Position numbers and translations under genes: made by a program
Part shown: in pieces, positions 1 through 64,000 of the stretch
How positions within the stretch are numbered: the first letter of the stretch is position 1
How the letters are laid out: each line of letters starts with the position of its first letter
Notes under the pieces: generated by a model
Database searches by the model: none
What the model was told of the DNA's origin: nothing
The model's input: the letters and a program-made list of their open reading frames with translations, nothing else
Origin: Candidatus Borrarchaeum weybense
Lineage (GTDB): Archaea > Asgardarchaeota > Sifarchaeia > Borrarchaeales > Borrarchaeaceae
Length of the DNA stretch: 64,000 nucleotides
Direction: 5' to 3'
NCBI GenBank assembly: GCA_019057385.1
Contig: JAHQJS010000007.1
Coordinates: 587,685-651,684 of the forward strand

Positions 1-279
1 GAAGAGGAAGAAGAGGAAGAAAAAGAAGAAGAAGAGACAGAAGTAACAGAAAAAGAGGAAGAGACAGAGGTAACAGAAGTAAGGCGAAATATGGAAGAAG
101 AAGAGGCGAGATGGAGAAGAAGAAGAGCAGAAGAGGCAAGAAGAAGAAGAGAAGAAGAAGCTGCAAAAAAGGTTAAGGAAGAAATAACAGAAAAAGTAGA
201 AACTGATACCGAAGAAGAATCATCATTAACTGAGTCAGTTGAATTTAAAGAAAAGATAGATGAAGCTTTGGTAGAATAA
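1..279 (+). CDS. 3' end of a Glu/Arg-rich low-complexity protein (5' partial)
   Basis: Open GAA-rich frame from base 1 to stop at 277-279; the ATG at 91 is probably internal. Confidence 0.6.
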   Translation, partial: EEEEEEEKEEEETEVTEKEEETEVTEVRRNMEEEEARWRRRRAEEARRRREEEAAKKVKEEITEKVETDTEEESSLTESVEFKEKIDEALVE

Positions 280-336
280 GAAAAACTGAGCCCCAAAAAA
301 GTCTTTTAAGACCTCTTGAGAGGTTCTATTCTTTTT

Positions 337-1824
337 TTATGTGGCATGATACACCTTTTTGAGTGTTTGCCATTGTCCATAATATCGCTGTTTTTTATCT
401 TTGTAGAGATCCGCTAGGTTTGGATCTGGATCAACTTTTTCCTGATAACGTATTAATTTTTCTAAATCTTGCGGAGATTTATACAGTTTTAATTGAAGAA
501 GGGCAGGCATTAGAGCACCAATATTTGGTGTTTTTTCTTTAACAATACGTATTGGCTTTTCGTATATAGAGGCTCTAAGTTTATTCCAGAATGGCCATTT
601 GGTTGATTTAGCTAGTATCTTTACTTCAGAGATAGGTTCAAAGAGTTCTTCAAAGATTTTAATGTATATGGATTCCGTAAGTGTCATACCAGCGATTAGA
701 CCTCTTATAAGATTGCCTCGTGCTTGTTGAGATTCTGAATCAGCTGGCCACATATTTAGAAACGCAGCACCCATTTGCGGATCATCAAAAGGACTTCGAT
801 CACCTTGAGGAAAGAATAAGCATTCATTTTCCGGTGAATCATATTTTTCGGCTAAAGGAATAGCTTCTTCTAAAGGTAATCCAATAATTTGTTCTATAAA
901 CCAACGAAAGAAAGTACCTGCAGCACCTGTAGCTGATCCTGCTAGATATCCTTTAATTGGATGACGATGATAGTATATGGCGGGATGTATTGGTAAATCC
1001 TCTTTTTCTTCGACAACGATTTTTGGAACGGTTGTGCTTCCAACATTAATTCCTGTATCATTGGGATGCAATAAACCCATTGTTAAAGATCCTGCAGTCC
1101 CGTCAGTCATACCCTGACAGATTGTCGCATTTGAAATACCCAATTTTTCTGCAAGTTCACTTTCTGCAACACCCATGGGAGTTCCTGGAGCGACAATTTG
1201 TGGCAGTAAAAAGTCAGAAGCAATTTTTGCCTCTTCAAATATTGAGTGAATCCATTCAGGGCGGGATTTTGTAATATCTGCACCTAACTTCAAACTATTT
1301 GTCCAATCTGTTTGAATATTATCTGTCCATGTCTTGTTCTTTTTCATTAAAAGTGTATATAGAAGCCATGTTGTTGATGGTATTATCCAATAAACGTTTT
1401 GAAATACTTGGGGATTTTCCTGTTTCAATTCCATGATCTTTGGAAGGGGAGAAGTGGTTGAGATTTTACTTCCACCATTTATGAGTTCCTTTATAGATTC
1501 ACTTTCATACAATCTAGCTACTGTTTCCTTTTTCGCTTTTTCGAAATACATAAGTGGCGGGAAGAGTGGTTCACCATATTTATCAACAAAAATTACTGAA
1601 CCTGAGGTTCCATCAACGGTAAGAATTTTCTTTTCAGAGGGAACGTTCTTCAGTAATTCAGTTGGGAAAATGCTAATTAGAGAAGTAAGCCAATTATTTG
1701 TTGTTTGTTCTTTAATCTCTGTTTCCTTAGCAGCTATAATATTTCCATCTAGATCATAAACTGCAACTCGTAAACCAGAAGTACCTAGTTCTATACCTAT
1801 CAAATGTACATCTGTATCATCCAA
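337..1824 (-). CDS. FGGY-family carbohydrate kinase (xylulokinase-like)
   Basis: N-terminal GIELGTSGLR phosphate motif, TDWTNSLKLG, GMTDG, GDRSPF; TTG start with upstream GAGGTG RBS. Confidence 0.85.
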   Translation of the reverse strand: MDDTDVHLIGIELGTSGLRVAVYDLDGNIIAAKETEIKEQTTNNWLTSLISIFPTELLKNVPSEKKILTVDGTSGSVIFVDKYGEPLFPPLMYFEKAKKETVARLYESESIKELINGGSKISTTSPLPKIMELKQENPQVFQNVYWIIPSTTWLLYTLLMKKNKTWTDNIQTDWTNSLKLGADITKSRPEWIHSIFEEAKIASDFLLPQIVAPGTPMGVAESELAEKLGISNATICQGMTDGTAGSLTMGLLHPNDTGINVGSTTVPKIVVEEKEDLPIHPAIYYHRHPIKGYLAGSATGAAGTFFRWFIEQIIGLPLEEAIPLAEKYDSPENECLFFPQGDRSPFDDPQMGAAFLNMWPADSESQQARGNLIRGLIAGMTLTESIYIKIFEELFEPISEVKILAKSTKWPFWNKLRASIYEKPIRIVKEKTPNIGALMPALLQLKLYKSPQDLEKLIRYQEKVDPDPNLADLYKDKKQRYYGQWQTLKKVYHAT

Positions 1825-2115
1825 AACAATTCCACCTCAAAAATAATGATTGATATAAAATTAAGCAATTTAGTGTGATTTAAAGAAATAAAATGGAAAG
1901 TGTTACTTGTTTATTCAACTCCGTATTTGAAGTTGCTAAGCTAAGTTTTTTTAAATTTATCCCTCAAAACATGGACTTTTACCTATTTAATTAATTTGAA
2001 GAATGATATAACTGAAGGATTATTTCTATTTCTGTATTTCTAATGCAAAAATTACTCGAAGCGATTATTTTAATTAAAAAAGGCAATAATCAGTTCAATT
2101 CAAACAGAAACGAAT

Positions 2116-3069
2116 TCAAATCGTGATGTTAGTCCCTGTTTCTCCTTTAATTGCTTCGCCTATTTTTTCAACAGAAGTAATAATTACTTGTTTACCTCCT
2201 GTTAATAAATAACGAATTGCTGCCGTGACTTTTGGTGCCATTGAACCAGGCAAGAAATGACCCTCTGCTAAATACTTCTCTGCCTCTTTAACATTCATAG
2301 AATCTAACCATTGTTGATTCGATTTTCCAAAGTTTAATGCAACTTTTTCTACATTGGTCGCAATAAGAAAAAGATCGGCTTTCATTTTTTGTGCTAGTAG
2401 ACCTGAAGCTAGATCTTTGTCAATTACTGCGTGATCGACACCTCGTAAGAGTCCAGTTTCCTTATCCCTTGTGACAGGAATTCCTCCACCCCCAACGCAA
2501 ATCGTTATCACTCCTTCTTTGTCTTCGAAAAGTTTTGTAATAATATCTATTTCAACAATTTCTATAGGTTCAGGTGAGGCAACAACACGTCTCCAAGTTC
2601 CCTTCGCATCCTCTTTCATTATCCATTTCTCTCGTTCCATTAACTTTTGAGCTGTTTCTTTATCATAGCGACTACCAATTGGCTTAGAGGGATTCTCAAA
2701 AGCAGGATCGTTTTCATTTACTACAACTTGTGTTAAAACTGTAACTATCTTTTTGTGTGGACAAGAGCATGTGATCATACAACTGTTTAATGTTTGTTGA
2801 AGAATATAACCAATCAAACCTTGGCTTTCAGCTCCACATACATCAAGAGGAAGTGGATACACTTCAGGACTTGATAATTCGACACGACGCAGAATATGAC
2901 CGATTTGTGGTCCGTTACCATGAGTTAAAGCAATGTTCCAACCCTCAGTAATCATTCCTACTATGTGAGTACAAGTTCTTTTTGCTACTTCAAATTGCTC
3001 CTCAACTGTCCCTTTCTGGCCTTCTTCAATTAACGCATTTCCTCCTATAGCTAGAACTGCTTTTTTCAA
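2116..3069 (-). CDS. arcC: carbamate kinase
   Basis: AIGGNAL, THGNGPQIG, NPSKPIG, WRRVVASPEP, GGGGIPV, VIDKD, GSMAPKV motifs. Confidence 0.95.
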   Translation of the reverse strand: MKKAVLAIGGNALIEEGQKGTVEEQFEVAKRTCTHIVGMITEGWNIALTHGNGPQIGHILRRVELSSPEVYPLPLDVCGAESQGLIGYILQQTLNSCMITCSCPHKKIVTVLTQVVVNENDPAFENPSKPIGSRYDKETAQKLMEREKWIMKEDAKGTWRRVVASPEPIEIVEIDIITKLFEDKEGVITICVGGGGIPVTRDKETGLLRGVDHAVIDKDLASGLLAQKMKADLFLIATNVEKVALNFGKSNQQWLDSMNVKEAEKYLAEGHFLPGSMAPKVTAAIRYLLTGGKQVIITSVEKIGEAIKGETGTNITI

Positions 3070-3104
3070 AATTATCCCCTCTACATAAGGGAAAACATAT
3101 AAAG

Positions 3105-4462
3105 TTAGCGTAAGTCCATTTTGATTATAAATCCGGATAGAATTTCTCTAAGTGTTGGTCCTCTGATCTCTTCCAGTTCGTATCTAACGCGAGTCATGGG
3201 TTTTTTACAACTGATGAGCCTTGTTAAATCAATTGGTGTGCCAATCACAACAGCATCACATTCTGCATTACATATAGTTACTTCTAATTCCTGAATTTGG
3301 TGCTCTCCATATCCCATCGCAGGCAAAATTTGATCAAGATGTGTGTATTTTTTATACACTTCTTTAATTGAACCAACGGCAAACGGACGTGGATCTATGA
3401 TTTCAGCGTTGAGGTTTTTCGCTGCTATCGCTCCGGCTCCGTATGACATTTGACCATGAGTTAGTGTTGGCCCATCTTCTATCACTAAAACTCGTTTTCC
3501 TTGAATCAAAGAAGGTTGATCAACGGTAATAGGGGAAGCTGCTTCTATTACTTTAGCCGATGGATTAACACGTTTTATATTCTCTTTGATTATCTTAACT
3601 CCATCTTTCGGGGCAGTATTAACCTTATTTATGATAATAACATCCGCCATCCGAAAATTAGTTTCTCCTGGATAATAACTCAATTCATGACCAGGTCTGT
3701 GAGCATCAGCAACGCAAATACTAAGATCTGAGTGGTAAAAAGAAAAATCATTGTTTCCTCCATCCCATACAATCAGATCACCAGATTTTTCAGCCTCTTC
3801 GAGGATACATTGATAATCTACTCCTGCAAAAACCGTAAATCCGTTCGCAATATGTGGTTCATATTCCTCTCTTTCTTCTATCGTTGTCTCATATTTATCC
3901 AAATCTTCGAAAGTTTCGAATTTTTGGCATTTTTCTTTTATTAAATTGCCATATGGCATGGGATGTCGAATAATACTAACTTTTATATTAAAATCTCTAA
4001 GAATCTTTGTTACCCGTCTAGTACAAGGAGATTTGCCAGCGCCTGTTCTTACTGCTACTATAGAAATGACTGGCTTACTTGACTTCAACATGGTCGTCTT
4101 TGGTCCCATTAGGCGAAAATCAGCGCCTCCAGCTAAGACTAGACTTGCTTTGTGCATAACATCTTCAAACGCGAGATCAGAATATGCAAGTATAACTTGA
4201 TCTATATTATATTCTTTAATAAGTTCTATTAGCCGTTCTTCAGAATATATTGGAATGCCTTGAGGATACAGATGCCCTGCAAGTTCAGGAGGATACCTTC
4301 TTTCTTCAATACCAGGTATTTGTGCTGCAGTAAATGCAAAGACCTTATAGACTTCATTATCTTTGAAATAGGCGTTAAAATTGTGGAATTCGTGGGTTAT
4401 TAAAACTAATAAAACCTATCACGTCCAGCTGCGCCCATAATCAATATCTTTATCTTTTTCAA
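3105..4462 (-). CDS. arcE: COG2403 P-loop protein (arginine synthetase ArcE / cyclic 2,3-diphosphoglycerate synthetase-like), two exons 4462-4418 and 4388-3105, 442 aa after splicing
   Basis: AVRTGAGKS, RHPMPYG, TIEEREEYEPH, WDGGNND, EDGPTLTHG, LPAMGY; N-terminal MKKIKILIMGAAGRD|FHNFN is restored by removing 4389-4417; TTG start with GGAGGTG RBS; adjacent to carbamate kinase. Confidence 0.8.
4389..4417 (-). other. 29-nt bulge-helix-bulge (BHB) mRNA intron
   Basis: Sense RNA UGGA-CGUG-AU^A-GGUUUUAUUAGUUUUAAUAACC-CACG-AA^U-UCCA: 4-bp central helix CGUG/CACG, two 3-nt bulges, flanking helices; canonical cuts give CGU GAU UUC CAC (R-D-F-H). Confidence 0.85.
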
Positions 4463-4551
4463 AGACTCATGCACCTCCAAATTAAGGTTATCAATCCTCC
4501 GCAAGAAGAAACCTCAACATCTTGGGAGGTCTTCTAGCATTAACAGATAAA

Positions 4552-4824
4552 TCAGTCTTCTGCTATTGTTACCAACTGTTTATCTTTTATTATTTCAACT
4601 CGTCTCTTTGTTTTTGTTATTTGGCTCACATGAATGATTCCTTCGATTTCTAATCGCATTAGTTCCTTGTTTATCCGATCTAATGATGAATTCTTATCAG
4701 CTCTTTGAACTAAAGTAACTAGATCCGTATCTAATATAACGCCCTGTCTCTTAGAAACTGCATTTAGGATTAGATTTCGTAACGGAATTGCGTTCCACAT
4801 GTTTTTTGTTGATATCTTTATCAC
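4552..4824 (-). CDS. small winged-helix protein
   Basis: 90 aa; INKELMRLEIEGIIHVSQITKTKRRVE resembles a wHTH recognition helix plus wing. Confidence 0.6.
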   Translation of the reverse strand: MIKISTKNMWNAIPLRNLILNAVSKRQGVILDTDLVTLVQRADKNSSLDRINKELMRLEIEGIIHVSQITKTKRRVEIIKDKQLVTIAED

Positions 4825-5094
4825 CCCAGAACAGCTAACGTAGACGAAAAAATTCTGCTTTTCTGTTAATTAAATAGAATTTAACTATCTATATTTCTGT
4901 AAATACATCCAATATTAATTCCTTAAAAAGTATAGCGAATTTCTAACTGAGGAGTATTACTATTTTAAGTTATAATCAGTTATCTTATAAGTTTAGTGTT
5001 TTTGAACTTCATTATTGTTTCCTATTCCTTTTTTTATAATCAATTCACAAGAAGACTCCGTCAACTTAATGGGAAGATGAACTGAAGTATAGTG

Positions 5095-5130
5095 TTTCAC
5101 TTTCACACAGGTCTCCCTACACTTAAATTA
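5095..5130 (+). promoter_or_regulatory. TTTCACTTTCA element + CTCCCTAC + TATA-like box upstream of the recombinase
   Basis: TTTCACTTTCACACAGGTCTCCCTACACTTAAAT; similar copies at 13983 and 17852. Confidence 0.65.
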
Positions 5131-5217
5131 CGTAACACATTACTTAAGCGTGGAGTATGCCGAATTGTTTGGCTTGGTATGGGGAACCTAAACAAAATGC
5201 GCTACCGATGAATAGAA

Positions 5218-6540
5218 ATGACTAAAAAACTTTCTGATGAATATATTAAGCAACAAGCAGAAGAACTTAAGAAACACATAGAAAAAACAGGAAAAGTTCC
5301 AACAGCAAGAGAACTTGGAAAACTTGGATTCTCAAGAAAAGGTTTAGTACGCTATTATGGTAGCTATAATAAATTAATCGAAAAACTTGGATTCCAACCA
5401 AATAAAAGATCATATACAAAGAAAGATTTACTGCAATTCTTAAGGAATTACAAAGAAAGAACAGGAAACATACCTTTAACTTTAGTATTTCATTCAAACA
5501 AAGATTATCCTTCTCCAACAATATATAGAAGGGAATTTGGATCGTGGAATGCCGCCTTAAGAGAAGCGGGGCTTGAAACAAACCTTGAATATCATGTTAG
5601 CGATGAATTAATTGAACAATATATCAATGATAGGAAAGATCTTTTGACAGATAGTACTATCCGATGTTATTATGCCACACTTTCAGATCTCTATGCATTC
5701 TTAAGATCAAAGGCTAAAAGTTGGGATGATTTAGACACAATTATTATCGCCGAGTATTTTTTTTATTTAAAGAAGAATGGTAGTTACTCTAAAAGAAATA
5801 ATAGAGCTCGACCGAATCGTGCGCAAGCCCTGAAGTCTCGAGCAATTCATATATCCGCATTTTTAACGTGGATTGAAAAATGGTGTAAGAGAAAAAAGAT
5901 AGATCCATATATAATAGATCCTAGTGAGATTGAAGAGATTAAAGCCTTATTAAAACGTCCCAATATAGTTCCAAAAACAGAAGAATCAACAAGACGCGCT
6001 TTGTCAGAAGAACAGCTAGAAATTATTCGACAGTCAATTGATGTATCAATTGACAGAAATATTTTTGACCTAGGATTAAATCTAGGTCTTAGAGTAAACG
6101 AATACGAAAAAATCACTTTGGACATGATCGATGGCTTTGAAACTGATCATTTTATTGTTGTTACTGGAAAACGGAACAAAAGAAGGAATGTAGTTGTTAC
6201 TGAGAATATAAAAACTATGATTAGAAAACAATTACTGCTGAGAAAATTGTACCGAGTAGAACATAATTATTTCTTCTTTGATGTCGGAAAGAAAGGAGCC
6301 ATAAGATTAACAAAAAAAAGAGTTAATGAAATTTATCAAAGGTTATCAGAATCAACAGGAATATTCTTCCGACAGCATGAACTACGCTATACTATGGCGG
6401 TACTGTTTCAAAATAAGGGTGTCCGACAGCATATTATTAGTCAAAGGTTGGGTCATAAAGGTAGTTCAACACAGCGATATTCCAGAATGACACCCCTAGA
6501 ACGCTATAAAATTCTTCAAAAAAAGGTAGGTTCTATTTAA
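5218..6540 (+). CDS. tyrosine recombinase/integrase with N-terminal homing-endonuclease-associated (HNH_repeat-like) repeats
   Basis: Catalytic set GLRVNE (R), TGKRNK (K), HELR (HxxR), LGH, TQRY (Y); two N-terminal repeats ending YYGSYNKLIEKLG and EFGSWNAALREAG. Confidence 0.85.
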   Translation: MTKKLSDEYIKQQAEELKKHIEKTGKVPTARELGKLGFSRKGLVRYYGSYNKLIEKLGFQPNKRSYTKKDLLQFLRNYKERTGNIPLTLVFHSNKDYPSPTIYRREFGSWNAALREAGLETNLEYHVSDELIEQYINDRKDLLTDSTIRCYYATLSDLYAFLRSKAKSWDDLDTIIIAEYFFYLKKNGSYSKRNNRARPNRAQALKSRAIHISAFLTWIEKWCKRKKIDPYIIDPSEIEEIKALLKRPNIVPKTEESTRRALSEEQLEIIRQSIDVSIDRNIFDLGLNLGLRVNEYEKITLDMIDGFETDHFIVVTGKRNKRRNVVVTENIKTMIRKQLLLRKLYRVEHNYFFFDVGKKGAIRLTKKRVNEIYQRLSESTGIFFRQHELRYTMAVLFQNKGVRQHIISQRLGHKGSSTQRYSRMTPLERYKILQKKVGSI

Positions 6541-6699
6541 CATACTTTTTTAGAATTATTTCGAGTATTACTCTTTTGTTTGAATGGAATCTGATCAATT
6601 TCTTCACTTATCACATGCCATCATGCAGTAATTCTTTTTTTAGGATTTAATTCAATACTGAGATAGTTGTATAAGATAAGAATTCATTGCAAAATTAAA

Positions 6700-7383
6700 C
6701 TATGTGATAAGGAACCCACTGAAGTCTATCTGTGATCCATATAGCCATAGAAAAACTACACCAAATGCGATTAGTGTAATTCCACACACAATTATTATAA
6801 TCTTGTATTTTTCAATATTGATTCTATTCTTTTGTCTTGCAATAACATAGCCTAACGCACCGTAATAAATAAAATCACCGAAAAAGTGTCCGATGCCCCA
6901 AAAAACGACTCCTACTAAAGACCATGTTAAGTAGGTATAAATTAATGTAGATATACCAATTGTAAGCCACCAAATAATAACAGCAGGGTTCGATATAGTA
7001 TAAATAATTCCAGTTTTAAAACCGCCTAGGCCACCTTCTGATGGAGAAGCAAGTTCTTGCTCAATCTGTTTAAGTTTTCGCGTTTCTTGGAATGTTAGAA
7101 TCCCAAATGCAAAGAGCGAAAAACTGCTAACAAAACCAATTATGTTTAGAATCGATGAGGATGTGAAATATGAGATACTTCCTAAGCCAATAATAACAAG
7201 AGTCATAAGTACGACTTCAGTTAGAAAGTGAGACGATGCCATCTCCGCTCCGCTTTTTTCTCCCTCTTGCAGTGCTGTTTTGATTAATACGACAAACATT
7301 GGACCTGGAATCATGGCTCCTGTAAGGCAGATAACAAATCCGAGCCCAAATTGAATTAAAATCAAGAGGGGATCTAGAGCCAT
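6700..7383 (-). CDS. LysE/ArgO-family amino acid exporter
   Basis: Hydrophobic protein with GAMIPGP and TISNPAVIIWW motifs. Confidence 0.85.
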   Translation of the reverse strand: MALDPLLILIQFGLGFVICLTGAMIPGPMFVVLIKTALQEGEKSGAEMASSHFLTEVVLMTLVIIGLGSISYFTSSSILNIIGFVSSFSLFAFGILTFQETRKLKQIEQELASPSEGGLGGFKTGIIYTISNPAVIIWWLTIGISTLIYTYLTWSLVGVVFWGIGHFFGDFIYYGALGYVIARQKNRINIEKYKIIIIVCGITLIAFGVVFLWLYGSQIDFSGFLIT

Positions 7384-7658
7384 AATAGTACTTCCACTTT
7401 TTTCTTTGTTAATTCAAAGAAATAAAGAGAGGAGTTTTATTACCCAGAATCCATGAAGCTTATAAGAATTTTGCTCATTACGCAAGATGATTAATCGACG
7501 CATAAATTGAAAATTAGTCGCCTTTCGTCAATTTTACACAATAAAATGTGATATTCTCCTTCAAAGCGCCACCAATTTTTGTCGAACATTGAGAAGAAAT
7601 ATTAACGAAAAATTTATATGTGAAATAATGATACTCTCGCAAAGACTAAGTATTACTG

Positions 7659-8870
7659 GTGGGATTGCTTTTTGCGACTAAAGATTTAAACAGAAGAGAT
7701 TCATTGGTGAAAACCTCTGAGTATACTTTTTCGATTAAATCTAATAGGGCAGTTTTAGTTTTAGAAGATGGATCTGTTTTTTCGGGCTATGGTTTCGGTG
7801 CTTTATCGAAAGAAACGTCTGGAGAATGTGTTTTTGCAACTGGAATGACAGGATATACGGAAACACTTACAGATCCTAGTTATAACGGACAAATTCTCTG
7901 CCTGACTTATCCGCTAGTTGGAAATTATGGTGTTGCTCCTTATTCAACAGTAGATGAGTTTGGTCTGCCCATTCATTTTGAATCAATAGGAATTAAGGTC
8001 AAAGGGTTAATTATCCATGAGTTATGCCATAATCCACACCATTGGGCATCTGTGAAATCATTAGATCAGTGGTTAACAGAAGAAAGCATTCCTGGAATAT
8101 ATGGAATCGATACACGTCTGTTAACAAGGAAATTACGTAAAACAGGTGTAATGTTAGGCATTCTTAAGACATACGATCGCTCAGATGAAATTGATTTTGA
8201 TGCCTTAATTGGTGCAGCACAAAAGGTTCCTGATCCAAATAAAAGAAATCTAGCTTCTGAAGTAAGTACAAGTGAACCGATTATATACAACCCTTCGGGT
8301 AAAAAAAGGATTGTTTTGATAGATGTTGGCACTAAATTAGGCATTATTCAATGTCTTTTACAACTTGGTGTCTCTGTAATTCAAGTACCGTGGAATACAC
8401 CTTTTGAAAAAATCTGGTCCTATCAACCTGATGGCGTACTCATAAGCAATGGACCTGGCGATCCAACTATTATGACAGAAACTATCAAAACTATACGTCA
8501 TGTTATTGATGAAGAGATACCTACATTTGGTATTTGTTTTGGAAATCAACTCTTAGCATTAGCCCTTGATGCATCCACATTCAAACTTAAGTACGGTCAC
8601 AGAGGTGTCAACAAACCCGTTATTAATCTCGAAACAAAGAAATGCTATATTACTACTCAAAATCACGGTTTTGCCGTCGACCCAGACTCTTTAGAGGGAA
8701 CTGGATTAAAACTGTGGTTCATTAACGCTGATGATCACACTGTTGAAGGATTAAAACACGAAACGCTTCCCGTATGTTCATTTCAAGCACATCCAGAAGC
8801 TAAGCCAGGACCTTATGATGCAGAATGGCTCTTTCAACGCTTTATAAAGATGATGGAGGTTAAGAGCTAA
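7659..8870 (+). CDS. carA: carbamoyl-phosphate synthase small subunit (true start may be GTG near 7707)
   Basis: TGMTGYTETLTDPSY, SNGPGDP, GICFGNQ, QNHGFAV, QAHPEA. Confidence 0.97.
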   Translation: MGLLFATKDLNRRDSLVKTSEYTFSIKSNRAVLVLEDGSVFSGYGFGALSKETSGECVFATGMTGYTETLTDPSYNGQILCLTYPLVGNYGVAPYSTVDEFGLPIHFESIGIKVKGLIIHELCHNPHHWASVKSLDQWLTEESIPGIYGIDTRLLTRKLRKTGVMLGILKTYDRSDEIDFDALIGAAQKVPDPNKRNLASEVSTSEPIIYNPSGKKRIVLIDVGTKLGIIQCLLQLGVSVIQVPWNTPFEKIWSYQPDGVLISNGPGDPTIMTETIKTIRHVIDEEIPTFGICFGNQLLALALDASTFKLKYGHRGVNKPVINLETKKCYITTQNHGFAVDPDSLEGTGLKLWFINADDHTVEGLKHETLPVCSFQAHPEAKPGPYDAEWLFQRFIKMMEVKS

Positions 8871-11800
8871 TGCCAAAATTTGACCATATTAAGAAAGTCC
8901 TGTTACTAGGTTCTGGAGCTTTAAAAATCGGTGAAGCTGGTGAATTCGATTATAGTGGATCTCAAGCGCTTAAAGCTATGAGAGAAGAAGATATAGAAAC
9001 AGTCTTGCATAATCCTAATGTGGCAACTATTCAGACTGATCCAAGTCTAGCTGGTAAAGTGTACTTACTTCCTGTTTTGCCAAAATATGTGACTGAAATA
9101 ATAAAAAAGGAAAGACCTGATGGCATACTTTTAGCGTTTGGAGGACAAACCTCTCTTAACTGCGGAGTTCAACTCGCAGAGCAAGGAATTTTTGAAAAGT
9201 TTGATGTTGAAGTCTTAGGAACACCGATAAGGGGTATCCAGGAAAGCGAGGACAGAGAACTCTTTAGGCTAGCTATGGAAAGAGCTAACGCGCCAGTTCC
9301 GAAAAGTCGTGCTGTGAATTCAGTTGCTGAAGCACGTACTATAGCTGAGAAGATAGGGCTACCGATTATCGTCCGTCCAGCATATACACTTGGAGGAAAA
9401 GGGTCTGGAGTTGCCAGAAATGAGTACGAATTAGAACAAATTGTACAACGCGGCATAAGCCTTTCTCGTATCAATCAAGTACTAATTGAAGAATATCTGG
9501 AACATTGGAAAGAAGTAGAATACGAAGTAATGCGCGATTATGATGATAACTGCATTACTATCTGCAATATGGAAAATTTTGATCCTTTGGGAGTCCATAC
9601 TGGCGAATCAATTGTAATTGCACCCTCACAAACTCTAACCAATCGGGAATATAACATCTTAAGATCTGCATCAATTAGAGTTATTCGGTCTTTAGGTGTA
9701 GTTGGAGAATGTAATGTTCAATTTGGCCTAGATTCTAAATCAGAAGAATACAGAGTCATTGAAGTTAATGCCCGGCTTTCACGTTCATCTGCTTTAGCAT
9801 CAAAAGCTACAGGCTATCCTCTTGCGTATATAGCTGCTAAATTAGCTGTAGGATATACTCTACCAGAGTTAAAGAACGTAGTCACAGGTATCACAACTGC
9901 TTGTTTCGAACCGGCATTAGATTATCTTGTGGTTAAGATTCCACGCTGGGATCTGCCTAAGTTTGATCGTGTAGATCGACATATAGGAACTCAAATGAAA
10001 TCTGTTGGAGAGGTTATGGCTATTGGCAGATGTTTTGAGGAAGCACTGCAAAAAGCTGTTAGAATGCTTGATATCGGTAAACTTGGTGTTATTGGAAACG
10101 GTAGCGGCTCATATTCATCTGATGAAATTCTGGAAGACGCACTTATTCGCCCCACTGATGAGAGGCTTTATGCACTGGTTGATGCGTTTAAACGTGGTTA
10201 TTCTATTGAACAAATCTATAGACTATCTGGTATTGATCCCTGGTTTCTCTATAAGATTAAGAATATCATTGATTTAGAGGTATATCTGAAGCATATAGAT
10301 CTCGAAAATGAAGATGAGGATACAATCAGAGAATTACTACAAGAAGCAAAACGTCTTGGCTTTTCCGATAAACAGCTTAGCATTTGTTTAGATATATCCG
10401 AGAAAGCAGTGCGTTCACTTAGAAAGAAACAAAATATAATTCCTGTAATTAACCAAATTGACACATTAGCTGCAGAATGGCCTGCACACACAAACTATCT
10501 GTATCTAACGTATGGGGGGTCAGAGGATGATATCATTGCAGCTGATCCAACAAAGAAAAATGTTGTTGTACTTGGATGTGGTAGTTACAGGATTGGATCA
10601 AGTGTAGAGTTCGACTGGACCACAATGAACATGGTCTGGGGACTCAAGAAACAAGGATTCGATGAATCAGTCGTAGTAAATTATAATCCTGAAACGGTTA
10701 GTACTGATTTTGATATGAGTGATCGTCTTTACTTCGATGAAATTACTCTTGAAAATGTGTTGGAAATTAATGAAAAAGAGAAACCAACTGGGTTAGTGGT
10801 TAGTGTTGGTGGTCAAATTCCTAATACCCTAGCTCATAAACTTTGGCAAGAAGGAGTAACTATTCTTGGTACTGCTGCAGAAGATATAGATCGTGCAGAA
10901 GATAGATCGAAATTCAGTGCATTATTAGACTCAATAGGTATAAATCAACCAGCTTGGAAAACTTTGATAACTCTCGATGATGCCAAGGAATTTGCAAAAG
11001 ATGTTGGATATCCTGTATTAGTGAGACCTTCTTATGTCTTATCAGGCGCTGCAATGAGAGTTGCATTTACAGAAAAAGAATTGATTTCATTTTTGAAGCA
11101 GGCATCATCAGTCTCTCAAGAATATCCAGTTGTAATCTCGAAATTTGTTCAAAACGCTAAAGAAGTAGAAGTTGATGCTGTCTCAGATAGCATCGATGTG
11201 TTTATTGGGGCAATTATCGAGCATATTGAAAGGGCGGGAGTTCATTCAGGCGATGCTACAATGTCCATTCCACCGCTTACTCTAACGACAGAAATAACTG
11301 AAAAGATAAAGGAGTATACAATACGAGTAGCTAGAGCTCTGAAGATTCTCGGACCATTCAATATTCAATATCTTGTGAAAAATGGCGATTTATTAGTTAT
11401 TGAATGCAATTTGCGCTCTTCTCGCTCAATGCCGTTCGTTTCAAAGGCTAGAGGCGTAAATCTTATGGAATTGAGCGCTGGTGTGCTCCAAAGGAAGACA
11501 TTAAAAGAATTAGGCGCTCTTGATACACCACCTATTGACTTTTATGTGGTTAAAACTCCACAATTTAGCTTTACACGCTTGACAGACGCTGATCCGATAC
11601 TTGGTGTTGAAATGCGTTCCACTGGAGAAGTTGCTTGTTTTGGAGAAACTTTTGGTGATGCATTAATTAAAAGTCTTGAAGGTGCTGAATTTAAACTTCC
11701 CAAGCAGAATGGAAACGTATTCATTACAGTTGGTGGTCTTGAATTAAAACAGAAATTAGCTCCGATAGCTAAAAAATTGAAGCACATGGGATATAATATT

Positions 11801-12178
11801 CTCGCTACCGAAGATACAGCAGAGTTTTTTGAAAATGAGGGGCTTTCGGACGTGGAAACTCTTTACAAAATCAGTGAACAACATAGAAAACCCAACATTC
11901 TTGATTACCTAATAAATCAAAGGATTGATTTGGTTATTAACATCCCACAGTCAACAACCCTAGAAAAGTATTCCTTGATGTTGGAAGACGAATATGCGAT
12001 GCGAAGAAAAGCTGTAGAATTTGGTATTCCCATATTAACAACTGTCGAGTTATCTGAAGCCTTTGTCGATGCGTTAAACGAGTTGATGTTAAAAGACGGA
12101 ACGATACTCTCACTCAATGAATACCATAGCGATGAAAAGGAAAAAGTAAAACCAACCCGATTCCGAGTGATTCAATAA
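8870..12178 (+). CDS. carB: carbamoyl-phosphate synthase large subunit
   Basis: GEAGEFDYSG, duplicated ATP-grasp domains, IEVNARLSRSS, C-terminal MGS domain; TAATG coupling to carA. Confidence 0.98.
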   Translation: MPKFDHIKKVLLLGSGALKIGEAGEFDYSGSQALKAMREEDIETVLHNPNVATIQTDPSLAGKVYLLPVLPKYVTEIIKKERPDGILLAFGGQTSLNCGVQLAEQGIFEKFDVEVLGTPIRGIQESEDRELFRLAMERANAPVPKSRAVNSVAEARTIAEKIGLPIIVRPAYTLGGKGSGVARNEYELEQIVQRGISLSRINQVLIEEYLEHWKEVEYEVMRDYDDNCITICNMENFDPLGVHTGESIVIAPSQTLTNREYNILRSASIRVIRSLGVVGECNVQFGLDSKSEEYRVIEVNARLSRSSALASKATGYPLAYIAAKLAVGYTLPELKNVVTGITTACFEPALDYLVVKIPRWDLPKFDRVDRHIGTQMKSVGEVMAIGRCFEEALQKAVRMLDIGKLGVIGNGSGSYSSDEILEDALIRPTDERLYALVDAFKRGYSIEQIYRLSGIDPWFLYKIKNIIDLEVYLKHIDLENEDEDTIRELLQEAKRLGFSDKQLSICLDISEKAVRSLRKKQNIIPVINQIDTLAAEWPAHTNYLYLTYGGSEDDIIAADPTKKNVVVLGCGSYRIGSSVEFDWTTMNMVWGLKKQGFDESVVVNYNPETVSTDFDMSDRLYFDEITLENVLEINEKEKPTGLVVSVGGQIPNTLAHKLWQEGVTILGTAAEDIDRAEDRSKFSALLDSIGINQPAWKTLITLDDAKEFAKDVGYPVLVRPSYVLSGAAMRVAFTEKELISFLKQASSVSQEYPVVISKFVQNAKEVEVDAVSDSIDVFIGAIIEHIERAGVHSGDATMSIPPLTLTTEITEKIKEYTIRVARALKILGPFNIQYLVKNGDLLVIECNLRSSRSMPFVSKARGVNLMELSAGVLQRKTLKELGALDTPPIDFYVVKTPQFSFTRLTDADPILGVEMRSTGEVACFGETFGDALIKSLEGAEFKLPKQNGNVFITVGGLELKQKLAPIAKKLKHMGYNILATEDTAEFFENEGLSDVETLYKISEQHRKPNILDYLINQRIDLVINIPQSTTLEKYSLMLEDEYAMRRKAVEFGIPILTTVELSEAFVDALNELMLKDGTILSLNEYHSDEKEKVKPTRFRVIQ

Positions 12179-12207
12179 TTTACTCTATTTCGGTATATTT
12201 CTTAAAA

Positions 12208-12600
12208 TTATATTTCAGCTGCAGGTAATTTGTTGCGGAACTGTTTTTCTTTTTCATTCAAAACCATTTCCGTAAACTCGTTGATTTCCTCTAACCATTT
12301 TAATTTTTCTTCAGTAGTAAGTTTCATATATTCTTTGATTTTCTCGTCTTCTAAAGTATAATAAAAACCTTTAGTCGTTAGCTCAGGAGGATTAAGTTTT
12401 AGCTGTTCCATTGAATACTCAATTGCAGACAATATATCTTCTTGTTCTAATTGTGGGTACTTTTCCAGAATCTGTTCATAAGTCGTTCTATTTACAAGAA
12501 GTTCCAGAATAATGTCAACGCTTATGCTAGTGTCCTTTATTATTGCTTTCCCTGCGAGAATTTTGGGATCTATTATTATCCTTTCCTTTCGTTTCATCAA
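12208..12600 (-). CDS. DUF433 antitoxin-like domain fused to a second small helical segment
   Basis: IIIDPKILAGKAIIKDTSISV...YPQLEQEDILSAIEY DUF433 pattern, followed by an unrelated tail. Confidence 0.7.
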   Translation of the reverse strand: MMKRKERIIIDPKILAGKAIIKDTSISVDIILELLVNRTTYEQILEKYPQLEQEDILSAIEYSMEQLKLNPPELTTKGFYYTLEDEKIKEYMKLTTEEKLKWLEEINEFTEMVLNEKEKQFRNKLPAAEI

Positions 12601-12734
12601 TTTATCCTCGATATATTTTGAGAAATTCTTTTTTAGAAAACATACCTCTTTAATAAGTTCAAATAAAAGAACTTTACATAAATGTGTAGCTTATAAGTTA
12701 TATGTACTGATAAAAGAAAAGAGGTTAATTACAA

Positions 12735-13052
12735 ATGATAAGCCGAATTTGGCATGGATGGACAACACCGGAAAACGCCGATGACTATGAGTCACTTTTG
12801 AAAAATGAAATCTTTACCTGGATTAGCAATCGTGAAATTGCAGGCTATAGGGGCATTCATCTACTACGTCGTAATCTCGGCAAAGAAATAGAGTTCGTAA
12901 CAATTATGTGGTTTGACTCAATCGATGCAGTTCGGTCTTTCGCTGGCGAAGATTATGAAGTCGCAGTTGTACCACCAAAAGCAAGATCTCTTCTTTCTAG
13001 ATTTGATGCAAAATCTCAACATTATGACGTCAAAGCAAAACTAGAAGTTTAG
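12735..13052 (+). CDS. antibiotic biosynthesis monooxygenase (ABM)-like dimeric alpha/beta barrel protein
   Basis: MISRIWHGWT...EFVTIMWFDSIDAVRSFAGEDYEVAVVP family pattern. Confidence 0.75.
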   Translation: MISRIWHGWTTPENADDYESLLKNEIFTWISNREIAGYRGIHLLRRNLGKEIEFVTIMWFDSIDAVRSFAGEDYEVAVVPPKARSLLSRFDAKSQHYDVKAKLEV

Positions 13053-13162
13053 CTCTCGGTTCAATCTTAAATCAGACTCTTAATTTTCTTTTCATTTTTT
13101 CTCAGACTTTTATAAATAATAGCGGCACATTAAATTAACTTTAACAAATTAAGATTTAGGAA

Positions 13163-13519
13163 ATGGTGGTGATCATAGTGCCCTATACCAAATTAGAAGA
13201 TCTTGAATGGGAACCACATCCAATGTTGAAAGGTGTCAAAATAAAACCTCTGTTATCCAAGAAAAAGGATAATGCTGATGTCACGTGCTATCTTGTATTA
13301 GTTCCAAAAGGCGGAGATATTGTTGAACATGTACATGAGAAGTCCGATGATATCATATACGTTTTGAAGGGAAAAGCGAAGATATTCATCGAGGGAGACG
13401 GTGAATTTGATCTTGTACCTGGGGTTTTTGTTAGAGTTCCAAAGAACACAAAGCATCGTATTTATGACATCGAAGAGGACTTTCTGGCGTATGACGTTTT
13501 TGTTCCGCCGATACTCTAA
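13163..13519 (+). CDS. cupin domain protein
   Basis: HVHEKSDDIIYVLKG and VPKNTKH cupin motifs. Confidence 0.85.
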   Translation: MVVIIVPYTKLEDLEWEPHPMLKGVKIKPLLSKKKDNADVTCYLVLVPKGGDIVEHVHEKSDDIIYVLKGKAKIFIEGDGEFDLVPGVFVRVPKNTKHRIYDIEEDFLAYDVFVPPIL

Positions 13520-13653
13520 TTTCTTAAACTGATATAGACAAAAATCCTAAGCATGTTCGTAAGATGATGACTTCTTTCGAATTGCACATAATATTGATTT
13601 ATTCAAAAAGTAACCTAAGCAGTGGGCGATTTAGATAAATTACAGTAAAAACT

Positions 13654-13947
13654 TCAAATTCCTTTTGAAGGAGTTACTTTATCAATTTTCCATTCTTTTA
13701 GATGCATACGGAGGGTTAGAATTTCTAATCCTACGATTTCATCAGTTTTAACATCATATATACCAATAATTGTTCCTTCTTCGTCTATAGCATCACTTAT
13801 ACTATCCGAATACTCGCGGAATCGAATACCCAGAACATCGGAAGTGAAATCATATCTTAAATCAAATATAGTATGTGGTAATTTAATTTCAAAAGTCTTT
13901 TCGATCTTTTGAATGATTTTTTGTGGATTAATCGTAGTTATGGCCAT
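13654..13947 (-). CDS. DUF2283 family antitoxin-like protein (orphan)
   Basis: YDFTSDVLGIRF...IVGLEIL. Confidence 0.7.
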   Translation of the reverse strand: MAITTINPQKIIQKIEKTFEIKLPHTIFDLRYDFTSDVLGIRFREYSDSISDAIDEEGTIIGIYDVKTDEIVGLEILTLRMHLKEWKIDKVTPSKGI

Positions 13948-13982
13948 ATCTGTAGCGTCCTTAACTTCTCTTTAAATGTTTT

Positions 13983-14018
13983 TTTCACTTTCACACAGGG
14001 CTCCCTTACATTTATCAA
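13983..14018 (+). promoter_or_regulatory. second TTTCACTTTCA element + TATA box upstream of a toxin-DUF2283 pair
   Basis: TTTCACTTTCACACAGGGCTCCCTTACATTTATCAA, ending about 23 nt before ATG 14041 (leaderless geometry). Confidence 0.7.
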
Positions 14019-14040
14019 TAATATCGCTGAGAGTTATTTA

Positions 14041-14391
14041 ATGACATCAATAATTCGTATTGTTAAATCTATTAAACGTGTTCCCATAAGGCTTACAGCC
14101 ATTCAATGGCAACATATTCTCAAAAGACATCCAAAATTAAAAGATTTTCAAGATCAAATCTTATTAACTGTAGAGCGGCCTTACAGAATATATTCTGCAC
14201 CAGAAAAGGAATTTGAGTTCGCAGCACTGAAGGTCTTTCCAGAATTGCGCGAAAAAGGCCTTGCTGAAAATCTCATTGTTCATTATAAAGAACTTTCTAA
14301 AAAGGATGGATTTATAATTACAGCATTCGTAATGAGTGATAAACGATTGAAAAGGAGGTTTCGAAAATGGCAGATAGTATATCAAAGTTAA
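14041..14391 (+). CDS. BECR-fold (DUF4258/BrnT/RelE-like) toxin candidate
   Basis: IRLTAIQWQHILKRHP...GFIITAF pattern; overlaps a downstream DUF2283 gene; ATG 14041 preferred over the track start. Confidence 0.7.
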   Translation: MTSIIRIVKSIKRVPIRLTAIQWQHILKRHPKLKDFQDQILLTVERPYRIYSAPEKEFEFAALKVFPELREKGLAENLIVHYKELSKKDGFIITAFVMSDKRLKRRFRKWQIVYQS

Positions 14392-14645
14392 GAATGGCTA
14401 TTGACCCTTTCAAAGTATTAGATTCTGTTTCAGAACTACTCCCTGCCAATATACGTCAAAAAGAAATTGTTAGTGTCTCTTATGACCCTGAAGCCGATGT
14501 TTTGTACGCACAATTTGATCTTTCATCTGATGCAGTAGATAATGAGCCAATAGATGAGTTGGGCTATATTCTACTAGCATTGAATTCGAAAGAAGAAATC
14601 GTTGGAATAACGATAATGAATGCAAAACGCTTCATTAAAGAGTAA
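14367..14645 (+). CDS. DUF2283 family antitoxin-like protein
   Basis: VSYDPEADVLYAQF...IVGITIMNA. Confidence 0.8.
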   Translation: MADSISKLRMAIDPFKVLDSVSELLPANIRQKEIVSVSYDPEADVLYAQFDLSSDAVDNEPIDELGYILLALNSKEEIVGITIMNAKRFIKE

Positions 14646-14787
14646 TCTAAACTTATAAAATGATTATACGAATATTTTTTCAATTAAGTTAAGTTCAGCA
14701 CACTTTATGTATTTTTGTCATATCTTTTATTACTTCTAAAATGAATGCCTGAATTATTGATGACTTTAGGACTAAAATATAATCAAT

Positions 14788-15024
14788 TCACGCTTTTTCA
14801 TATGCTTCCAGAAATTCTTCTCTTTTGATTCCTGACTGCCTACAAATTATCCTCAAAGTAGATCCTTTTATTTTATTGTGATTTGGCATGGTGAGAGGCG
14901 TCCTTGTGCCATTCGGATTCTCTCTAACCATAGATATATGTTTTCCTTCCCGGATAATACTAAATCCAAGAGCTTTCAGGGCTTTAACGACTTTTCGCTT
15001 GGGAGCATCTCTTGGAAACTTCAT
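14788..15024 (-). CDS. hicA: HicA-family toxin
   Basis: KALKALGFSIIREGKHISM...TMPNHNKIKGSTLRIICRQSGI. Confidence 0.85.
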   Translation of the reverse strand: MKFPRDAPKRKVVKALKALGFSIIREGKHISMVRENPNGTRTPLTMPNHNKIKGSTLRIICRQSGIKREEFLEAYEKA

Positions 15025-15248
15025 TATACGATCACTTCAGCTATAAAAGTCTCAATGATCTCTTCTGTTTCAAAAGCATCCTCTCCAAAGGTTTCTATAT
15101 GAAACTTGACTGCAGATTTGATATCAGCTAATGCTTCCTCATAAGTATCGCCTTCACCTACAACGACACCCTTTAACCCGAGAGGATATGCTACATAACC
15201 TTCTGGATGTTTCTCAACAATTATCTTGATTTGTCTCACGCTTTTCAC
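15024..15248 (-). CDS. hicB: HicB-family antitoxin
   Basis: GYVAYPLGLKGVVVGEGDTYEEALADIKSA; coupled to hicA. Confidence 0.85.
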   Translation of the reverse strand: MKSVRQIKIIVEKHPEGYVAYPLGLKGVVVGEGDTYEEALADIKSAVKFHIETFGEDAFETEEIIETFIAEVIV

Positions 15249-15401
15249 CTTGCCCTATATTTTATAGTCTTGCTTTTTAATTCTATTGTGATAACGGCGT
15301 AAGTTAGTATTATAATCCATTTGATTTCAAACGCATAATAAGAATAAAAACAAACGCTTATCAAATTATATTTCTATTAAAAATCCAACTGAGGTCTTCA
15401 A

Positions 15402-15596
15402 ATGAATGTTGAAGATGTCGTAACAAAGGCTTTTAAAATTTTGAGGAAGGAACTCAGTGCCGAAGAATACTTAATTTATCTGCAAGCAATAACTCCAAGA
15501 ATGGGAGATGCAGTAAAGGAACTCAGAGAGAAAACAAAAGATTTAAGTCTAGACGATGTTGTTAAAAAAGCAAAAGATTTTGAAAAGAAGAATTAA
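15402..15596 (+). CDS. small antitoxin-like protein (orphan)
   Basis: 64 aa, RBS GAGGT; resembles short partners of PIN toxins; no toxin adjacent. Confidence 0.5.
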   Translation: MNVEDVVTKAFKILRKELSAEEYLIYLQAITPRMGDAVKELREKTKDLSLDDVVKKAKDFEKKN

Positions 15597-15661
15597 CGAA
15601 TATCAAATTCGTTTCTTTTTTTGAACATGTAAGTGTCTGATTACTGCAAGGAGAACAAGAT

Positions 15662-15880
15662 ATGAAAATAAAATATGATTCAGAAGTAGATATTCTTACC
15701 ATAGAGGTTTCTGGCGAAGGAATTGATTACGCCGAAGAAGTAGGTGGAATAATAGTACACTTTACAAAAGAAGGAAAACCCGTAGTCTTAGAGATTCTTG
15801 ACGCAAGTGATTTTCTAGCTCAAACAACCAAAATCGCTATGCAGAAAAAGAGTGAGGGAATAATTGAAAGTGGAATATAG
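15662..15880 (+). CDS. DUF2283 family protein (orphan)
   Basis: MKIKYDSEVDILTI...GKPVVLEILDAS. Confidence 0.85.
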   Translation: MKIKYDSEVDILTIEVSGEGIDYAEEVGGIIVHFTKEGKPVVLEILDASDFLAQTTKIAMQKKSEGIIESGI

Positions 15881-15907
15881 TTTCCGTCACAACTCTTATT
15901 GAAACAG

Positions 15908-16248
15908 AGTCAGAAAAGATCCTTCAGAGAGGAGTAAAATGGAAACGATCATAGAAAATATCGAGAAGGTAGATGTTTCATATGATAAGGAAAGAGACGT
16001 TCTTTACATCAGTTTTGGGCATCCACAGCCAGCTGATGACTCTGAATTGACAGATAAAGACATTATTATTCGTTATAAAGACAATAAAGTCATAGGATTG
16101 TCTGTATTGAGTTTTTCAAAACGTCTACAACATTAAATGCACTTTCTTTCGTCTATTGTTTTTGAGACCTTTTCAATGTCATTTAATTTGCAGTTCGTCT
16201 CTGATAAGAAGATTTAATGAAATTATTGATTTGCGTGAATTATTGATT
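15908..16248 (+). repeat. about 340-bp direct repeat, copy 1 (toxin tail + DUF2283 + downstream sequence)
   Basis: Near-identical to 18246-18585. Confidence 0.95.
15939..16136 (+). CDS. DUF2283 family protein (duplicate of 18277-18474, toxin lost)
   Basis: VSYDKERDVLYISF; 64/65 aa identical to second copy. Confidence 0.85.
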   Translation: METIIENIEKVDVSYDKERDVLYISFGHPQPADDSELTDKDIIIRYKDNKVIGLSVLSFSKRLQH

Positions 16249-16428
16249 AATAGTTGATATTCTACCATAAAGCGTTTAATTGGCATTCTGTTAGTTAGTT
16301 GTTGTCTTACGCTGCACCAATAGTGCTTTAGTTTTGTCAATTCAATTTAAATTGAAAATATAAAAAATACAAAGGACATACTATATTCTTCAGATTATAA
16401 ATAGAAGTTCGAAAAATGGTGAATAGGA

Positions 16429-17007
16429 ATGGTGGAATTATCGGAGAAGAAAAAGGGAATAGAGGAGTTATTGGAAAAGATACCTCCTGAGAGGCGATGG
16501 GCAATAACCGCTAAATATCTCCTCGGTATCGCAGTGTTGCAAGGTGAGAAGAAGACTGCACCTGAAATGATTAAGGATGAGGGGATTATCGCGCCTGTAT
16601 TAGGCGCAGAAAAGTGGATAGAGATGAACGTGAAGATATATGGTGAGGGCATTTTGCAGAGTGCTCTCTGGGTCAAAGAAACGTTTAATTTACCAGTAGA
16701 GAATGCAATCGAGTACTGCAATTTAACCGTCGTTAATTTAACATTATGCGGAGGTCCTGAGTTAGAGTTTGAATATGTCGAAAAAACTCCAGAAAGAGTC
16801 GTAGTCAGATGGACTAAGTGTCCGTATATGGAAAGGTATAAAGAGTGGGAGGTAGATCCTGCGTTTATCCCTTGCGGTGCTAGCCATAAAATATATGCTG
16901 AAGAGAGAATCAAGAAAATTAATCCTAAGCTAAATAGCAAACTAACCAAGGCAATGCCATGGGGAGACCCCTACTGCGAGGATATCATCGAGTTTAAGGA
17001 AGAGTGA
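16429..17007 (+). CDS. L-2-amino-thiazoline-4-carboxylate hydrolase-like (V4R-like) protein
   Basis: TKCPY...PCG...TKAMPWGDPYCE cysteine pattern. Confidence 0.65.
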   Translation: MVELSEKKKGIEELLEKIPPERRWAITAKYLLGIAVLQGEKKTAPEMIKDEGIIAPVLGAEKWIEMNVKIYGEGILQSALWVKETFNLPVENAIEYCNLTVVNLTLCGGPELEFEYVEKTPERVVVRWTKCPYMERYKEWEVDPAFIPCGASHKIYAEERIKKINPKLNSKLTKAMPWGDPYCEDIIEFKEE

Positions 17008-17086
17008 ACCTTAGAACGACAAACGAATTAAAGAAAAGAAGCCTATCTAAGAAAAAATCGAAAATCTGAATATAATTAAGATATTT

Positions 17087-17347
17087 TCACTTGTACACCC
17101 TTGATCTTTTATCAATATTGACGATTAATATTGTTTTGATGTCCTCATAAATTTCATATAAAATTCTGTGATCTCCTACTCGCATCCTAAATAATTTCTC
17201 TTTTCTACCCATTATTTTTCGAGTGCCTGAAGGGTAAGGGTTTTCAGCTAAAGATTCAAGCCCTCTTATTATTCGACCTTGCGTGTTCTTATTAAGTTTT
17301 TTAATATATTTACGGGCTCTAGTGCTGAAATGCAGCTCATAGCTCAC
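17087..17347 (-). CDS. relE: RelE/ParE family toxin
   Basis: LAENPYPSGTRKIMG...FRMRVGDHRILYEI...DKRSRVY. Confidence 0.9.
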   Translation of the reverse strand: MSYELHFSTRARKYIKKLNKNTQGRIIRGLESLAENPYPSGTRKIMGRKEKLFRMRVGDHRILYEIYEDIKTILIVNIDKRSRVYK

Positions 17348-17552
17348 TTATTTCCCTCTTTAAATCTTCAAGTTTAATCGTTTTTCCTTCTTCAAATTCT
17401 TTTTCTGCCTCTTTCAAAAATACTACTTCCTCATCTGTTAAAATACTATCTCTGTCAAGCATGTGACTTTTTATATACTCCAATTCTTTCCGTATCTCTC
17501 TTAGTTCTTTAAGTATCATAGCCACATCATCTTTTGCCACCAATTTACACAC
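17337..17552 (-). CDS. antitoxin paired with RelE
   Basis: Small acidic protein overlapping relE; AEKEFEEGKTIKLEDLK tail. Confidence 0.75.
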   Translation of the reverse strand: MCKLVAKDDVAMILKELREIRKELEYIKSHMLDRDSILTDEEVVFLKEAEKEFEEGKTIKLEDLKREISEL

Positions 17553-17805
17553 CTTCCAGTTAATTATAACTCCCTTTTATTTATACAATTTTTTGTTGTT
17601 CAAAATACATCTCGCTTCTTGAGAAAAGAATGTTCTACTTAATTTGCCACCATATCAATTAAATTATTTTACAGAATTGTTACGTGTAACCCCCGAAAAA
17701 ATAATTAAAATCTCTCCCTGACGACTTCTTTTGAATTACTCCGTTTTTTGAGATAAAAACCCATAGAAATGGTCTAAACAATATGGTATGCCTATCTTAT
17801 CATTC

Positions 17806-17846
17806 TTCGCAAGAAGAACTCTTCCTTCAGGAAGAGGATGATTGTG
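17806..17846 (+). repeat. short CGCAAGAAGA-hairpin element, probable solo IS200/IS605 end remnant
   Basis: TTCGCAAGAAGAACTCTTCCTTCAGGAAGAGGATGATTGTG with stem CTCTTCC/GGAAGAG; related copies at 4497, 47185 (minus strand) and 59548. Confidence 0.5.
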
Positions 17847-17851
17847 TTGTT

Positions 17852-17888
17852 TTTCATTTTCACAAGAGTCCCCCTACCTTTAAATAGC
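17852..17888 (+). promoter_or_regulatory. third (variant) TTTCANTTTCA element + TATA box
   Basis: TTTCATTTTCACAAGAGTCCCCCTACCTTTAAATAG upstream of toxin 17975. Confidence 0.6.
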
Positions 17889-17974
17889 CTTTTTAATTAC
17901 TATCTGAACTATGGATGAGCTAAACAACCTGCTGTGATTAAGTTAAACGAGAAATTAATAAGAGGTTCAAAAAA

Positions 17975-18292
17975 GTGACTATCCTCTTCAAAACAAAAAG
18001 CATATTTGGAAAGGATGTTATATTTACCAAAGAAGCTCTTCATCACATTGTCTCAAGACATCCAGAAATGGGTGGATTTGAGACAGAAATAATAAAAACT
18101 ATTACTGATCCTGATTTCATTGTTGAGGGGCAACATAATGAAGATATCGCATTAAAACATTACCCAGATTCACCATTAGGAGACAAGTATCTCGTTGTTG
18201 CTTATATCGAAAATGGGGAGATTTTGACATCCTTTTTTACCTCAAAGTCAGAAAAAATCCTTCAGAGAGGAGTAAAATGGAAACGATCATAG
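17975..18292 (+). CDS. BECR-fold (DUF4258/PBECR-like) toxin candidate
   Basis: FTKEALHHIVSRHPEM...KYLVVAY...GEILTSFF; overlaps DUF2283 gene. Confidence 0.7.
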   Translation: MTILFKTKSIFGKDVIFTKEALHHIVSRHPEMGGFETEIIKTITDPDFIVEGQHNEDIALKHYPDSPLGDKYLVVAYIENGEILTSFFTSKSEKILQRGVKWKRS

Positions 18293-18585
18293 AAAATATC
18301 GAGAAGGTAGATGTTTCATATGATAAGGAAAGAGACGTTCTTTACATCAGTTTTGGGCATCCACAGCCAGCTGATGACTCTGAATTGACAGATAAAGACA
18401 TTATTATTCGTTATAAAGAAAATAAAGTCATAGGATTGTCTGTATTGAGTTTTTCAAAACGTCTACAACACTAAATGCACTTTTTTCGTCTATTGTTTTT
18501 GAGACTTTTTCAATGTCATTTAATTTGCAGTTCGTCTCTGATGAGAAGATTTAATGAAATTATTGATTTGCGTGAATTATTGATT
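18246..18585 (+). repeat. about 340-bp direct repeat, copy 2
   Basis: Near-identical to 15908-16248. Confidence 0.95.
18277..18474 (+). CDS. DUF2283 family antitoxin-like protein
   Basis: VSYDKERDVLYISF...VIGLSVL. Confidence 0.85.
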   Translation: METIIENIEKVDVSYDKERDVLYISFGHPQPADDSELTDKDIIIRYKENKVIGLSVLSFSKRLQH

Positions 18586-18918
18586 TCACGTAATTGATGT
18601 TATCAGTACAAATCTTTTTTATTCATAATAATTATACGAGAGAGTATGATTATTTTGTGGTCTTAGACGAATTATGTTTAGTTAAGGCGTTGAAAAACAG
18701 CTAAATTTACAATTAAAGATTAGACTTCAAATTATTTTTAGAATTTAATTATAACGCTTTTTTTATTGATTATTAGTTTATTAAGTATTATTTAAAGAAT
18801 CTTTGAAAACAATTACAAATTCTAGCAAGTTGTTTTCAAATAGCCTATGTCAAAAATATTAATCAATAGTGTATTTTTGTGATGCAAGTTTTGTGGATCA
18901 AAGATAATTTGCTTTGAA

Positions 18919-19563
18919 TCAAGATTTTGGAGTTTGGATAAACTCTCTCAACTCATCAAGTCCTCTTAGGTGGTATGTTGGTATCTGAAAAGCAGCAAAT
19001 GGATATTGAATACGGTGACGTGTCATCCAGTGTATTGGTCCTTTTTTTCCACAAGGATATTTCTGAATATTCTCCGCATATATCCAGCCAATAGGAAACC
19101 AAGCATTTATGTCATTGAAATTGTCCTCACGAATTACGGTTCCCATGAAGATTATGTCATATTTTGCAATAAGATCCTTTTGACCAGCGTGATATAATCG
19201 ATTGCCATAATACTCATTGTATTTTATCTTCTTAGTGATTACATCCCACACATAACGTTCAGGAATAGATTCAGTCTTTATGTCAATAACTAATTTGTTT
19301 ATCAAGATATCATTTGAATCAATAGTCTCATAATTTGGTCTAATACCCGTTCTCCAGTCCAAGTCTAATAAAATCCTCGCTGCAAATTCACCAAAGAATC
19401 CTATCATCATAATTTCCTGAAAGCTATAGAGATGATCCGTTTGTATAAAATGATGCTTGATGAAAGCTTCACGTTTTTCAGCTTCAGTTTTTGCTCTGTT
19501 TTTCATTTCATAAGTGATTTTTACACCATGGTATTTTGTTATAGTGTTTTCAGAGATGGGCAT
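18919..19563 (-). CDS. putative PD-(D/E)XK nuclease / restriction-endonuclease-like protein
   Basis: GFFGEFAA helix followed by D...IDIKT motif. Confidence 0.5.
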   Translation of the reverse strand: MPISENTITKYHGVKITYEMKNRAKTEAEKREAFIKHHFIQTDHLYSFQEIMMIGFFGEFAARILLDLDWRTGIRPNYETIDSNDILINKLVIDIKTESIPERYVWDVITKKIKYNEYYGNRLYHAGQKDLIAKYDIIFMGTVIREDNFNDINAWFPIGWIYAENIQKYPCGKKGPIHWMTRHRIQYPFAAFQIPTYHLRGLDELREFIQTPKS

Positions 19564-19736
19564 TACCTTCTCCCTAATGAAATCTTTGTATCTAGTTATA
19601 GTAAATAATAAATAAAAATTATTAAATTAGAAAGCATTAAATCTTAGATTTTATAATTACATAAATTGCTGCAAATTAGCTAAGTTTCTAGATTTAACAC
19701 TAGAAGAATATCCTCAAAAAAATTGCAGGGAAAAAA

Positions 19737-20207
19737 ATGAGAAATGACTTAAATAGGAAAGGATTATTAATAAGACAACCCTTCGCATCAAAAATTGTTC
19801 AAGGTGATTTCCCGGTTCTTTTTAGAAAAAGAAAGACTGCAAATAGGGGTGAAATTATTATTCTTTCGACAAAGACACCAGATAAGAAATTGTACCCAAA
19901 GGGAAATATCAATACTGCAAAATATCCTTTAGGCGTCGCTGTAGGAACAGTTGAACTCGTTGATGTATTAAAAACGACACAATCAGAAATTAAGAGATTA
20001 AAAAAATTCAAAACACGTGAAGGAAAAGAAATTATGCTTAAAGAAAAATTCTTGAATGCTTACCCATGGCATACTTCTCACAAAGAAAAAAAGTCTCCCA
20101 TTTTTATATGGCTTCTTAAAAACCCGCAAGAATGGACTAACCCACCAACTTATGAAATTACTGGACAACCCCATGTCTGGACTACAAATTTTCTGTTAAA
20201 AAAGTGA
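19737..20207 (+). CDS. ASCH (PUA-like) domain protein
   Basis: GLLIRQPFASKIVQG, RGEIII, PLGVAVGTVELVDV, FIWLLKNP, GQPHVW. Confidence 0.75.
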   Translation: MRNDLNRKGLLIRQPFASKIVQGDFPVLFRKRKTANRGEIIILSTKTPDKKLYPKGNINTAKYPLGVAVGTVELVDVLKTTQSEIKRLKKFKTREGKEIMLKEKFLNAYPWHTSHKEKKSPIFIWLLKNPQEWTNPPTYEITGQPHVWTTNFLLKK

Positions 20208-20398
20208 CATAATTCAAAATAACAGACTTTTTAGATGTTTTTAATAGCAAAAACCTAATGACCAAGTCTAAAAAAAGGGCATACTGATTTTTCTTGAAAA
20301 TATAAAATCATATAAAGCTTTTTATTCAGTCCAAATAATTTAAATAGTCTTTGACATAATTTTTTCCAAAGATTATAGATATAAAGGACGGAAATTCA

Positions 20399-21274
20399 TT
20401 GACTTTAAAAAAGAAAAATGATAGTGAGCCAAGAAATGAAATCGATCCAAGAAATGATTTAAACGATTTAACAAGTAAAGAATGGGTTAAAAGAACAAAA
20501 AGTATTTGGTATAGTCAACCACCACAAAGAGATAAGCTAAAAATTCAACATCCCGCAACTTTTGCTGAATCTGATATTGAAGAATTGCTTTTATTTTTTA
20601 CAAAAAGGGGAAATAAAGTTTTAGATCCATTTCTAGGTGTTGGTAGTACCCTTATAGCTTGTTATAATAAAGATAGACATGGGATCGGGATAGAATTAAT
20701 TAATAAATGGGTTGAAATTGCTAGAAAAAGGGTGAAATTAGTTACTTCACAACTCAAGCTAGATCAAATAAATAAGGAGGAGAGAATAACGCAAACCATT
20801 ATTCATGGCGACGCGAGGGAAAAGATGAAAGACTTTAATGACAATGAATTTGATTTTATTGTAACTAGTCCACCTTATTGGAAAATACTTAGAAAAGCAG
20901 TTGATCATAAAAGCAAACAAGAGAGAATTAACAAGGGGCTACCAACTAAATACAGTGAACATGAAGCAGATTTAGGGAATATTACAGAATACAGCGAATT
21001 CTTAAATGAACTAAAAAGGATTTTCGCGCAGTGTTATCGAGTTCTAAAGAAAAAGAAGTATATGTGTGTCATAATTACTGATTTCAGAATACGTCAAAGA
21101 TTTATCATGTATCATGCTGATTTGGCTCAAAGAATTTGTGAACTTGGGTTTATTTTAAAAGCAGCAAATATATTAGTTCAAGATAGCAAAACACTTTATC
21201 CTTATGGTTATCCTTTTGACTATGTTCCAAATGTACATCACCAATTTATATTAATATTTAGAAAGCCTGAATAA
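20399..21274 (+). CDS. amino-DNA methyltransferase (N4-cytosine/N6-adenine type)
   Basis: HPATF, VLDPFLGVGST (SAM binding), VTSPPYW (catalytic). Confidence 0.9.
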   Translation: MTLKKKNDSEPRNEIDPRNDLNDLTSKEWVKRTKSIWYSQPPQRDKLKIQHPATFAESDIEELLLFFTKRGNKVLDPFLGVGSTLIACYNKDRHGIGIELINKWVEIARKRVKLVTSQLKLDQINKEERITQTIIHGDAREKMKDFNDNEFDFIVTSPPYWKILRKAVDHKSKQERINKGLPTKYSEHEADLGNITEYSEFLNELKRIFAQCYRVLKKKKYMCVIITDFRIRQRFIMYHADLAQRICELGFILKAANILVQDSKTLYPYGYPFDYVPNVHHQFILIFRKPE

Positions 21275-21282
21275 ATGCTTTC

Positions 21283-22932
21283 TTGGAGGTTGTCCCTATG
21301 ACGGCGGAAGGTGAAGTTTCTTGTGGTGTTATAAAATGGCTTATAGACCAACAAATAGATTGGAATCAAGAAAAGCACAGAATGGATATTGGTTTCTGGA
21401 TCGATCGGCTTACCTTCAATGCTGCATGCGACTTTTTGGAAACAAATCAGAATGAAAACGATCTTGTTCAAAGTCTTGAGAATGAATTTGGAATTAGTAG
21501 CGAGTATTTGGAAAAACATTGGTTAGGAGTACAAGATTTTTCCATACCATGGGATAATCATAGCTTAACACCTGATATTATGTCTCATGTTTATCATCTT
21601 TCTGATGCGTACTCAGAAACATGGGCAATTGAGTGTAAAGGAGATGCCGTTGACAGCATAAAACGTGGTTTCCTTCAAGTAATAGGTCATGGCAAGGTCG
21701 TAAACAAATCATTTATAGCATTACCAGAAGAGTTTAAGAGTATGGTAATTGACCTCAAAAACAATGGTTACGGTATCCTACCATATAATTCCAATAATAG
21801 AGAAATCATTTTTGAAGATTCAATTCAAACAAAGGCCGATCCTAAGCTTCTTAATTACTTCAATAAATACTTAAGAGATCTTCATTTGAAGAAAAGGGTC
21901 TTACCTTTTCTTTACGGGAAACCTTTTATGCAAAGAAGAATCGCTTTACTAACAAATTTATCTATTGCTCTTCATATTTTTTATAATCAAGAGAAATATA
22001 AAGAAAATGGAATAGAAGAAGCTCGTATTTTTTCTCAAATATTAGAAGCTGGTCAAATGGCAGCGGGGATAAGTAATATTGAACAGCATATCGCTGATTT
22101 AATTGATATGGAATTGATCAATGATAATTATGAGGTTTCTGACAGGGCGAAGAGTTTCTTCCATATTTTAGACAGAGAGCTTGTTGGGAACAACGATATT
22201 GAAAAAATTAATCATTTTAGAGAAATGTTACCTTCTATTCAACAAGGAATTCTTTATCAACAAAGTGAATTCGGTTTTTTTGTCGCCAATTTACTGAAGA
22301 TTTTCCTTTCTTCAAATAAAAGCATTCAGGAGTTTATTGGATGGATATCTCAAGCATCCCAAGAAGCAGGTAGTGACACACCAGTTTTTGCCCATGTTAT
22401 CACAATTGGTCTAAAACAAAACCCACTTCTATTAACCGAAATGCTGCTTTTCAAAAGGACAGCTACAATTCCCAGGTTTCAACTTAACTTGGCAAGACCA
22501 CGACCTAATGCATGTGCAACTTGCCCACGTGAAGATAAAATTGACTTTTGTTTTTGTGGAGGAGACGAAAGCAGAATGTTTGAAGATGTTTATACGAGTC
22601 ACGAACAAAGAGAACCGTTTCAAGAAAGATATAATGAGTTTTTTGATGTTTGGACGAAGACAATCCCTATTGAAATCTTTTCTAGAAATGATCTAAGAAA
22701 TAAATATGTTAAGATTTTCAAATATCAAAATGAGAATGAAGTTGAAATATTGGCTCCATGTTTCATTAAATGTCTGTTACATACAAATATCAACAAAACA
22801 ACAGCAATACTTAAACACATTGGTATTCTAGGAGAAGACGTTAGAAGTGGTTTAAAAGCTGAATTATGTACTAGGTTTGATCCATTATATTTAAATCCTG
22901 AGATGGTAAGGCAGACAGAAATAATTGAATAA
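21283..22932 (+). CDS. putative restriction endonuclease partner of the methyltransferase
   Basis: PD...AIECKG followed by RGFLQ (PD-(D/E)XK pattern); Cys cluster CATC...FCFC; directly downstream of the MTase. Confidence 0.55.
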   Translation: MEVVPMTAEGEVSCGVIKWLIDQQIDWNQEKHRMDIGFWIDRLTFNAACDFLETNQNENDLVQSLENEFGISSEYLEKHWLGVQDFSIPWDNHSLTPDIMSHVYHLSDAYSETWAIECKGDAVDSIKRGFLQVIGHGKVVNKSFIALPEEFKSMVIDLKNNGYGILPYNSNNREIIFEDSIQTKADPKLLNYFNKYLRDLHLKKRVLPFLYGKPFMQRRIALLTNLSIALHIFYNQEKYKENGIEEARIFSQILEAGQMAAGISNIEQHIADLIDMELINDNYEVSDRAKSFFHILDRELVGNNDIEKINHFREMLPSIQQGILYQQSEFGFFVANLLKIFLSSNKSIQEFIGWISQASQEAGSDTPVFAHVITIGLKQNPLLLTEMLLFKRTATIPRFQLNLARPRPNACATCPREDKIDFCFCGGDESRMFEDVYTSHEQREPFQERYNEFFDVWTKTIPIEIFSRNDLRNKYVKIFKYQNENEVEILAPCFIKCLLHTNINKTTAILKHIGILGEDVRSGLKAELCTRFDPLYLNPEMVRQTEIIE

Positions 22933-22942
22933 TGTTTCTTAT

Positions 22943-23380
22943 TTAAGGATGGATGATTTCAAAATCACTTCTTGAGATTTCAATTACTGCTTGACCAAAA
23001 AAATTACTATACCATTTTTCCTTATTTTTGATGAAATTTAACTTGTTAACAAGCGGTTTAATTTGAATTGAATTTGTAAATTTCATTATTCTTTTTAATT
23101 TGACCCTAAAGGGAAAGATAATCCTTATACTAGATTTAAAAACCCTTTTATTATCTTTATATAACTCTGATTTGATTTCGTAAACCCCATAAAAGACACT
23201 TTCGCCAGTGATATACAATAAAACACTGTCACCCACATTTACTTTATTGATGGCTTTCTTATGTCGATCTGAGACACCATAGATACCTTTTTTATCGACG
23301 ATTTCTGCATTATCCCTTCCTGTGACAAAAATAAAGAATTTTTTCAAACAATCAACCTCTCTTCGAGTGTATTTGATCAT
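22943..23380 (-). CDS. EVE domain protein
   Basis: GIYGV...KVNVGDSVLLYI...FPFRVKL...LNFIKNKEKW...IEISRSDFEII. Confidence 0.85.
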   Translation of the reverse strand: MIKYTRREVDCLKKFFIFVTGRDNAEIVDKKGIYGVSDRHKKAINKVNVGDSVLLYITGESVFYGVYEIKSELYKDNKRVFKSSIRIIFPFRVKLKRIMKFTNSIQIKPLVNKLNFIKNKEKWYSNFFGQAVIEISRSDFEIIHP

Positions 23381-23469
23381 AAACAGCTAGATTTATCTAC
23401 TACTTATTCATTACGACTATATAGGCTTTATTAAAAGCCGCGCTTGAAAATACTTTCTTCACTTCTTTT

Positions 23470-23524
23470 CAACTTTTGTATAGATAGTGAAGGTAAACAA
23501 CTTTTGTATAGATAGTAAGGTAAA
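23470..23524 (+). repeat. tandem duplication of a 27-28 bp unit
   Basis: CAACTTTTGTATAGATAGTGAAGGTAAA followed by CAACTTTTGTATAGATAGTAAGGTAAA. Confidence 0.9.
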
Positions 23525-23570
23525 ATACAAACTTCCAAAAACAATTTCTCGTAAAAAGTAAAGGAAATGT

Positions 23571-25241
23571 TTGGTGAAATATATGAATGAATACGATTTC
23601 GTAATTGCAAATGTTAGGCCTAGCAATTGGGAAATATGTATGAGAAATATGTGTCTAGGTGATAAGCCAGGGGGTACCACTTCAACAGGAGGTCGATTTA
23701 CTTCAGGGATTAAACGTGGATCAATTCTTTTGCTGAGACGAGGGAAAGATGAATCCAGGGATCCTCCATATGGCGTTGAGGGGATTTTTGTGATTACTAG
23801 AATTGATGAAGCGACGTTAGATGAAAATGGTAAATTACTATGGCCGGGGAATTGGGAAAATTACGTTTATATTAAACCACTTATTAAATTTGAAAAACCA
23901 TTTTGGGAAGATATGTATCGCGTTAGAAGATCAGATGGCTCTCTAGGTGGATCACAAAGCAAGAAGGTTCCTGGTCTTAAGAATCAACCTCATCTTAATC
24001 TATCTTATTTCAAACTAAAAGATCAAGAAGATACTGCTGGAGAAAACGTACTTCGCAATTATCTTCAGAAGATTCTTGAAGAGAAATATGACGATATAAA
24101 AAAAGTTGGTCTTCAACCTAATTCAACCGAAGAATTTATTGAAGAATTGAATTCTTTGGCAAAAAACAAGTTGTTAGAAGACGAATTGAGTGATACAGTC
24201 ATAGATAGTGCTATAGAAGTTGAAATTGAGGAAATATCTCTGGTTGAGAGAATATTGGGAAAAGAGGATGGAAAAACTCTTGCTATCGATGAAGAAATTG
24301 TGTCGCGAATTTTGACTCACTTAAGCCTTGGAAAACATGTTATAATTCATGGACCGCCAGGAACGGGAAAAACTGAATTAGCAAAACGTATTTTACGTTA
24401 TAAAGGCAAAGAAATATGCGGAAATGAGGATTTCATTACCGCTGTAGCGACTTATGATTGGGGAAGGTTCGAGGTAATTGGGGGAATAGATTTAAACGAA
24501 AAATTCCGAAATGGCTATGTTTTAGAGGCCATCAAGTATAAAAAGTGGCTTCTGATTGATGAATTCAACAGGGCAGATATGAATAAAGCCTTTGGAGAAT
24601 TATTTATGGCGATCGATCATGGAGAAATTCCTCTTAGACCAGGAGAACAACCTGAAGGCATTGATGATGGGTCTGTAGTGCCCATCCCAAAAGAATTTCG
24701 GATAATTGGAACAATGAATGATTATGATAGATCGCTTCTCACAGAACTTTCTTATGGATTACGACGACGTTTTGCCTTTGTAGAACTTCCTTGTCCTGAG
24801 AAGGAACAAGAAATTAGAATCATGAAGGAAAGAACTCAGTTATTTTTAACCAAAGAATGTGAGCTGTATGATATTAAATCTTTTGACGCACATTGGAATG
24901 ATTTAGAGTTCCAAAATGCTCTAAAATCATATCTTGAGTTCATTAACAGTATAAGATCTGTAAGAGTAGTTGGGACTGCTACGAGTATTGATATTGCGAA
25001 ATTTTTGTTCTACGAGATATGGATTGATGAACATATTGAATCACCCTTTGAAGCTTTAGATAATGCACTTGTAGATCTAATTCTTCTACAGTTTGACCGC
25101 TTAGATCTTGAAATCTATAATCACTCGCTTCAGAAAGGAGAAGAAAGCTTCAGTTTTAAGGTTCCCAAATTCCTAGATGAACTCAAACGACTAAGAGACA
25201 CTCTTAAGAAAGGCTTAATTGATTTTAAAGGAGAAGAATGA
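23571..25241 (+). CDS. mcrB: McrB-like AAA+ GTPase with EVE-like N-terminal domain
   Basis: GPPGTGKT, LIDEFNRA, GTMNDYDRS signature, LRRRF; N-terminus SNWEIC...IKRGSILL. Confidence 0.8.
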   Translation: MVKYMNEYDFVIANVRPSNWEICMRNMCLGDKPGGTTSTGGRFTSGIKRGSILLLRRGKDESRDPPYGVEGIFVITRIDEATLDENGKLLWPGNWENYVYIKPLIKFEKPFWEDMYRVRRSDGSLGGSQSKKVPGLKNQPHLNLSYFKLKDQEDTAGENVLRNYLQKILEEKYDDIKKVGLQPNSTEEFIEELNSLAKNKLLEDELSDTVIDSAIEVEIEEISLVERILGKEDGKTLAIDEEIVSRILTHLSLGKHVIIHGPPGTGKTELAKRILRYKGKEICGNEDFITAVATYDWGRFEVIGGIDLNEKFRNGYVLEAIKYKKWLLIDEFNRADMNKAFGELFMAIDHGEIPLRPGEQPEGIDDGSVVPIPKEFRIIGTMNDYDRSLLTELSYGLRRRFAFVELPCPEKEQEIRIMKERTQLFLTKECELYDIKSFDAHWNDLEFQNALKSYLEFINSIRSVRVVGTATSIDIAKFLFYEIWIDEHIESPFEALDNALVDLILLQFDRLDLEIYNHSLQKGEESFSFKVPKFLDELKRLRDTLKKGLIDFKGEE

Positions 25242-26557
25242 TGAAAAAATTTGAAGACTGCGATAAAAAAACGATGTTTATAGATCTTCAAAACCTTATT
25301 CCGCGTTTCTCGAAAATTACAGGCCTTGAAATCGCAAAAGTACTTCGTTTATGTACAGGCCATCAAATTCGCTACTGGGAACATGACCTAAGTGCACTAA
25401 AACGGTTGATTCAGAGTTTTTCCCATGTGTTTTCAATCATACTCTGCCTGGATAAGAGACACTCTTCTGGCACAGAACATCTTCTATCAGTCAGAAAAAA
25501 TTCTATTTTTGGAGACATAGACAGAAAAGAAACTAGGAACGAAATCAGAAATCAAAAAGAAAGAACTAAACTCGTCGTTTGTCATACTCTTAGGAGAACC
25601 AATATCACTCCAGAAAATGTATTGACTGCAGTTATACTAAGATCAATTATTCTATATTGCTCAGAACTTCTCGTAAGTCGTTTCTTTGATAAATTAAAAT
25701 CGGAAGCAGATGAGACGTTCTTAAAGAAATTAGAAGACTACGTTCACGACATAAAAAGTATGTCAAATGAAATGATAATGAGTCGTTGGATCAGAGAAGC
25801 ACTTCAAAAGATTCCAACGACAAGAACAGGTTTAAATATGCTTTTTAAATCCGTTTTACAACGATTACAGCAACAAGAAATATCAACACATTCACATAGA
25901 TATTATAAGGCCCTCATTACATTTTTTAAAAAATGGCAAAGAAGTTATTCGTTTAGTGCGTTTCCAAGTGCAACTTTAAGAGATGAACTTCTCCTCTATT
26001 TTGAATCGAAAAATGAAGATCGATTATACCAAATATGGATCTTTTATAAAGTCTTAGAAGCCCTAGCAAATAAGTTTAAAACTCAAATCTATCAGTTAGA
26101 ACATGCTCATTCCGTATTTGTAGCCCTAGGTGGAAAGTTGATAATTAAACATGAACACAAGTACAAAACGAACTGGATAAGCAAGCGACATAATAAAATA
26201 CTATTCCGAAGACCTGATATCTCAGTTGCATATGACTCAAAAAGGTTTTTAATAGAAGTTAAAAACCGCCATTTCTGGAAAAAAACCGAATCAGGTAAAT
26301 GGAAGATAAATTCGGGCATTATGAACCAGTTATTGGTATATGCACACCTTTCAAAGGTCGCAGAAGTCGAGGAACGAAGCGTTTTATTTGTGGGATCACA
26401 ACCTAAAGATCATTCTCTGAAGGACGTCTGGGAAAACTTAACAGATTTCGGATGTCAAAATCCAAAGAGGATAGTGTGTATCAATCTTCATCCATCTCAA
26501 TCCCCATCAACAATATTAGAGAAACTAAATAATACACTTGGAGAGATAATGGCTTAA
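25238..26557 (+). CDS. McrC-like PD-(D/E)XK nuclease
   Basis: ATGA overlap with mcrB; TPENVL, RLYQIW, RPDI...IEVKNR, QLLVY. Confidence 0.7.
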   Translation: MMKKFEDCDKKTMFIDLQNLIPRFSKITGLEIAKVLRLCTGHQIRYWEHDLSALKRLIQSFSHVFSIILCLDKRHSSGTEHLLSVRKNSIFGDIDRKETRNEIRNQKERTKLVVCHTLRRTNITPENVLTAVILRSIILYCSELLVSRFFDKLKSEADETFLKKLEDYVHDIKSMSNEMIMSRWIREALQKIPTTRTGLNMLFKSVLQRLQQQEISTHSHRYYKALITFFKKWQRSYSFSAFPSATLRDELLLYFESKNEDRLYQIWIFYKVLEALANKFKTQIYQLEHAHSVFVALGGKLIIKHEHKYKTNWISKRHNKILFRRPDISVAYDSKRFLIEVKNRHFWKKTESGKWKINSGIMNQLLVYAHLSKVAEVEERSVLFVGSQPKDHSLKDVWENLTDFGCQNPKRIVCINLHPSQSPSTILEKLNNTLGEIMA

Positions 26558-26727
26558 AACGCTAAATTATAGGCCGTATAGTTGCCATGTGTACGGAAAA
26601 ACATTTTATCTGCTTTGAACTAGCGCTTACTCAATTTCCTTTCGTAATAAAATATGAGGTTTTATGAAACATCCAATAGATACTTTTGAGTGGAATTTAT
26701 ACCTTCAAATCGGAGCACTGCAAATCT

Positions 26728-26759
26728 AAAGATACTCTTTAGCTTCTTTTGTAACAAAA
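26728..26759 (+). repeat. 32-bp imperfect direct repeat, copy 1
   Basis: AAAGATACTCTTTAGCTTCTTTTGTAACAAAA, 30/32 identical to 32329-32360. Confidence 0.8.
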
Positions 26760-27127
26760 ACCTCTCTTTCCCTAATTCTGTTTAATAGAGATCTCTAGTT
26801 AAATCAAAAGCGATTTTAAACGACACTTTATCAAATACCGCTCTCACTATCTAACTCACTCGATACTTTCGATATGGACTGTAGCCTATCGTACCCAATT
26901 AAAACCGACCAAGAATTACATTTTCAGATAACCTACCTAAATTTCATAGTTTATGGTATTCACCGAAATATTCTTTTAAATCTTAGAATTTTTGTTTTTC
27001 TCATCGAAAATATTTTTGGATTATTTGTTCGAATTTCTTAGAATCTATAACTTTATCTTCATCTGTGATAATAAGTTTCTCAGAAAAACCATTCATTTAA
27101 ATTCTTTTATTTCACTTAATATGTGTT

Positions 27128-29023
27128 TCAAACACTTGATAAAAGATATCGTTTCAATTCATCTTCTGAGTTATCCGCAGATACAAAGATCGGCACGTTT
27201 TCGATTCCCGTAGCTATGTAACTCGACAATAGCCACTCTCCAGGCGCAAACTCCAGTGTTTTTTCAAGAATACTCCGATCAATCATAAACGTATTACTAA
27301 TTAAGCTTCTGTCATAAGGACGAGGCAACGTCCCCACAAAGTACGTATGAAGTTGCTGTAATGCATTTGTATTTAGATGTGCAATCCTTTGCGTAGCAAT
27401 GCACCCACCTAAACCATATTTCCTTCCCTGCCGCAATAATCTTTCAACTGCTCTCGAACACACTTTATCTATTCCAGAAGAGCCAGCGAAATCGGGAATA
27501 AATTCCTGCGCCTCGTCAAACACAAATAAAATCTCTGGCTTCACTTTAAATCTCCTTTTTCGCCTTTGCAGTACAGCACCTGTGAGATAGATCACCAGAT
27601 CTTTGATATCAGCAGCATCCGATATTGAAATGCAAATAAGCCTTGTATCCCCCTCAAGGAGTTGTATAAGCGCATCATCCGTTATACAGTCGGTTTGAGG
27701 TGAATCATCGTCTTCACATGCCTCAAGTTGTCTAAGGATGTTCTGGCGAGTGGTAGCCCAGGCGTAAACGCCCGATTTATCGTGAACATTGTATTCTTGA
27801 ACAGCCCGTCGAGCTATTTGATCAAGTTCATCGATAAATTCTCGATTTGCAGGCATAGTATCATATAAATTATTCTCCTCTACATAACTAATAATGAAAG
27901 CGGTTATATCATCTAAAGCGTTTACGTAATGGGGTTTTCCAAGGCTATCTTTTCGCAAGACTTCGATTTCTCCAAGACATTGACTATAAGTCGGAACTCG
28001 AACTCTAACCTTACTGTAGAATGCAACCCTGTCCAAATTCATTATTTTTCGAAACGCATTAAGAACTCGTTGGTCCTTTTCAAATTCTCTCGGTTTGACG
28101 ACTGAAGCATAAAATTGTCCAACATCGGCAACTCTCGACTCCAAAAGAATCTTTGACGGAATCTCAGGGTCTGTGAAAAGATCCATCAAAAGAAAAGAAT
28201 ATTCACATGAAATATCAAAAATTATAACTTTTGTATCCTTCGTATGCAGAAGAATCCTTCGCAGAACGTTCGAGAGGAGATTACTCTTTCCGCCGCCCGT
28301 AAAAGCGAAGATACCAAAATGATAGCGAATTAAATCCTCAAAACTCACGTAAATAGGGATTTTGTCTTCGTCCGACTCAAACATTTTTATTGTGCCAAGA
28401 CGTGGATCTTTCCTTGCCTCAGCACTTGTTTCTGCAATAGCGGGTATTTTTTCCAGAATTTTTCCGTTATACATCATGTTGATTAAATCTCTGTTCAAAA
28501 TATGAGCCTTCTCTGCGATTATGGGATACGTAAACCCCTTCTCATATGATATTTCGCCATTTTTAATGACGAGATCATAGTTTATCGGAATACTATTGAT
28601 TTGTACCAGCATTGTAGCTTTATCATCAGACTCCCAATCCGACACAGACTGATCAATAATCTCGAATTGTAAAGGATAATAACTACCATCAGATAAGCCA
28701 CGTAATCCAAAATGTTCCGGCCAGATTCGAGTAATTTCTAATAAGGTAAATCGAGCTACGTCATCTCGACTTTTGAAGTTACGAACGGCTAACAGCATGC
28801 CCTCTTCAACAAGACGCATCAGTTCCTTATCATATTCCACTTTAGCCCTACAATTATACTTAGCTGATGTCGGAGCAAGTGCAGATTCCTCCCTAAATTG
28901 AGTTGGAATTACAGCAGCTAAACGTGCTTTAAATTTCCCTCCAAAATCAGTAAAATAGTCTTGAATATCGAAACTAAATTTATTGTTGGCTTCTGGTTCG
29001 CTCAATTTGTGACCTCCTATCAC
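27128..29023 (-). CDS. HerA/FtsK-like ATPase (DUF87)
   Basis: HFGIFAFTGGGKSN, IIFD, FVFDEAQ, LRQGRKYGLG, ATQR; N-terminal HAS-barrel-like region. Confidence 0.85.
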   Translation of the reverse strand: MIGGHKLSEPEANNKFSFDIQDYFTDFGGKFKARLAAVIPTQFREESALAPTSAKYNCRAKVEYDKELMRLVEEGMLLAVRNFKSRDDVARFTLLEITRIWPEHFGLRGLSDGSYYPLQFEIIDQSVSDWESDDKATMLVQINSIPINYDLVIKNGEISYEKGFTYPIIAEKAHILNRDLINMMYNGKILEKIPAIAETSAEARKDPRLGTIKMFESDEDKIPIYVSFEDLIRYHFGIFAFTGGGKSNLLSNVLRRILLHTKDTKVIIFDISCEYSFLLMDLFTDPEIPSKILLESRVADVGQFYASVVKPREFEKDQRVLNAFRKIMNLDRVAFYSKVRVRVPTYSQCLGEIEVLRKDSLGKPHYVNALDDITAFIISYVEENNLYDTMPANREFIDELDQIARRAVQEYNVHDKSGVYAWATTRQNILRQLEACEDDDSPQTDCITDDALIQLLEGDTRLICISISDAADIKDLVIYLTGAVLQRRKRRFKVKPEILFVFDEAQEFIPDFAGSSGIDKVCSRAVERLLRQGRKYGLGGCIATQRIAHLNTNALQQLHTYFVGTLPRPYDRSLISNTFMIDRSILEKTLEFAPGEWLLSSYIATGIENVPIFVSADNSEDELKRYLLSSV

Positions 29024-30890
29024 GAAACGTGCTCATATAAAATACAAATTTGCGCAAAGCTGGATTTGAAGTTATCCAGTGCCTGGTCGAATTAATCACG
29101 TCCTGAAAGTATCTATTTTGCCATTTAGCAATATTATCTGCAATAAAAAGAGGAATATTATGCCCAAAGGCTTCAGGAATGCTTGGATCTGTCATAGCGC
29201 TGAGAATGGTCATTACTAAATTCTGTATTTCATTTTTATGGTCTTTTGTTTGATAGTGAATAACATCGACAACCTCATCCACACCAGAAAAATGATTTGA
29301 GAACGTAACTATATTTTCGTTTAGATCAAATTGCGGATAGACCAGTCGATCGATTAACAATACGTTACTTCTTAATTGTGGATCATAATCAGCAACTGAC
29401 AGTTGAATATAGGTTTTGACAAATAACCGTTCAGGAGCAATCTTGTTTTGAATTGCCCCGCGAACGTGTTGTATACCTCTGTCTAAGTCTGGAATTAATG
29501 TTCTAAAGCAGGAATCGTACTCAACAAGCGCCCAAGGCACCTTTACTTTCTGCCAATTGAGAAGTGAAGCTGACTGAAGTAACATCCTGTCGGTGTTGGG
29601 TAAGTTTGCAAATTCTGCGTGAGCTAAATTCTCGAGAATCAGCCCAGCACGGGTTGTAATGGGTATAACTTGTCGCTTGAAGTCACGTGCCGCAGTATCT
29701 TTTGTTACTCCAACTAATAAGATATTGTCTCTCCAACATTTTTCGAGTATCATGTAAAGGCAAAATAAAGTGAGAAAGTTCATATCAAGTGTGGTAAACC
29801 AATGATATTCACCGTCTTTCTTCACTTTCATCAGTTTATCAAATTGCGGGTCAATTTGTGGTTCTTCTAAGAATAGAGCGTCACCAACCATTTTTACAAG
29901 CTTCTTAATGCGTTCCCAAGTATTTTGATAGCGGCCTTCTAACTGATAACGTTCCCCTTGTTTGTGAATGATACCATATCTGATTAAACTTTTCATATAG
30001 CGTTCTATACGCTCTGTAGTTTGCTCATCGTCTATATCAAGGTTAATGCAAACTTCATCAATACTTTGAGGACCATTATTCCTCAAAGAAAAGACAAGAT
30101 AATATTTAAGATAATCTGCTCGTGGTGGAAGAACACCCAATTCAGGATTGTGAATCCAGTATCGACCAAGCCATAAATCATTTTCATCTATTTTGACGCC
30201 ATCAACTTCTACTCCGATGAGAGCCCCATTTTTCTCCCAATGAGATTTCTTTCTAGTATCAACTGCAAGATGCGCTTGATCTGTTGAGAGACTTCTATCC
30301 ATCAATAGAAGCTGGATAGGCTTTTCTTTAGGTTCTGTGATTAATTTATACGCCAGATAATACTCGGCAAACGTCATTATTTGATTTGCAATTTGTGAAT
30401 TGTCTACAATAGTCTGATCGTCAAGCGGTCTCCTTAATGACAGTTCGCCAGGTGTTGTTTCATCGAAAAACGTTTGATCTATCTCTGGAACCTCACAAAT
30501 ATATACAGGGATACAACTAGAACACCCAACTCCTTGCTTGAGAAATTCTTTTGGATAGGTCACAGAAGGTGGGGCATCGCTTTTGAATTCAATTTCGCCA
30601 ATAGCTGCGAAGGCACCTCCATAGAAAATGGCAAGGTCAAAAAAAGATTTTGTGTACTCCGTGCCATCAACCGCAGCATATTTTATTTTGTTTTCTCCAA
30701 AAAATGATCTTGCTGTAACTAGCGCGTCTTCTACTGAAAATTCATCAACCATGAATCGATGAAGAAATTGTTCATAAATGTTTTCAGAGGTTTTGAAGAT
30801 TGACTCATATTCAGTAATCTGTTCAGCAGCTTCCTTTCTTAGTATTTCGCCAACCCTTTTCAACGCTTCGCTTAAGAATGAGGGAGTCAT
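28980..30890 (-). CDS. NurA-like nuclease with inserted wHTH-like segment
   Basis: AAVDGT, LLMDRSL, LVGVTKD, GHNIPLFIAD; upstream of HerA. Confidence 0.75.
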   Translation of the reverse strand: MTPSFLSEALKRVGEILRKEAAEQITEYESIFKTSENIYEQFLHRFMVDEFSVEDALVTARSFFGENKIKYAAVDGTEYTKSFFDLAIFYGGAFAAIGEIEFKSDAPPSVTYPKEFLKQGVGCSSCIPVYICEVPEIDQTFFDETTPGELSLRRPLDDQTIVDNSQIANQIMTFAEYYLAYKLITEPKEKPIQLLLMDRSLSTDQAHLAVDTRKKSHWEKNGALIGVEVDGVKIDENDLWLGRYWIHNPELGVLPPRADYLKYYLVFSLRNNGPQSIDEVCINLDIDDEQTTERIERYMKSLIRYGIIHKQGERYQLEGRYQNTWERIKKLVKMVGDALFLEEPQIDPQFDKLMKVKKDGEYHWFTTLDMNFLTLFCLYMILEKCWRDNILLVGVTKDTAARDFKRQVIPITTRAGLILENLAHAEFANLPNTDRMLLQSASLLNWQKVKVPWALVEYDSCFRTLIPDLDRGIQHVRGAIQNKIAPERLFVKTYIQLSVADYDPQLRSNVLLIDRLVYPQFDLNENIVTFSNHFSGVDEVVDVIHYQTKDHKNEIQNLVMTILSAMTDPSIPEAFGHNIPLFIADNIAKWQNRYFQDVINSTRHWITSNPALRKFVFYMSTFRDRRSQIERTRSQQ

Positions 30891-30905
30891 TAGTTCTCAC
30901 TGAAG

Positions 30906-32213
30906 TTATACTTCTTTTGGAAATAATTTCTCAACCTTTCGCCCGCTTTTCATTTTATTGACTTCTTTCAGTTTTCCGCGGATTCTTACTTTAGGATCAT
31001 CCGTTCTTTTGTTTGTATCTCCATCATAATTCGTTTCTGTAACGTAAACATCCATCCCTACAAAAAGATTTTCTATGCCTACAGATTTCGTCGTGTCCCA
31101 AGAGGACGCCGTACCCTTCTCCAAAGCGTTTTCAATTCGTGATTTATATCCTTGAAATACGATTCCTGTAATTTTTCCTTCCCTTTTTGTATACACATAT
31201 GCCTGTACAAACTTTATTCCATATTCATCAAAGAATTGCTGTTTATCCCATTTAGGATCTTCAATAAACTCGAAAATGAAATCATAACGAATCTCATCTT
31301 CTGGAACTTCCTCAGTGATCTCATTTTCTTCCATTAAATGAGTTTCCTTTACTTCCTGCTTGAACGGTTTGATTTCATGTTTAGGCCTTTCTTTGACCTT
31401 AGGAGAAGGCTTAACTTCAACTTCTTCTTGCTTTTCAACAAGAAGGTTAAAAACCTGACGGAAAATATTTGCTAAATCTTTTGTCTTAATCTTAAGGATA
31501 TACTTACCTTCAGGAAGTTTTTCAATACCTTCAATGAATGGGTGAGTTAATAGATGAATGAATTCTTCAATGCTCTTACGTTTTATTTCAAGTTTTTCAA
31601 GCTTTTCTCTTACTGCTAAACTATTTGCTGTAAAGAAACCCAATCTATCTTGTACAGATTGCATTTCTTCGAGTATAATTCTAAAATGATCCCAGAACAC
31701 TCTTTTATTTTGAATCTTAGTTAATAAATCCTCTACTTGTGATCTGATGCCACCCTTTTTAGTAAACAAATCCTTTAAGTCAATTAGTGTAAGAGGAATA
31801 TTTGAATGACTTTTGACAAGACGTATTAAATCATCAGTTTTCAGAAGAGAAACGTTATGGTCTTTTGCTCGCCTTTCAAGATTTCCTCTGGCAAAATCAG
31901 GCGCTACTACGACTACAAAATTAGCTGTTGTCTTTTCTTTGTGATCGTCCAAAGAGAGCCAATCTATTGAACGATCCGAAATTTTTTCCCTTTTAGTTGT
32001 TTTGGCATCAACATTTACTCTAAATGCCTCTTGCCCAATTCTTGCCGTAAGTAGTACATCAGTCTCTCCACTAACTCCCATAAGTTCTGTATCGAAACCT
32101 AAGAAGTTAAAAGCATCTCTGATTGCTTCTTCAAATTCGGTTGGAGAGTCACTCTTATATTGAGCCTCAGCTAATCGTTCAATAATCGAACTAGCTTTCG
32201 AAATTTTTTTCAA
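30906..32213 (-). CDS. Mrr-like restriction endonuclease domain protein
   Basis: FEEAIRDAFNFLGF...GETDVLL...VDAKTT. Confidence 0.7.
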   Translation of the reverse strand: MKKISKASSIIERLAEAQYKSDSPTEFEEAIRDAFNFLGFDTELMGVSGETDVLLTARIGQEAFRVNVDAKTTKREKISDRSIDWLSLDDHKEKTTANFVVVVAPDFARGNLERRAKDHNVSLLKTDDLIRLVKSHSNIPLTLIDLKDLFTKKGGIRSQVEDLLTKIQNKRVFWDHFRIILEEMQSVQDRLGFFTANSLAVREKLEKLEIKRKSIEEFIHLLTHPFIEGIEKLPEGKYILKIKTKDLANIFRQVFNLLVEKQEEVEVKPSPKVKERPKHEIKPFKQEVKETHLMEENEITEEVPEDEIRYDFIFEFIEDPKWDKQQFFDEYGIKFVQAYVYTKREGKITGIVFQGYKSRIENALEKGTASSWDTTKSVGIENLFVGMDVYVTETNYDGDTNKRTDDPKVRIRGKLKEVNKMKSGRKVEKLFPKEV

Positions 32214-32328
32214 CCCCTCTTATCCTTCTCTAGGATTCTTACCCTCTTATAAAAGAAATTAAATTCTTCGATTTATCTCAATGAATTTATTTTGTTGACG
32301 AATAATCAAATCATCTTAATCCTACTTC

Positions 32329-32360
32329 AAAGATACTCTTTAGCTTCTTCTGTAATAAAA
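32329..32360 (+). repeat. 32-bp imperfect direct repeat, copy 2
   Basis: AAAGATACTCTTTAGCTTCTTCTGTAATAAAA. Confidence 0.8.
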
Positions 32361-32550
32361 GCCTTTCTTCCTTTAATATCGGTCAATTCAAGAGCTGAAT
32401 TTAGAAGGAATTTTATTTCTCTAAAAATCTCTCGATCTCTAAAAATATATTAATGCTGAACTTATAATGGGATATCACATATCCAATTTTCAAGTTTGAA
32501 TTAGTTTTACTAGTTGTTATCTTAAGAATGACTTTTCAAGGGGGAATAAA

Positions 32551-33165
32551 ATGTCTGATATTAAAAAGGCTATTAGCACTCTAAAAAAGTCTTTTGAACG
32601 TTTTAGCCAAGATTTTTTAAAAGCCCTATCATCTTTAGAGACCGCAGCTGAGCCTCCCTCTACAATTGATAAAAAACTAGCCATAGGCAAACTTTTCGAG
32701 AAACAGAGTAGCATGACATTGAATGATATTAAAACAGGAATTAAAGCTAGTGCACTTAAAGAAATTAAACCTATCATTGAAGTTCTAATAAAAGAGGGAA
32801 CACTTACTGTAGATGAAAGCACCCTAGGAAAAAGTGGAAAACCAATTGGCGATACGATCATTCAAAAAGGAAGCAGGACTACATCTGTTCGGCAAGTTAT
32901 AAATGAAAAGGATTTCTTAAATATTTCACGAGAGGAATACAACAGACTTGTTCTTGCATCTGCAGTAACACCTTATGTAGAGATTGAAAAACTTAGAAAT
33001 AGAGTAACACAAAGATTGGGTATATCATCAAACGAATTTAATACTCTTCTAACAAAACTCAACACTCAAAATCCTGCCAGAGTTCAACTTGATCCAGGTA
33101 CTGGAAAATCTGGGCTTGGAATTGCTACATCGCGAGGAATCTGCTATTTTGTGATTATCAGGTGA
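32551..33165 (+). CDS. hypothetical protein with wHTH-like domains, partner of the downstream ATPase
   Basis: 204-aa ORF; YVEIEKLRNRV...GISSNEFNTLL helical pattern; 4-bp gap to next gene. Confidence 0.6.
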   Translation: MSDIKKAISTLKKSFERFSQDFLKALSSLETAAEPPSTIDKKLAIGKLFEKQSSMTLNDIKTGIKASALKEIKPIIEVLIKEGTLTVDESTLGKSGKPIGDTIIQKGSRTTSVRQVINEKDFLNISREEYNRLVLASAVTPYVEIEKLRNRVTQRLGISSNEFNTLLTKLNTQNPARVQLDPGTGKSGLGIATSRGICYFVIIR

Positions 33166-33169
33166 GAAT

Positions 33170-34984
33170 ATGCAACGTTACTCTTCTCTGGGTTTAGCTG
33201 AGAATCCTTTTCCTCCAACAGGTACACCTACGAGACACTGGATTTTAGCTGGGCAAAGTAGAATAAGAGCCTTTAGGCAATTAAAAGCGGCTCTTGAGGG
33301 AGCATCCAGAGGTAATATTTTAGGAGTAAGGATTTCAGGTGGAAATGGTCAAGGAAAAAGTCATTTAATGCGTCATGCAGAATATCATCTGAGCAAAGAG
33401 CCCGGCATGAAATCAGCTGTTTATATACATTGCCCTTCAGACCCTAGAGTTACACCAGACTTATGTCACTTAACGAAATTAATCTTGGATAGATTAGGCA
33501 GAGAAGATTTCTTAGAAAAACTTGCTTGGGGATTATATGGAGTCTCTTTAGCCAAAAGCTTACAAACTGGATCGTTTAAAGGTTTAAAAAGCAAAAGAAG
33601 GTTTCCTTTTAGAAGAAAGAAACATGATAAGAAATATGTGCAATACTTAATAAATAATTTAAATGAAGATCCGCTTTATATCGATGAAATTATCGATGAA
33701 ATTGACCTTGAAGTTTTGCAAAAAATGGTTAAGGATGATATCGAACGTCATGAAATGAAAGATATCTATGAATCATCATTTATTTCACCAGAAGTCACAA
33801 CACATATTCTTAATTCTGAACTAGAATCTGATAATTGGGAAAATCTGACTAACTTCTTCTATAATAATACAGAAAATGCTTTGATGACATTAAAAACTAT
33901 AGTTAATTTAATGCGCATTACAGGATATGATCTATTCACTCTGCTTGTAGACGAACTAGAAAGGGTAGAGGAAAGCAAACGAGATATCTTTCTGCAAACT
34001 CTTTGCCTTTTATTAGAATATGGTCCTCCTAATACATGTGTAGTTGTTGCTTGTACTCCAAAAATATGGGGTAAGATTCTTGGTATTGGAGAAGAACCAG
34101 CCTCTGATGTTGGCCCTGCATTAAAGAGGCGCTTTACAGAATTAGTACCACTTGAAAACATTGAAATTAGTGATGCGAACGAAATCGTTGCAGCATATCT
34201 TAAAGAAGCGGAACCCGCCCTTGGAATTAGAAAAAGAAGTGAAATTAGCCCTTTTTCTGAAGAATCTGTTGAAATGATTTGGAGAGAAGTTGGTGCGCTC
34301 CTGGGAGACCTTCTTATCTCTTGTTATGTTTCTATCGAACTAGCAACAGATCAGAACAAAAAATCAGTGGATCTTGCGATTTCTAACGAAGCCTTGGAAC
34401 GAGTTATTGCCGCAACAGGTCTTCCATTACAAACGCCTTCTATAAGCCCTCCACCAGCTCTTTCAAATCAAATTCTTGATGATTTCTGGGGAATTAGAAG
34501 AAACAGTGAAAGATCTTTTAAAGTTGAAAAAGCGTTGAGAGAAGTTCTTCAAAAAGCCGTTCCACAAGGAGGAATAATGAAAGTTCATTCAAAAAAGAAA
34601 AGACCATTAACAAGCCAAGGTCGTCGTGAGATAGACGTATTAGCTTATAAGGGGCCAAAACCCATTGGTTTTGAGGTTAAAGCATACGAAATTAAAAATG
34701 AAGTTGCTAAAAAGGAATTAGAAGCGACTTTTCTAATTGCGGATGAAAATCTCGTAAACCATCTTGTTATTGTTTCAACATCAACATTAAGCATTGAAGC
34801 GGCAAATGAATTGCAGAAGCGTTCTGAAAAAGTTTCTTTGGTCTTTCTGGACGAACCAAAACTTACATTGCTCTTATACGTCAGCAACGTTATGGGAATA
34901 CAGCGAGGGGCTTCACTCCAACCAGATGAGGCAATCGAAGCCCTCAAACAAATCGGTGTAATGGAGATAATAGATAACTGCTAA
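33170..34984 (+). CDS. P-loop (AAA+/BrxC-D-like) ATPase fused to C-terminal Mrr-like nuclease
   Basis: GLAENPF, GGNGQGKSHL, LLVDELE, ALKRRF, SPFSEE; C-terminal REIDVL...GFEVK. Confidence 0.75.
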   Translation: MQRYSSLGLAENPFPPTGTPTRHWILAGQSRIRAFRQLKAALEGASRGNILGVRISGGNGQGKSHLMRHAEYHLSKEPGMKSAVYIHCPSDPRVTPDLCHLTKLILDRLGREDFLEKLAWGLYGVSLAKSLQTGSFKGLKSKRRFPFRRKKHDKKYVQYLINNLNEDPLYIDEIIDEIDLEVLQKMVKDDIERHEMKDIYESSFISPEVTTHILNSELESDNWENLTNFFYNNTENALMTLKTIVNLMRITGYDLFTLLVDELERVEESKRDIFLQTLCLLLEYGPPNTCVVVACTPKIWGKILGIGEEPASDVGPALKRRFTELVPLENIEISDANEIVAAYLKEAEPALGIRKRSEISPFSEESVEMIWREVGALLGDLLISCYVSIELATDQNKKSVDLAISNEALERVIAATGLPLQTPSISPPPALSNQILDDFWGIRRNSERSFKVEKALREVLQKAVPQGGIMKVHSKKKRPLTSQGRREIDVLAYKGPKPIGFEVKAYEIKNEVAKKELEATFLIADENLVNHLVIVSTSTLSIEAANELQKRSEKVSLVFLDEPKLTLLLYVSNVMGIQRGASLQPDEAIEALKQIGVMEIIDNC

Positions 34985-35136
34985 GAATCCTTAAAATATA
35001 TTTTTTACCTCTATTATACAAGTTGAATGCCAGCAAAATACAAACTAATTCATGTAATCTTTTTTCTAACTTCTCATATCACGATTAAGAAACTTTGCTC
35101 TCATTCTTCTCAGATTTGTTTTCACGAGAATTGATA

Positions 35137-35859
35137 TCATACAAGTTTTGGTAAGATCACATCCCATTCTTTATTTGCAACCCACAAATCAGCTGTATTA
35201 CGACTTGGGAAAATGGAAAATATTAAATCGAATTTGTGTTTCTTTATATGAATTTTATGAACGCTACCATGTTTAAATTCAGGCTTTTTTAGTTTGAAAT
35301 AGTTTTTAGCAACTGTATTTCCCAAACATAAGACTTTTTTTGGTTGAAGAATTTCAATTTGCTCATCAAGATAGCTACGACAATGTTGAATGGCTATTAA
35401 TCTATTATCAGAACCTCTAAGGTTATTTTCCCTATCGCGACCTTGCCACACAAAACATTTAATAAGATCTGTAAAAATCCAAGTTTTTCCTTTATCGTTT
35501 AGTGCCTGAAACAAGATTCTCATTTCTTTTTGATTGAATTTTTGGAGAGGTTCATTTAGGTAATACTCCGCAAATTGAGTAACTTCGGAATCTAAATCTA
35601 GTTGTGGGCGAAAATTTTGCGCTCTCCCTCCACCATGGGCTTCAGCGATAACAAGTAAATCAACTGGTAATTTCACAATTTCCGAGGAAAAACCCAGAAG
35701 CATGTTGCTATAACATTCATTATGCTTTTTGTCATAATGAGCGAATTGAGTCCTATCTAAATAACAGCTTTCGCAGTAAGACCGCATGTTGACCTTTTCG
35801 AAAAATTTTCGACTGGTTGGCTCGGTCAGTATACCACATGTCATAGAATCCCTTTCCAT
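35137..35859 (-). CDS. divergent uracil-DNA glycosylase superfamily protein (family 4-like, Cys-ligated)
   Basis: CESC, IAEAHGG, TDLIKC, CRSYLDEQIEILQPKKVLCLG, IFPS. Confidence 0.7.
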   Translation of the reverse strand: MERDSMTCGILTEPTSRKFFEKVNMRSYCESCYLDRTQFAHYDKKHNECYSNMLLGFSSEIVKLPVDLLVIAEAHGGGRAQNFRPQLDLDSEVTQFAEYYLNEPLQKFNQKEMRILFQALNDKGKTWIFTDLIKCFVWQGRDRENNLRGSDNRLIAIQHCRSYLDEQIEILQPKKVLCLGNTVAKNYFKLKKPEFKHGSVHKIHIKKHKFDLIFSIFPSRNTADLWVANKEWDVILPKLV

Positions 35860-36020
35860 TATAAGTTATTCTAATAAATTTGTAATTCATTTTTTAATTA
35901 ATTTAAAATCATCTATAGATCCTTAAATTAAGACATTCCAAACGAGAAGGCTGAAAAAACATAGATTTCGCCAACAAAGGAGTTATTATTCTAAACAATT
36001 TCTTGTCTATTCAATGGTCG

Positions 36021-37766
36021 TCAATGATCTTTATTTCTTAACTCTTTCTCTATCAGTTTGCGAATTGTAGTCCGTATATATTCTTCAAATTTGCTTATAT
36101 CATCAAAATTAATGGAAACATCTTCTTCATGGATTAAAGAGTTACGTTTTTTATAAAATTCTTGTATTTCCCTTTTAATTTTTCTTCCTTCATCAAGATT
36201 TTGCGCTAAAAGTTGAGCTGTTTTCTCAGCAATTTTTTTTCCAATGCTTTTTTTCATATAAGACTTTTTAAATAGTGATTCAAATGATCTTATATAAAAC
36301 AAGAACTTATCCTCCAACCTCTCGTACTCATATGCAGAGTTTAAACGTTTCAAGGCTTTGTTTAACCGAGGAAATTGACTTAAATCCAATTCATTGAAAT
36401 CTTTCCAAAAAATCTTGAATTCGTTAACTTCAGTTTTTTTCAAGTAATATAGTTCTCCCAAAAACCTATTTTGTGAATGAAGAGGCGTGTAAGTATCCCT
36501 TAAATGAGCTAGAAAATAAGCTTCTAAGCAAGGCATTATCAGGATCATATTGAAACTTACTAGACCTGATTTGAATAGTCTTAAAGCTGTAACTAATTTG
36601 TTGAACCTTTCATTTAATTCTTTAGAATCTATGTCAACTGGCGTTGTTCCGTCTCCTAAAGCCTTCTTTAATTTGTATTTGAATTCGATTAAATGAACAG
36701 TAGCACGGAGTCTCTTATGTTCCCATTTTTTACCCTTTATATCAGGTTTTAAGCGACAATTTGTTGGAAAGATTTTCCCATCAATTTCTATAACCGAACC
36801 GTCATAAAGAACATTTAACGAATAAGTTTGATTTGACAAGTTCTTCATACCTATGCAGCAGGCTTCTGGAATGCTTGCCTTTCTTATCAATAGACCGTCG
36901 CCCAAGTCTATTTCATCAACTTCACTGTGAAAGGAAAAGAGCTTAGAAAATGCTCTGAAAGATATCTCATCGCTGAAAAAGAACTTTTCTAACTCTTCAT
37001 ATGCCACTTCAAACATTTCAGGATCAAATTCAATTTTATAGGTTGTTTGACTTTTAAAAAAAGTTTTATATGAAAGAAATTGTGTTCTTAAAAGGTATGT
37101 TAAATAATCACCTACGAATCGTCTAAAATGTCTTAATCCAGTGCCAACTGAGCGATCCAGGTGTGTGGATATTACAGGATCTGAATGCATAATTTTTGAG
37201 CAAGTTTTGAATTCTTTCAAACTTTTTATTTTACCAATTAAGTCCCAATGGAAAACAGGCGGCATAGTTGTAGTCATATCGTTGATGTAGAAAAAGTAAT
37301 TTTCCGCTGCTTCTTGGATTCCTTGAATAAATTCTTCATCTCTATTAAATAATTCCAGTGCTGAAATGACGAAGTCCTTGCTAGTATTATAGAACCTTGT
37401 ATTTCTCGGTGGTGATAGTCTAGACGAACTGTCTTTTTTTATTGCAGTTTCTCTCATTCTATTTAATTCTTTTACTTCTTCTATTCTAAGTTTTCTCATC
37501 TCTGGTAAGTTTTCTATCATTTTATTCATATGGTTTATTATCTCATCCTCAGCAATTCTTAGTGCTTTGTTATGAGATTCATTAATCAAGTCCCTTTTAA
37601 GATCATCCCATTTCTTTTCAAAAACAGTATCATATTGTTGTTCATACTTTCCAAGATTCTCAATAAATGTACATTTCCAAGTTTTATGCAATTCTTCTCG
37701 ATTTTTCTCCAATAAGCCTTTACTCTGTTCTTCAGTGTTATTTTCTGCCAAATATTTCACTTCCAA
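36021..37766 (-). CDS. ApeA-like HEPN domain protein
   Basis: LVTALRLFKSG, ALKRLNSAY...SFESLF, YKKRNSLIHE (RxxxxH). Confidence 0.7.
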   Translation of the reverse strand: MEVKYLAENNTEEQSKGLLEKNREELHKTWKCTFIENLGKYEQQYDTVFEKKWDDLKRDLINESHNKALRIAEDEIINHMNKMIENLPEMRKLRIEEVKELNRMRETAIKKDSSSRLSPPRNTRFYNTSKDFVISALELFNRDEEFIQGIQEAAENYFFYINDMTTTMPPVFHWDLIGKIKSLKEFKTCSKIMHSDPVISTHLDRSVGTGLRHFRRFVGDYLTYLLRTQFLSYKTFFKSQTTYKIEFDPEMFEVAYEELEKFFFSDEISFRAFSKLFSFHSEVDEIDLGDGLLIRKASIPEACCIGMKNLSNQTYSLNVLYDGSVIEIDGKIFPTNCRLKPDIKGKKWEHKRLRATVHLIEFKYKLKKALGDGTTPVDIDSKELNERFNKLVTALRLFKSGLVSFNMILIMPCLEAYFLAHLRDTYTPLHSQNRFLGELYYLKKTEVNEFKIFWKDFNELDLSQFPRLNKALKRLNSAYEYERLEDKFLFYIRSFESLFKKSYMKKSIGKKIAEKTAQLLAQNLDEGRKIKREIQEFYKKRNSLIHEEDVSINFDDISKFEEYIRTTIRKLIEKELRNKDH

Positions 37767-37821
37767 GTTATTTGCATTACTTAATTAAATCGTTCATATA
37801 TCGATTGCTTCAAAGTATGCC

Positions 37822-38586
37822 CTATTTGTGCTTTAATTTCAATTCTTCTTCGATCTTGTTCTTTATATCATTTACAGGGCTTAATGCTTTTCCTAACGAA
37901 GATAATTCCACCCATTTAGTTCTTCCCTTTTTTACCTCTAAGATTAAACCATCATCTACCAATCTACTGACAATCTTTAGAATGTATGATAGAGAACCCG
38001 TCCCAGTTTTCTTTTTGTAAACCTCTTGAATTGTGGATATGCTAAGTCGCGGATTTTCAGATAAAATCGTTAACACAAGTTTTTCTTGCTTTGACAAGTC
38101 TCGGTAGAGCCAAAGGTTTTGCATGTTTCCTGTATCTTTTTCAAATAAATAAATTGAAAAAATAAAAGGTTTGAATTCTGCTGCGGCTTGATATAACGCC
38201 ATGCGCCATAACATTAGACCAGAATTAAGATTAATTGCAATCCTATACCCTTGCGTCTTAATATAGTCAAGTAATGCACGAAAATAGCGAAGAAGTTCAT
38301 AAAAATCATCTGTACTCGTTGGTTCTAATAGACTGAAATTTCTTCTCTTTTCAGTAGGCATCTGCTCTTCATTTTCATTAAGCTCTTCCATTAATAGTTT
38401 TGCTTCTTCAAAATAATCTATAAGTTTAGGTCTCTTTTTTTCTGAAACTTCTTTATACTTTGGTTTTGGACGCTCTTTTGGTTTGTTAGATATGATTATT
38501 AACCATTTAGTATTGGGAAACTCTCTTAATGCAAGTTTTATCCAGAGATCTTCTCCACCATAGAGAAAAATTTGACAGAGTTCCAT
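37822..38586 (-). CDS. CARF-like (DUF6293/Csa3-like) Rossmann domain + wHTH transcription regulator
   Basis: IAINLNSG motif, then LSKQEKLVL...SLSYILKIVSRLVDDGLI...GRTKWVELSSLG wHTH. Confidence 0.65.
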   Translation of the reverse strand: MELCQIFLYGGEDLWIKLALREFPNTKWLIIISNKPKERPKPKYKEVSEKKRPKLIDYFEEAKLLMEELNENEEQMPTEKRRNFSLLEPTSTDDFYELLRYFRALLDYIKTQGYRIAINLNSGLMLWRMALYQAAAEFKPFIFSIYLFEKDTGNMQNLWLYRDLSKQEKLVLTILSENPRLSISTIQEVYKKKTGTGSLSYILKIVSRLVDDGLILEVKKGRTKWVELSSLGKALSPVNDIKNKIEEELKLKHK

Positions 38587-38616
38587 AGTTAAAAATAGTA
38601 TCATGAATCTATATAT

Positions 38617-38665
38617 ACTTTCCTATTTTTAGGGAAAGTTTTATTAATTATGACAGTAATTGTCA
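38617..38665. promoter_or_regulatory. two inverted repeats in the divergent promoter
   Basis: ACTTTCC-N9-GGAAAGT (38617-38639) and TGACA-N5-TGTCA (38651-38665). Confidence 0.5.
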
Positions 38666-38693
38666 AATCATGAAACTTTTAGAAGGTGAAATA

Positions 38694-38819
38694 ATGGGAA
38701 AAAATAAAAAAATGACTTTAAAAAGTGCGAGTCGTATTCAATCACATGCAGATAAGACAGGAAAAAATCTAAGATTCAAAACAAGAGCACAAAGAGCAGC
38801 TAGCCGGAATAAGAAGTAA
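38694..38819 (+). CDS. 41-aa basic peptide, SMP/LEA-like (below the ORF-track cutoff)
   Basis: MGKNKKMTLKSASRIQSHADKTGKNLRFKTRAQRAASRNKK*, preceded by AGGTGA RBS. Confidence 0.65.
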   Translation: MGKNKKMTLKSASRIQSHADKTGKNLRFKTRAQRAASRNKK

Positions 38820-38994
38820 TCCAATCGTGTGTATGGAAATGCTAAATGAAACTCAGAAATTTGAGCAAATATATCCAAAAAGGCTTCTTATTGATCATTA
38901 TTATTTATTGATAGATCTTGAAACAATGATGAAAAGAAAGAATAGTAGATATTCAAATTCTGTGAGTATTTATTCTTCGTAATGGGGGTAGGAA

Positions 38995-40233
38995 ATGAAA
39001 ATTCTCCACATTATCCACAGATTTCCTCCATATTATATGGCAGGCTCTGAAGTGTACACCTTTAATCTCTGCAAAGAATTAGCAAAGTCAAACGATATAT
39101 GGATATTCACTCGTATTGAAGACTCTTATCTTCCTCATTACCAAGTTGAATATAACAGTCTTGATAGAATGAATGTCGTACGTGTGAATAAACCGAGTCG
39201 TGATTATACTTTTAGAAGTAAATATATTGATAAGCATATAGAAAGAATATTTGAAGGTTATTTACAAAGAATTAAGCCCGAAATCGTTCATATTGGACAC
39301 TTAAGTCATTTAAGTACAACCATTGTTGATATAATAAAGGATCATGGTGTCCCAATAGTTTTCACTTTACACGATTATTGGATGATTTGTGCACGGGGGC
39401 AACTTATCCAGAATAATACGCATCTTTGTGGGGGTCCAAGAGCTGAAAATTGCGCAAGATGTTTTGAATCATATTTTCTGTCAAAAAATGATTCAATTCG
39501 GGAGATCAAGATATGGGAAAAACAACTCTCGAATGTAAGAAACGAAATTGATGTGTATATCGCACCTTCTCAATTTTTGCAGAATATGTATGTGAAAATG
39601 GGCGTTCCTAAAGAAAAAATTATATATTTAAATTATGGATTCAACGTTTCAGCCTTTGAATTCTTTGAAAAAAAGATTTCCAAGAGAATTAGATTCGGGT
39701 TTATGGGACGTATCATCCCAGTTAAAGGCGTTGATCTTCTTATTGATGCATTTAATGATATTAATGCAAAAAATGCGGAACTCAACATTTACGGAGAAGT
39801 CGATCCTTCTACGAGATATCTTGAACGTAAAGTTCAGAATTTGCATATCCATTTTCGGGGACCATATAAGAATTGGAATATTGCAGAGATATTAGCGGAG
39901 ATAGACGTTTTAGTTGTTCCGTCGATTTGGTATGAGAATTCTCCATTAGTGATTCACGAAGCATTTCTTGCTAGAATTCCAGTTATCACTTCTAATCTTG
40001 GAGGCATGGCAGAGCTAGTACAACATGGTAAGAACGGACTATTATTCCGACCTAGAGATGTGGACGACCTTCGAAACAAGATAGAGGCTTTTATCAACGA
40101 ACCTGAATTAATTAAAAAACTATCCCCAGATCCGACTCAAGTTCGGACAATTCAAGATGACGCCGCGGCAATTATGTCTATTTACAAGCAGCTCTTGACA
40201 TCAAAATTATCGAGGTCAATTTATGCCACATAA
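38995..40233 (+). CDS. GT4-family glycosyltransferase
   Basis: AGSEVY, FTLHDYW, GRIIPVKG, PSIWYENSPLVIHEA. Confidence 0.9.
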   Translation: MKILHIIHRFPPYYMAGSEVYTFNLCKELAKSNDIWIFTRIEDSYLPHYQVEYNSLDRMNVVRVNKPSRDYTFRSKYIDKHIERIFEGYLQRIKPEIVHIGHLSHLSTTIVDIIKDHGVPIVFTLHDYWMICARGQLIQNNTHLCGGPRAENCARCFESYFLSKNDSIREIKIWEKQLSNVRNEIDVYIAPSQFLQNMYVKMGVPKEKIIYLNYGFNVSAFEFFEKKISKRIRFGFMGRIIPVKGVDLLIDAFNDINAKNAELNIYGEVDPSTRYLERKVQNLHIHFRGPYKNWNIAEILAEIDVLVVPSIWYENSPLVIHEAFLARIPVITSNLGGMAELVQHGKNGLLFRPRDVDDLRNKIEAFINEPELIKKLSPDPTQVRTIQDDAAAIMSIYKQLLTSKLSRSIYAT

Positions 40234-41266
40234 ATTGAAAGGACCATGGCGTATCACTTTCGATACAAACCCTGACGACTGCAATCTTCATTGTATCATG
40301 TGTGAGGAACATAGTCCATTTAAGAAGTCCACTTCTGATAGGACAAGCGAGGATTCTCCACGTAGAATGGATTTCGCCTTGATCAAGCGAATAATTAAGG
40401 AAGCAAACCATTATGGGCTACGGGAAATCATCCCATCCACAATGGGAGAACCCCTTTTATACCAAAACTTCGAAAAAATAATCGAACTCTGCCACAAATA
40501 TAGCTTTAAATTAAATCTTACAACAAATGGCACCTTTCCTCGAAGGTCAGCCAGAGAATGGTCCTTATTGATCGCGCCAGTTGCAAGCGATGTAAAAATA
40601 TCATGGAATGGTTCAACTGCAGAAACTTCTGATTTTATTATGCAAGGATCTAAATTTAATTCAAAATTTCAAAATGTGCGTGAGTTCATAGCTGTTCGCG
40701 ACGAAATCGCTTCAAAGGGGCTCAATAGATGTCGAATAACCGTTCAGGTAACGTTTATGGAATACAACTTCGAAGAGTTACCCGATATTATCAAGTTAGC
40801 TGCAGAACTCGGAATTGATCGTGTAAAGGGGCATCACGTATGGGTACATTGCAAAGAGATGGAAGATCAATCTATGCGCCGTAACGAGAAGTCTATCAAG
40901 AAATGGAATGAAATGGTTAAGCTATTAGAGGAGACGGCAGAAAGATATCGTCTTCCATCGGGAGAGAAGGTTATATTGGATAATATCTTTCCCCTGACGT
41001 TTGGAACTAAGGAATTAATGCCAGATGCTGTCTGCCCATTTTTAGATCAAGAAGCATGGATAGCCACAGATGGGCGCTTCAATCCATGTTGTGCACCAGA
41101 TAATTTACGTCGCACATTAGGAGACTTTGGAAATCTGTATGAACGGAATTTAATGGAAATTTGGAACAGTCCTGCTTACGAGTATCTGTGTAAAAATTAT
41201 CTCAACTATCAAGTCTGTAAAAGCTGTAATATGCGCCGACCACCATTACAAAGGAGATCATGCTGA
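40223..41266 (+). CDS. radical SAM protein with C-terminal SPASM/twitch domain
   Basis: CNLHCIMC (CxxxCxxC), MGEPLL, TTNGT; CPFL...PCC...GNL...IWNS...CKSC. Confidence 0.9.
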   Translation: MPHKLKGPWRITFDTNPDDCNLHCIMCEEHSPFKKSTSDRTSEDSPRRMDFALIKRIIKEANHYGLREIIPSTMGEPLLYQNFEKIIELCHKYSFKLNLTTNGTFPRRSAREWSLLIAPVASDVKISWNGSTAETSDFIMQGSKFNSKFQNVREFIAVRDEIASKGLNRCRITVQVTFMEYNFEELPDIIKLAAELGIDRVKGHHVWVHCKEMEDQSMRRNEKSIKKWNEMVKLLEETAERYRLPSGEKVILDNIFPLTFGTKELMPDAVCPFLDQEAWIATDGRFNPCCAPDNLRRTLGDFGNLYERNLMEIWNSPAYEYLCKNYLNYQVCKSCNMRRPPLQRRSC

Positions 41267-42999
41267 TGGATTTAAGTCGTATTTGTGTATCACCCGAGGA
41301 GACACATCATCTACTTGATGATAATCCTCTATATTCCAATCGTTATAACTGGGTGCTAAAATATCGTCCACCAGGGCTTGCTGCTGCAAGGGATGAAAGT
41401 GGGGCATTCCATATTGATCTGAATGGCGTACCTACGTACGAGAACAGATTCTTACGAACTTTTAGCTTCTATTATGGATTGGCTACAGTTGTAACAAGAG
41501 AGGGCTGGGGACATATCAATCCCTCTGGTGAATTAGTCTATGTGGAGAGATATGCTTGGACAGGGAACTTTCAAGATCGTTTCTGCACGGTCAGAGATAA
41601 AGATGGACTCTATTTTCATATCTGTTCAAATGGTAAACCTGCCTATCCTGAACGTTATCGATACGCTGGCGATTATCGCAATGGCATTGCTGTAGTGCAA
41701 TGCAATGATGGATACACTATTCACATAGACAAAAAAGGGAAACCAATCAATGATCACAGATTTTTGGACTTGGATGTATTTCACAAGGGATATGCAAGGG
41801 CTAGGGCTTTTCAAGGCTGGTTTCACGTCGACAAGAATGGTAATCCCGCCTATGAGAAAAGATTCAAGATGGTAGAGCCTTTCTACAATGGCTTCGCCCG
41901 TGTAATTGAGTTTTCAGGAAGAATTGGCATCATAGATGAGACTGGAAATTGGATTCATACAGTTCAAGAACCAAATGATAATGAGTTAAGAACGAAACTA
42001 TCTGGATTACTAGTTGATTATTGGAAATCTCAAACAATCTACTCAGGTGTTAAACTGGGAATTATCGATCTATTGGAACAAGAACCAAAATATGTCGACG
42101 ATATCGCAAGAAAATGTCAACTTGATGTAAATGCAACTAGAAAATTGGTTAGAGGGTTAGCAGTGTTAGGTGTATTAAAATGGGACAAAGATGATGTCAT
42201 AAGACTATCAAAAATGGGAGACTGGTTAAAAACAGGTCACCCTGAAGCGCTTGGTTCCGCTGCTCTGATCTGGGGCAGCGAACATTATAATGCTTGGCAA
42301 GGATTGCCAGAATCCATCAAAACTGGAAAAGTGGTTTTTGACCGAATCTATGGAAAACCATTTTTCGATTGGCTTGTTGATAATCCCGATAAAGCTGATA
42401 TTTACCACAGTGCTATGTCTAGTTATGCTAAGTATGATTATAAGCATTTGACTCAAATCCACGATTTCTCAAAACATAAAATATTGATGGATGTGGGCGG
42501 AGGATATGGGATTCTCCTAACAAATATTTTGAAGACGAATTCAAAACTTAGAGGTATTCTCTTAGATACCAGTGCTGCCTTAAAGGGCGCTTACGAGTTT
42601 TTAAGAAATGAAGGTGTCCTTGATAGGTGTCAACTTATAGAAAGAAATTTCTTTGAAGAATTGCCGAACGGAAGTGATGCTATCATTATGAGCAGAGTCA
42701 TACATGATTGGAACGATGATTATGCTCTTAAGATATTGAAAAACTGTTATGCTGCACTTCCTCAAGAGGGGTATTTATATCTTGTAGAACTTATAACTCC
42801 TGATAACCCAGAAACAGATTTCGGTGTACTGTTGAATCTTAATATGCTCGTTATAACAGGAGGTAAGGAAAGAACTGAACAAGAATACAAAGACCTAGTA
42901 ACGAAGGGAGGATTTGAATGGGTCAATGTGATTCCTACACCTTCGATAGTTTCCCTTATCGTTGCGAAAAAAACAAATGACCTTAGACTTGACTGTTAA
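41260..42999 (+). CDS. WG-repeat domain fused to class I O-methyltransferase (dimerisation + Methyltransf_2)
   Basis: Repeated F..G.A.V....GW.HI...G units; MDVGGGYG, SRVIHDWND, GGKERT. Confidence 0.85.
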   Translation: MLMDLSRICVSPEETHHLLDDNPLYSNRYNWVLKYRPPGLAAARDESGAFHIDLNGVPTYENRFLRTFSFYYGLATVVTREGWGHINPSGELVYVERYAWTGNFQDRFCTVRDKDGLYFHICSNGKPAYPERYRYAGDYRNGIAVVQCNDGYTIHIDKKGKPINDHRFLDLDVFHKGYARARAFQGWFHVDKNGNPAYEKRFKMVEPFYNGFARVIEFSGRIGIIDETGNWIHTVQEPNDNELRTKLSGLLVDYWKSQTIYSGVKLGIIDLLEQEPKYVDDIARKCQLDVNATRKLVRGLAVLGVLKWDKDDVIRLSKMGDWLKTGHPEALGSAALIWGSEHYNAWQGLPESIKTGKVVFDRIYGKPFFDWLVDNPDKADIYHSAMSSYAKYDYKHLTQIHDFSKHKILMDVGGGYGILLTNILKTNSKLRGILLDTSAALKGAYEFLRNEGVLDRCQLIERNFFEELPNGSDAIIMSRVIHDWNDDYALKILKNCYAALPQEGYLYLVELITPDNPETDFGVLLNLNMLVITGGKERTEQEYKDLVTKGGFEWVNVIPTPSIVSLIVAKKTNDLRLDC

Positions 43000-43150
43000 T
43001 GCCTCATACTTCAATCAATTCTATTTTAAAGAGGTTTTCAGTCTTCCCTAAAGATATCCCGTGTGTAATTCAGATTAGGCATGCACATAGGCAAGAAAGT
43101 TTTATATGTTGCTAGGGTTGAGGTCAAATTAACAGAAAAAGAACGGACAC
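42999..43150 (+). pseudogene. histidine-phosphatase-like N-terminal remnant
   Basis: ATG overlaps the previous stop (TAATG); reads ...CVIQIRHAHRQE then, after a frameshift, VEVKLTEKE (RH[G/A]...LTxxG-like); truncated. Confidence 0.45.
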
Positions 43151-43185
43151 CACAAGAAAATTATTTTTACATATCATAATCGCAG

Positions 43186-44004
43186 TTGAGAATCTCTAGG
43201 GCTGATTTAATGAAGAAGATCGTTGTCAGATGGACTTTTGGTGCAACTAAATCAAGAATGTTAAGTTCTCAAGCTTTAGATTTATTAGATCTATCCGTGA
43301 AATTTGCTATCTTACTATTCAAAGCAACTTCTAGAAATATCAAATTCATAATTTGCTATAACAATTTGAACGATTATGTGCTAGATGAGGTTCAAAAAAT
43401 ATCAGCAGTTAACGGTATTTTCTCTATGGATGTTTCAGACCTGCTTCCCAATGAATTGGGAAATGAGGATTCAAAAAACTCTTGGTGGAAATATGCACCT
43501 CCAAGAATTGATGAAGAGGCTTATGAAATAATAATGGACAATGATGTGATAATCTGGGGCATTCCAGAAACTCTAAAGAATTCTATCGAAAAAAATGCTC
43601 TTGTCGCCTTAACTGATGCTGCAGGAAAATACTATGGGGACTATAAAGAAAAAATAGAGGAACTCAATAATGAACTTAAACTTAACGCGGGACTTATTGG
43701 CCTACCGCCGAATTTTGCTATCGACCCTTCCGAAATTCTTGAAAATCTCCCACAAGACCATTTTCATTCTGAACAGGGATTTACAGCATTAAAATTCGCA
43801 AAATATGACAAATTGAAGTATTTAATACCACTCTCTGAGATTGAGCAACTAAATGTAAACATGTTAGATCCTGAAGAACTTATCTCAAAATGTGTTGGTG
43901 GTCATTTTTGTGGCTGTTCTTATGGGCACTATAGTTTTTGGAATGACATCTATGCTAACTATGTAAAGAAAAAATATGAAGAGGTAGTGAGAAATAAATT
44001 TTAA
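43186..44004 (+). CDS. GT-A fold nucleotide-sugar transferase-like protein
   Basis: SWWKYAPPR, IIMDNDV (DxD), LNAGLIG, SEQG, HFCG. Confidence 0.6.
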   Translation: MRISRADLMKKIVVRWTFGATKSRMLSSQALDLLDLSVKFAILLFKATSRNIKFIICYNNLNDYVLDEVQKISAVNGIFSMDVSDLLPNELGNEDSKNSWWKYAPPRIDEEAYEIIMDNDVIIWGIPETLKNSIEKNALVALTDAAGKYYGDYKEKIEELNNELKLNAGLIGLPPNFAIDPSEILENLPQDHFHSEQGFTALKFAKYDKLKYLIPLSEIEQLNVNMLDPEELISKCVGGHFCGCSYGHYSFWNDIYANYVKKKYEEVVRNKF

Positions 44005-44145
44005 GATATAGATGCAATATTAAAAAGGGTTAAAGAAGAATTGAGGAAGTTCAACGAAGTTGAAGGCACAGTGTTATATGGCAGCTATACACGACAAGAA
44101 GAAGATTTTTAATCGGACAGATCTTAATTGTTTATCTTAATTACA
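44005..44145 (+). pseudogene. minimal nucleotidyltransferase (MNT) remnant
   Basis: VLYGSYTRQEEDF*SD..DL: GS...DxD motif with stop and frameshift. Confidence 0.5.
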
Positions 44146-44230
44146 ATAGATACACGCACAAAAATAAGAATCTTGTTAAGAAAACTATAATTCAATAAAT
44201 GAATAAAATAACGAGGAGTTCTTCTTAGAT

Positions 44231-45277
44231 TTGACAGAAAAGGCAATAATAAAGTATCATACAAAAAAGGGGGATCCTGTCTTGATGGACTATGATAAAG
44301 ACTATGACATTTATAGGGATAAAATCTTTGATCGATTCATGTTCTTTTTAAAAGAAATAAAAGATTTGAACAAAAACGGTAATTACGAGGAAATAAGGGA
44401 GGAAAAAATTTCCGAACTGAATAAGTATATTTATTCAGTAATTTGGCATTCGCAAGAAGAATTAAAATCTTTGCAATTCGATCAGAAAAAGAAGTATTTA
44501 GAATTTAACCAAAACGAAATTGAAGAAATTAATGGCGAAATTGAGCTGTTTTTAAAACGATTTTTTAATTGCTTCAAAAAAAAGGAAGATTCGTTTCAAT
44601 ATTTGTTTACACTGATAAATCAACTCTATAGAAAAAGAGTCTATCAATTGAACCATTTCAGAGGATACTTTGAAGGGGATTTAAATGACTACTTGGATAA
44701 GAAACCAATTTTTAAATGCTATATACATCTAAATCTATTTTTAGATTATTATGAGTCTTTTGCTTTATTTCTGAAACCATCTCTGGCAAAATTATGGGGG
44801 GAAAAAAGAAAATCGCAAAAAATAAGGGCTAGATTTAACTATAAGTCTAGCGATTTGTATCAATATCTATTTCCTTCGTTCTTTAAGACCAAAAGATATT
44901 CCTTTATTTTCGACTATAAGCTAAGAAATCAGACAGCACACAACAATTACCTGATAAATCCCGAGAATTATTCTTTCATACACTATAAACTCCCCATTTT
45001 TTTCCCTAAAGATGTTAACAAAATTGAAAAGAAAGAAAAGATTCAAAAACTATACATAAGAAAAACATTTGATCTCGGGGAAATTGAACAAAAATACAAG
45101 ATGATTTCTAATTTAGTGATATGGTTTACAACTTATTTTGACATTATAGTGAATGAAACGATGGCAAATCTAGTGTTTCCCTCAATAGAGGCTAATTGGT
45201 CAAATTATTTTGAAGAATATATTCAAAGTTGGGAAGTGTATCACAAACATGTCTGGAATGCCTCCCAAAGCATGTAG
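44231..45277 (+). CDS. hypothetical protein with HEPN-like RxxxxH motif
   Basis: KLRNQTAHNNY in a helical, very AT-rich ORF. Confidence 0.5.
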   Translation: MTEKAIIKYHTKKGDPVLMDYDKDYDIYRDKIFDRFMFFLKEIKDLNKNGNYEEIREEKISELNKYIYSVIWHSQEELKSLQFDQKKKYLEFNQNEIEEINGEIELFLKRFFNCFKKKEDSFQYLFTLINQLYRKRVYQLNHFRGYFEGDLNDYLDKKPIFKCYIHLNLFLDYYESFALFLKPSLAKLWGEKRKSQKIRARFNYKSSDLYQYLFPSFFKTKRYSFIFDYKLRNQTAHNNYLINPENYSFIHYKLPIFFPKDVNKIEKKEKIQKLYIRKTFDLGEIEQKYKMISNLVIWFTTYFDIIVNETMANLVFPSIEANWSNYFEEYIQSWEVYHKHVWNASQSM

Positions 45278-45415
45278 AGGCGTAAAATACATTTTAAGTA
45301 CAAAAGAATCAAAATTTTTCAAAGAAGTTGCTATTATGCGGTGATTTTATAGTATACTTCTTTCGAAATATAATAACTGGCATCATAGAGTCAAAAAAAA
45401 GCACTATGAAAGTTA

Positions 45416-46183
45416 GTGGATATCATGATTCATTTTAAGGAAATCTTTGAACAACATTATCCTAGTCATTGGACTGAGTTCCAAAAAATCGGAAGAAAAA
45501 TCCAAAACATCATTGACTATGATTTTGTAAACGAAGAGATTTTATGGAACGCTATGTCCATACGCGGTTCTGCATTGTCTTCTGAGGAATTTGAGAGATT
45601 AGAATTTCTCGGGGATTCGATTTTAAAAACGATTCTTGGAATCCTATTGTATAAAAGAGGCGAAGAATTTCAACCAGATAAATTAAGTGCCTTTAGGCAA
45701 AATCTAGAGAGTAATGAAAAACTTGCGCTACTTGCGGAAGAGTTAAAGTTTAATGAAATCGGATTATTATTAGAAATGAGAGAATTGAGTACAAATCAGG
45801 CTGCTGACTTCTTCGAGGCTTTAATCGGCGCAATTTATGTAGATAAAGGAAATATCGAAAATATGATTGCTCTTGTGAAGGGAATTACTCATTTTGAAAA
45901 GAGGCTCAAAGAACTTCGAAAAGCTCCATGGGAATCAAAAGATCCAAAATCTTACCTCCAGGAATGGGTTAGCAAGAAATACAGTAATGAAGTTAATATT
46001 GATTACATAAGTGTTAATGAAGGAACAAGCAATGCACCTCAATTCAAGGTCCGTGCTACTGTTAAACGAAAATTTAATGATATCATTGAAATCGAGGGAC
46101 CTTGGGTAGGTACTTTCTCAAAAAAGAAGGAAGGAGAAAAAGAAGCGGCTAAAACACTTCTTTCACAATTAGAGGAAAGTTGA
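45416..46183 (+). CDS. rnc: ribonuclease III with dsRNA-binding domain
   Basis: FERLEFLGDS signature, ADFFEALIGAIY, DPKSYLQEW dsRBD. Confidence 0.9.
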   Translation: MDIMIHFKEIFEQHYPSHWTEFQKIGRKIQNIIDYDFVNEEILWNAMSIRGSALSSEEFERLEFLGDSILKTILGILLYKRGEEFQPDKLSAFRQNLESNEKLALLAEELKFNEIGLLLEMRELSTNQAADFFEALIGAIYVDKGNIENMIALVKGITHFEKRLKELRKAPWESKDPKSYLQEWVSKKYSNEVNIDYISVNEGTSNAPQFKVRATVKRKFNDIIEIEGPWVGTFSKKKEGEKEAAKTLLSQLEES

Positions 46184-46244
46184 TATGATAAATCCTTCTA
46201 AATTAGAAAACGAAAATAATTTTTATTACTTAGGAGATAGAAAA

Positions 46245-46421
46245 ATGCCCATTATTCATGTAAACGTCTGGAAAGGTTTCGGAAAGGAAAACGCTAAATT
46301 CGTAATCCAAAAGATAACCAAAGTCTTTGTAGATATGGGCATCCCGGCGAATGCAGTGGAAGTAATCGTGCATGAAATAGAAAAGTCGCATTGGGGCGTT
46401 GGTGGGAAGCCTGCATCAGAA
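46245..46421 (+). pseudogene. 4-oxalocrotonate tautomerase-family gene truncated near its 3' end by an IS fragment
   Basis: MPIIHVNVWKG...HWGVGGKPASE, parallels 48516-48719 until GCATCAGAA. Confidence 0.75.
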
Positions 46422-46990
46422 GTTGAGTCGCTATCACTATCGCAGCCAGAACTGGTATAAAACGCTGCGCAAATTGGAGAAAGCCTATGTTAAGGTGACC
46501 AATATCAAGCAGGACGTTAAGAACAAACTGGTCCATTACCTCCACACCAGGTATGGGGTAGTCTGTTACCAGGATGAGCGTGTCAAGGCCTGGCAACGCC
46601 TCTGGGGAAGTAAAATCTTATCCACGGCCATCGGAGGGATCATACGCACACTTAAGGAAAAGATACATACTCCGATCCAAGTCGATAAGTGGTTTCCTTC
46701 CACCAAGACCTGTTCGCGTTGTGGGAATATCCGTGACGTAAGATTAGATGAGCGAATCTATGTCTGTCCAGTCTGTGGGTTGGTGATGGACCGAGATCAT
46801 AATTCAAGTGTTAACCTAGAGAACGAAGGGTTAACACAAGTGGTACCTACAGGACGTAGGGATGTTAAGCCTGTGGAGACTGAATCCTCTACTGTGGCAT
46901 CGTTGGAATACTTAAACCATATTCCCTATGTGACAGCAAGTTCGGTCGGCGAAGCAGGAAGCCTCACCGCTTCAGCGTGAGGTAGTTCAC
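46411..46990 (+). mobile_element. tnpB: IS200/IS605-family remnant: 3' half of tnpB plus right end
   Basis: YQDE, FPSTKTCSRCG, CPVCG, DRDHNSSVN; terminal hairpin CCTCACCGC-TTCA-GCGTGAGG followed by TAGTTCAC. Confidence 0.85.
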
Positions 46991-47592
46991 TAAAATTCTG
47001 GAATCTTCAGGGCATATGTGATTAATTATTGTCTCTTTTTTCGATTTCTTTTATGCAACATTTTTTAAGTTCTTTAGCATAATAGATTTCCTTTATGAAG
47101 AGAGAAACGGATGGAATTCTTCCGATTAGTTCAATCGTATAAACATAAGTCTGATTAGTACATAAAGCTTAATACGATTGGATATTCCTATAAGTTGTGG
47201 GGTCTTCTTGCGGAGACATGATAAAAAAGTAGTCCAAAATGCAAAACTCTACTTCACAGACTTGATGGCCGAAGTTCGTTCAAGAAAAGCCGTGATTGAA
47301 CTTCGAGAAGATAGAATTCGCGATTAGATAACTCCAAAATAATTTATTGAAATGAAGAGGAAAATGATTTCTTGAATTTTTAAGAGAGAGAAATGCAGTA
47401 GCATCAGTTCGCGTACATTTTTTGACATATTTTTAGTTCAATAACTTTCTTTCACGCTGCTCTCGTTTAGCATCAAATAATGACATAAAGACAAAATTAA
47501 AATTAAAGATCTCAAGTTTATCGCTTCTTCACCATCAATAAAAGGAAATGTTAATATTCTTAATCGTGAAGGTAATATTGTGGGTGAAATTA

Positions 47593-47820
47593 ATGGCTGC
47601 AGCCGAAATTTCAGAAGAGTTTTGGGAAGATTTTGATTGGGTAAGGGAACACTACGGCGCATTACAAAAAAAGTATAAAGACATGTGGGTTGCTATTGCT
47701 GACAAAAAGGTCGTGGGTTATGGTAAGAATTTAAAGGAGGTAGAGGAGGAAGCGGAAAAACTGAGCGGAAGAAAGGATATTCTTACAATATACGTAGAAT
47801 CAGGGGCGGCTATCTATTAA
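47593..47820 (+). CDS. DUF5678 family protein
   Basis: DFDWVREHYGALQKKYKDMWVAIADKKVVGYG. Confidence 0.75.
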   Translation: MAAAEISEEFWEDFDWVREHYGALQKKYKDMWVAIADKKVVGYGKNLKEVEEEAEKLSGRKDILTIYVESGAAIY

Positions 47821-47860
47821 GGTTAACATCTATTTCATCAAGCAATATGATTCAGAACTT

Positions 47861-48265
47861 TTGCGAAAACAGCCTAAGTATAATGGACTGCTCAGAATTG
47901 TCTCAACAATCATTTTAAGAACAAAATTGGGTTGGTCAAAACCAAGATTCGCAATCATTGATACGGGTGCTCATACATCAATCTTTCCACTGACTGTTTG
48001 GAGAGAGACTGATGTTGAAATTATTGGTGACTATTTTGTTCGTGGATTAGTACCAAAAGAAGAATGTATATTTCCAATAAAAATCGGCTGGATCAGTGGA
48101 ATGATAATCGATAAACTTGGTAATCGCACCACAGAATTGCGATACAGAGCATTTTTAGCGCCAACAGACGAAGTCCCCGTTATAATTGGTTTTAAAGATA
48201 TAATGGACCAATGCGAGCTATATTTTAATTCTAAAGCCCTTACAGGTTATATAGAATTAATTTAA
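47861..48265 (+). CDS. retropepsin-like aspartic protease
   Basis: AIIDTGA catalytic motif, VIIGFKDIM; start uncertain. Confidence 0.7.
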   Translation: MRKQPKYNGLLRIVSTIILRTKLGWSKPRFAIIDTGAHTSIFPLTVWRETDVEIIGDYFVRGLVPKEECIFPIKIGWISGMIIDKLGNRTTELRYRAFLAPTDEVPVIIGFKDIMDQCELYFNSKALTGYIELI

Positions 48266-48515
48266 CTTATGCAATTGGAGAAAGCATGCTAGCAGTGGGA
48301 AGTTCCCTCTCCTTGTGACGTCACATCTTGACAATAAATCAAGGTGGCGCGTCTTCCGATCATTAAATCAACTGGTGACCATTACGCTGAGTTAAAATCC
48401 CAATAAAATCGGTATTAACTATTGAGGTTTAATAATAAAAATTGATATCTTGTGTAAGTAATAGTGGATGTGTATAACCAATTCAAGAATACCTACAAAG
48501 TTAGGAGGTAGAAAA

Positions 48516-48719
48516 ATGCCGATTGTGCATGTAAACGTCTGGAAAGGTTTCGGAACGGAAAACGCCAAAATCGTAATCCAAAATATAACTAAAGTCTTTG
48601 TGGATATGGGTATCCCTGCGGAAGCAGTGGAAGTAATTGTGCATGAAATAGAAAAGTCGCATTGGGGCGTTGGTGGTGAACCTGCATCAGAAAAACTCAA
48701 AGATGTAATGATGCCCTAA
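48516..48719 (+). CDS. 4-oxalocrotonate tautomerase-family protein
   Basis: Pro-1 after Met, GGAGGT RBS, HWGVGG. Confidence 0.9.
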   Translation: MPIVHVNVWKGFGTENAKIVIQNITKVFVDMGIPAEAVEVIVHEIEKSHWGVGGEPASEKLKDVMMP

Positions 48720-48825
48720 ATTACCAGTTATTCCGCCATAGTGCCACATGAGTGAAACGTACGAGTTGCACTAAATTAGAAAATGAAGCCGTTGTACTTG
48801 TATTCATATTAAGAAAAAGAATGAG

Positions 48826-49308
48826 GTGGGTAAAACTTTGAAATGGGCTGATGAAGAAAAATTTCTCGAAGAACAACTCGAAATTCTAGTCAGGTTGCGA
48901 AACCAATTTGGCGAAGATGTCATAGAAATTGCGCGACGCGCGCGTCTCGCCGTCCACCAGAAGCGAATGCGAGAATTATCGACACAGAATCCACCTAAAC
49001 ACCCTGCTGAAGTATTTGGTCACTCAGCGTACAGCGTCTCAGCTGCTGATCCAGGTACCATGGAGTATGACGTGTTAGAAGATTCAGAGAGCCGTTTTGC
49101 TGTCAAAATCAAGCGTTGTCGCTATGCTGACTTTTATCGAGGTCATGGTCATCCAGAGATAGGCTATGCGTTACATTGCTCTCTAGATTTTGGCGAAGCT
49201 AAGGCCTTCTGGCCAGAAATCACATTCACACGTACTAAAACGTTAATGCAAGGTGATGATCACTGTAATCATTGTTATGAATTAGTTAAACAGAATGACG
49301 GTATTTAA
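48826..49308 (+). CDS. L-2-amino-thiazoline-4-carboxylate hydrolase family protein
   Basis: RCRYADFY...HCSLD...TRTKTLMQGDDHCNH. Confidence 0.8.
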   Translation: MGKTLKWADEEKFLEEQLEILVRLRNQFGEDVIEIARRARLAVHQKRMRELSTQNPPKHPAEVFGHSAYSVSAADPGTMEYDVLEDSESRFAVKIKRCRYADFYRGHGHPEIGYALHCSLDFGEAKAFWPEITFTRTKTLMQGDDHCNHCYELVKQNDGI

Positions 49309-49843
49309 TCCAGCTAAATTAATGTAAATGAGAGGAACGTTTCATCGGAGTGTTACTTTGATTTTTGCTTGGACAACAGATTTGGATTGCTTTCTAAACC
49401 AAAAGGCTATTCTTGAATTTTTCAAAGTAAAAATTGTTTTATATGTAATAGATCTCTTCGCTGCTCTTGCAGATTCTACTGGGTTATTTAAGACGCATTT
49501 CGATCAGGGATTTGGTGTTTAATTCAATGTAGAAGGCTACAGGTGAATTGGGGAATTCATCTGGACAGATGGAGTTCTTTCATTAATAGAGAGTGAGTTT
49601 ATCGGAAAACCAACAGAAAATGCTAAAGATTGAAGAAATAAATGCTTAAAACTAATCGTGAACTTAAAGACGAACAATTCTGAATTGCTTTCAGAATTAA
49701 TAATATGTATGTGTCGAACTCGACCAAATTCTGCAATATTGGGATAAGGTTCAGGAAGACTGAATATTTTAATAATTCATTTTTAAGAGAATCTATGTGT
49801 AGAAATCGTGTAATATTAATTCTTCTGTTGTTAAAAATCCCTG

Positions 49844-50491
49844 TCAACTATTATCAAAATACTTTAAATCATTTCGCCCTAGAGCGCGAAGCATTACGTC
49901 CGGCTGAACGTAATATCGGTCTCCAAATATTTTATCACCGTAAATAGCGAGTGGATGTGTTTGAAGAATACCTACAAGTATGCCTTCTGTAAACTTGTTT
50001 TCGTCATATTGGCATATAGCTAGTACGCGATTTCCCGGGAAAAAGTAATTAAGTTTTGCCTCGTATTCTACGAGTAGTTCAATGTTTTCCCGCGATTTTA
50101 GTGCCCATGTCATCTCCCCGGTAACTCGTAGAGCATCGTAGCCGTCCGCTAGTGCTGTATCGAGATGTGCCTTGATTAAGGCAATCATTACATCTGGATC
50201 AAATGCGTCCTCTTTTGTATAGGTATCTTCACTGGTAGTAAACACTAATTGTCCTTTCTCGATCACCAAATCGACATCGACACTAATATTCTTAAGTTGG
50301 GTTTGTATTTCTTCGACACCACTTTCATCGATTATGTAGATGCACTTATGGTTGCATTCCAGCCCTTCTTTAATAAAGGGTATGACAAGGGCAAATTGTT
50401 GCTCTTTAGTTTCATAAATGTAACAGATATGAACCCCCAGTTGGATTTTTTGTCGGAGGGTATCATAAAGCGGAAATTTGTCTATCTTCAT
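49844..50491 (-). CDS. stand-alone MEDS sensory domain protein
   Basis: HICYIYE, FIKEGL, LRVTGEMTW, EYEAKLN, AICQYD, THP. Confidence 0.85.
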   Translation of the reverse strand: MKIDKFPLYDTLRQKIQLGVHICYIYETKEQQFALVIPFIKEGLECNHKCIYIIDESGVEEIQTQLKNISVDVDLVIEKGQLVFTTSEDTYTKEDAFDPDVMIALIKAHLDTALADGYDALRVTGEMTWALKSRENIELLVEYEAKLNYFFPGNRVLAICQYDENKFTEGILVGILQTHPLAIYGDKIFGDRYYVQPDVMLRALGRNDLKYFDNS

Positions 50492-50773
50492 TGAAATAAC
50501 CTTCTCTGGATGCCCTTACCTTTTAAGGTGGAGTAGCTGACTCTTGATATTATCCAGTTTTTTATTTGCGTCCACTTAAGAGGCCTAACTAAACGAATAA
50601 TGATCTCGAACCATCAATACTATATGTCATATTTAAATTATATCACAAAAGAGAAGATGCGATCTGAAACATTGTGGAGACGCACTTACTCCGGTGGAAT
50701 ATTTCTCTTTTCAAGGAACTCTTTTCTTGCACAATTCTAACTTTCATTTTAACCCGATATAGTTCTATGAGAA

Positions 50774-51379
50774 TCACAGTTTTCTCAGGAAATATTCGTG
50801 GAACCGGGTATCAGTTGTTAGTTCTGGGTGGAAAACCGTACCAATCATATCACCTTTTTGAACTGCGGCAATTATTGTACCCAGTTTTCCAAGAACCTCA
50901 ACATCGGGACCCACCTCTAGAATAGTAGGCGCTCGTATGAATATAACCTGAAATGGTTCACGACCCAAGCAGGGGATTTCTAAATTAGCGCCAAAGGATT
51001 CCTTCTGTCTTCCAAAGGAGTTTCTTTCAACTGTAATATCCATCAAATCAAGAGTAGTAGCGTCAATTGTGTCCACAACACGATCATAAACTTTTCGGGC
51101 CATCATTATAAGCCCTGCACATGTTCCAAATATGGGCATACCCTGTTCTACTCGAACTTTGATTGCTTGCAAGGTTTTATGAAAAGTTGCCAGTTTTCCG
51201 ATAGTTGTACTCTCTCCGCCTGGGATAATAAGCCCATCAATGCATTTCACATCTTCAACCGTCTTAACCCATGTGAGTTTGCAGTTAAGCCCTATTCGTT
51301 TTGAAGCACGTTTGGTCATGAAAACATGTTCTTCGATAGCACCTTGGAAACCAAGGATGCCAATAGATAACCTATTCAT
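50774..51379 (-). CDS. pdxT: pyridoxal 5'-phosphate synthase glutaminase subunit
   Basis: [35 protein letters not shown]; ATGA overlap with pdxS. Confidence 0.95.
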
Positions 51380-52341
51380 GTTGCCCCACGTTCCTGCATC
51401 CAAACTTTCAGGTGCTGGCTTTCCAATCCAACCATGGATTTCTTTTCATCTATCATTTTTTGAGCCTCAGCAACAGTAGATGGATCGTCAAAGAAGGTCG
51501 TTGCCAGAACGATTGCTTCCGCTCTGCTTGATGGATCTTCCGATTTGAAAATGCCCGAACCAACGAAAATGCCGTCACATCCTAGATTGATCATTAGCGC
51601 GGCATCCGCCGGAGTTGCTATGCCTCCAGCGGCAAAATTCACAACTGGCAGTCTGCCCAATCGCCCAGTCTCAGCTACTAGCTCATAGCAGGCCTTTAGA
51701 TCCCGAGCCATTCGGATCAGTTCCTGATGGTCTTCAGACTCATAACTTGCTTTTATTGCTCTTATTTCGTTATTGACGAGTCTAAGATGCTTTACTGCTT
51801 CTGCTACGTCACCTGTACCTGGTTCTCCCTTAGTTCTTATCATTGCTGCACCTTCTTCAACCCGTCGCAGCGCTTCTCCGAGGCTTCTGGCGCCATCGAC
51901 GAAGGGAGTTGTAAAGTCCCACTTCCAGATGTGACGGGTCTCATCAGCAGGTGTCAAAACCTCAGATTCGTCAATCATGTCGATGCCAACAGTTTCTAGA
52001 ATCTTTGCTTCACCTGAATGCCCAATTCGACATTTAGCCATAACAGGAATGGTTACATGATCTAATATCTCTTCGATCGCCTTAAGACTAGCAGTTCGTG
52101 CAATTCCGCCAGTTTTTCGGACATCATATGGAAGCCGATCCAAGACCATAACCGCAACTGCACCAGCATCTTCCGCGATCTGCGCTTGTTCCACATTCGT
52201 GACATCCATGATGACACCATGCTTCAACATACAGGCAAAACCACGTTTTACTAAGGTCGTACCACGAATAATTTCAAATTCCTCAAAAGTCTCACATCGT
52301 ATTCCCAATTGCTCGGAAACTGTGCTAACAAACGAGATCAT
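51376..52341 (-). CDS. pdxS: pyridoxal 5'-phosphate synthase lyase subunit
   Basis: [53 protein letters not shown]. Confidence 0.97.
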
Positions 52342-52393
52342 ATTAACCCCGATTAAGAGGACTTGAAGAAGATATATATAAGTTAACCTCTAA

Positions 52394-52413
52394 ATATAGG
52401 ATAGAACCTATAT
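52394..52413. promoter_or_regulatory. palindromic candidate operator between pdxS and the ThrC-PadR gene
   Basis: ATATAGG-ATAGAA-CCTATAT (7-6-7 inverted repeat). Confidence 0.55.
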
Positions 52414-52436
52414 ATAGATTAAAGGAAGGCGCGCCC

Positions 52437-53930
52437 ATGGTCCTAGAAAGCATGCTCAAGTGCACCCGCTGTGGAGAAAACTACAAGCAAGATAGATCCC
52501 TTCAACTATGTCAAAAATGCAAGGGCATATTGTACGTTAACTACGATTACGATTCAATTAGAAAAAAACTTACTCCACAGGACCTTCAGAAGCGTGGCCT
52601 AGGCATCTGGAAATATTCAGAAATCCTCCCCATCACAAGCCGATCAAACATAGTTTCTCTCGGAGAAGGAGGCACTTTTCTCCATAGGTGCGAAAGATTA
52701 GGCAAAAAGCTTGGCCTAACCAATCTCTTCATTAAAAATGAAACCACAAATCCTACGGGCTCCTTCATTGATCGAGGCACTGCAGTTGCGGTTTCCAAAG
52801 CTAAAGAATTTGGCGTTCGTGCCTTAGTCTGTGGCGTCACGGGCAACCTAGGTGCTTCTCTTGCAGCCTATGCCGCCAAAGCCGCGATGCGCTGTCTCGT
52901 TTATCTGTCAGGACCTATTGATCAAGGCAAACTTTATCAAATGATTGCCTTTGGAGCAACCATTAGACCTACCAAGACATCTGAAGAAGCCTTAGCAAAA
53001 GCACAAAGCATAGGGTCAAACACAATGACGGTCACACCAGCAGATCCTCTCTTTCTTGAAGGAGAAAAAACAACAGGTTTTGAAATCTGTGAACAGCTCG
53101 AATGGAAAGCACCAGATCGAATTATTGTGCCGATGGGCAATGGTGGACATCTCTCTATGATTTGGAAGGGACTTAAAGAGTTTGTCTCTTTGGGAATCCT
53201 AGAAGACCTCTCTACGACCATGATCGGTGTACAAGCTGCTGGATGTGCTCCAATAGTGCAGGCCTTTCAGAAGGGGTCAATGGAGGTATCACCATCCGAC
53301 AAAATCAACACGATAGTCAGAGATATATGCTTTAAAAATCCCTTGATGGGCGATTTAGCAGTCAAAACACTGCAAGAGTCAGAAGGGACTGCCTTGGCGG
53401 TTACTGACGAACAAATGCTGGATGCTGCACACCTTCTTGCTAAAACAGAAGGAATCTTCGCGGAACTTGCTGCCTCTTCAACCATTGCCTGTGCCAAACG
53501 ACTGGTGGAGCTGGGAAAAATTGATCCTAGCGACGTCGTTGTTTGTGTAATTACAGGAATGGGACTCAAGGATCCAATTGCCATGCAAAGATTCGTCAAG
53601 CGGGCCAAAAATTTAAAAGGATTAATCCATCCAAGTGCAGAAAGAACCTTCTCAACAAAGATAGGTGAAACAAAACAATTAATACTTGAAATCTTATCAC
53701 AGAGCGAACAATATGGCTATTTTATCTGGCGAGAACTCACCCAAAAATTTGATATCAAAATCAAAATCCCAACGGTATATCAGCATTTGGCAGATTTGGA
53801 AAAACTCGTTCTGATTAGACATACAAGAATAGCAACGATTTTTGGGAAGCCGGAAAGAAAGTATTATACTATCACAGATCGAGGTAAGGCTATGTTAAAT
53901 GCACTAAAGCAAATGAATGCGTCGATGTAG
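52437..53930 (+). CDS. threonine-synthase-like (fold type II PLP) domain lacking the catalytic Lys, fused to C-terminal PadR-type wHTH
   Basis: SLGEGGT, NPTGSF-I-DRG (K replaced by I), EGEKT, VPMGNGG, ITGMGLKD; tail YGYFIWREL...PTVYQHLADLEK...RKYYTITDRG. Confidence 0.8.
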   Translation: MVLESMLKCTRCGENYKQDRSLQLCQKCKGILYVNYDYDSIRKKLTPQDLQKRGLGIWKYSEILPITSRSNIVSLGEGGTFLHRCERLGKKLGLTNLFIKNETTNPTGSFIDRGTAVAVSKAKEFGVRALVCGVTGNLGASLAAYAAKAAMRCLVYLSGPIDQGKLYQMIAFGATIRPTKTSEEALAKAQSIGSNTMTVTPADPLFLEGEKTTGFEICEQLEWKAPDRIIVPMGNGGHLSMIWKGLKEFVSLGILEDLSTTMIGVQAAGCAPIVQAFQKGSMEVSPSDKINTIVRDICFKNPLMGDLAVKTLQESEGTALAVTDEQMLDAAHLLAKTEGIFAELAASSTIACAKRLVELGKIDPSDVVVCVITGMGLKDPIAMQRFVKRAKNLKGLIHPSAERTFSTKIGETKQLILEILSQSEQYGYFIWRELTQKFDIKIKIPTVYQHLADLEKLVLIRHTRIATIFGKPERKYYTITDRGKAMLNALKQMNASM

Positions 53931-54097
53931 GAAATATTGGCTTATGTCATTTAATCCTTAAAAACATATTAAAAAATAAAGGGAATGGGATTCGATGCAT
54001 GATCGGCGTCTTGTCTTAACAGTTAAGGGAAGAATAATTCAATTATTGACCCTAGATAAAGCTGCTTGAGCTGTATGAGTATGTCAGAGCCTCTTTA

Positions 54098-54955
54098 CTA
54101 AGATATAACTTCTAAACTCATATTAAGTGATGTGTAGGAATGCGTAAGTACACCCATCGAAATTATGTCAACCCCAGTTTCAGCATATTCATCGAGATTT
54201 TCTAGCGTTATTCCTCCTGAAACTTCCAAAATGACATTCTTCCGAAATCCTTTCTTAATTAATAATTCAATAGCTTGCTTTACTTCCGAAACACTCATGT
54301 TATCTAGCATGACTATGTCGGCCCCAGCTTCAACGATCTTTACGATATCAGCAGGTGTAGTAATTTCAACCTCTATTTTCTTCGAAAAACTGGTCTTTTG
54401 TTTTGCAAGTCTAACAGCCTGTTCAACATCCCCAACCAAAGCAATATGATTGTCCTTAATGAGTATCAGATCATCCAGTCTGAACCGATGCGTATCACCG
54501 CCACCAATCTCAACAGCTTTCTTTTCAAAATAACTAAACCCAGGCGTTGTTTTTCTTGTAGAGGCAATTCTAATAGAGTTGTTCAATTTCCTTGCGATGT
54601 TAAGTGCCAAAGAAGTTAATGTAGCTATTCCACTCATCCTCATTAAGAAATTTAACAAGGTACGCTCACAGTTTAGAATAGATTGTGCTTGTCCTATAAA
54701 TGCTAGTAACGTATCTCCCCGGCCAATTTGTTCACCATCTTGTCGAATATAAAGAGGGTGTAAATCAAAGAGTTCTAAGATAACTTTTGCAATTTTGGCA
54801 CCGGCAAAGATGCCTTCCTCTTTTGTGGATACTTTCGCCTCCACTACCATATTTTCATTAATCAATGAGTTAGTGGTGATATCACCATAACCTAGATCAC
54901 TTTTCATTATCTCTTTTATGAAATCTCTCGTGAGAACTTCGTCCATCAAATGCAT
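54098..54955 (-). CDS. nadC: nicotinate-nucleotide pyrophosphorylase (carboxylating)
   Basis: GDITT, STRKTTPG, HRFRL, LIKDNH, IEVE, MLDN, EVSGGI. Confidence 0.96.
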   Translation of the reverse strand: MHLMDEVLTRDFIKEIMKSDLGYGDITTNSLINENMVVEAKVSTKEEGIFAGAKIAKVILELFDLHPLYIRQDGEQIGRGDTLLAFIGQAQSILNCERTLLNFLMRMSGIATLTSLALNIARKLNNSIRIASTRKTTPGFSYFEKKAVEIGGGDTHRFRLDDLILIKDNHIALVGDVEQAVRLAKQKTSFSKKIEVEITTPADIVKIVEAGADIVMLDNMSVSEVKQAIELLIKKGFRKNVILEVSGGITLENLDEYAETGVDIISMGVLTHSYTSLNMSLEVIS

Positions 54956-55032
54956 CTCCCTAATAGGCGCATTAAAAATTCGTTAAAAATTGAAAGGCCT
55001 TTAAATGTATTAAAGGCAAAAGTAAATTGCCA

Positions 55033-55950
55033 TTATGAAAGTTGGACCATTTTTTTGATTCCACTTCTAGCCCTTTCTGCAATTTCATCAGGAACCATAC
55101 AAACATAATTCTTCTTTACGAGCACATCTCTTATCTTTTCAAGCGTGATTTTTTTCATATTATGACAGATAGCATCATTGAGAGCTGGAATGAAGGTTTT
55201 TCCTGGAATTTCTCGTCTCATTCGTTCGACTAGGCCTATCTCCGTCCCTACGATGATAACATCAGACGATGTCTTTTTACTCCATTCGAGCATTTGTTGC
55301 GTGCTTCCTACATGATCTGCTATTTTTTGCACTTCTGGATCGCATTCGGGATGAACAACAAGTTCAGCATTAGGATATTTGGTTTTTAGGGAATGAAGTG
55401 TTGTAGGATCAAACATTTTATGGACATAACAGTATCCATGCTCAGGAATAGGAATAAGTTCAAGTCCAGAATCCACTTGACGAGCAACATGCCATCCAAG
55501 ATTCCAATCTGGACCAAAAACTACCTTATCAGTTCCAAGCCTTCTTACAATCGTATCTGCATTCGAAGAAGTGCACATCACATCAGCTTCAGCCTTAGCT
55601 TCAGCGAGTGTATTCACGTACAAGACCACCGGAACTCCTGGATGTTTCCGCTTTGCTTCGATTACTGTGTTCTTCGGGCATTGAGCAGCCATAGGACACC
55701 TCGAAGAGGGATCCGGAATTAATACCATCTTATCTGGACTTAAGATAGCTGCTGATTCTACCATAAAATCAACTCCACAAAATACAATAATATCTGCATC
55801 TGTTTCACTTTGAGCTTTTCTGCACAAGGCTAAAGAATCCCCTAAGTAATCCGCTACTTCTTGGACTTCTGGCCTTTGATAATTATGCACTAACAGAATT
55901 GCATTTTCTTTCTCTTTTAATTTTAGAATCTCTTCTTGAAGTTGTTTCAT
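55033..55950 (-). CDS. nadA: quinolinate synthase
   Basis: HNYQ, GDSL, FCGVDFM, CPMA, YVNT, CTSSNA, HPEC, C..MK; ATG 55950 has AGGTGA RBS. Confidence 0.96.
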   Translation of the reverse strand: MKQLQEEILKLKEKENAILLVHNYQRPEVQEVADYLGDSLALCRKAQSETDADIIVFCGVDFMVESAAILSPDKMVLIPDPSSRCPMAAQCPKNTVIEAKRKHPGVPVVLYVNTLAEAKAEADVMCTSSNADTIVRRLGTDKVVFGPDWNLGWHVARQVDSGLELIPIPEHGYCYVHKMFDPTTLHSLKTKYPNAELVVHPECDPEVQKIADHVGSTQQMLEWSKKTSSDVIIVGTEIGLVERMRREIPGKTFIPALNDAICHNMKKITLEKIRDVLVKKNYVCMVPDEIAERARSGIKKMVQLS

Positions 55951-55960
55951 AAATTCACCT

Positions 55961-56791
55961 CTATGCGCCAATACAAACATGTGTGGAGATATTTTTCAGA
56001 GTTCTAACCGCACTCAAAGCTGCAAGATAACTCGTTTTTGGATTCTCAGGACAAGGAATATTCTCAGATCTCGTTATAGCTTCACCAAAATCGCCTTTGA
56101 TATGTATTTCATGTATATTTTCTGCAATTGTCGGATCAGCAATGACCTTGACAATAGTTCTATCAGCACCAATGCCAGCTAAACTTAATATCATTGAAAC
56201 ATTGACAGATTTGGGAAAATTCTTGGCAGCATCTCTTGCAGTACCTTCGTAAAGAGTAATAGGTTCACTAAGTTCATTGAGTGAAATTTTGTTATCGAGA
56301 ACATACTTTGAGGTTTCTAATGTACGAACAGGTTTTCTGGTAATCAAATTAACAGAAGTCAGAGTGCCAATTGCAGCACTTTTAACACCATCAAGACCGA
56401 GTATTGCGCCAGAAGGAATATAGATCTTCCTATGATTCATATTAGCTAATTTTTGAATTTTTGAGAATAACAAATCGTCAGAGAAAGCTCCTACACTCAA
56501 TACCATTAAATCCTTTTTGAAACGAATAACTTCTACAGCATATTCTCTAACAGCCTCTTGTGATGCTGCTTCCACAACAAGAGTGACCTCCGGATCGTGA
56601 ATAAGTTCAGAAAAAGTATTGTATATTTTAAATGGAGTTTTGAGAATTTTAGCGAAATAATTGGCTTTTTCTTGTATTATATCAAAGACACCTACTATGC
56701 GAATACCTTCGCCAGCTGAACCCCTCTCTATAGATTGAGTTATTACTTGTCCAATAGCTCCACATCCAATTATTGCAACATTAAGACTCAT
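55961..56791 (-). CDS. nadX: L-aspartate dehydrogenase
   Basis: IIGCGAIG, VEAASQ, IPSGAILGLD, FPKSVNV, NPKTSYLA; first gene of nad operon. Confidence 0.92.
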   Translation of the reverse strand: MSLNVAIIGCGAIGQVITQSIERGSAGEGIRIVGVFDIIQEKANYFAKILKTPFKIYNTFSELIHDPEVTLVVEAASQEAVREYAVEVIRFKKDLMVLSVGAFSDDLLFSKIQKLANMNHRKIYIPSGAILGLDGVKSAAIGTLTSVNLITRKPVRTLETSKYVLDNKISLNELSEPITLYEGTARDAAKNFPKSVNVSMILSLAGIGADRTIVKVIADPTIAENIHEIHIKGDFGEAITRSENIPCPENPKTSYLAALSAVRTLKNISTHVCIGA

Positions 56792-57039
56792 TGATGATCT
56801 CCCTTACATTCCCGTTAGTGATTAATCGGCTAAAATCGATGCTAAAATTGCAATCAGTTCGTTTGATTCATTTCGCAAACAACCATCTGAAGTAAAGGTG
56901 AGGAAATTTACTTAAAGACATGTATATATATTTTATGGATAACTTAAAAATATATATCAAAAGAATAAAATTTAAAAAACTGAATAGTTATACTGTTATT
57001 TAAATAAATTAACTGATATAAAATATTGGAGTCAACCAG

Positions 57040-58176
57040 ATGGATCCCAATATCCATAACAAGCGTCAATACAAATCTGCAGGCAAAAGAGATGCTAAGA
57101 AAGAAATTCTAGACCTTTTAACTGCTGTAGGAGAAGAGGGCATTTTTCAAGCAGAACTCCCAACAAAACTCACCTTGTCAACTACTTATATCTCTATGCT
57201 TCTTAAAGAATTAGAAAAAGAGAGCAGAATTATAAAAAGAAAAGAAATCGGGAAAGTTAACCGAATATGGCTTTTTAATAACGCACCAAAAGAGGAATCT
57301 GTAAGAGAGCTAGATAAGAAAACACATCTTTATCCAGTTTACTTAGGATTTGTTCCTGCAGCAGAATATGCAGCCCTATTTTTTGCAGAAAAAACTATTT
57401 TTAAGAAATATAACATCAATTTAAAGCTAATTCAGTTTCAAAATGTCGAAGATGCTACCTTAGCTCTGGGTAAAGGCATCTTGGATCTGTGTGTGACGCC
57501 AGTTATCACGCAAATCGCGGTAGCGCTACGAACTGGCTCTTTAAAAATCATCGCTGGCGCTGGTCGAGAAGGCAGTGCTATTGTGATAAGAAATGATTTG
57601 TTTTGCAAAAGTATTTGCAATGTAGATGATTTGAAAGATAAAAGAATAGGCTCATCTAAACTATCTGCAATGGAAATGAATCTAAGAACGATTTTAGAAA
57701 ACAATGGACTAGATTCTTATGCAGACTGTAAAATAATCTTTTATAATTCGCCTGACGTCATGTATCATGCTCTTAAAACTGGAAAAATAGATGCGGTCTC
57801 TATCTGGGAGCCTTACATCACTAAATTAGAATTAGAAAACCTAGGTAAAGTCTTATTGTGGTACTCCGAATCTTTTCCTGAACTTCCATGTTGCACACTT
57901 GCGGCTAATGCTAATTTTCTGGAAGGTAATGCATGGTTGATTGACAAATTCATGAATGGGTATTTTGAAGCCTTCGAACAGATTGCCAAAAAGCGTGATA
58001 TGGCGATCCAATGCGTTGCAAATAAACTAAAAATAAATGATAGACTGGTTAGGAAGGGTTATGATCATTTCATTTATAGTCCATTTATCTCTGAAAAGGA
58101 TATTAATGCCGTCGTAAGATGTTATCGTTTACGATTAACTGACGAAAGAGAAATTCGAAAGATTTTAGCTTTCTAG
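57040..58176 (+). CDS. wHTH domain fused to NMT1/SsuA-like type 2 substrate-binding domain (candidate regulator)
   Basis: GIFQAEL...LSTTYISMLLKELEKESRIIKR wHTH; DLKDKRIG, GKIDAVSIWEPY, PCC; no signal peptide or permease nearby. Confidence 0.75.
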   Translation: MDPNIHNKRQYKSAGKRDAKKEILDLLTAVGEEGIFQAELPTKLTLSTTYISMLLKELEKESRIIKRKEIGKVNRIWLFNNAPKEESVRELDKKTHLYPVYLGFVPAAEYAALFFAEKTIFKKYNINLKLIQFQNVEDATLALGKGILDLCVTPVITQIAVALRTGSLKIIAGAGREGSAIVIRNDLFCKSICNVDDLKDKRIGSSKLSAMEMNLRTILENNGLDSYADCKIIFYNSPDVMYHALKTGKIDAVSIWEPYITKLELENLGKVLLWYSESFPELPCCTLAANANFLEGNAWLIDKFMNGYFEAFEQIAKKRDMAIQCVANKLKINDRLVRKGYDHFIYSPFISEKDINAVVRCYRLRLTDEREIRKILAF

Positions 58177-58553
58177 ATCTTCTATAACCATCGAAAAACT
58201 TATTTCTTTTTAAAAACGATTCTAACTGAGATTTCTCAAGCCAGATTATGGACACTCCGTAATACATAATATATTATTATTACCGTTAGTTCTGCTCTTT
58301 TGACAAATTTAAGACACCAAAATGAAATCAGGATGTTATTTGAACATATGTTCTAAATTTCGTACGGAAAAAACTATTGACACTACAACAATTGGTTTTT
58401 GATTGGTATAATGGGTTTAGTTATTCCTATTTTCCGTTGTTTTTATATGTGAAATGCGCAAATAGTCATACTAAATTAATCGAATTAATAGGTATTTGAC
58501 AAAAAATCATCACGAAGTTGAGGAATCAAAAAAAAACAAAGGAAGTTCTTCCT

Positions 58554-59492
58554 ATGCAAAAATTGAAACTCCGAGAAGCAGACAAACTGGAAGTCACGAT
58601 TTTAGAGGATAATTATACAGATCTTCTCTTGCTTCAGAGCACAGATGTACTCAAACGACCTCGAATTCCACCTCCGAATTCACTTCTAGCCGCACATGGT
58701 TTGTCATGTCTCATCAAAGTCTATGCGGATTCGGAGATACATACCGTTTTAATGGACGCAGGCATATCAGAAACTAGTCTCCTCCACAATATGGCCATTT
58801 TAGGTATAGATCCAACAAAAATTGAGGCCATAGTTTTAAGTCATGGTCATTTTGACCATTTTGGAGGTCTGGTGGGAGTTCTAAAGAGGACTAAGCAGGA
58901 AATACCGCTTGTTCTTCATCCAGAGGCTTTCCTCCAGCGCCGTCTTAATATCCCCCGTAGAGAAAAACCGGTGAACATGCCAACATTAAGCGAACAAACT
59001 TTGAAGGAGGCTGGAGCATCACTTAACAAATCGAAGAAACCTTCCACAGTAGCATCAGATCTTATCTTAATATCGGGAGAAGTGGAACGAGTGACGGATT
59101 TTGAGAAAGGTTTTCCTTGGGCTGAAGCGAAAATTGAAGATAGCTGGATTGTAGACCCTTTCAATGATGATCAAGGGATAGCAGTTAACATCAAGGATCG
59201 TGGACTGGTAGTTATCGGTGGGTGCTCTCACGCTGGAATCATAAATACAGTCAAGTATCTCAAGAAAATTTCTCAGACGGATAGTATTCATGCAGTTTTA
59301 GGCGGATTTCATCTTACAGGACCGGCGTTTGAGTCAGTCATTGCGCCAACGATTAAGGAAATGAAGAGTATAGGTCCTGATTTTGTAGTTCCTATGCATT
59401 GCACCGGATGGAAAGCTATCAACCAGTTCGCCAAGGAGATGCCTGGCGAATTCTTTCTTAATACTGTGGGAACAACTTATGTGTTTCAATAA
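58554..59492 (+). CDS. metallo-beta-lactamase fold hydrolase (COG1237-type)
   Basis: AHGLS, DAG, LSHGHFDH, GCSHAG, GGFHL, PMHCTG. Confidence 0.9.
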   Translation: MQKLKLREADKLEVTILEDNYTDLLLLQSTDVLKRPRIPPPNSLLAAHGLSCLIKVYADSEIHTVLMDAGISETSLLHNMAILGIDPTKIEAIVLSHGHFDHFGGLVGVLKRTKQEIPLVLHPEAFLQRRLNIPRREKPVNMPTLSEQTLKEAGASLNKSKKPSTVASDLILISGEVERVTDFEKGFPWAEAKIEDSWIVDPFNDDQGIAVNIKDRGLVVIGGCSHAGIINTVKYLKKISQTDSIHAVLGGFHLTGPAFESVIAPTIKEMKSIGPDFVVPMHCTGWKAINQFAKEMPGEFFLNTVGTTYVFQ

Positions 59493-59661
59493 TTAAGGAG
59501 CTCTGTAACTTTCAACCATGAGATATAAGCTTTTTTATAGATTTGTTGGCGAGAAGACCACCCAACAAGTTGGGGGGGATTTTAGCTTTGAAACAGCCTT
59601 ATCTCTTCATTTCTAGAAAAGCTATAATGAATTGAAGGCAGCGGATAACAATCACACTTTC

Positions 59662-60540
59662 TTAAGTTCTAATACTTAACAGCCAGAAATAACCATTCCC
59701 AGCTTTTTTTCTCACCACGCTACCCTCAGACTCAAGAATTTTCAACATCTCTTCGGCTTGTTGGCTCGTTAAATCGAAGGCTTCAGCTACTTCTTTGGTA
59801 GCCACTTTGTTATATTTATGAACGAAAACTAAAATGTTTTCACTGGTCGCTTCAGGCATCTTCTTGACTAACTCGTCTCCTGCCAGATCGTTAAAAATTC
59901 TTTCAAAAAATTCAAAGCTCCTATATCCGCTCAGAAGCACTCGTTTTCCCTGTCTGTTCGTAATGATAAAAGTTGGGTACGCTTTGCTACCTGAGGCTCT
60001 AAACTCCTCAAGATCTTCGTAAAAGGCCTGTTCAGCTGAGCTGTTTTCAAGAGCATTGATGAACTTCTCTGAATCTAAGCCTACTTTTTTTGCCAACTCA
60101 ACCTGTACCTCTCTCTTATGTATAAATCTACGTTCAGCTGATGCTGCTTCCCTCATTCTCCTTAGAAATCTATCGGCTAATTCTGGGTCCTGCATTTGCG
60201 CAGCCTTATAAGCTATGTTGGCGGGGTATGTGGAGTGGAATTCTCCTTGCAGATCTTGCCAAACTTGAACATCCACAGGCATGCCATGTCTCTCAGAAGC
60301 ATCTAACCAGTGTTGTGGAACCTGTTCTAACCACTGTGTTGTAATTTCTTCATCGAGGTCTTCAACGAGCCCACCTGCTTTGAAAAGTATCTTAACTTGG
60401 TCTCCGTAGACTTCTTTGATCTTCCTAAGGATAGGCTCAGTTCCCCAACACCACGTGCAGTAGGGATCCTGAAACTCTAGCAACTCAATAATATGGCGTG
60501 ACACGTGAATACCTTCGTTAGCATCTATAACGCAAGTCAA
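59662..60540 (-). CDS. DsbA/FrnE-like thioredoxin-fold protein with C-terminal wHTH
   Basis: DPYCTWCWG, TYPANIAYKAA, YPTF; tail VATKEVAEAF...AGNGYFW. Confidence 0.8.
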   Translation of the reverse strand: MTCVIDANEGIHVSRHIIELLEFQDPYCTWCWGTEPILRKIKEVYGDQVKILFKAGGLVEDLDEEITTQWLEQVPQHWLDASERHGMPVDVQVWQDLQGEFHSTYPANIAYKAAQMQDPELADRFLRRMREAASAERRFIHKREVQVELAKKVGLDSEKFINALENSSAEQAFYEDLEEFRASGSKAYPTFIITNRQGKRVLLSGYRSFEFFERIFNDLAGDELVKKMPEATSENILVFVHKYNKVATKEVAEAFDLTSQQAEEMLKILESEGSVVRKKAGNGYFWLLSIRT

Positions 60541-60757
60541 GGGTTCATAGTTTGAGCGATTATATTTCTATTGATAGAGGTGTGTTCTGGATGGGTGACT
60601 ACTCACAATTTTTTGGATGGAGCTTCTTACTTTGCCTAATTCAAATTGAGTTATTGCCTGTATACATATGGCCGCTGCTCGCATCAATCGTTAAAATATA
60701 TTCCAGAAAATTAAATAAAACTTTGATAAGTTTAGAGACTCCTTTACAGTTAGGAGG

Positions 60758-62227
60758 ATTAACAGTTCCCGTTAATGTAGTTTAACTTCACATAACTTCA
60801 TACTTCTGAAGCTTTCAGACTGCGGGTACACTTTTATAGTTATATGTTGGTGTCTGCCTGCTTATAAAGATGGTGTGACATACTGCTTAGTGTAAGTGAC
60901 CTATTATGGCTGCTATAACACTTTCTGGGGTTATCATCTCACTCGCAGACACACAGGCTCTGAAAGACCTTATGAGACGATTCAATACCGCTCGAAGGCG
61001 TGCCTTCTCTCTGAAACGCCAAGGTGTGCAGACCTGTACTATCGAAACCATCCTTCAGCAAGAAATCGGGCTTAATTCTCGCTATATTAAAGATGCGCAT
61101 TACTCCATAAAGAATTTGCCTTACAACACCACCTTTGGCGGGTTGAAGAACCAGCGGCTGCGTGAGAAAGGCACTATTACCAAGGAAGAATACAAGAAGC
61201 GCCGAAATGCGCTCCTGCTTTCTCACGGAGACCGTACCAAGCAGGGCAATCTCAATCTCAGACTCTATCTTGGCACAATGCAATTGCGCATCAATACCTG
61301 TCGCAACGATAAGGATAACAAGTGGATTTTTGCTAAGATATTCATCCCGCAAAAATATCTCGACAAATACGGTAGATATCTGGACGGGTCGCAGCCTTAC
61401 ACCGTACAAATTAAGCGGCGGAACTTTGATCAGGGTTATGACCTACGTATATCCATTAAACTACCTAGTGTGATACGGAAGGCCTCGCGAGCGATGACAC
61501 TAGACATAAATGCCGGGCACACCGATTTCGCAGTGATGAACAAGGACGATGGCAGGGTTATGTCGATAGGGAGGTTTAATCACTACGAAACACAGCACAC
61601 CAAGCAAGGAAAGCGTGAACATTTGTTGAATAAACTGGTGGAAAAGATCGGCAACCTTGCGAGACACTACGACGCCGAGGTGGTGGTCGGGCAACTCAAT
61701 ACGGGCAAGTTTTGGAGTTACAGCAAGAAAGCGACGAGAAAAATTCGCCAAATGCCGCAGTACAAGTTTCGACAGCTGTTGAAGCGGTTGGAATTGCAGG
61801 GTATAAAGGTGAATGAGAGGTCGGAGGCCTATACCAGCAAGTTAGGGGATGTGATCTCTCAAATAGTAGGTTATGACATCCACAAATGCGCGGCGATGAT
61901 GTTCGCCCTTAAGGTCATCAACTATGACTTATTCAAGCAGTTGAAGACATTTTTCTTCGGAGTTCCGTTATATGAGGCCTATGGAAGGCGGAGACGTGGA
62001 CGAAGGAGAAAAAGCGGGCTAACTGCCCCCATCCAGTACCGAATGTTTCTCAAAAGTATGAAATTCTGGATGGCGATGAAGTCCTCAATAATAGAGGATG
62101 GAGGCTACCTCCCGATTCCTGGTAGGGAGGGGTTGTCCTTGCTGGACAAATTAAAAGCGCCCTTCCCCTGTCTGACTATCAACATATGGTAACGTATATG
62201 AAGATATGGCAAGGTATCGTGACCAGG
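60758..62227 (+). mobile_element. non-autonomous IS607-like element carrying only tnpB, inserted at the GG of a GGAGG|TGA ribosome binding site
   Basis: Left flank TAGGAGG (to 60757), right end GACCAGG (62227) followed by TGAACTTATTTTG; left-end short repeats AACTTCACAT/AACTTCATAC; visibly higher GC than flanks. Confidence 0.65.
60906..62192 (+). CDS. tnpB: TnpB-related RNA-guided nuclease with rearranged RuvC-II
   Basis: LNSRY, GDRTKQGNLNLR, TLDINAG (RuvC-I), VVVGQL (no Glu), SEAYTSK, YDIHKCAA; no zinc finger. Confidence 0.8.
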   Translation: MAAITLSGVIISLADTQALKDLMRRFNTARRRAFSLKRQGVQTCTIETILQQEIGLNSRYIKDAHYSIKNLPYNTTFGGLKNQRLREKGTITKEEYKKRRNALLLSHGDRTKQGNLNLRLYLGTMQLRINTCRNDKDNKWIFAKIFIPQKYLDKYGRYLDGSQPYTVQIKRRNFDQGYDLRISIKLPSVIRKASRAMTLDINAGHTDFAVMNKDDGRVMSIGRFNHYETQHTKQGKREHLLNKLVEKIGNLARHYDAEVVVGQLNTGKFWSYSKKATRKIRQMPQYKFRQLLKRLELQGIKVNERSEAYTSKLGDVISQIVGYDIHKCAAMMFALKVINYDLFKQLKTFFFGVPLYEAYGRRRRGRRRKSGLTAPIQYRMFLKSMKFWMAMKSSIIEDGGYLPIPGREGLSLLDKLKAPFPCLTINIW

Positions 62228-62237
62228 TGAACTTATT

Positions 62238-62327
62238 TTGCAGAGTACTGTCAAAAAATGGCTAGAATTTTAAGGATACGGATTTATACAACCAGACACA
62301 GGCGGAGAAGACGTTTTTATACACAAT
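62238..62327 (+). pseudogene. cold-shock protein paralogue remnant
   Basis: TTG QSTVKKWLEF*GYGFIQPDTGGEDVFIHN then diverges; parallels 62772. Confidence 0.85.
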
Positions 62328-62771
62328 TGTCTTTCGTCTATTAAAAAGATTTGGAACTTGCGATATTGTAACAATTAATGAATCTCAACCAGAATGTGAT
62401 CGTCAATTGGAAAGCTATAAGCCCCTACAACGTTTGCATAGGCTATCAGTTCAGCTTCTCATACATGAGGGAGATTTGTTTCAGATCAAACAAATAATTT
62501 TCTTCTTTTCAATTCTAAATATTTTGAAAGAAAAGAAAAGGAGAAAAGACGCACCACTTTTATTCCTTTGACTTTGTCCTACTTTCCTTTGGATCCCCAT
62601 CTTTCTGAGTTTCGCGTTAGGATTCTAGTTTCAAATAAGAACTAAAATTTCTCGTTACAACCAAAGGATTTAAAAGAGCTGCCTCGCATATGAACGAAAA
62701 AGAGTTTTTTTATTGACATTTTAGTTGACTTTTTTTGTTGATTTAGTTCGTTAAGTGGAGGTGAATTTGTT

Positions 62772-62969
62772 TTGCAGGGTACTGTCAAAAAATGGCTAGA
62801 TTTCAAAGGATTCGGATTTATAAAACCAGATACAGGTGGAGATGACATTTTTATCCACAATTCAGAAATAAAAGGTGCACATGATCTGAAAGAAGGACAA
62901 AAAGTCGAATTCGACGTAGAAGACTCATATAAGGGTCCGAAAGCCACCAATCTCAGAATAATTGAGTGA
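62772..62969 (+). CDS. cspA: cold-shock domain protein
   Basis: GTVKKW, KGFGFI (RNP1), DIFIH (RNP2), KGPKATN; GGAGGTGA RBS. Confidence 0.93.
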   Translation: MQGTVKKWLDFKGFGFIKPDTGGDDIFIHNSEIKGAHDLKEGQKVEFDVEDSYKGPKATNLRIIE

Positions 62970-63537
62970 AGCTGGCTTTAAAAACATTGTAAAGCCTTCC
63001 GCAATGTGAATATGTCGAAGATTAATAGAATGGAAGGAAGGATATTCTGACGTTCATTTTTCTGAAAATTAATTCACATCGTACTAACCGCATTAATTGG
63101 TAGCTCTATTGAAGAGGTGCACACTGAGAAAGAGTATTTCTGTGCCAGTCGGTCCAGAAGGTTCCTTTTTCAGTTTCACCGGTTTCATAGAATACTTTAG
63201 TGCGGCCATTGTATTTTCTTTTTCTAATTCTTTTTTCCCTCAACTCAATTATACGAAATAAAGTGGATTTTAAATAGGATAAATTAGAACATATGTTCAA
63301 AGAAATTTGAAGCTCATTTGAGTATAGTGCATTTATCATTTACAGAGACGTAATAGTTTTACACGAGCTCTATTCCATGTATTTCCATTGAGCAATTGCG
63401 TAGTATAGGTTTGAATTCTAATGCTATAAGTTTAAATTGATTGTATGACACTATCAGATAACTTTGACTAAGGTAATAACTAAATGTTTTTAAAGACATG
63501 ATCAGCATTCCAGTTAGGCATTCCAATTTGGAGGTTA

Positions 63538-64000
63538 ATGAACATGGGAATGGAGCCAGGTATGGGATATGATAGTGCGATAACTATCTTCTCTCCAGAT
63601 GGGAGATTGTTTCAAGTTGAATATGCGATCGAGGCAATAAGACGTGGAACTACTGCCATTGGAATGAAAGTCAAAGGAGTGGGTGCGGTCTTAACGGTTG
63701 AAAAGCGAGTTCTCAGCAGACTTGTGGTCCCAGAGAGCGTCGAAAAAATATTCAAAATTGATGAGCATATTGGTGTCGCGATTGCGGGGCTGACTGCAGA
63801 TGCGCGTGTCCTAATCAACCAAGCGAGGATCAATGCACAAATGCACAGGCTAACGTATGATGAACCAATTAACGTAGAAGTCTTAACACGGGAAATTGGA
63901 GATTTAATGCAGGTATATACCCAATATGCAGGTGTAAGACCTTTTGGTGTTAAACTATTGATTATGGGAGTAGATGATAATGGAACTCAATTATTTTCGA
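63538..64000 (+). CDS. psmA: proteasome alpha subunit (3' partial; start 63538 or 63544)
   Basis: [58 protein letters not shown]. Confidence 0.96.

What the first reader, a model, noticed from the sequence alone, without database searches (positions are those of the whole stretch)
4380..4430. Canonical bulge-helix-bulge intron inside a metabolic protein-coding gene
Seen: the family-conserved N-terminal motif GAAGRDFHNFN is interrupted by 29 nt (4389-4417, minus strand) that shift the frame and add stops (unspliced product ends GRDRFY*). The RNA folds as exon helix UGGA/UCCA, central 4-bp helix CGUG/CACG, 3-nt bulges AUA and AAU, and an intron stem (GG..UUAUUA/UAAUAA-CC). Known: the archaeal tRNA splicing endonuclease EndA cuts after the second nucleotide of each BHB bulge; applying that rule gives CGU-GAU|UUC-CAC = R-D-F-H and a 442-aa protein. 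The best-known archaeal mRNA intron is in crenarchaeal cbf5. Inference: this is an EndA/RtcB-spliced mRNA intron in an arginine-synthetase-like gene, linking its expression to tRNA-splicing capacity. Gene callers would truncate it by about 91 aa or call it a pseudogene.
Basis: partly seen in the sequence, partly recalled or inferred. Interest (0 to 1): 0.93.

Follow-up and report, generated by a model that had tools for sequence, protein, structure and literature searches.

The report
tRNA-type intron splitting an enzyme gene

Summary
On the minus strand, 29 nt (4417..4389) interrupt the conserved N-terminal motif MGAAGRD|FHNFN of an ArcE-like gene that lies next to carbamate kinase. The minimum-energy fold is a canonical hBHBh' motif. 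Cutting after the second nucleotide of each bulge restores the motif and gives a 442-aa protein.

- **Same genus:** relatives carry 29-, 24- and 20-nt inserts at this site. The BHB core is invariant and only the hairpin loop varies. One close relative has no insert.
- **Other lineages:** I found inserts with unrelated hairpins at the identical codon boundary in another Asgard family, three Aenigmatarchaeia genomes and a Woesearchaeota-like contig. I found none in about 50 bacterial homologues.
- **Covariation:** across nine sequences 97% of cells pair and 7 of 12 pairs show compensatory changes (0/500 shuffles).
- **Splicing machinery:** the genome encodes two EndA paralogues and RtcB.

No RNA data cover the junction, so splicing itself is inferred. 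The proposed regulatory link to tRNA-splicing capacity is untested.

Earlier agents of this scan reported the same gene's intron in at least five other genomes; my cross-lineage result agrees with theirs. I found no publication of it. I file it as a new member of the cbf5-type class of BHB mRNA introns.

The parts
4472..4478 (-). Shine-Dalgarno-like GGAGGTG, 9 nt upstream of the TTG start of exon 1
   Evidence: Read directly. The same GGAGGTG-spacer-TTG arrangement is seen in relative L003.
4418..4462 (-). Exon 1 coding part: TTG start plus 14 codons, MKKIKILIMGAAGRD
   Evidence: It is in frame with ATG GGC at 4438. Homologues begin M(K/R)xKVIIMGAAGRD. In L003 an in-frame TAG lies just before the TTG.
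4424..4427 (-). Outer (exon-exon) helix, 5' strand UGGA; pairs with 4384-4387
   Evidence: helix 1, 91.7% of cells paired.
4420..4423 (-). Central 4-bp helix, 5' strand CGUG (Arg codon plus the first base of the Asp codon); pairs with 4391-4394
   Evidence: helix 2, 100% paired; 2 of 4 pairs with compensatory change.
4417..4419 (-). 5' bulge AUA; predicted cut between 4418 and 4417
   Evidence: The cleavage rule (between the 2nd and 3rd bulge residue) is stated in PMC2738675.
4389..4417 (-). The 29-nt BHB intron
   Evidence: Its removal restores GRD|FHN. Relatives carry 29-, 24- and 20-nt versions and one has none.
4395..4416 (-). Inner hairpin of the intron (GGU..ACC base, variable loop)
   Evidence: helix 3, 100% paired; all 4 pairs with compensatory change across lineages.
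4391..4394 (-). Central helix, 3' strand CACG (inside the intron)
4388..4390 (-). 3' bulge AAU; predicted cut between 4389 and 4388
4384..4387 (-). Outer helix, 3' strand UCCA (from the Phe-His codons)
3105..4388 (-). Exon 2: 427 codons plus stop, starting FHNFNAYFKDN; ArcE-like (COG2403, annotated 'predicted GTPase' or 'cDPG synthase')
2116..3069 (-). Carbamate kinase (arcC) immediately downstream on the same strand: the metabolic context
   Evidence: NF009007, 359 bits.

Best explanation
The 29 nt at 4417..4389 (minus strand) are an archaeal bulge-helix-bulge intron inside the coding sequence of an ArcE-like (arginine synthetase family) gene. In the primary transcript, the end of exon 1, the intron and the start of exon 2 fold into a canonical hBHBh' motif. 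The splicing endonuclease EndA, here probably an (alpha-beta)2 heterotetramer, cuts between the 2nd and 3rd nucleotide of each 3-nt bulge. RtcB then joins the exons and probably circularises the intron. The mature mRNA reads ...GGA CGU GAU|UUC CAC... and encodes a 442-aa enzyme with the family's intact MGAAGRDFHNFN N-terminus. Without splicing, translation stops after 18 residues. Shown here: the motif, its exact frame-restoring position, its conservation and covariation, and the presence of the enzymes. Inferred: that cutting and ligation happen in the cell, and that splicing is constitutive rather than regulatory.
For: (1) The minimum-energy fold equals the canonical BHB.
(2) The EndA rule restores GRD|FHN. 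That motif is contiguous in 85 of 101 homologue loci fetched; the other 16 are the seven interrupted loci plus nine that are cut by a contig end or have a divergent motif. It is also contiguous in 27 of 28 Asgard loci.
(3) Same-genus contigs from independent assemblies carry 29-nt (three interior changes), 24-nt and 20-nt inserts. All helices and bulges are identical and only the loop varies. A relative at 87% identity is uninterrupted and uses different codons.
(4) Inserts with unrelated hairpins sit at the identical codon boundary in Asgard genome G011 (22 nt), Aenigmatarchaeia genomes G400, G483 and G402 (20, 19 and 24 nt) and a Woesearchaeota-like contig (27 nt). Their central helices follow the Arg codon: CGUG/CACG, CGCG/CGCG, AGGG/CCCU.
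(5) Covariation: 97.2% of cells paired, 7 of 12 pairs compensatory, 0 of 500 shuffles as good, and slid controls pair only 32-52%.
(6) None of about 50 bacterial homologues has an insert.
(7) The genome has two EndA paralogues, one with and one without the catalytic His context, plus RtcB. Asgard EndA is reported as the (alpha-beta)2 type (PMC5829648).
(8) The gene is single-copy in this genome and sits next to arcC.
(9) Other genes of the same genome are split in the same way: TBP and rrp41.
Against: No RNA read or contig spans the junction: metatranscriptome contigs stop at 4352. No database protein fragment matches a spliced product of this genus. The fold energy (-9 kcal/mol) is no better than shuffled sequence. 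Within the genus the BHB helices are invariant, so all covariation comes from comparisons between lineages whose introns may not be homologous. The intron lies only 45 nt after the start codon, so a translating ribosome could compete with folding and cleavage.
Confidence: 0.85

Rival explanations
1. The downstream frame is translated on its own from an internal start (for example the ATG at 4157, or a near-cognate start just after the insert). This would give an enzyme without the GAAGRD segment, and the upstream 18-codon ORF would be a leader peptide or nothing.
For: Gene callers produce such models of 350, 388 and 433 aa. No RNA evidence for splicing exists.
Against: All nine interrupted loci keep, directly upstream and in a frame that splicing would join, a start codon plus (I/L)MGAAGRD. 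The motif is universal in the family. This model needs neither a BHB nor covariation between the Arg codon and the insert.
Confidence: 0.05
2. The gene is a pseudogene, or is inactivated by a small insertion that happens to be palindromic.
For: Taken alone, the insert shifts the frame and introduces stops.
Against: Both exons remain open and conserved at 85-92% protein identity across diverged relatives from independent assemblies. Insert lengths vary (29, 24, 20 nt) but the BHB core is untouched. Independent lineages share the exact site. The gene is the only copy and is syntenic with arcC.
Confidence: 0.04
3. The ribosome bypasses the insert (programmed hopping, as in phage T4 gene 60), or another recoding event joins the frames during translation.
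For: A stop codon follows shortly after the break, and a hairpin lies within the gap.
Against: There are no matched take-off and landing codons (GAU versus GAA/UUC). Gap lengths range from 19 to 29 nt with unrelated sequences. What is conserved is the two-bulge geometry that pairs exon with insert, which hopping does not require. The inserts occur only in EndA-bearing archaea.
Confidence: 0.03
4. The BHB is cut by EndA but the exons are not religated. The site would then be a processing or decay signal that down-regulates the mRNA, or separates a 5' leader, like the BHB in a Haloferax 5' UTR.
For: EndA substrates outside tRNA and rRNA exist in 5' UTRs (PMC7714728, abstract seen).
Against: The cuts fall exactly at a codon boundary that rebuilds a universally conserved motif in every lineage. 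This would be a coincidence if ligation did not matter. RtcB is present.
Confidence: 0.03

Closest known systems
BHB intron of the cbf5 (pseudouridine synthase) pre-mRNA in Crenarchaeota (Watanabe 2002; Yoshinari 2006; Yokobori 2009, PMC2738675)
   Same: Both are short introns inside a protein-coding sequence. Both are defined by a bulge-helix-bulge fold spanning the exon-intron borders, with predicted cuts between the 2nd and 3rd bulge residues. Both show patchy presence and absence among relatives, and gene callers mis-call both.
   Different: The gene is different (a metabolic ArcE-like enzyme, not an RNA-modification enzyme) and so are the phyla (Asgard and DPANN, not Desulfurococcales/Sulfolobales). 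This BHB is strictly canonical, whereas cbf5 has an 'unconventional' BHB said to need the hetero-oligomeric enzyme. The intron lies at codon 15/16, next to the start. The same site is occupied by unrelated hairpins in several phyla. Splicing of cbf5 was confirmed by cDNA; this one is not confirmed.
Archaeal tRNA introns, including the multi-intron tRNA genes of some Asgard classes (PMC11291895; bioRxiv 10.64898/2026.10.13.758758)
   Same: The motif is the same, the enzymes are presumably the same, and the size range of 15-40 nt is similar. The host genome also looks rich in interrupted tRNA genes.
   Different: The substrate is an mRNA coding region. In the text searches I ran, those papers describe tRNA introns only.
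HAC1/XBP1 unconventional mRNA splicing in eukaryotes (Ire1 plus tRNA ligase/RtcB)
   Same: Both are non-spliceosomal: a small frame-changing intron is removed from an mRNA by an endonuclease that cuts stem-loops, and a tRNA-type ligase joins the exons.
   Different: The nuclease (Ire1, not EndA) and the RNA motif differ. HAC1/XBP1 splicing is a regulated stress switch, whereas nothing here indicates regulation. This comparison rests on my own knowledge and was not tested.
ArcE arginine synthetase, TK2200 of Thermococcus kodakarensis (PMC11032458)
   Same: The host gene belongs to the family annotated 'putative GTPase'. It has low similarity to cDPG synthase and lies beside arcC, as that paper describes for arcE homologues, including those in Lokiarchaeota.
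   Different: I made no direct comparison with TK2200, no activity is known for this protein, and no intron is mentioned in the passages I read.

Membership tests
Archaeal BHB (EndA/RtcB-spliced) intron | 4-bp central helix flanked by two 3-nt bulges on opposite strands, with outer and inner helices (hBHBh') | tested here: met
   The minimum-energy fold gives exactly this. The element-by-element parse holds in nine sequences.
Archaeal BHB (EndA/RtcB-spliced) intron | Cuts between the 2nd and 3rd bulge nucleotides give a functional ligated product | tested here: met
   The cuts restore MGAAGRD|FHNFN and a 442-aa frame. The motif is contiguous in more than 110 homologues. The rule is from PMC2738675.
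Archaeal BHB (EndA/RtcB-spliced) intron | Structure conserved in evolution with compensatory changes while the loop sequence is free | tested here: met
   97.2% of cells paired, 7 of 12 pairs changed on both sides, 0 of 500 shuffles as good. Loop lengths of 19-29 nt.
Archaeal BHB (EndA/RtcB-spliced) intron | Host encodes the splicing endonuclease and the RtcB ligase | tested here: met
   Two PF01974 loci (99 and 77 bits) and PF01139 (582 bits). EndA is also present in the Aenigmatarchaeia host G400.
Archaeal BHB (EndA/RtcB-spliced) intron | Spliced junction and excised (circular) intron present in RNA; cleavage by EndA in vitro | tested here: inconclusive
   RNA-library contigs cover 4062-4352 only and none reaches the junction. 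No spliced-type protein fragment was found. The in vitro assay cannot be done with these tools.
ArcE arginine synthetase family (TK2200-like, COG2403) | Full-length homology to the family, with the N-terminal GAAGRDFHNFN motif | tested here: met
   65-67% identity over 98-100% of exon 2 to hundreds of 430-460-aa proteins named 'predicted GTPase' or 'cDPG synthase'. The motif is present after splicing.
ArcE arginine synthetase family (TK2200-like, COG2403) | Genomic association with arcC and/or arcB | tested here: met
   Carbamate kinase lies directly downstream, and also in relatives L003 and L106.
ArcE arginine synthetase family (TK2200-like, COG2403) | Direct similarity to the characterised TK2200 protein; arginine + ADP + Pi <-> citrulline + NH3 + ATP activity | not tested
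The family description is from PMC11032458.
Cyclic 2,3-diphosphoglycerate synthetase | Close sequence similarity to solved cDPG synthetases | tested here: not met
   Only a weak local match was found (E = 2.6e-6 over about 124 residues). The database name 'cDPG synthase' is therefore a family-level transfer.
Translational bypass (T4 gene 60 type) | Matched take-off and landing codons flanking the gap | tested here: not met
   GAU before the gap and GAA/UUC after it in the window. Other lineages have other flanks.
Known structured RNA families (group I/II introns, sRNAs) | Match to an Rfam covariance model | tested here: not met
   No match at E <= 1 in 3900-5300.

The most novel reading that the evidence does not exclude
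The D|F codon boundary of the arcE N-terminus is a recurrently occupied BHB-intron site across archaeal phyla (Asgard, Aenigmatarchaeia, Woesearchaeota-like). The protein motif G-R-D-F-H by itself encodes the exon-exon helix in 72% of uninterrupted genes, so small BHB introns may insert there repeatedly, or be very ancient and repeatedly lost. Either way they would behave as mobile or heritable elements of coding genes. In this Asgard lineage the same splicing also serves core genes (TBP with three inserts, rrp41). Endonuclease-dependent mRNA splicing would then be a routine layer of gene expression in close relatives of eukaryotes.
Probability: 0.45. Interest if true: 0.9.

Novelty: new member of a known kind. 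Interest (0 to 1): 0.72.

Why it matters
Published archaeal mRNA splicing rests on one coding gene, cbf5. The 2009 cbf5 paper states that no other gene had been confirmed, and my library searches found nothing later for Asgard or DPANN.

A second gene family would matter for several reasons.
- **Wider role for the machinery:** it is a metabolic gene split at one codon boundary in several phyla, including the closest prokaryotic relatives of eukaryotes. That would show that the tRNA-splicing machinery serves messenger RNAs more widely.
- **A system for intron evolution:** the gene offers a natural case for studying gain and loss of BHB introns, with closely related genomes that do and do not carry the intron.
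- **Annotation:** database models of 350, 388 and 433 aa are wrong, so pathway predictions would lose ArcE or call it a pseudogene.
- **Testability:** one RT-PCR across one junction would decide it.

Tried and rejected
- **RNA evidence.** Two run searches and one read-laying found only short RNA-library contigs from a 95-99% relative covering 4062-4352. Nothing lies on 4381-4554, so splicing is neither shown nor refuted.
- **Spliced protein fragments.** I searched 5.8 billion proteins for short fragments with a contiguous N-terminus from this genus, which would indicate spliced transcripts. The best hit was 76% identical, so there are none.
- **Genome-wide census.** I scanned for BHB geometry combined with ORF restoration, using strict and relaxed geometry, a codon-usage filter and a bulge filter.
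  - Counts barely exceeded shifted controls (for example 103 against 74-83), so I give no number of mRNA introns.
  - The scan does recover this intron and TBP insert 2.
  - It misses inserts with imperfect outer helices and in-frame inserts without stops.
  - One hit in the window (63552-63597) is a false positive inside the proteasome alpha N-terminus.
- **Thermodynamic significance.** z = 0.02, not informative for such a small AU-rich motif.
- **Rfam.** No match.
Only one of the six intron-bearing lineages I examined has a LAGLIDADG ORF next to the gene (L145). The neighbouring ORFs of L144 and of the window (4552-4824) are unrelated to it.
- **Exon-side codon constraint.** All 9 interrupted genes have at least 3 outer base pairs, but so do 72% of uninterrupted genes. 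This is not significant as evidence of selection.
- **Rejected readings.** Translational bypass, pseudogene, internal start and assembly artefact were considered and rejected; the first three are treated under rival explanations. The artefact is excluded because five independent assemblies carry an insert at the site.

Full report
**1. The observation**

On the minus strand the text reads ...ATG GGC GCA GCT GGA CGT GAT, then 29 nt (4417..4389), then TTC CAC AAT TTT AAC.... Read straight through, the frame ends GRDRFY* (ORF 4406..4504). From 4388 the frame is open for 427 codons to the stop at 3105. The longest ATG-started ORF begins only at 4157 and has 350 aa.

- a 4-bp outer helix, UGGA/UCCA;
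- a 4-bp central helix, CGUG/CACG;
- 3-nt bulges AUA and AAU on opposite strands;
- an inner hairpin.

The energy is ordinary for this composition (z = 0.02). The argument therefore rests on geometry and position, not stability.

Cutting between the 2nd and 3rd residue of each bulge is the rule stated for cbf5 introns in PMC2738675. It removes exactly 4417..4389 and joins GAU|UUC. With the TTG at 4462, which lies 9 nt after a GGAGGTG, exon 1 has 15 codons. The product has 15 + 427 = 442 aa.

**2. What the gene is**

Exon 2 matches hundreds of 430-460-aa proteins at 65-67% identity over its full length. They are named 'predicted GTPase' or 'cyclic 2,3-diphosphoglycerate synthase'. Similarity to solved cDPG synthetases is only weak and local. 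Pfam sees only the tail of a CobW/HypB-type nucleotide-binding domain. The next gene downstream is carbamate kinase.

This fits the description of arcE (TK2200), the ATP-forming arginine synthetase. That paper describes arcE as annotated a putative GTPase, distantly similar to cDPG synthase, often beside arcB or arcC, and present in Lokiarchaeota (PMC11032458). I did not compare the protein with TK2200 directly, so 'ArcE-like' is a well-founded inference, not a test. The gene is single-copy in this genome.

**3. Is the motif really interrupted?**

The N-terminal motif GAAGRD(F/Y)H is contiguous in 85 of the 101 homologue loci fetched from metagenomes and genomes. The other 16 are the seven interrupted loci plus nine that are cut by a contig end or have a divergent motif. 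It is also contiguous in 27 of 28 further Asgard loci. Homologues start M(K/R)xKVIIMGAAGRDFHNFN, which is exactly what the spliced window sequence gives.

**4. Close relatives**

The organism is a Promethearchaeota (Asgard) archaeon with 4.18 Mb in 8 contigs. Contigs from five independent assemblies of the same genus-level group carry an insert at the same place:

| Locus | Source | Insert |
|---|---|---|
| L003 | NCBI MAG, 92% protein identity | 29 nt, three interior changes |
| L106, L107, L108 | two JGI samples and one ENA sample | 24 nt; a multiple of three, with an in-frame TGA |
| L004 | ENA | 20 nt |

In all of them the outer helix, central helix, both bulges and the GG/CC base of the hairpin are unchanged. 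Only the loop differs in length and sequence.

A fifth relative (L005, 87% identity) has no insert. It spells the junction with other codons (GGT CGA GAT TTT CAT), so it is a genuinely uninterrupted gene and not a spliced copy. This excludes an assembly artefact. It is also the pattern expected of a structure-constrained intron.

Database gene models of these loci are 350, 388 and 433 aa. The last one starts inside the intron (MLTTHEFHNFN).

**5. Other lineages, same site**

While checking the homologue loci I found further interrupted genes at the identical D|F(Y) boundary:

| Lineage | Locus | Insert | Central helix |
|---|---|---|---|
| Aenigmatarchaeota MAG | L075 | 20 nt | AGGG/CCCU |
| Woesearchaeota-like metagenome contig | L039 | 27 nt | CGCG/CGCG (3' bulge UGU) |
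| Asgard genome of another family, G011 | L119 | 22 nt | CGCG/CGCG |
| Aenigmatarchaeia G483 | L144 | 19 nt | CGUG/CACG |
| Aenigmatarchaeia G402 | L145 | 24 nt | CGUG/CACG |

The first two come and the third.
- Two congeners of G011 are uninterrupted at 92% protein identity.
- A pattern search for any 15-45-nt insert between the two motif halves found only G000, G003 and G011 among 400 Asgard genomes, 292 of which carry the gene.
- The same search found G483 and G402, as well as G400 (the genome of L075), among 121 sampled Aenigmatarchaeia.

All obey the same parse, and the EndA rule restores the motif in each. The central helix tracks the Arg codon used, while the hairpins are unrelated in sequence.

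On the 9-sequence alignment A1 the stated structure gives:
- 97.2% of cells paired, against 83.4 ± 1.8 in shuffles (0 of 500 as high);
- 7 of 12 pairs with changes on both sides;
- 32-52% pairing when the 3' partners are slid by 1-3 columns.

None of roughly 50 bacterial homologues in the sample has an insert. That is expected if removal needs the archaeal endonuclease.

**6. History**

On a maximum-likelihood tree of 109 exon-2 proteins the interrupted genes are scattered. Parsimony needs 7 changes, and well-supported branches force at least 5. Interrupted and uninterrupted genes are sisters at 87-92% identity in three places.

Either the site gains introns repeatedly, or an old intron is lost often and precisely. 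I cannot decide between these.

One relevant fact: the amino-acid motif itself supplies the exon-exon helix. GGN of Gly pairs with UYC of Phe-His, and 54 of 75 distinct uninterrupted junctions already have at least 3 such pairs. An insert therefore only needs to bring a hairpin plus four bases complementary to the Arg-Asp codons.

Among my six lineages only G402 has a LAGLIDADG ORF beside the gene. Neighbouring ORFs elsewhere are unrelated to it.

**7. The machinery and the genomic context**

- The genome has two PF01974 loci. One keeps the Tyr...His...Lys context of a catalytic subunit and the other lacks the His segment (assigned from my knowledge of the EndA triad). This fits the (alpha-beta)2 enzyme reported for Asgard archaea (PMC5829648).
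- RtcB is present.
- ARAGORN finds only 32 tRNA genes, half with introns, in a genome scored complete. This recalls the heavily interrupted tRNA genes described for some Asgard classes (PMC11291895).
- Other coding genes are split too. The TBP gene has three BHB-type inserts: its second repeat matches the Pfam model in two different frames, and the inserts parse as BHB. rrp41 is likewise split across frames with a BHB-like fold at the break.
- My own geometry-plus-ORF census did not rise clearly above shifted controls, so I give no count.

**8. What is not shown**

No RNA evidence covers the junction, and no database fragment looks like a spliced product of this genus. Cutting, ligation and the fate of the intron are inferred from the motif and the enzymes. 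The suggestion that the intron couples ArcE expression to tRNA-splicing capacity is possible but has no support. The default reading is constitutive removal.

**9. Comparison with what is known, and verdict**

The closest known case is the cbf5 pre-mRNA intron of Crenarchaeota. Its authors noted that no other protein gene had been confirmed. Searches of the paper library for BHB or mRNA introns in Asgard, Lokiarchaeota or Atabeyarchaeia returned only tRNA and rRNA work.

Within this scan, earlier agents reported the same gene's intron in at least five other genomes and reached the same reading. My cross-lineage findings were obtained independently before I read those notes, and they agree.

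I file the element as a new member of a known kind (BHB intron in a coding mRNA), with 0.85 confidence that it is spliced as proposed. Interest is high because of the recurrent site, the Asgard host and the ease of a decisive test.

Noticed in passing
L109:1680-2050 (= G000 C6:542850-543220): The TBP gene of the same genome carries three BHB-type inserts: 30 nt (in frame, no stop), 37 nt and 31 nt. Inserts 1 and 3 sit at the homologous VCT|G(G/A)KS position of the two TBP repeats. The Pfam TBP model matches the second repeat in two different frames.
   Followed up: partly
L150/L149 (= G000 C3:140481-140901): rrp41 (RNase PH domain) is split into two frames (profile positions 1-64 and 59-130), with a BHB-like fold at the break near C3:140654-140700. 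The neighbouring rrp42 is intact.
   Followed up: partly
window 5218-6540 (+): A 440-aa tyrosine recombinase with an N-terminal 'homing endonuclease associated repeat' (PF18780) lies about 750 nt upstream of exon 1, on the opposite strand. Relatives L003 and L106 have a LysE gene there instead, so this looks like a strain-specific mobile-element insertion. No link to the intron is shown.
   Followed up: partly
L145:1583-2614 (-): In Aenigmatarchaeia genome G402 a 343-aa ORF with a LAGLIDADG_3 domain lies between carbamate kinase and the intron-bearing arcE gene. It is the only one of six intron-bearing lineages with a homing-endonuclease-like neighbour.
   Followed up: partly
window 4552-4824 (-): A 90-aa ORF with no Pfam match lies directly upstream of arcE on the same strand. 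It is conserved in position in relatives (L003:727-999, L106:618-866). It could be a small regulator or the first gene of the operon.
   Followed up: no
G000 whole genome: ARAGORN finds only 32 tRNA genes, 16 with introns, in a genome scored 100% complete. It also reports a tRNA with anticodon CUA called Pyl at C7:143743-143811. Many tRNA genes are probably hidden by multiple or non-canonical introns.
   Followed up: no
L009/L010 (= G000 C1:13917-15008): A second RtcB copy matches the Pfam model in two pieces (positions 1-88 and 132-426) within one 409-aa frame. This suggests a divergent or deleted segment.
   Followed up: no
window 63552-63597 (+): A strict BHB-geometry hit whose 'removal' keeps an ORF open is a false positive. 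The 46 nt encode [11 protein letters not shown], part of the conserved proteasome alpha N-terminus. It is a useful warning for automated BHB-intron calls.
   Followed up: yes

Follow-up and report, generated by a model that had tools for sequence, protein, structure and literature searches.

A lysine-less threonine synthase-PadR fusion beside pdxST is a candidate vitamin B6-responsive regulator in an Asgard archaeon

The 64,000-nucleotide stretch of archaeal DNA analysed here (the window) encodes a protein in which a threonine synthase (ThrC)-like domain is fused to a PadR-type winged helix-turn-helix (wHTH). We consider it likely that this fusion is a transcription factor and not an enzyme, and that its ThrC-derived domain would sense vitamin B6 and control pdxST or B6 uptake genes through a palindrome (Table 1). 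That it binds DNA, which ligand it senses and whether it represses or activates are predictions drawn from sequence. To our knowledge, no vitamin B6 regulator has been recognized in Archaea, and the literature searched, with subscription journals outside its coverage, contained no earlier description of a ThrC-PadR regulator.

Table 1. Features of the fusion gene and its divergent pdxS-pdxT neighbours, in window coordinates
Feature	Position	Strand	Remarks
pdxT (glutaminase subunit)	50774-51403	-	Pfam SNO, 3.5e-50; co-transcribed with pdxS
pdxS (PLP synthase subunit)	51376-52341	-	Pfam SOR_SNZ, 2e-97; predicted target
Divergent promoter/operator region, pdxS to regulator gene	52342-52436	.	95 bp
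Second, weaker, overlapping operator-like site	52372-52401	.	PWM 19.5 at C7:640058 (window 52374-52401)
Palindrome ATATAGG-N6-CCTATAT, predicted operator	52394-52413	.	Inverted repeat near own gene
ThrC-like/PadR fusion gene	52437-53930	+	497-aa ORF; Pfam PALP and PadR; predicted B6-responsive transcription factor
N-terminal zinc-ribbon CxxC...CxxC (C9, C12, C25, C28)	52461-52520	+	
ThrC-type fold-type II PLP domain, residues 73-374	52653-53558	+	Pfam PF00291 (PALP), E 2.4e-65; predicted sensor
ATT codon for Ile111, Schiff-base lysine position	52767-52769	+	Motif NPTGSFIDRG
PMGNGGH loop, residues 232-238	53130-53150	+	Retained cofactor-phosphate loop; last residue His, Asn in ThrC
Flexible linker, residues 375-408	53559-53660	+	AF2 pLDDT below 50 over residues 375-408
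PadR-type wHTH, residues 416-488	53682-53900	+	Pfam PF03551, E 1.8e-12

A PDB search with the PLP domain of the fusion returned ThrC structures (E 7.7e-61), and solved ThrC enzymes share 34-38% identity with the protein. The AF2 model has a mean pLDDT of 84 and matches threonine synthase structures in Foldseek with TMt values of 0.81-0.86. The four zinc-ribbon cysteines are nearly invariant in fusions and unfused archaeal ThrC alike. At the C-terminus, a sequence-only reading of this DNA had described a PadR-like wHTH, and Pfam bears this out: PF03551 scores 47.5 bits against a gathering cut-off of 27, and the PDB PadR proteins 4esb and 4esf match the same domain. A wHTH fold with a C-terminal helix is present in the AF2 model, comprising three helices (residues 411-420, 427-436 and 444-456), a beta-hairpin (460-466 and 474-479) and a closing helix (481-495) at pLDDT 80-92. 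Presumably the fusion binds DNA as a dimer, dimerization being expected of both parent families.

The same reading regarded the ThrC domain as a pseudoenzyme in which the Schiff-base motif NPTGSFKDRG had become NPTGSFIDRG and ASTGN had become GVTGN, while PMGNGG was kept. All three motifs read that way (GVTGN at residues 133-137), and alignments with the ThrC structures 2zsj and 6cgq set Ile111 opposite the Lys. Among the best 120 homologues, position 111 is Ile in 93, Leu in 12, Val in 9, Met in 3, Thr in 2, Ser in 1 and Lys in none; Lys is likewise missing from all 30 full-length members of the Lys-less clade to which the fusion belongs. Unfused ThrC keep it (25 of 25 counted, 19 of 19 aligned). 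Relative to unfused ThrC, the clade has also replaced T138 with Leu (27/30), R206 with Phe (24/30), N238 with His (22/30) and H375 with Met, Ala or Ser. It retains F110, D112, R113, N137, G234, G236, G237 and T373, the three loop glycines being conserved across all groups aligned. Which of these residues contact cofactor and which contact substrate is taken here from Thermus thermophilus ThrC structures, in which the phosphate of O-phosphohomoserine is presumably bound by Thr88, Ser155, Arg160 and Asn188. At the columns that we take to correspond, the fusion has L138, P201, F206 and H238 in place of the T, S, R and N found in most unfused archaeal ThrC. With roles assigned in this way, the clade appears to keep the PLP-contact residues and to have replaced those for the substrate phosphate, so that the case for a pseudoenzyme extends beyond the missing Lys.

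Taken at face value, the database name would make the fusion a functional threonine synthase or other PLP enzyme that carries an extra C-terminal domain. We regard this as highly improbable. The protein does exceed the cut-offs of the NCBIfam thrC models NF006050 (313.7 versus 303 bits) and TIGR00260 (206.7 versus 167.1), and its identity to solved ThrC suits the name; however, the Schiff-base position is Ile here and never Lys in the clade, other positions conserved in unfused ThrC have changed, and the linked genes concern B6 and not threonine. The genome also holds a separate, complete thrC. This second gene, anticipated by the sequence-only reading, retains the Lys (motif GPTCSFKDVG) and scores 241 bits with TIGR00260. 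That reading had also expected pipelines to mislabel the fusion as thrC, and public sources indeed name its relatives, a large archaeal family with at least 6,873 homologues, 'threonine synthase'. One curated NCBIfam model, NF004170 (PRK05638, 442 positions), aligns with fusion residues 6-490 at a score of 309.5, below its cut-off of 421. This alignment spans the wHTH, so fusion proteins are already described by a curated model under the name 'threonine synthase'. The clade behind that model is probably the sister R-type (NPTNSFRDRAA) and not the Lys-less one. For MAGs of Asgard, Bathyarchaeia and Nitrososphaerota, such labels can lead predictions of amino-acid pathways astray, and many of them in public records would be corrected if the fusion is a regulator.

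The fusion gene stands head-to-head with pdxS-pdxT across a spacer containing the palindrome, as first read. The neighbouring pdxS is the only one in the genome, and the likely start of pdxT is 51379 and not 51403; the ATG there shares the sequence ATGA with the pdxS stop. Within the palindrome, ATATAGG (52394-52400) and CCTATAT (52407-52413) flank an N6 at 52401-52406. Counted back from the regulator ATG, the palindrome starts at 43 nt and its right half is at 30 nt. This palindrome is the sole exact match to ATAKARG-N6-CCTAYAT in the 4.18-Mb genome. We built a 28-nt position weight matrix (PWM) from sites upstream of relatives and applied leave-one-out scoring. The window site scored 27.5 (25.2 leave-one-out), compared with 17.2 for the top unrelated site in the genome, and the PWM scan of the source genome found no further regulon members, the next matches reaching at most 17.2 without a link to B6 genes. 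In 29 of 35 clade loci, the top leave-one-out match anywhere in the locus was the 28-nt element, immediately upstream and identically oriented, whereas none of 57 control loci (R-type fusions, K-type fusions and unfused thrC) had a match of at least 15. The palindrome in the window is the positional homologue and core of this element. Across 29 genomes with summed sizes of ~66 Mb, the pattern ATATAA-N7-CYTAYATAT gave 22 matches against 1 control match, mostly single and at the regulator gene. One genome (G036) has an extra site, a weak variant flanked by FdhD and a LAGLIDADG ORF, which is probably a chance match.

Since the half-sites are TATA-like, their conservation could partly reflect promoter elements and not an operator. 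Inside the weaker, overlapping site lies a TATA-like stretch, ATATATATAAG (52372-52382), located 31-41 nt before the pdxS ATG and with a putative promoter role. Taken further, the AT-rich element would be a mere bidirectional core promoter with two TATA boxes, and the fusion would act elsewhere or off DNA, for example as a carrier or store of PLP. Both half-sites do sit at promoter distances from two start codons, and YggS/COG0325 provides a precedent for PLP binding without catalysis (PMC5320631). We nonetheless give this explanation little credence. A generic promoter would be expected thousands of times per genome, whereas the pattern occurs one to three times, at the regulator, pdxST, pdxU or GNAT gene. 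Its G/C flanks (GCCTATATATAGGC) and fixed N6 are conserved across MAGs labelled as Asgard lineages, Bathyarchaeia and Nitrososphaerota, and the PadR domain of the family is itself conserved, with Y428, Y448, H450, R474 and Y477 invariant.

For each of the 35 clade loci we counted genes up to 2.5 kb away, with 23 unfused thrC loci for comparison. A PF07155 S-component lies beside the fusion at 22 loci (24 with two loci that have over-extended ORF calls), pdxST at 4 and a GNAT-EamA pair at 1; none of these neighbours occurs at any of the unfused thrC loci. The proposal that pdxST is the target fits the adjacency in the window, but the usual divergent neighbour across the clade is a PdxU/HmpT-type (PF07155) B6 ECF transporter component. 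PF07155 includes both PdxU and PdxU2 (PMC9997740). The sole PDB relative of the S-component is 4hzu_S (HmpT/PdxU2; E 2.2e-16), and the substrate of HmpT/PdxU2 is pyridoxamine (PMC4860826). No NCBIfam equivalog is assigned to the archaeal S-components; family membership makes them probable B6 importers.

Genomes carrying the clade differ in their B6 genes. We did not find pdxS in 28 of 32 other clade-carrying genomes, and the 26 of these 28 searched for pdxJ had none. Both genes are missing where the divergent neighbour is the transporter component. Where pdxS is present, it adjoins the fusion gene in three genomes (G012, G062 and G063). In the fourth, G061, it lies on a different contig from the fusion, and an exact operator precedes it by 9 bp; this genome has only two exact sites, at the unlinked pdxS and at the regulator gene, with no control matches, and lends pdxST further support as a target. 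Of 41 genomes sampled from the phylum, 30 have no pdxS, and lacking the gene is therefore no peculiarity of regulator carriers. Most sampled Asgard genomes apparently need B6 from outside, which bears on culturing. DNA synteny with four genomes of the same genus left window 50.7-56.9 kb unmatched and revealed no clean junction for a cassette insertion; most matches came from a multi-copy repeat, and the assemblies are fragmented.

The same target genes might be governed by a ThrC-derived pocket that responds to a signal other than B6, candidates being O-phosphohomoserine, some amino acid or a PLP-amino-acid adduct reporting cofactor demand. Descent of the fold from an amino-acid-metabolising enzyme, remodelling of the pocket (L138, F206 and H238) and the extension of the regulon to genes outside the classical B6 set, for a GNAT acetyltransferase and an EamA exporter, all favour such a ligand. 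It is nevertheless unlikely, since the residues that we take to hold the phosphate of O-phosphohomoserine are those lost, the invariant part is the cofactor-phosphate loop with the ring contacts, and the two main target types, B6 synthase and B6-family importer, have only the vitamin in common.

A B6-sensing ThrC-PadR regulator could work as follows. Because the cofactor-cradling residues are kept, the ThrC-derived fold without its Schiff-base Lys would probably sense PLP or another B6 vitamer reversibly and without a covalent bond. Alternatively, a protein without the Lys could have ceased to bind the cofactor. The PadR winged helix, presumably dimeric, would bind ATATA(A/G)G-N6-C(C/T)TATAT in the 95-bp spacer. 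As the predicted operator overlaps TATA-like elements of both divergent promoters, binding would set transcription of pdxS-pdxT, which serve de novo PLP synthesis, and of the regulator gene according to B6 supply, most likely by excluding TBP/TFB and thereby repressing when B6 is plentiful. In relatives without pdxS, the same regulator and operator would control the PdxU/HmpT-type ECF B6 importer. The initial proposal of a PLP-sensing transcription factor is supported, with Lys loss, operator conservation and B6-gene linkage pointing to a regulator and PLP itself as a candidate ligand.

The closest functional parallel is with MocR/PdxR, which likewise fuses a wHTH to a domain derived from a PLP enzyme. 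Regulons of the MocR type comprise pdxST and/or pdxU and are often divergent and autoregulated, and Archaea reportedly have no MocR proteins (PMC5320631). Gene linkage and a shared operator connect the fusion to pdxST and PF07155 S-components, making it PdxR-like in its predicted working but not a member of that family. MocR proteins have an N-terminal GntR wHTH and a PLP-binding, fold-type I aminotransferase-like domain, whereas the only DNA-binding domain of the fusion is the C-terminal PadR and its fold-type II ThrC domain lacks Lys at the cofactor position; the two architectures are not homologous. Compared with ThrC (TIGR00260/NF006050; 2zsj, 6cgq and 1uim), the fusion has the same fold (E ~1e-60) and the zinc-ribbon common to archaeal ThrC, but differs in its K to I, T to L, R to F and N to H replacements, a ~35-aa linker and the PadR domain. 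With the PadR family (PF03551; 4esb, 4esf and 5dym) it shares the winged helix plus C-terminal helix, a palindrome by its own gene and predicted small-molecule control. Classical PadR proteins, in contrast, have 110-180 aa and bind ligand within or between wHTH dimers, while the fusion bears a 400-aa enzyme-derived domain N-terminally. Archaeal ThiR (thiamine) and RbkR (riboflavin) combine a vitamin-pathway enzyme-like domain with a DNA-binding domain to control synthesis and uptake genes. They follow the same logic as the fusion, but their folds, vitamins and DNA-binding families all differ from it and there is no sequence relationship. If our proposal is true, the MocR/PdxR solution was invented independently, with another PLP fold and another type of DNA-binding domain as building blocks. 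The fusion would then also be a natural case of an enzyme turned sensor by removal of its covalent cofactor anchor, relevant to pseudoenzyme biology and biosensor design.

Observations on the sister clades weigh against the proposal. Seven fusions retain the Lys, and upstream regions of R-type and K-type fusions showed no convincing shared motif, nor did those of the R-type gene and pdxS when compared in two genomes (G011 and G021). It is a tentative and rather doubtful extension that the whole ThrC-PadR superfamily, with its Lys-less, Arg-type and Lys-retaining clades, might be the missing B6-homeostasis regulator of Archaea, sensing free PLP reversibly by virtue of the removed covalent anchor. 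Were this so, its regulons would expose so far unrecognized parts of archaeal B6 salvage (a PdxU-type importer, an AIR-synthase-like kinase, an HD phosphatase and GNAT) and would point to B6 auxotrophy being widespread in Asgard archaea. The superfamily has thousands of members, found in MAGs labelled as Asgard lineages, Bathyarchaeia, Nitrososphaerota and others.

The fusion gene encodes a PLP-dependent-enzyme domain (Pfam PALP, residues 73–374, E 2.4e-65) and a PadR-type winged helix-turn-helix (wHTH; residues 416–488, E 1.8e-12). Alignment with the solved threonine synthases 2zsj and 6cgq places Ile111 opposite the lysine of NPTGSFKDRG; GVTGN stands in place of ASTGN, and the PMGNGGH loop is retained. 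Loss of the Schiff-base lysine, an altered ASTGN motif beside an intact loop and a C-terminal PadR-like wHTH, all proposed by the sequence-only reading, are borne out, as is the head-to-head arrangement with pdxS-pdxT across a 95-bp spacer that holds the palindrome. The pdxT start and pdxS stop overlap as ATGA. An AF2 model is confident over the ThrC domain and wHTH (mean pLDDT 84), with a disordered linker at residues 375–408; its best structural matches are threonine synthases.

Features of the fusion locus and of related loci (L-numbers; G-numbers denote relatives' genomes)
Feature	Position	Strand or orientation	Details
ThrC-like/PadR fusion ORF	52437..53930	+	497 aa
Codon 111, ATT	52767-52769	+	fusion motif NPTGSFIDRG
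pdxS	51376..52341	divergent from fusion	SOR_SNZ 2e-97
pdxT	ATG at 51379	divergent from fusion, with pdxS	SNO 3.5e-50
pdxS-regulator spacer	ATATAGG 52394-52400, N6, CCTATAT 52407-52413		95 bp
Second, weaker overlapping site	52374-52401		PWM 19.5; includes ATATATATAAG
pdxST neighbour, window locus		divergent	
pdxST neighbour, L037		divergent	from a metagenome
pdxST neighbour, L078		divergent	in G062
pdxST neighbour, L023		downstream, same strand	in G012
GNAT acetyltransferase genes of predicted regulon	L161:1575-2126; L039:5200-5913; L041:5302-5904		

The expectation that pipelines would mislabel the gene thrC was also upheld. The fusion exceeds the cut-offs of NCBIfam NF006050 "threonine synthase" (313.7 versus 303) and TIGR00260 (206.7 versus 167.1), and its named relatives in public sources are all "threonine synthase". 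Curated NF004170 (PRK05638) aligns to fusion residue 490, across the wHTH, so this "threonine synthase" model already embodies such fusions. A separate lysine-containing thrC does exist in the genome (4.18 Mb, 8 contigs; window at C7:587685-651684): a second TIGR00260 match (241 bits) on another contig, at C4:170402-171343, lies in a 450-aa ORF with GPTCSFKDVG.

Among 5.8 billion proteins searched, 6,873 were homologous at E <= 1e-20, though some of these may not be fusions. PALP and PadR occur together in each of the top 120, whose named sources are Bathyarchaeia, Nitrososphaerales and Thor-, Odin-, Sif- and Promethearchaeota MAGs. At the lysine position these 120 carry I (93), L (12), V (9), M (3), T (2) or S (1) and never K; seven fusions elsewhere keep the lysine. 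Roughly 100 loci, taken from assemblies and GTDB genomes, yielded three fusion groups: a hydrophobic clade (~495 aa) that includes the window gene, an Arg-type (R-type) clade with NPTNSFRDRAA (~470 aa), and the seven lysine-keeping (K-type) fusions. The lysine is present in 25/25 unfused ThrC. In a ThrC-domain tree, one branch (SH-aLRT 82) sets the fusions apart; support is 95 for monophyly of the hydrophobic clade and 100 for the R- and K-types as its sister clade. The K-type fusions (L070, L076, L077, L095, L107, L108 and L117), all from Bathyarchaeia and nested within the R-type clade, also lack the Arg206 and Thr138 equivalents, and an HD-domain phosphohydrolase is their divergent neighbour. 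They may represent either a version of the sensor that binds PLP covalently or a different enzyme. Archaeal-type fusions also occur on two contigs binned as bacteria (L119, DATHCJ010000024.1; L064, DAIDAO010000030.1; labelled Limnocylindrales and 'bacterium isolate clean1925'), which may reflect mis-binning or transfer; L119 is an R-type fusion paired with pdxST.

Column-by-column comparison between groups revealed an altered pocket. The hydrophobic clade keeps F110, D112, R113, N137, G234, G236, G237, T373 and K378, which we take, from Thermus thermophilus ThrC structures, to be the cofactor ring and phosphate contacts. Replaced are K111 (by I/L/M/V), T138 (L in 27/30 members), R206 (F in 24/30), N238 (H in 22/30) and H375 (M/A/S); the T. 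thermophilus counterparts of the first four, Lys61, Thr88, Arg160 and Asn188, presumably provide the covalent cofactor anchor and bind substrate phosphate. Because cofactor-contacting positions are invariant while the covalent anchor and substrate site are gone, the protein most likely senses PLP or another vitamer non-covalently.

Clustering neighbouring ORFs across 76 fusion and 23 unfused thrC loci singled out one neighbour that dominates at fusions and is specific to them: a ~170–260-aa membrane protein, found at 53/76 and 0/23 loci, respectively. It belongs to PF07155 (E 1e-25 to 1e-39), and in the PDB it has a single relative, 4hzu chain S (E 2.2e-16), the Lactobacillus brevis ECF S-component HmpT/PdxU2, for which pyridoxamine is given as the extracted substrate (PMC4860826). 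PdxU and PdxU2/HmpT, both PF07155, are among only three known prokaryotic B6 transporters (PMC9997740). In the nearest relative for which context is available (79% identity), EcfT and two ABC ATPase genes occupy the other side. The proposed linkage to pdxST holds at four clade loci but not for most, where the usual neighbour is the PF07155 gene, divergent at 50–300 bp in 24/35 hydrophobic-clade loci; in 22/27 R-type loci it lies 60–80 bp downstream on the same strand. At 13 R-type loci (L105:8005-9009 and 12 others, such as L087 and L101), the operon continues from fusion and S-component to a ~335-aa AIR-synthase-related protein, ThiL/HypE/SelD-like but under every NCBIfam cut-off, possibly a vitamin-salvage kinase that has so far escaped recognition.

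A 28-nt element with consensus ATATATAAGTTTCAGCCTATATATAGGC recurs upstream of clade members; it corresponds to ATATA(A/G)G-N6-C(C/T)TATAT with G/C flanks, its right half usually starting 23 nt before the ATG. The palindrome flagged in the window is this element. We scanned entire loci (3–13 kb, both strands) with a leave-one-out PWM at threshold 15: the best match reached it in 30/35 clade loci and lay directly upstream in the same orientation in 29/35, as against 0/57 control loci reaching threshold. The window site scores 27.5 versus 17.2 for the best unrelated site in its genome, where the exact pattern occurs nowhere else. Across 29 other clade-carrying genomes (~66 Mb summed), ATATAA-N7-CYTAYATAT has 22 matches, mostly one per genome, versus 1 reversed-control match. 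The weaker window site places ATATATATAAG 31–41 nt upstream of the pdxS ATG.

These sites and neighbours point to a transcription factor, its DNA binding inferred, that would govern B6 supply, through pdxST in this genome and through the importer in auxotrophic relatives, and probably its own gene as well. No other single piece of evidence speaks for a regulon as strongly as the operator at an unlinked pdxST. In G061, pdxS-pdxT and the regulator occupy different contigs, yet an exact operator ends 9 bp before the pdxS start; pdxST and the regulator gene hold that genome's only two exact sites, with 0 control matches. The predicted regulon also takes in a GNAT acetyltransferase, recurrent near clade fusions, once divergent with an EamA exporter and elsewhere in an operon with the S-component; in G048 it is unlinked but preceded by the element. 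G048 also carries two paralogous Lys-less fusions (L146, L162), an operator at each, one divergent from a PF07155 gene. Each of the two promoters has a TATA-like element that the half-sites overlap, and the simplest model, its sign inferred, is therefore repression: with B6 replete, the regulator would exclude TBP/TFB. It may possibly activate instead, the main window palindrome lying upstream of the putative pdxS TATA.

pdxS was not found in 28/32 other clade-carrying genomes, several of them >90% complete, though absence from MAGs is provisional; pdxJ was found in 0/26 of these searched. Four have pdxS: G061, where it is unlinked, and G012, G062 and G063, where it adjoins the fusion. Across the phylum, only 11/41 sampled genomes have pdxS; lack of the gene is therefore no particular mark of regulator carriers. 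pdxJ was found in 0/28 searched (relatives G001–G040). Such scarcity suggests that B6 auxotrophy is common among these archaea.

Bacterial PdxR, a MocR-family protein, also controls pdxST and pdxU (PMC5320631), and the fusion, with its predicted regulon of pdxST and importer, would be a functional analogue. It pairs a PadR-type wHTH with a fold-type II effector domain, where MocR proteins have a GntR-type wHTH and fold-type I, and it lacks the cofactor-position lysine; every structural hallmark of MocR membership is absent. Judged from sequence, it also appears to lack the catalytic hallmarks of threonine synthase, and it has the testable ones of a PadR-type regulator. We found no earlier description in literature outside subscription journals; the protein would belong among enzyme-derived vitamin-sensing regulators.

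Directly downstream of the regulator lies a de novo NAD cluster (54098-56791, −; quinolinate phosphoribosyltransferase, NadA, aspartate dehydrogenase), forming a cofactor-biosynthesis block with pdxST. Window 50.7–56.9 kb, which covers this block, has no DNA match in four same-genus genomes, and neither pdxS nor the fusion was found in one same-genus genome, G004 (100% complete). The missing match is compatible with a cassette gained or lost as a unit, though no clean junction was found. Just past pdxT is a MEDS-domain protein (PF14417, 4.6e-51; 49844-50491, −), and an ATC-hydrolase-like gene lies at 48826-49308. A ~580-bp repeat (46407-46991) has many copies in same-genus genomes at 66–87% identity, and ~37-nt sub-repeats near 46844-46880, 47193-47229 and 59533-59578 are likewise multicopy there; the repeat and its short sub-repeats probably make up a mobile or miniature element.
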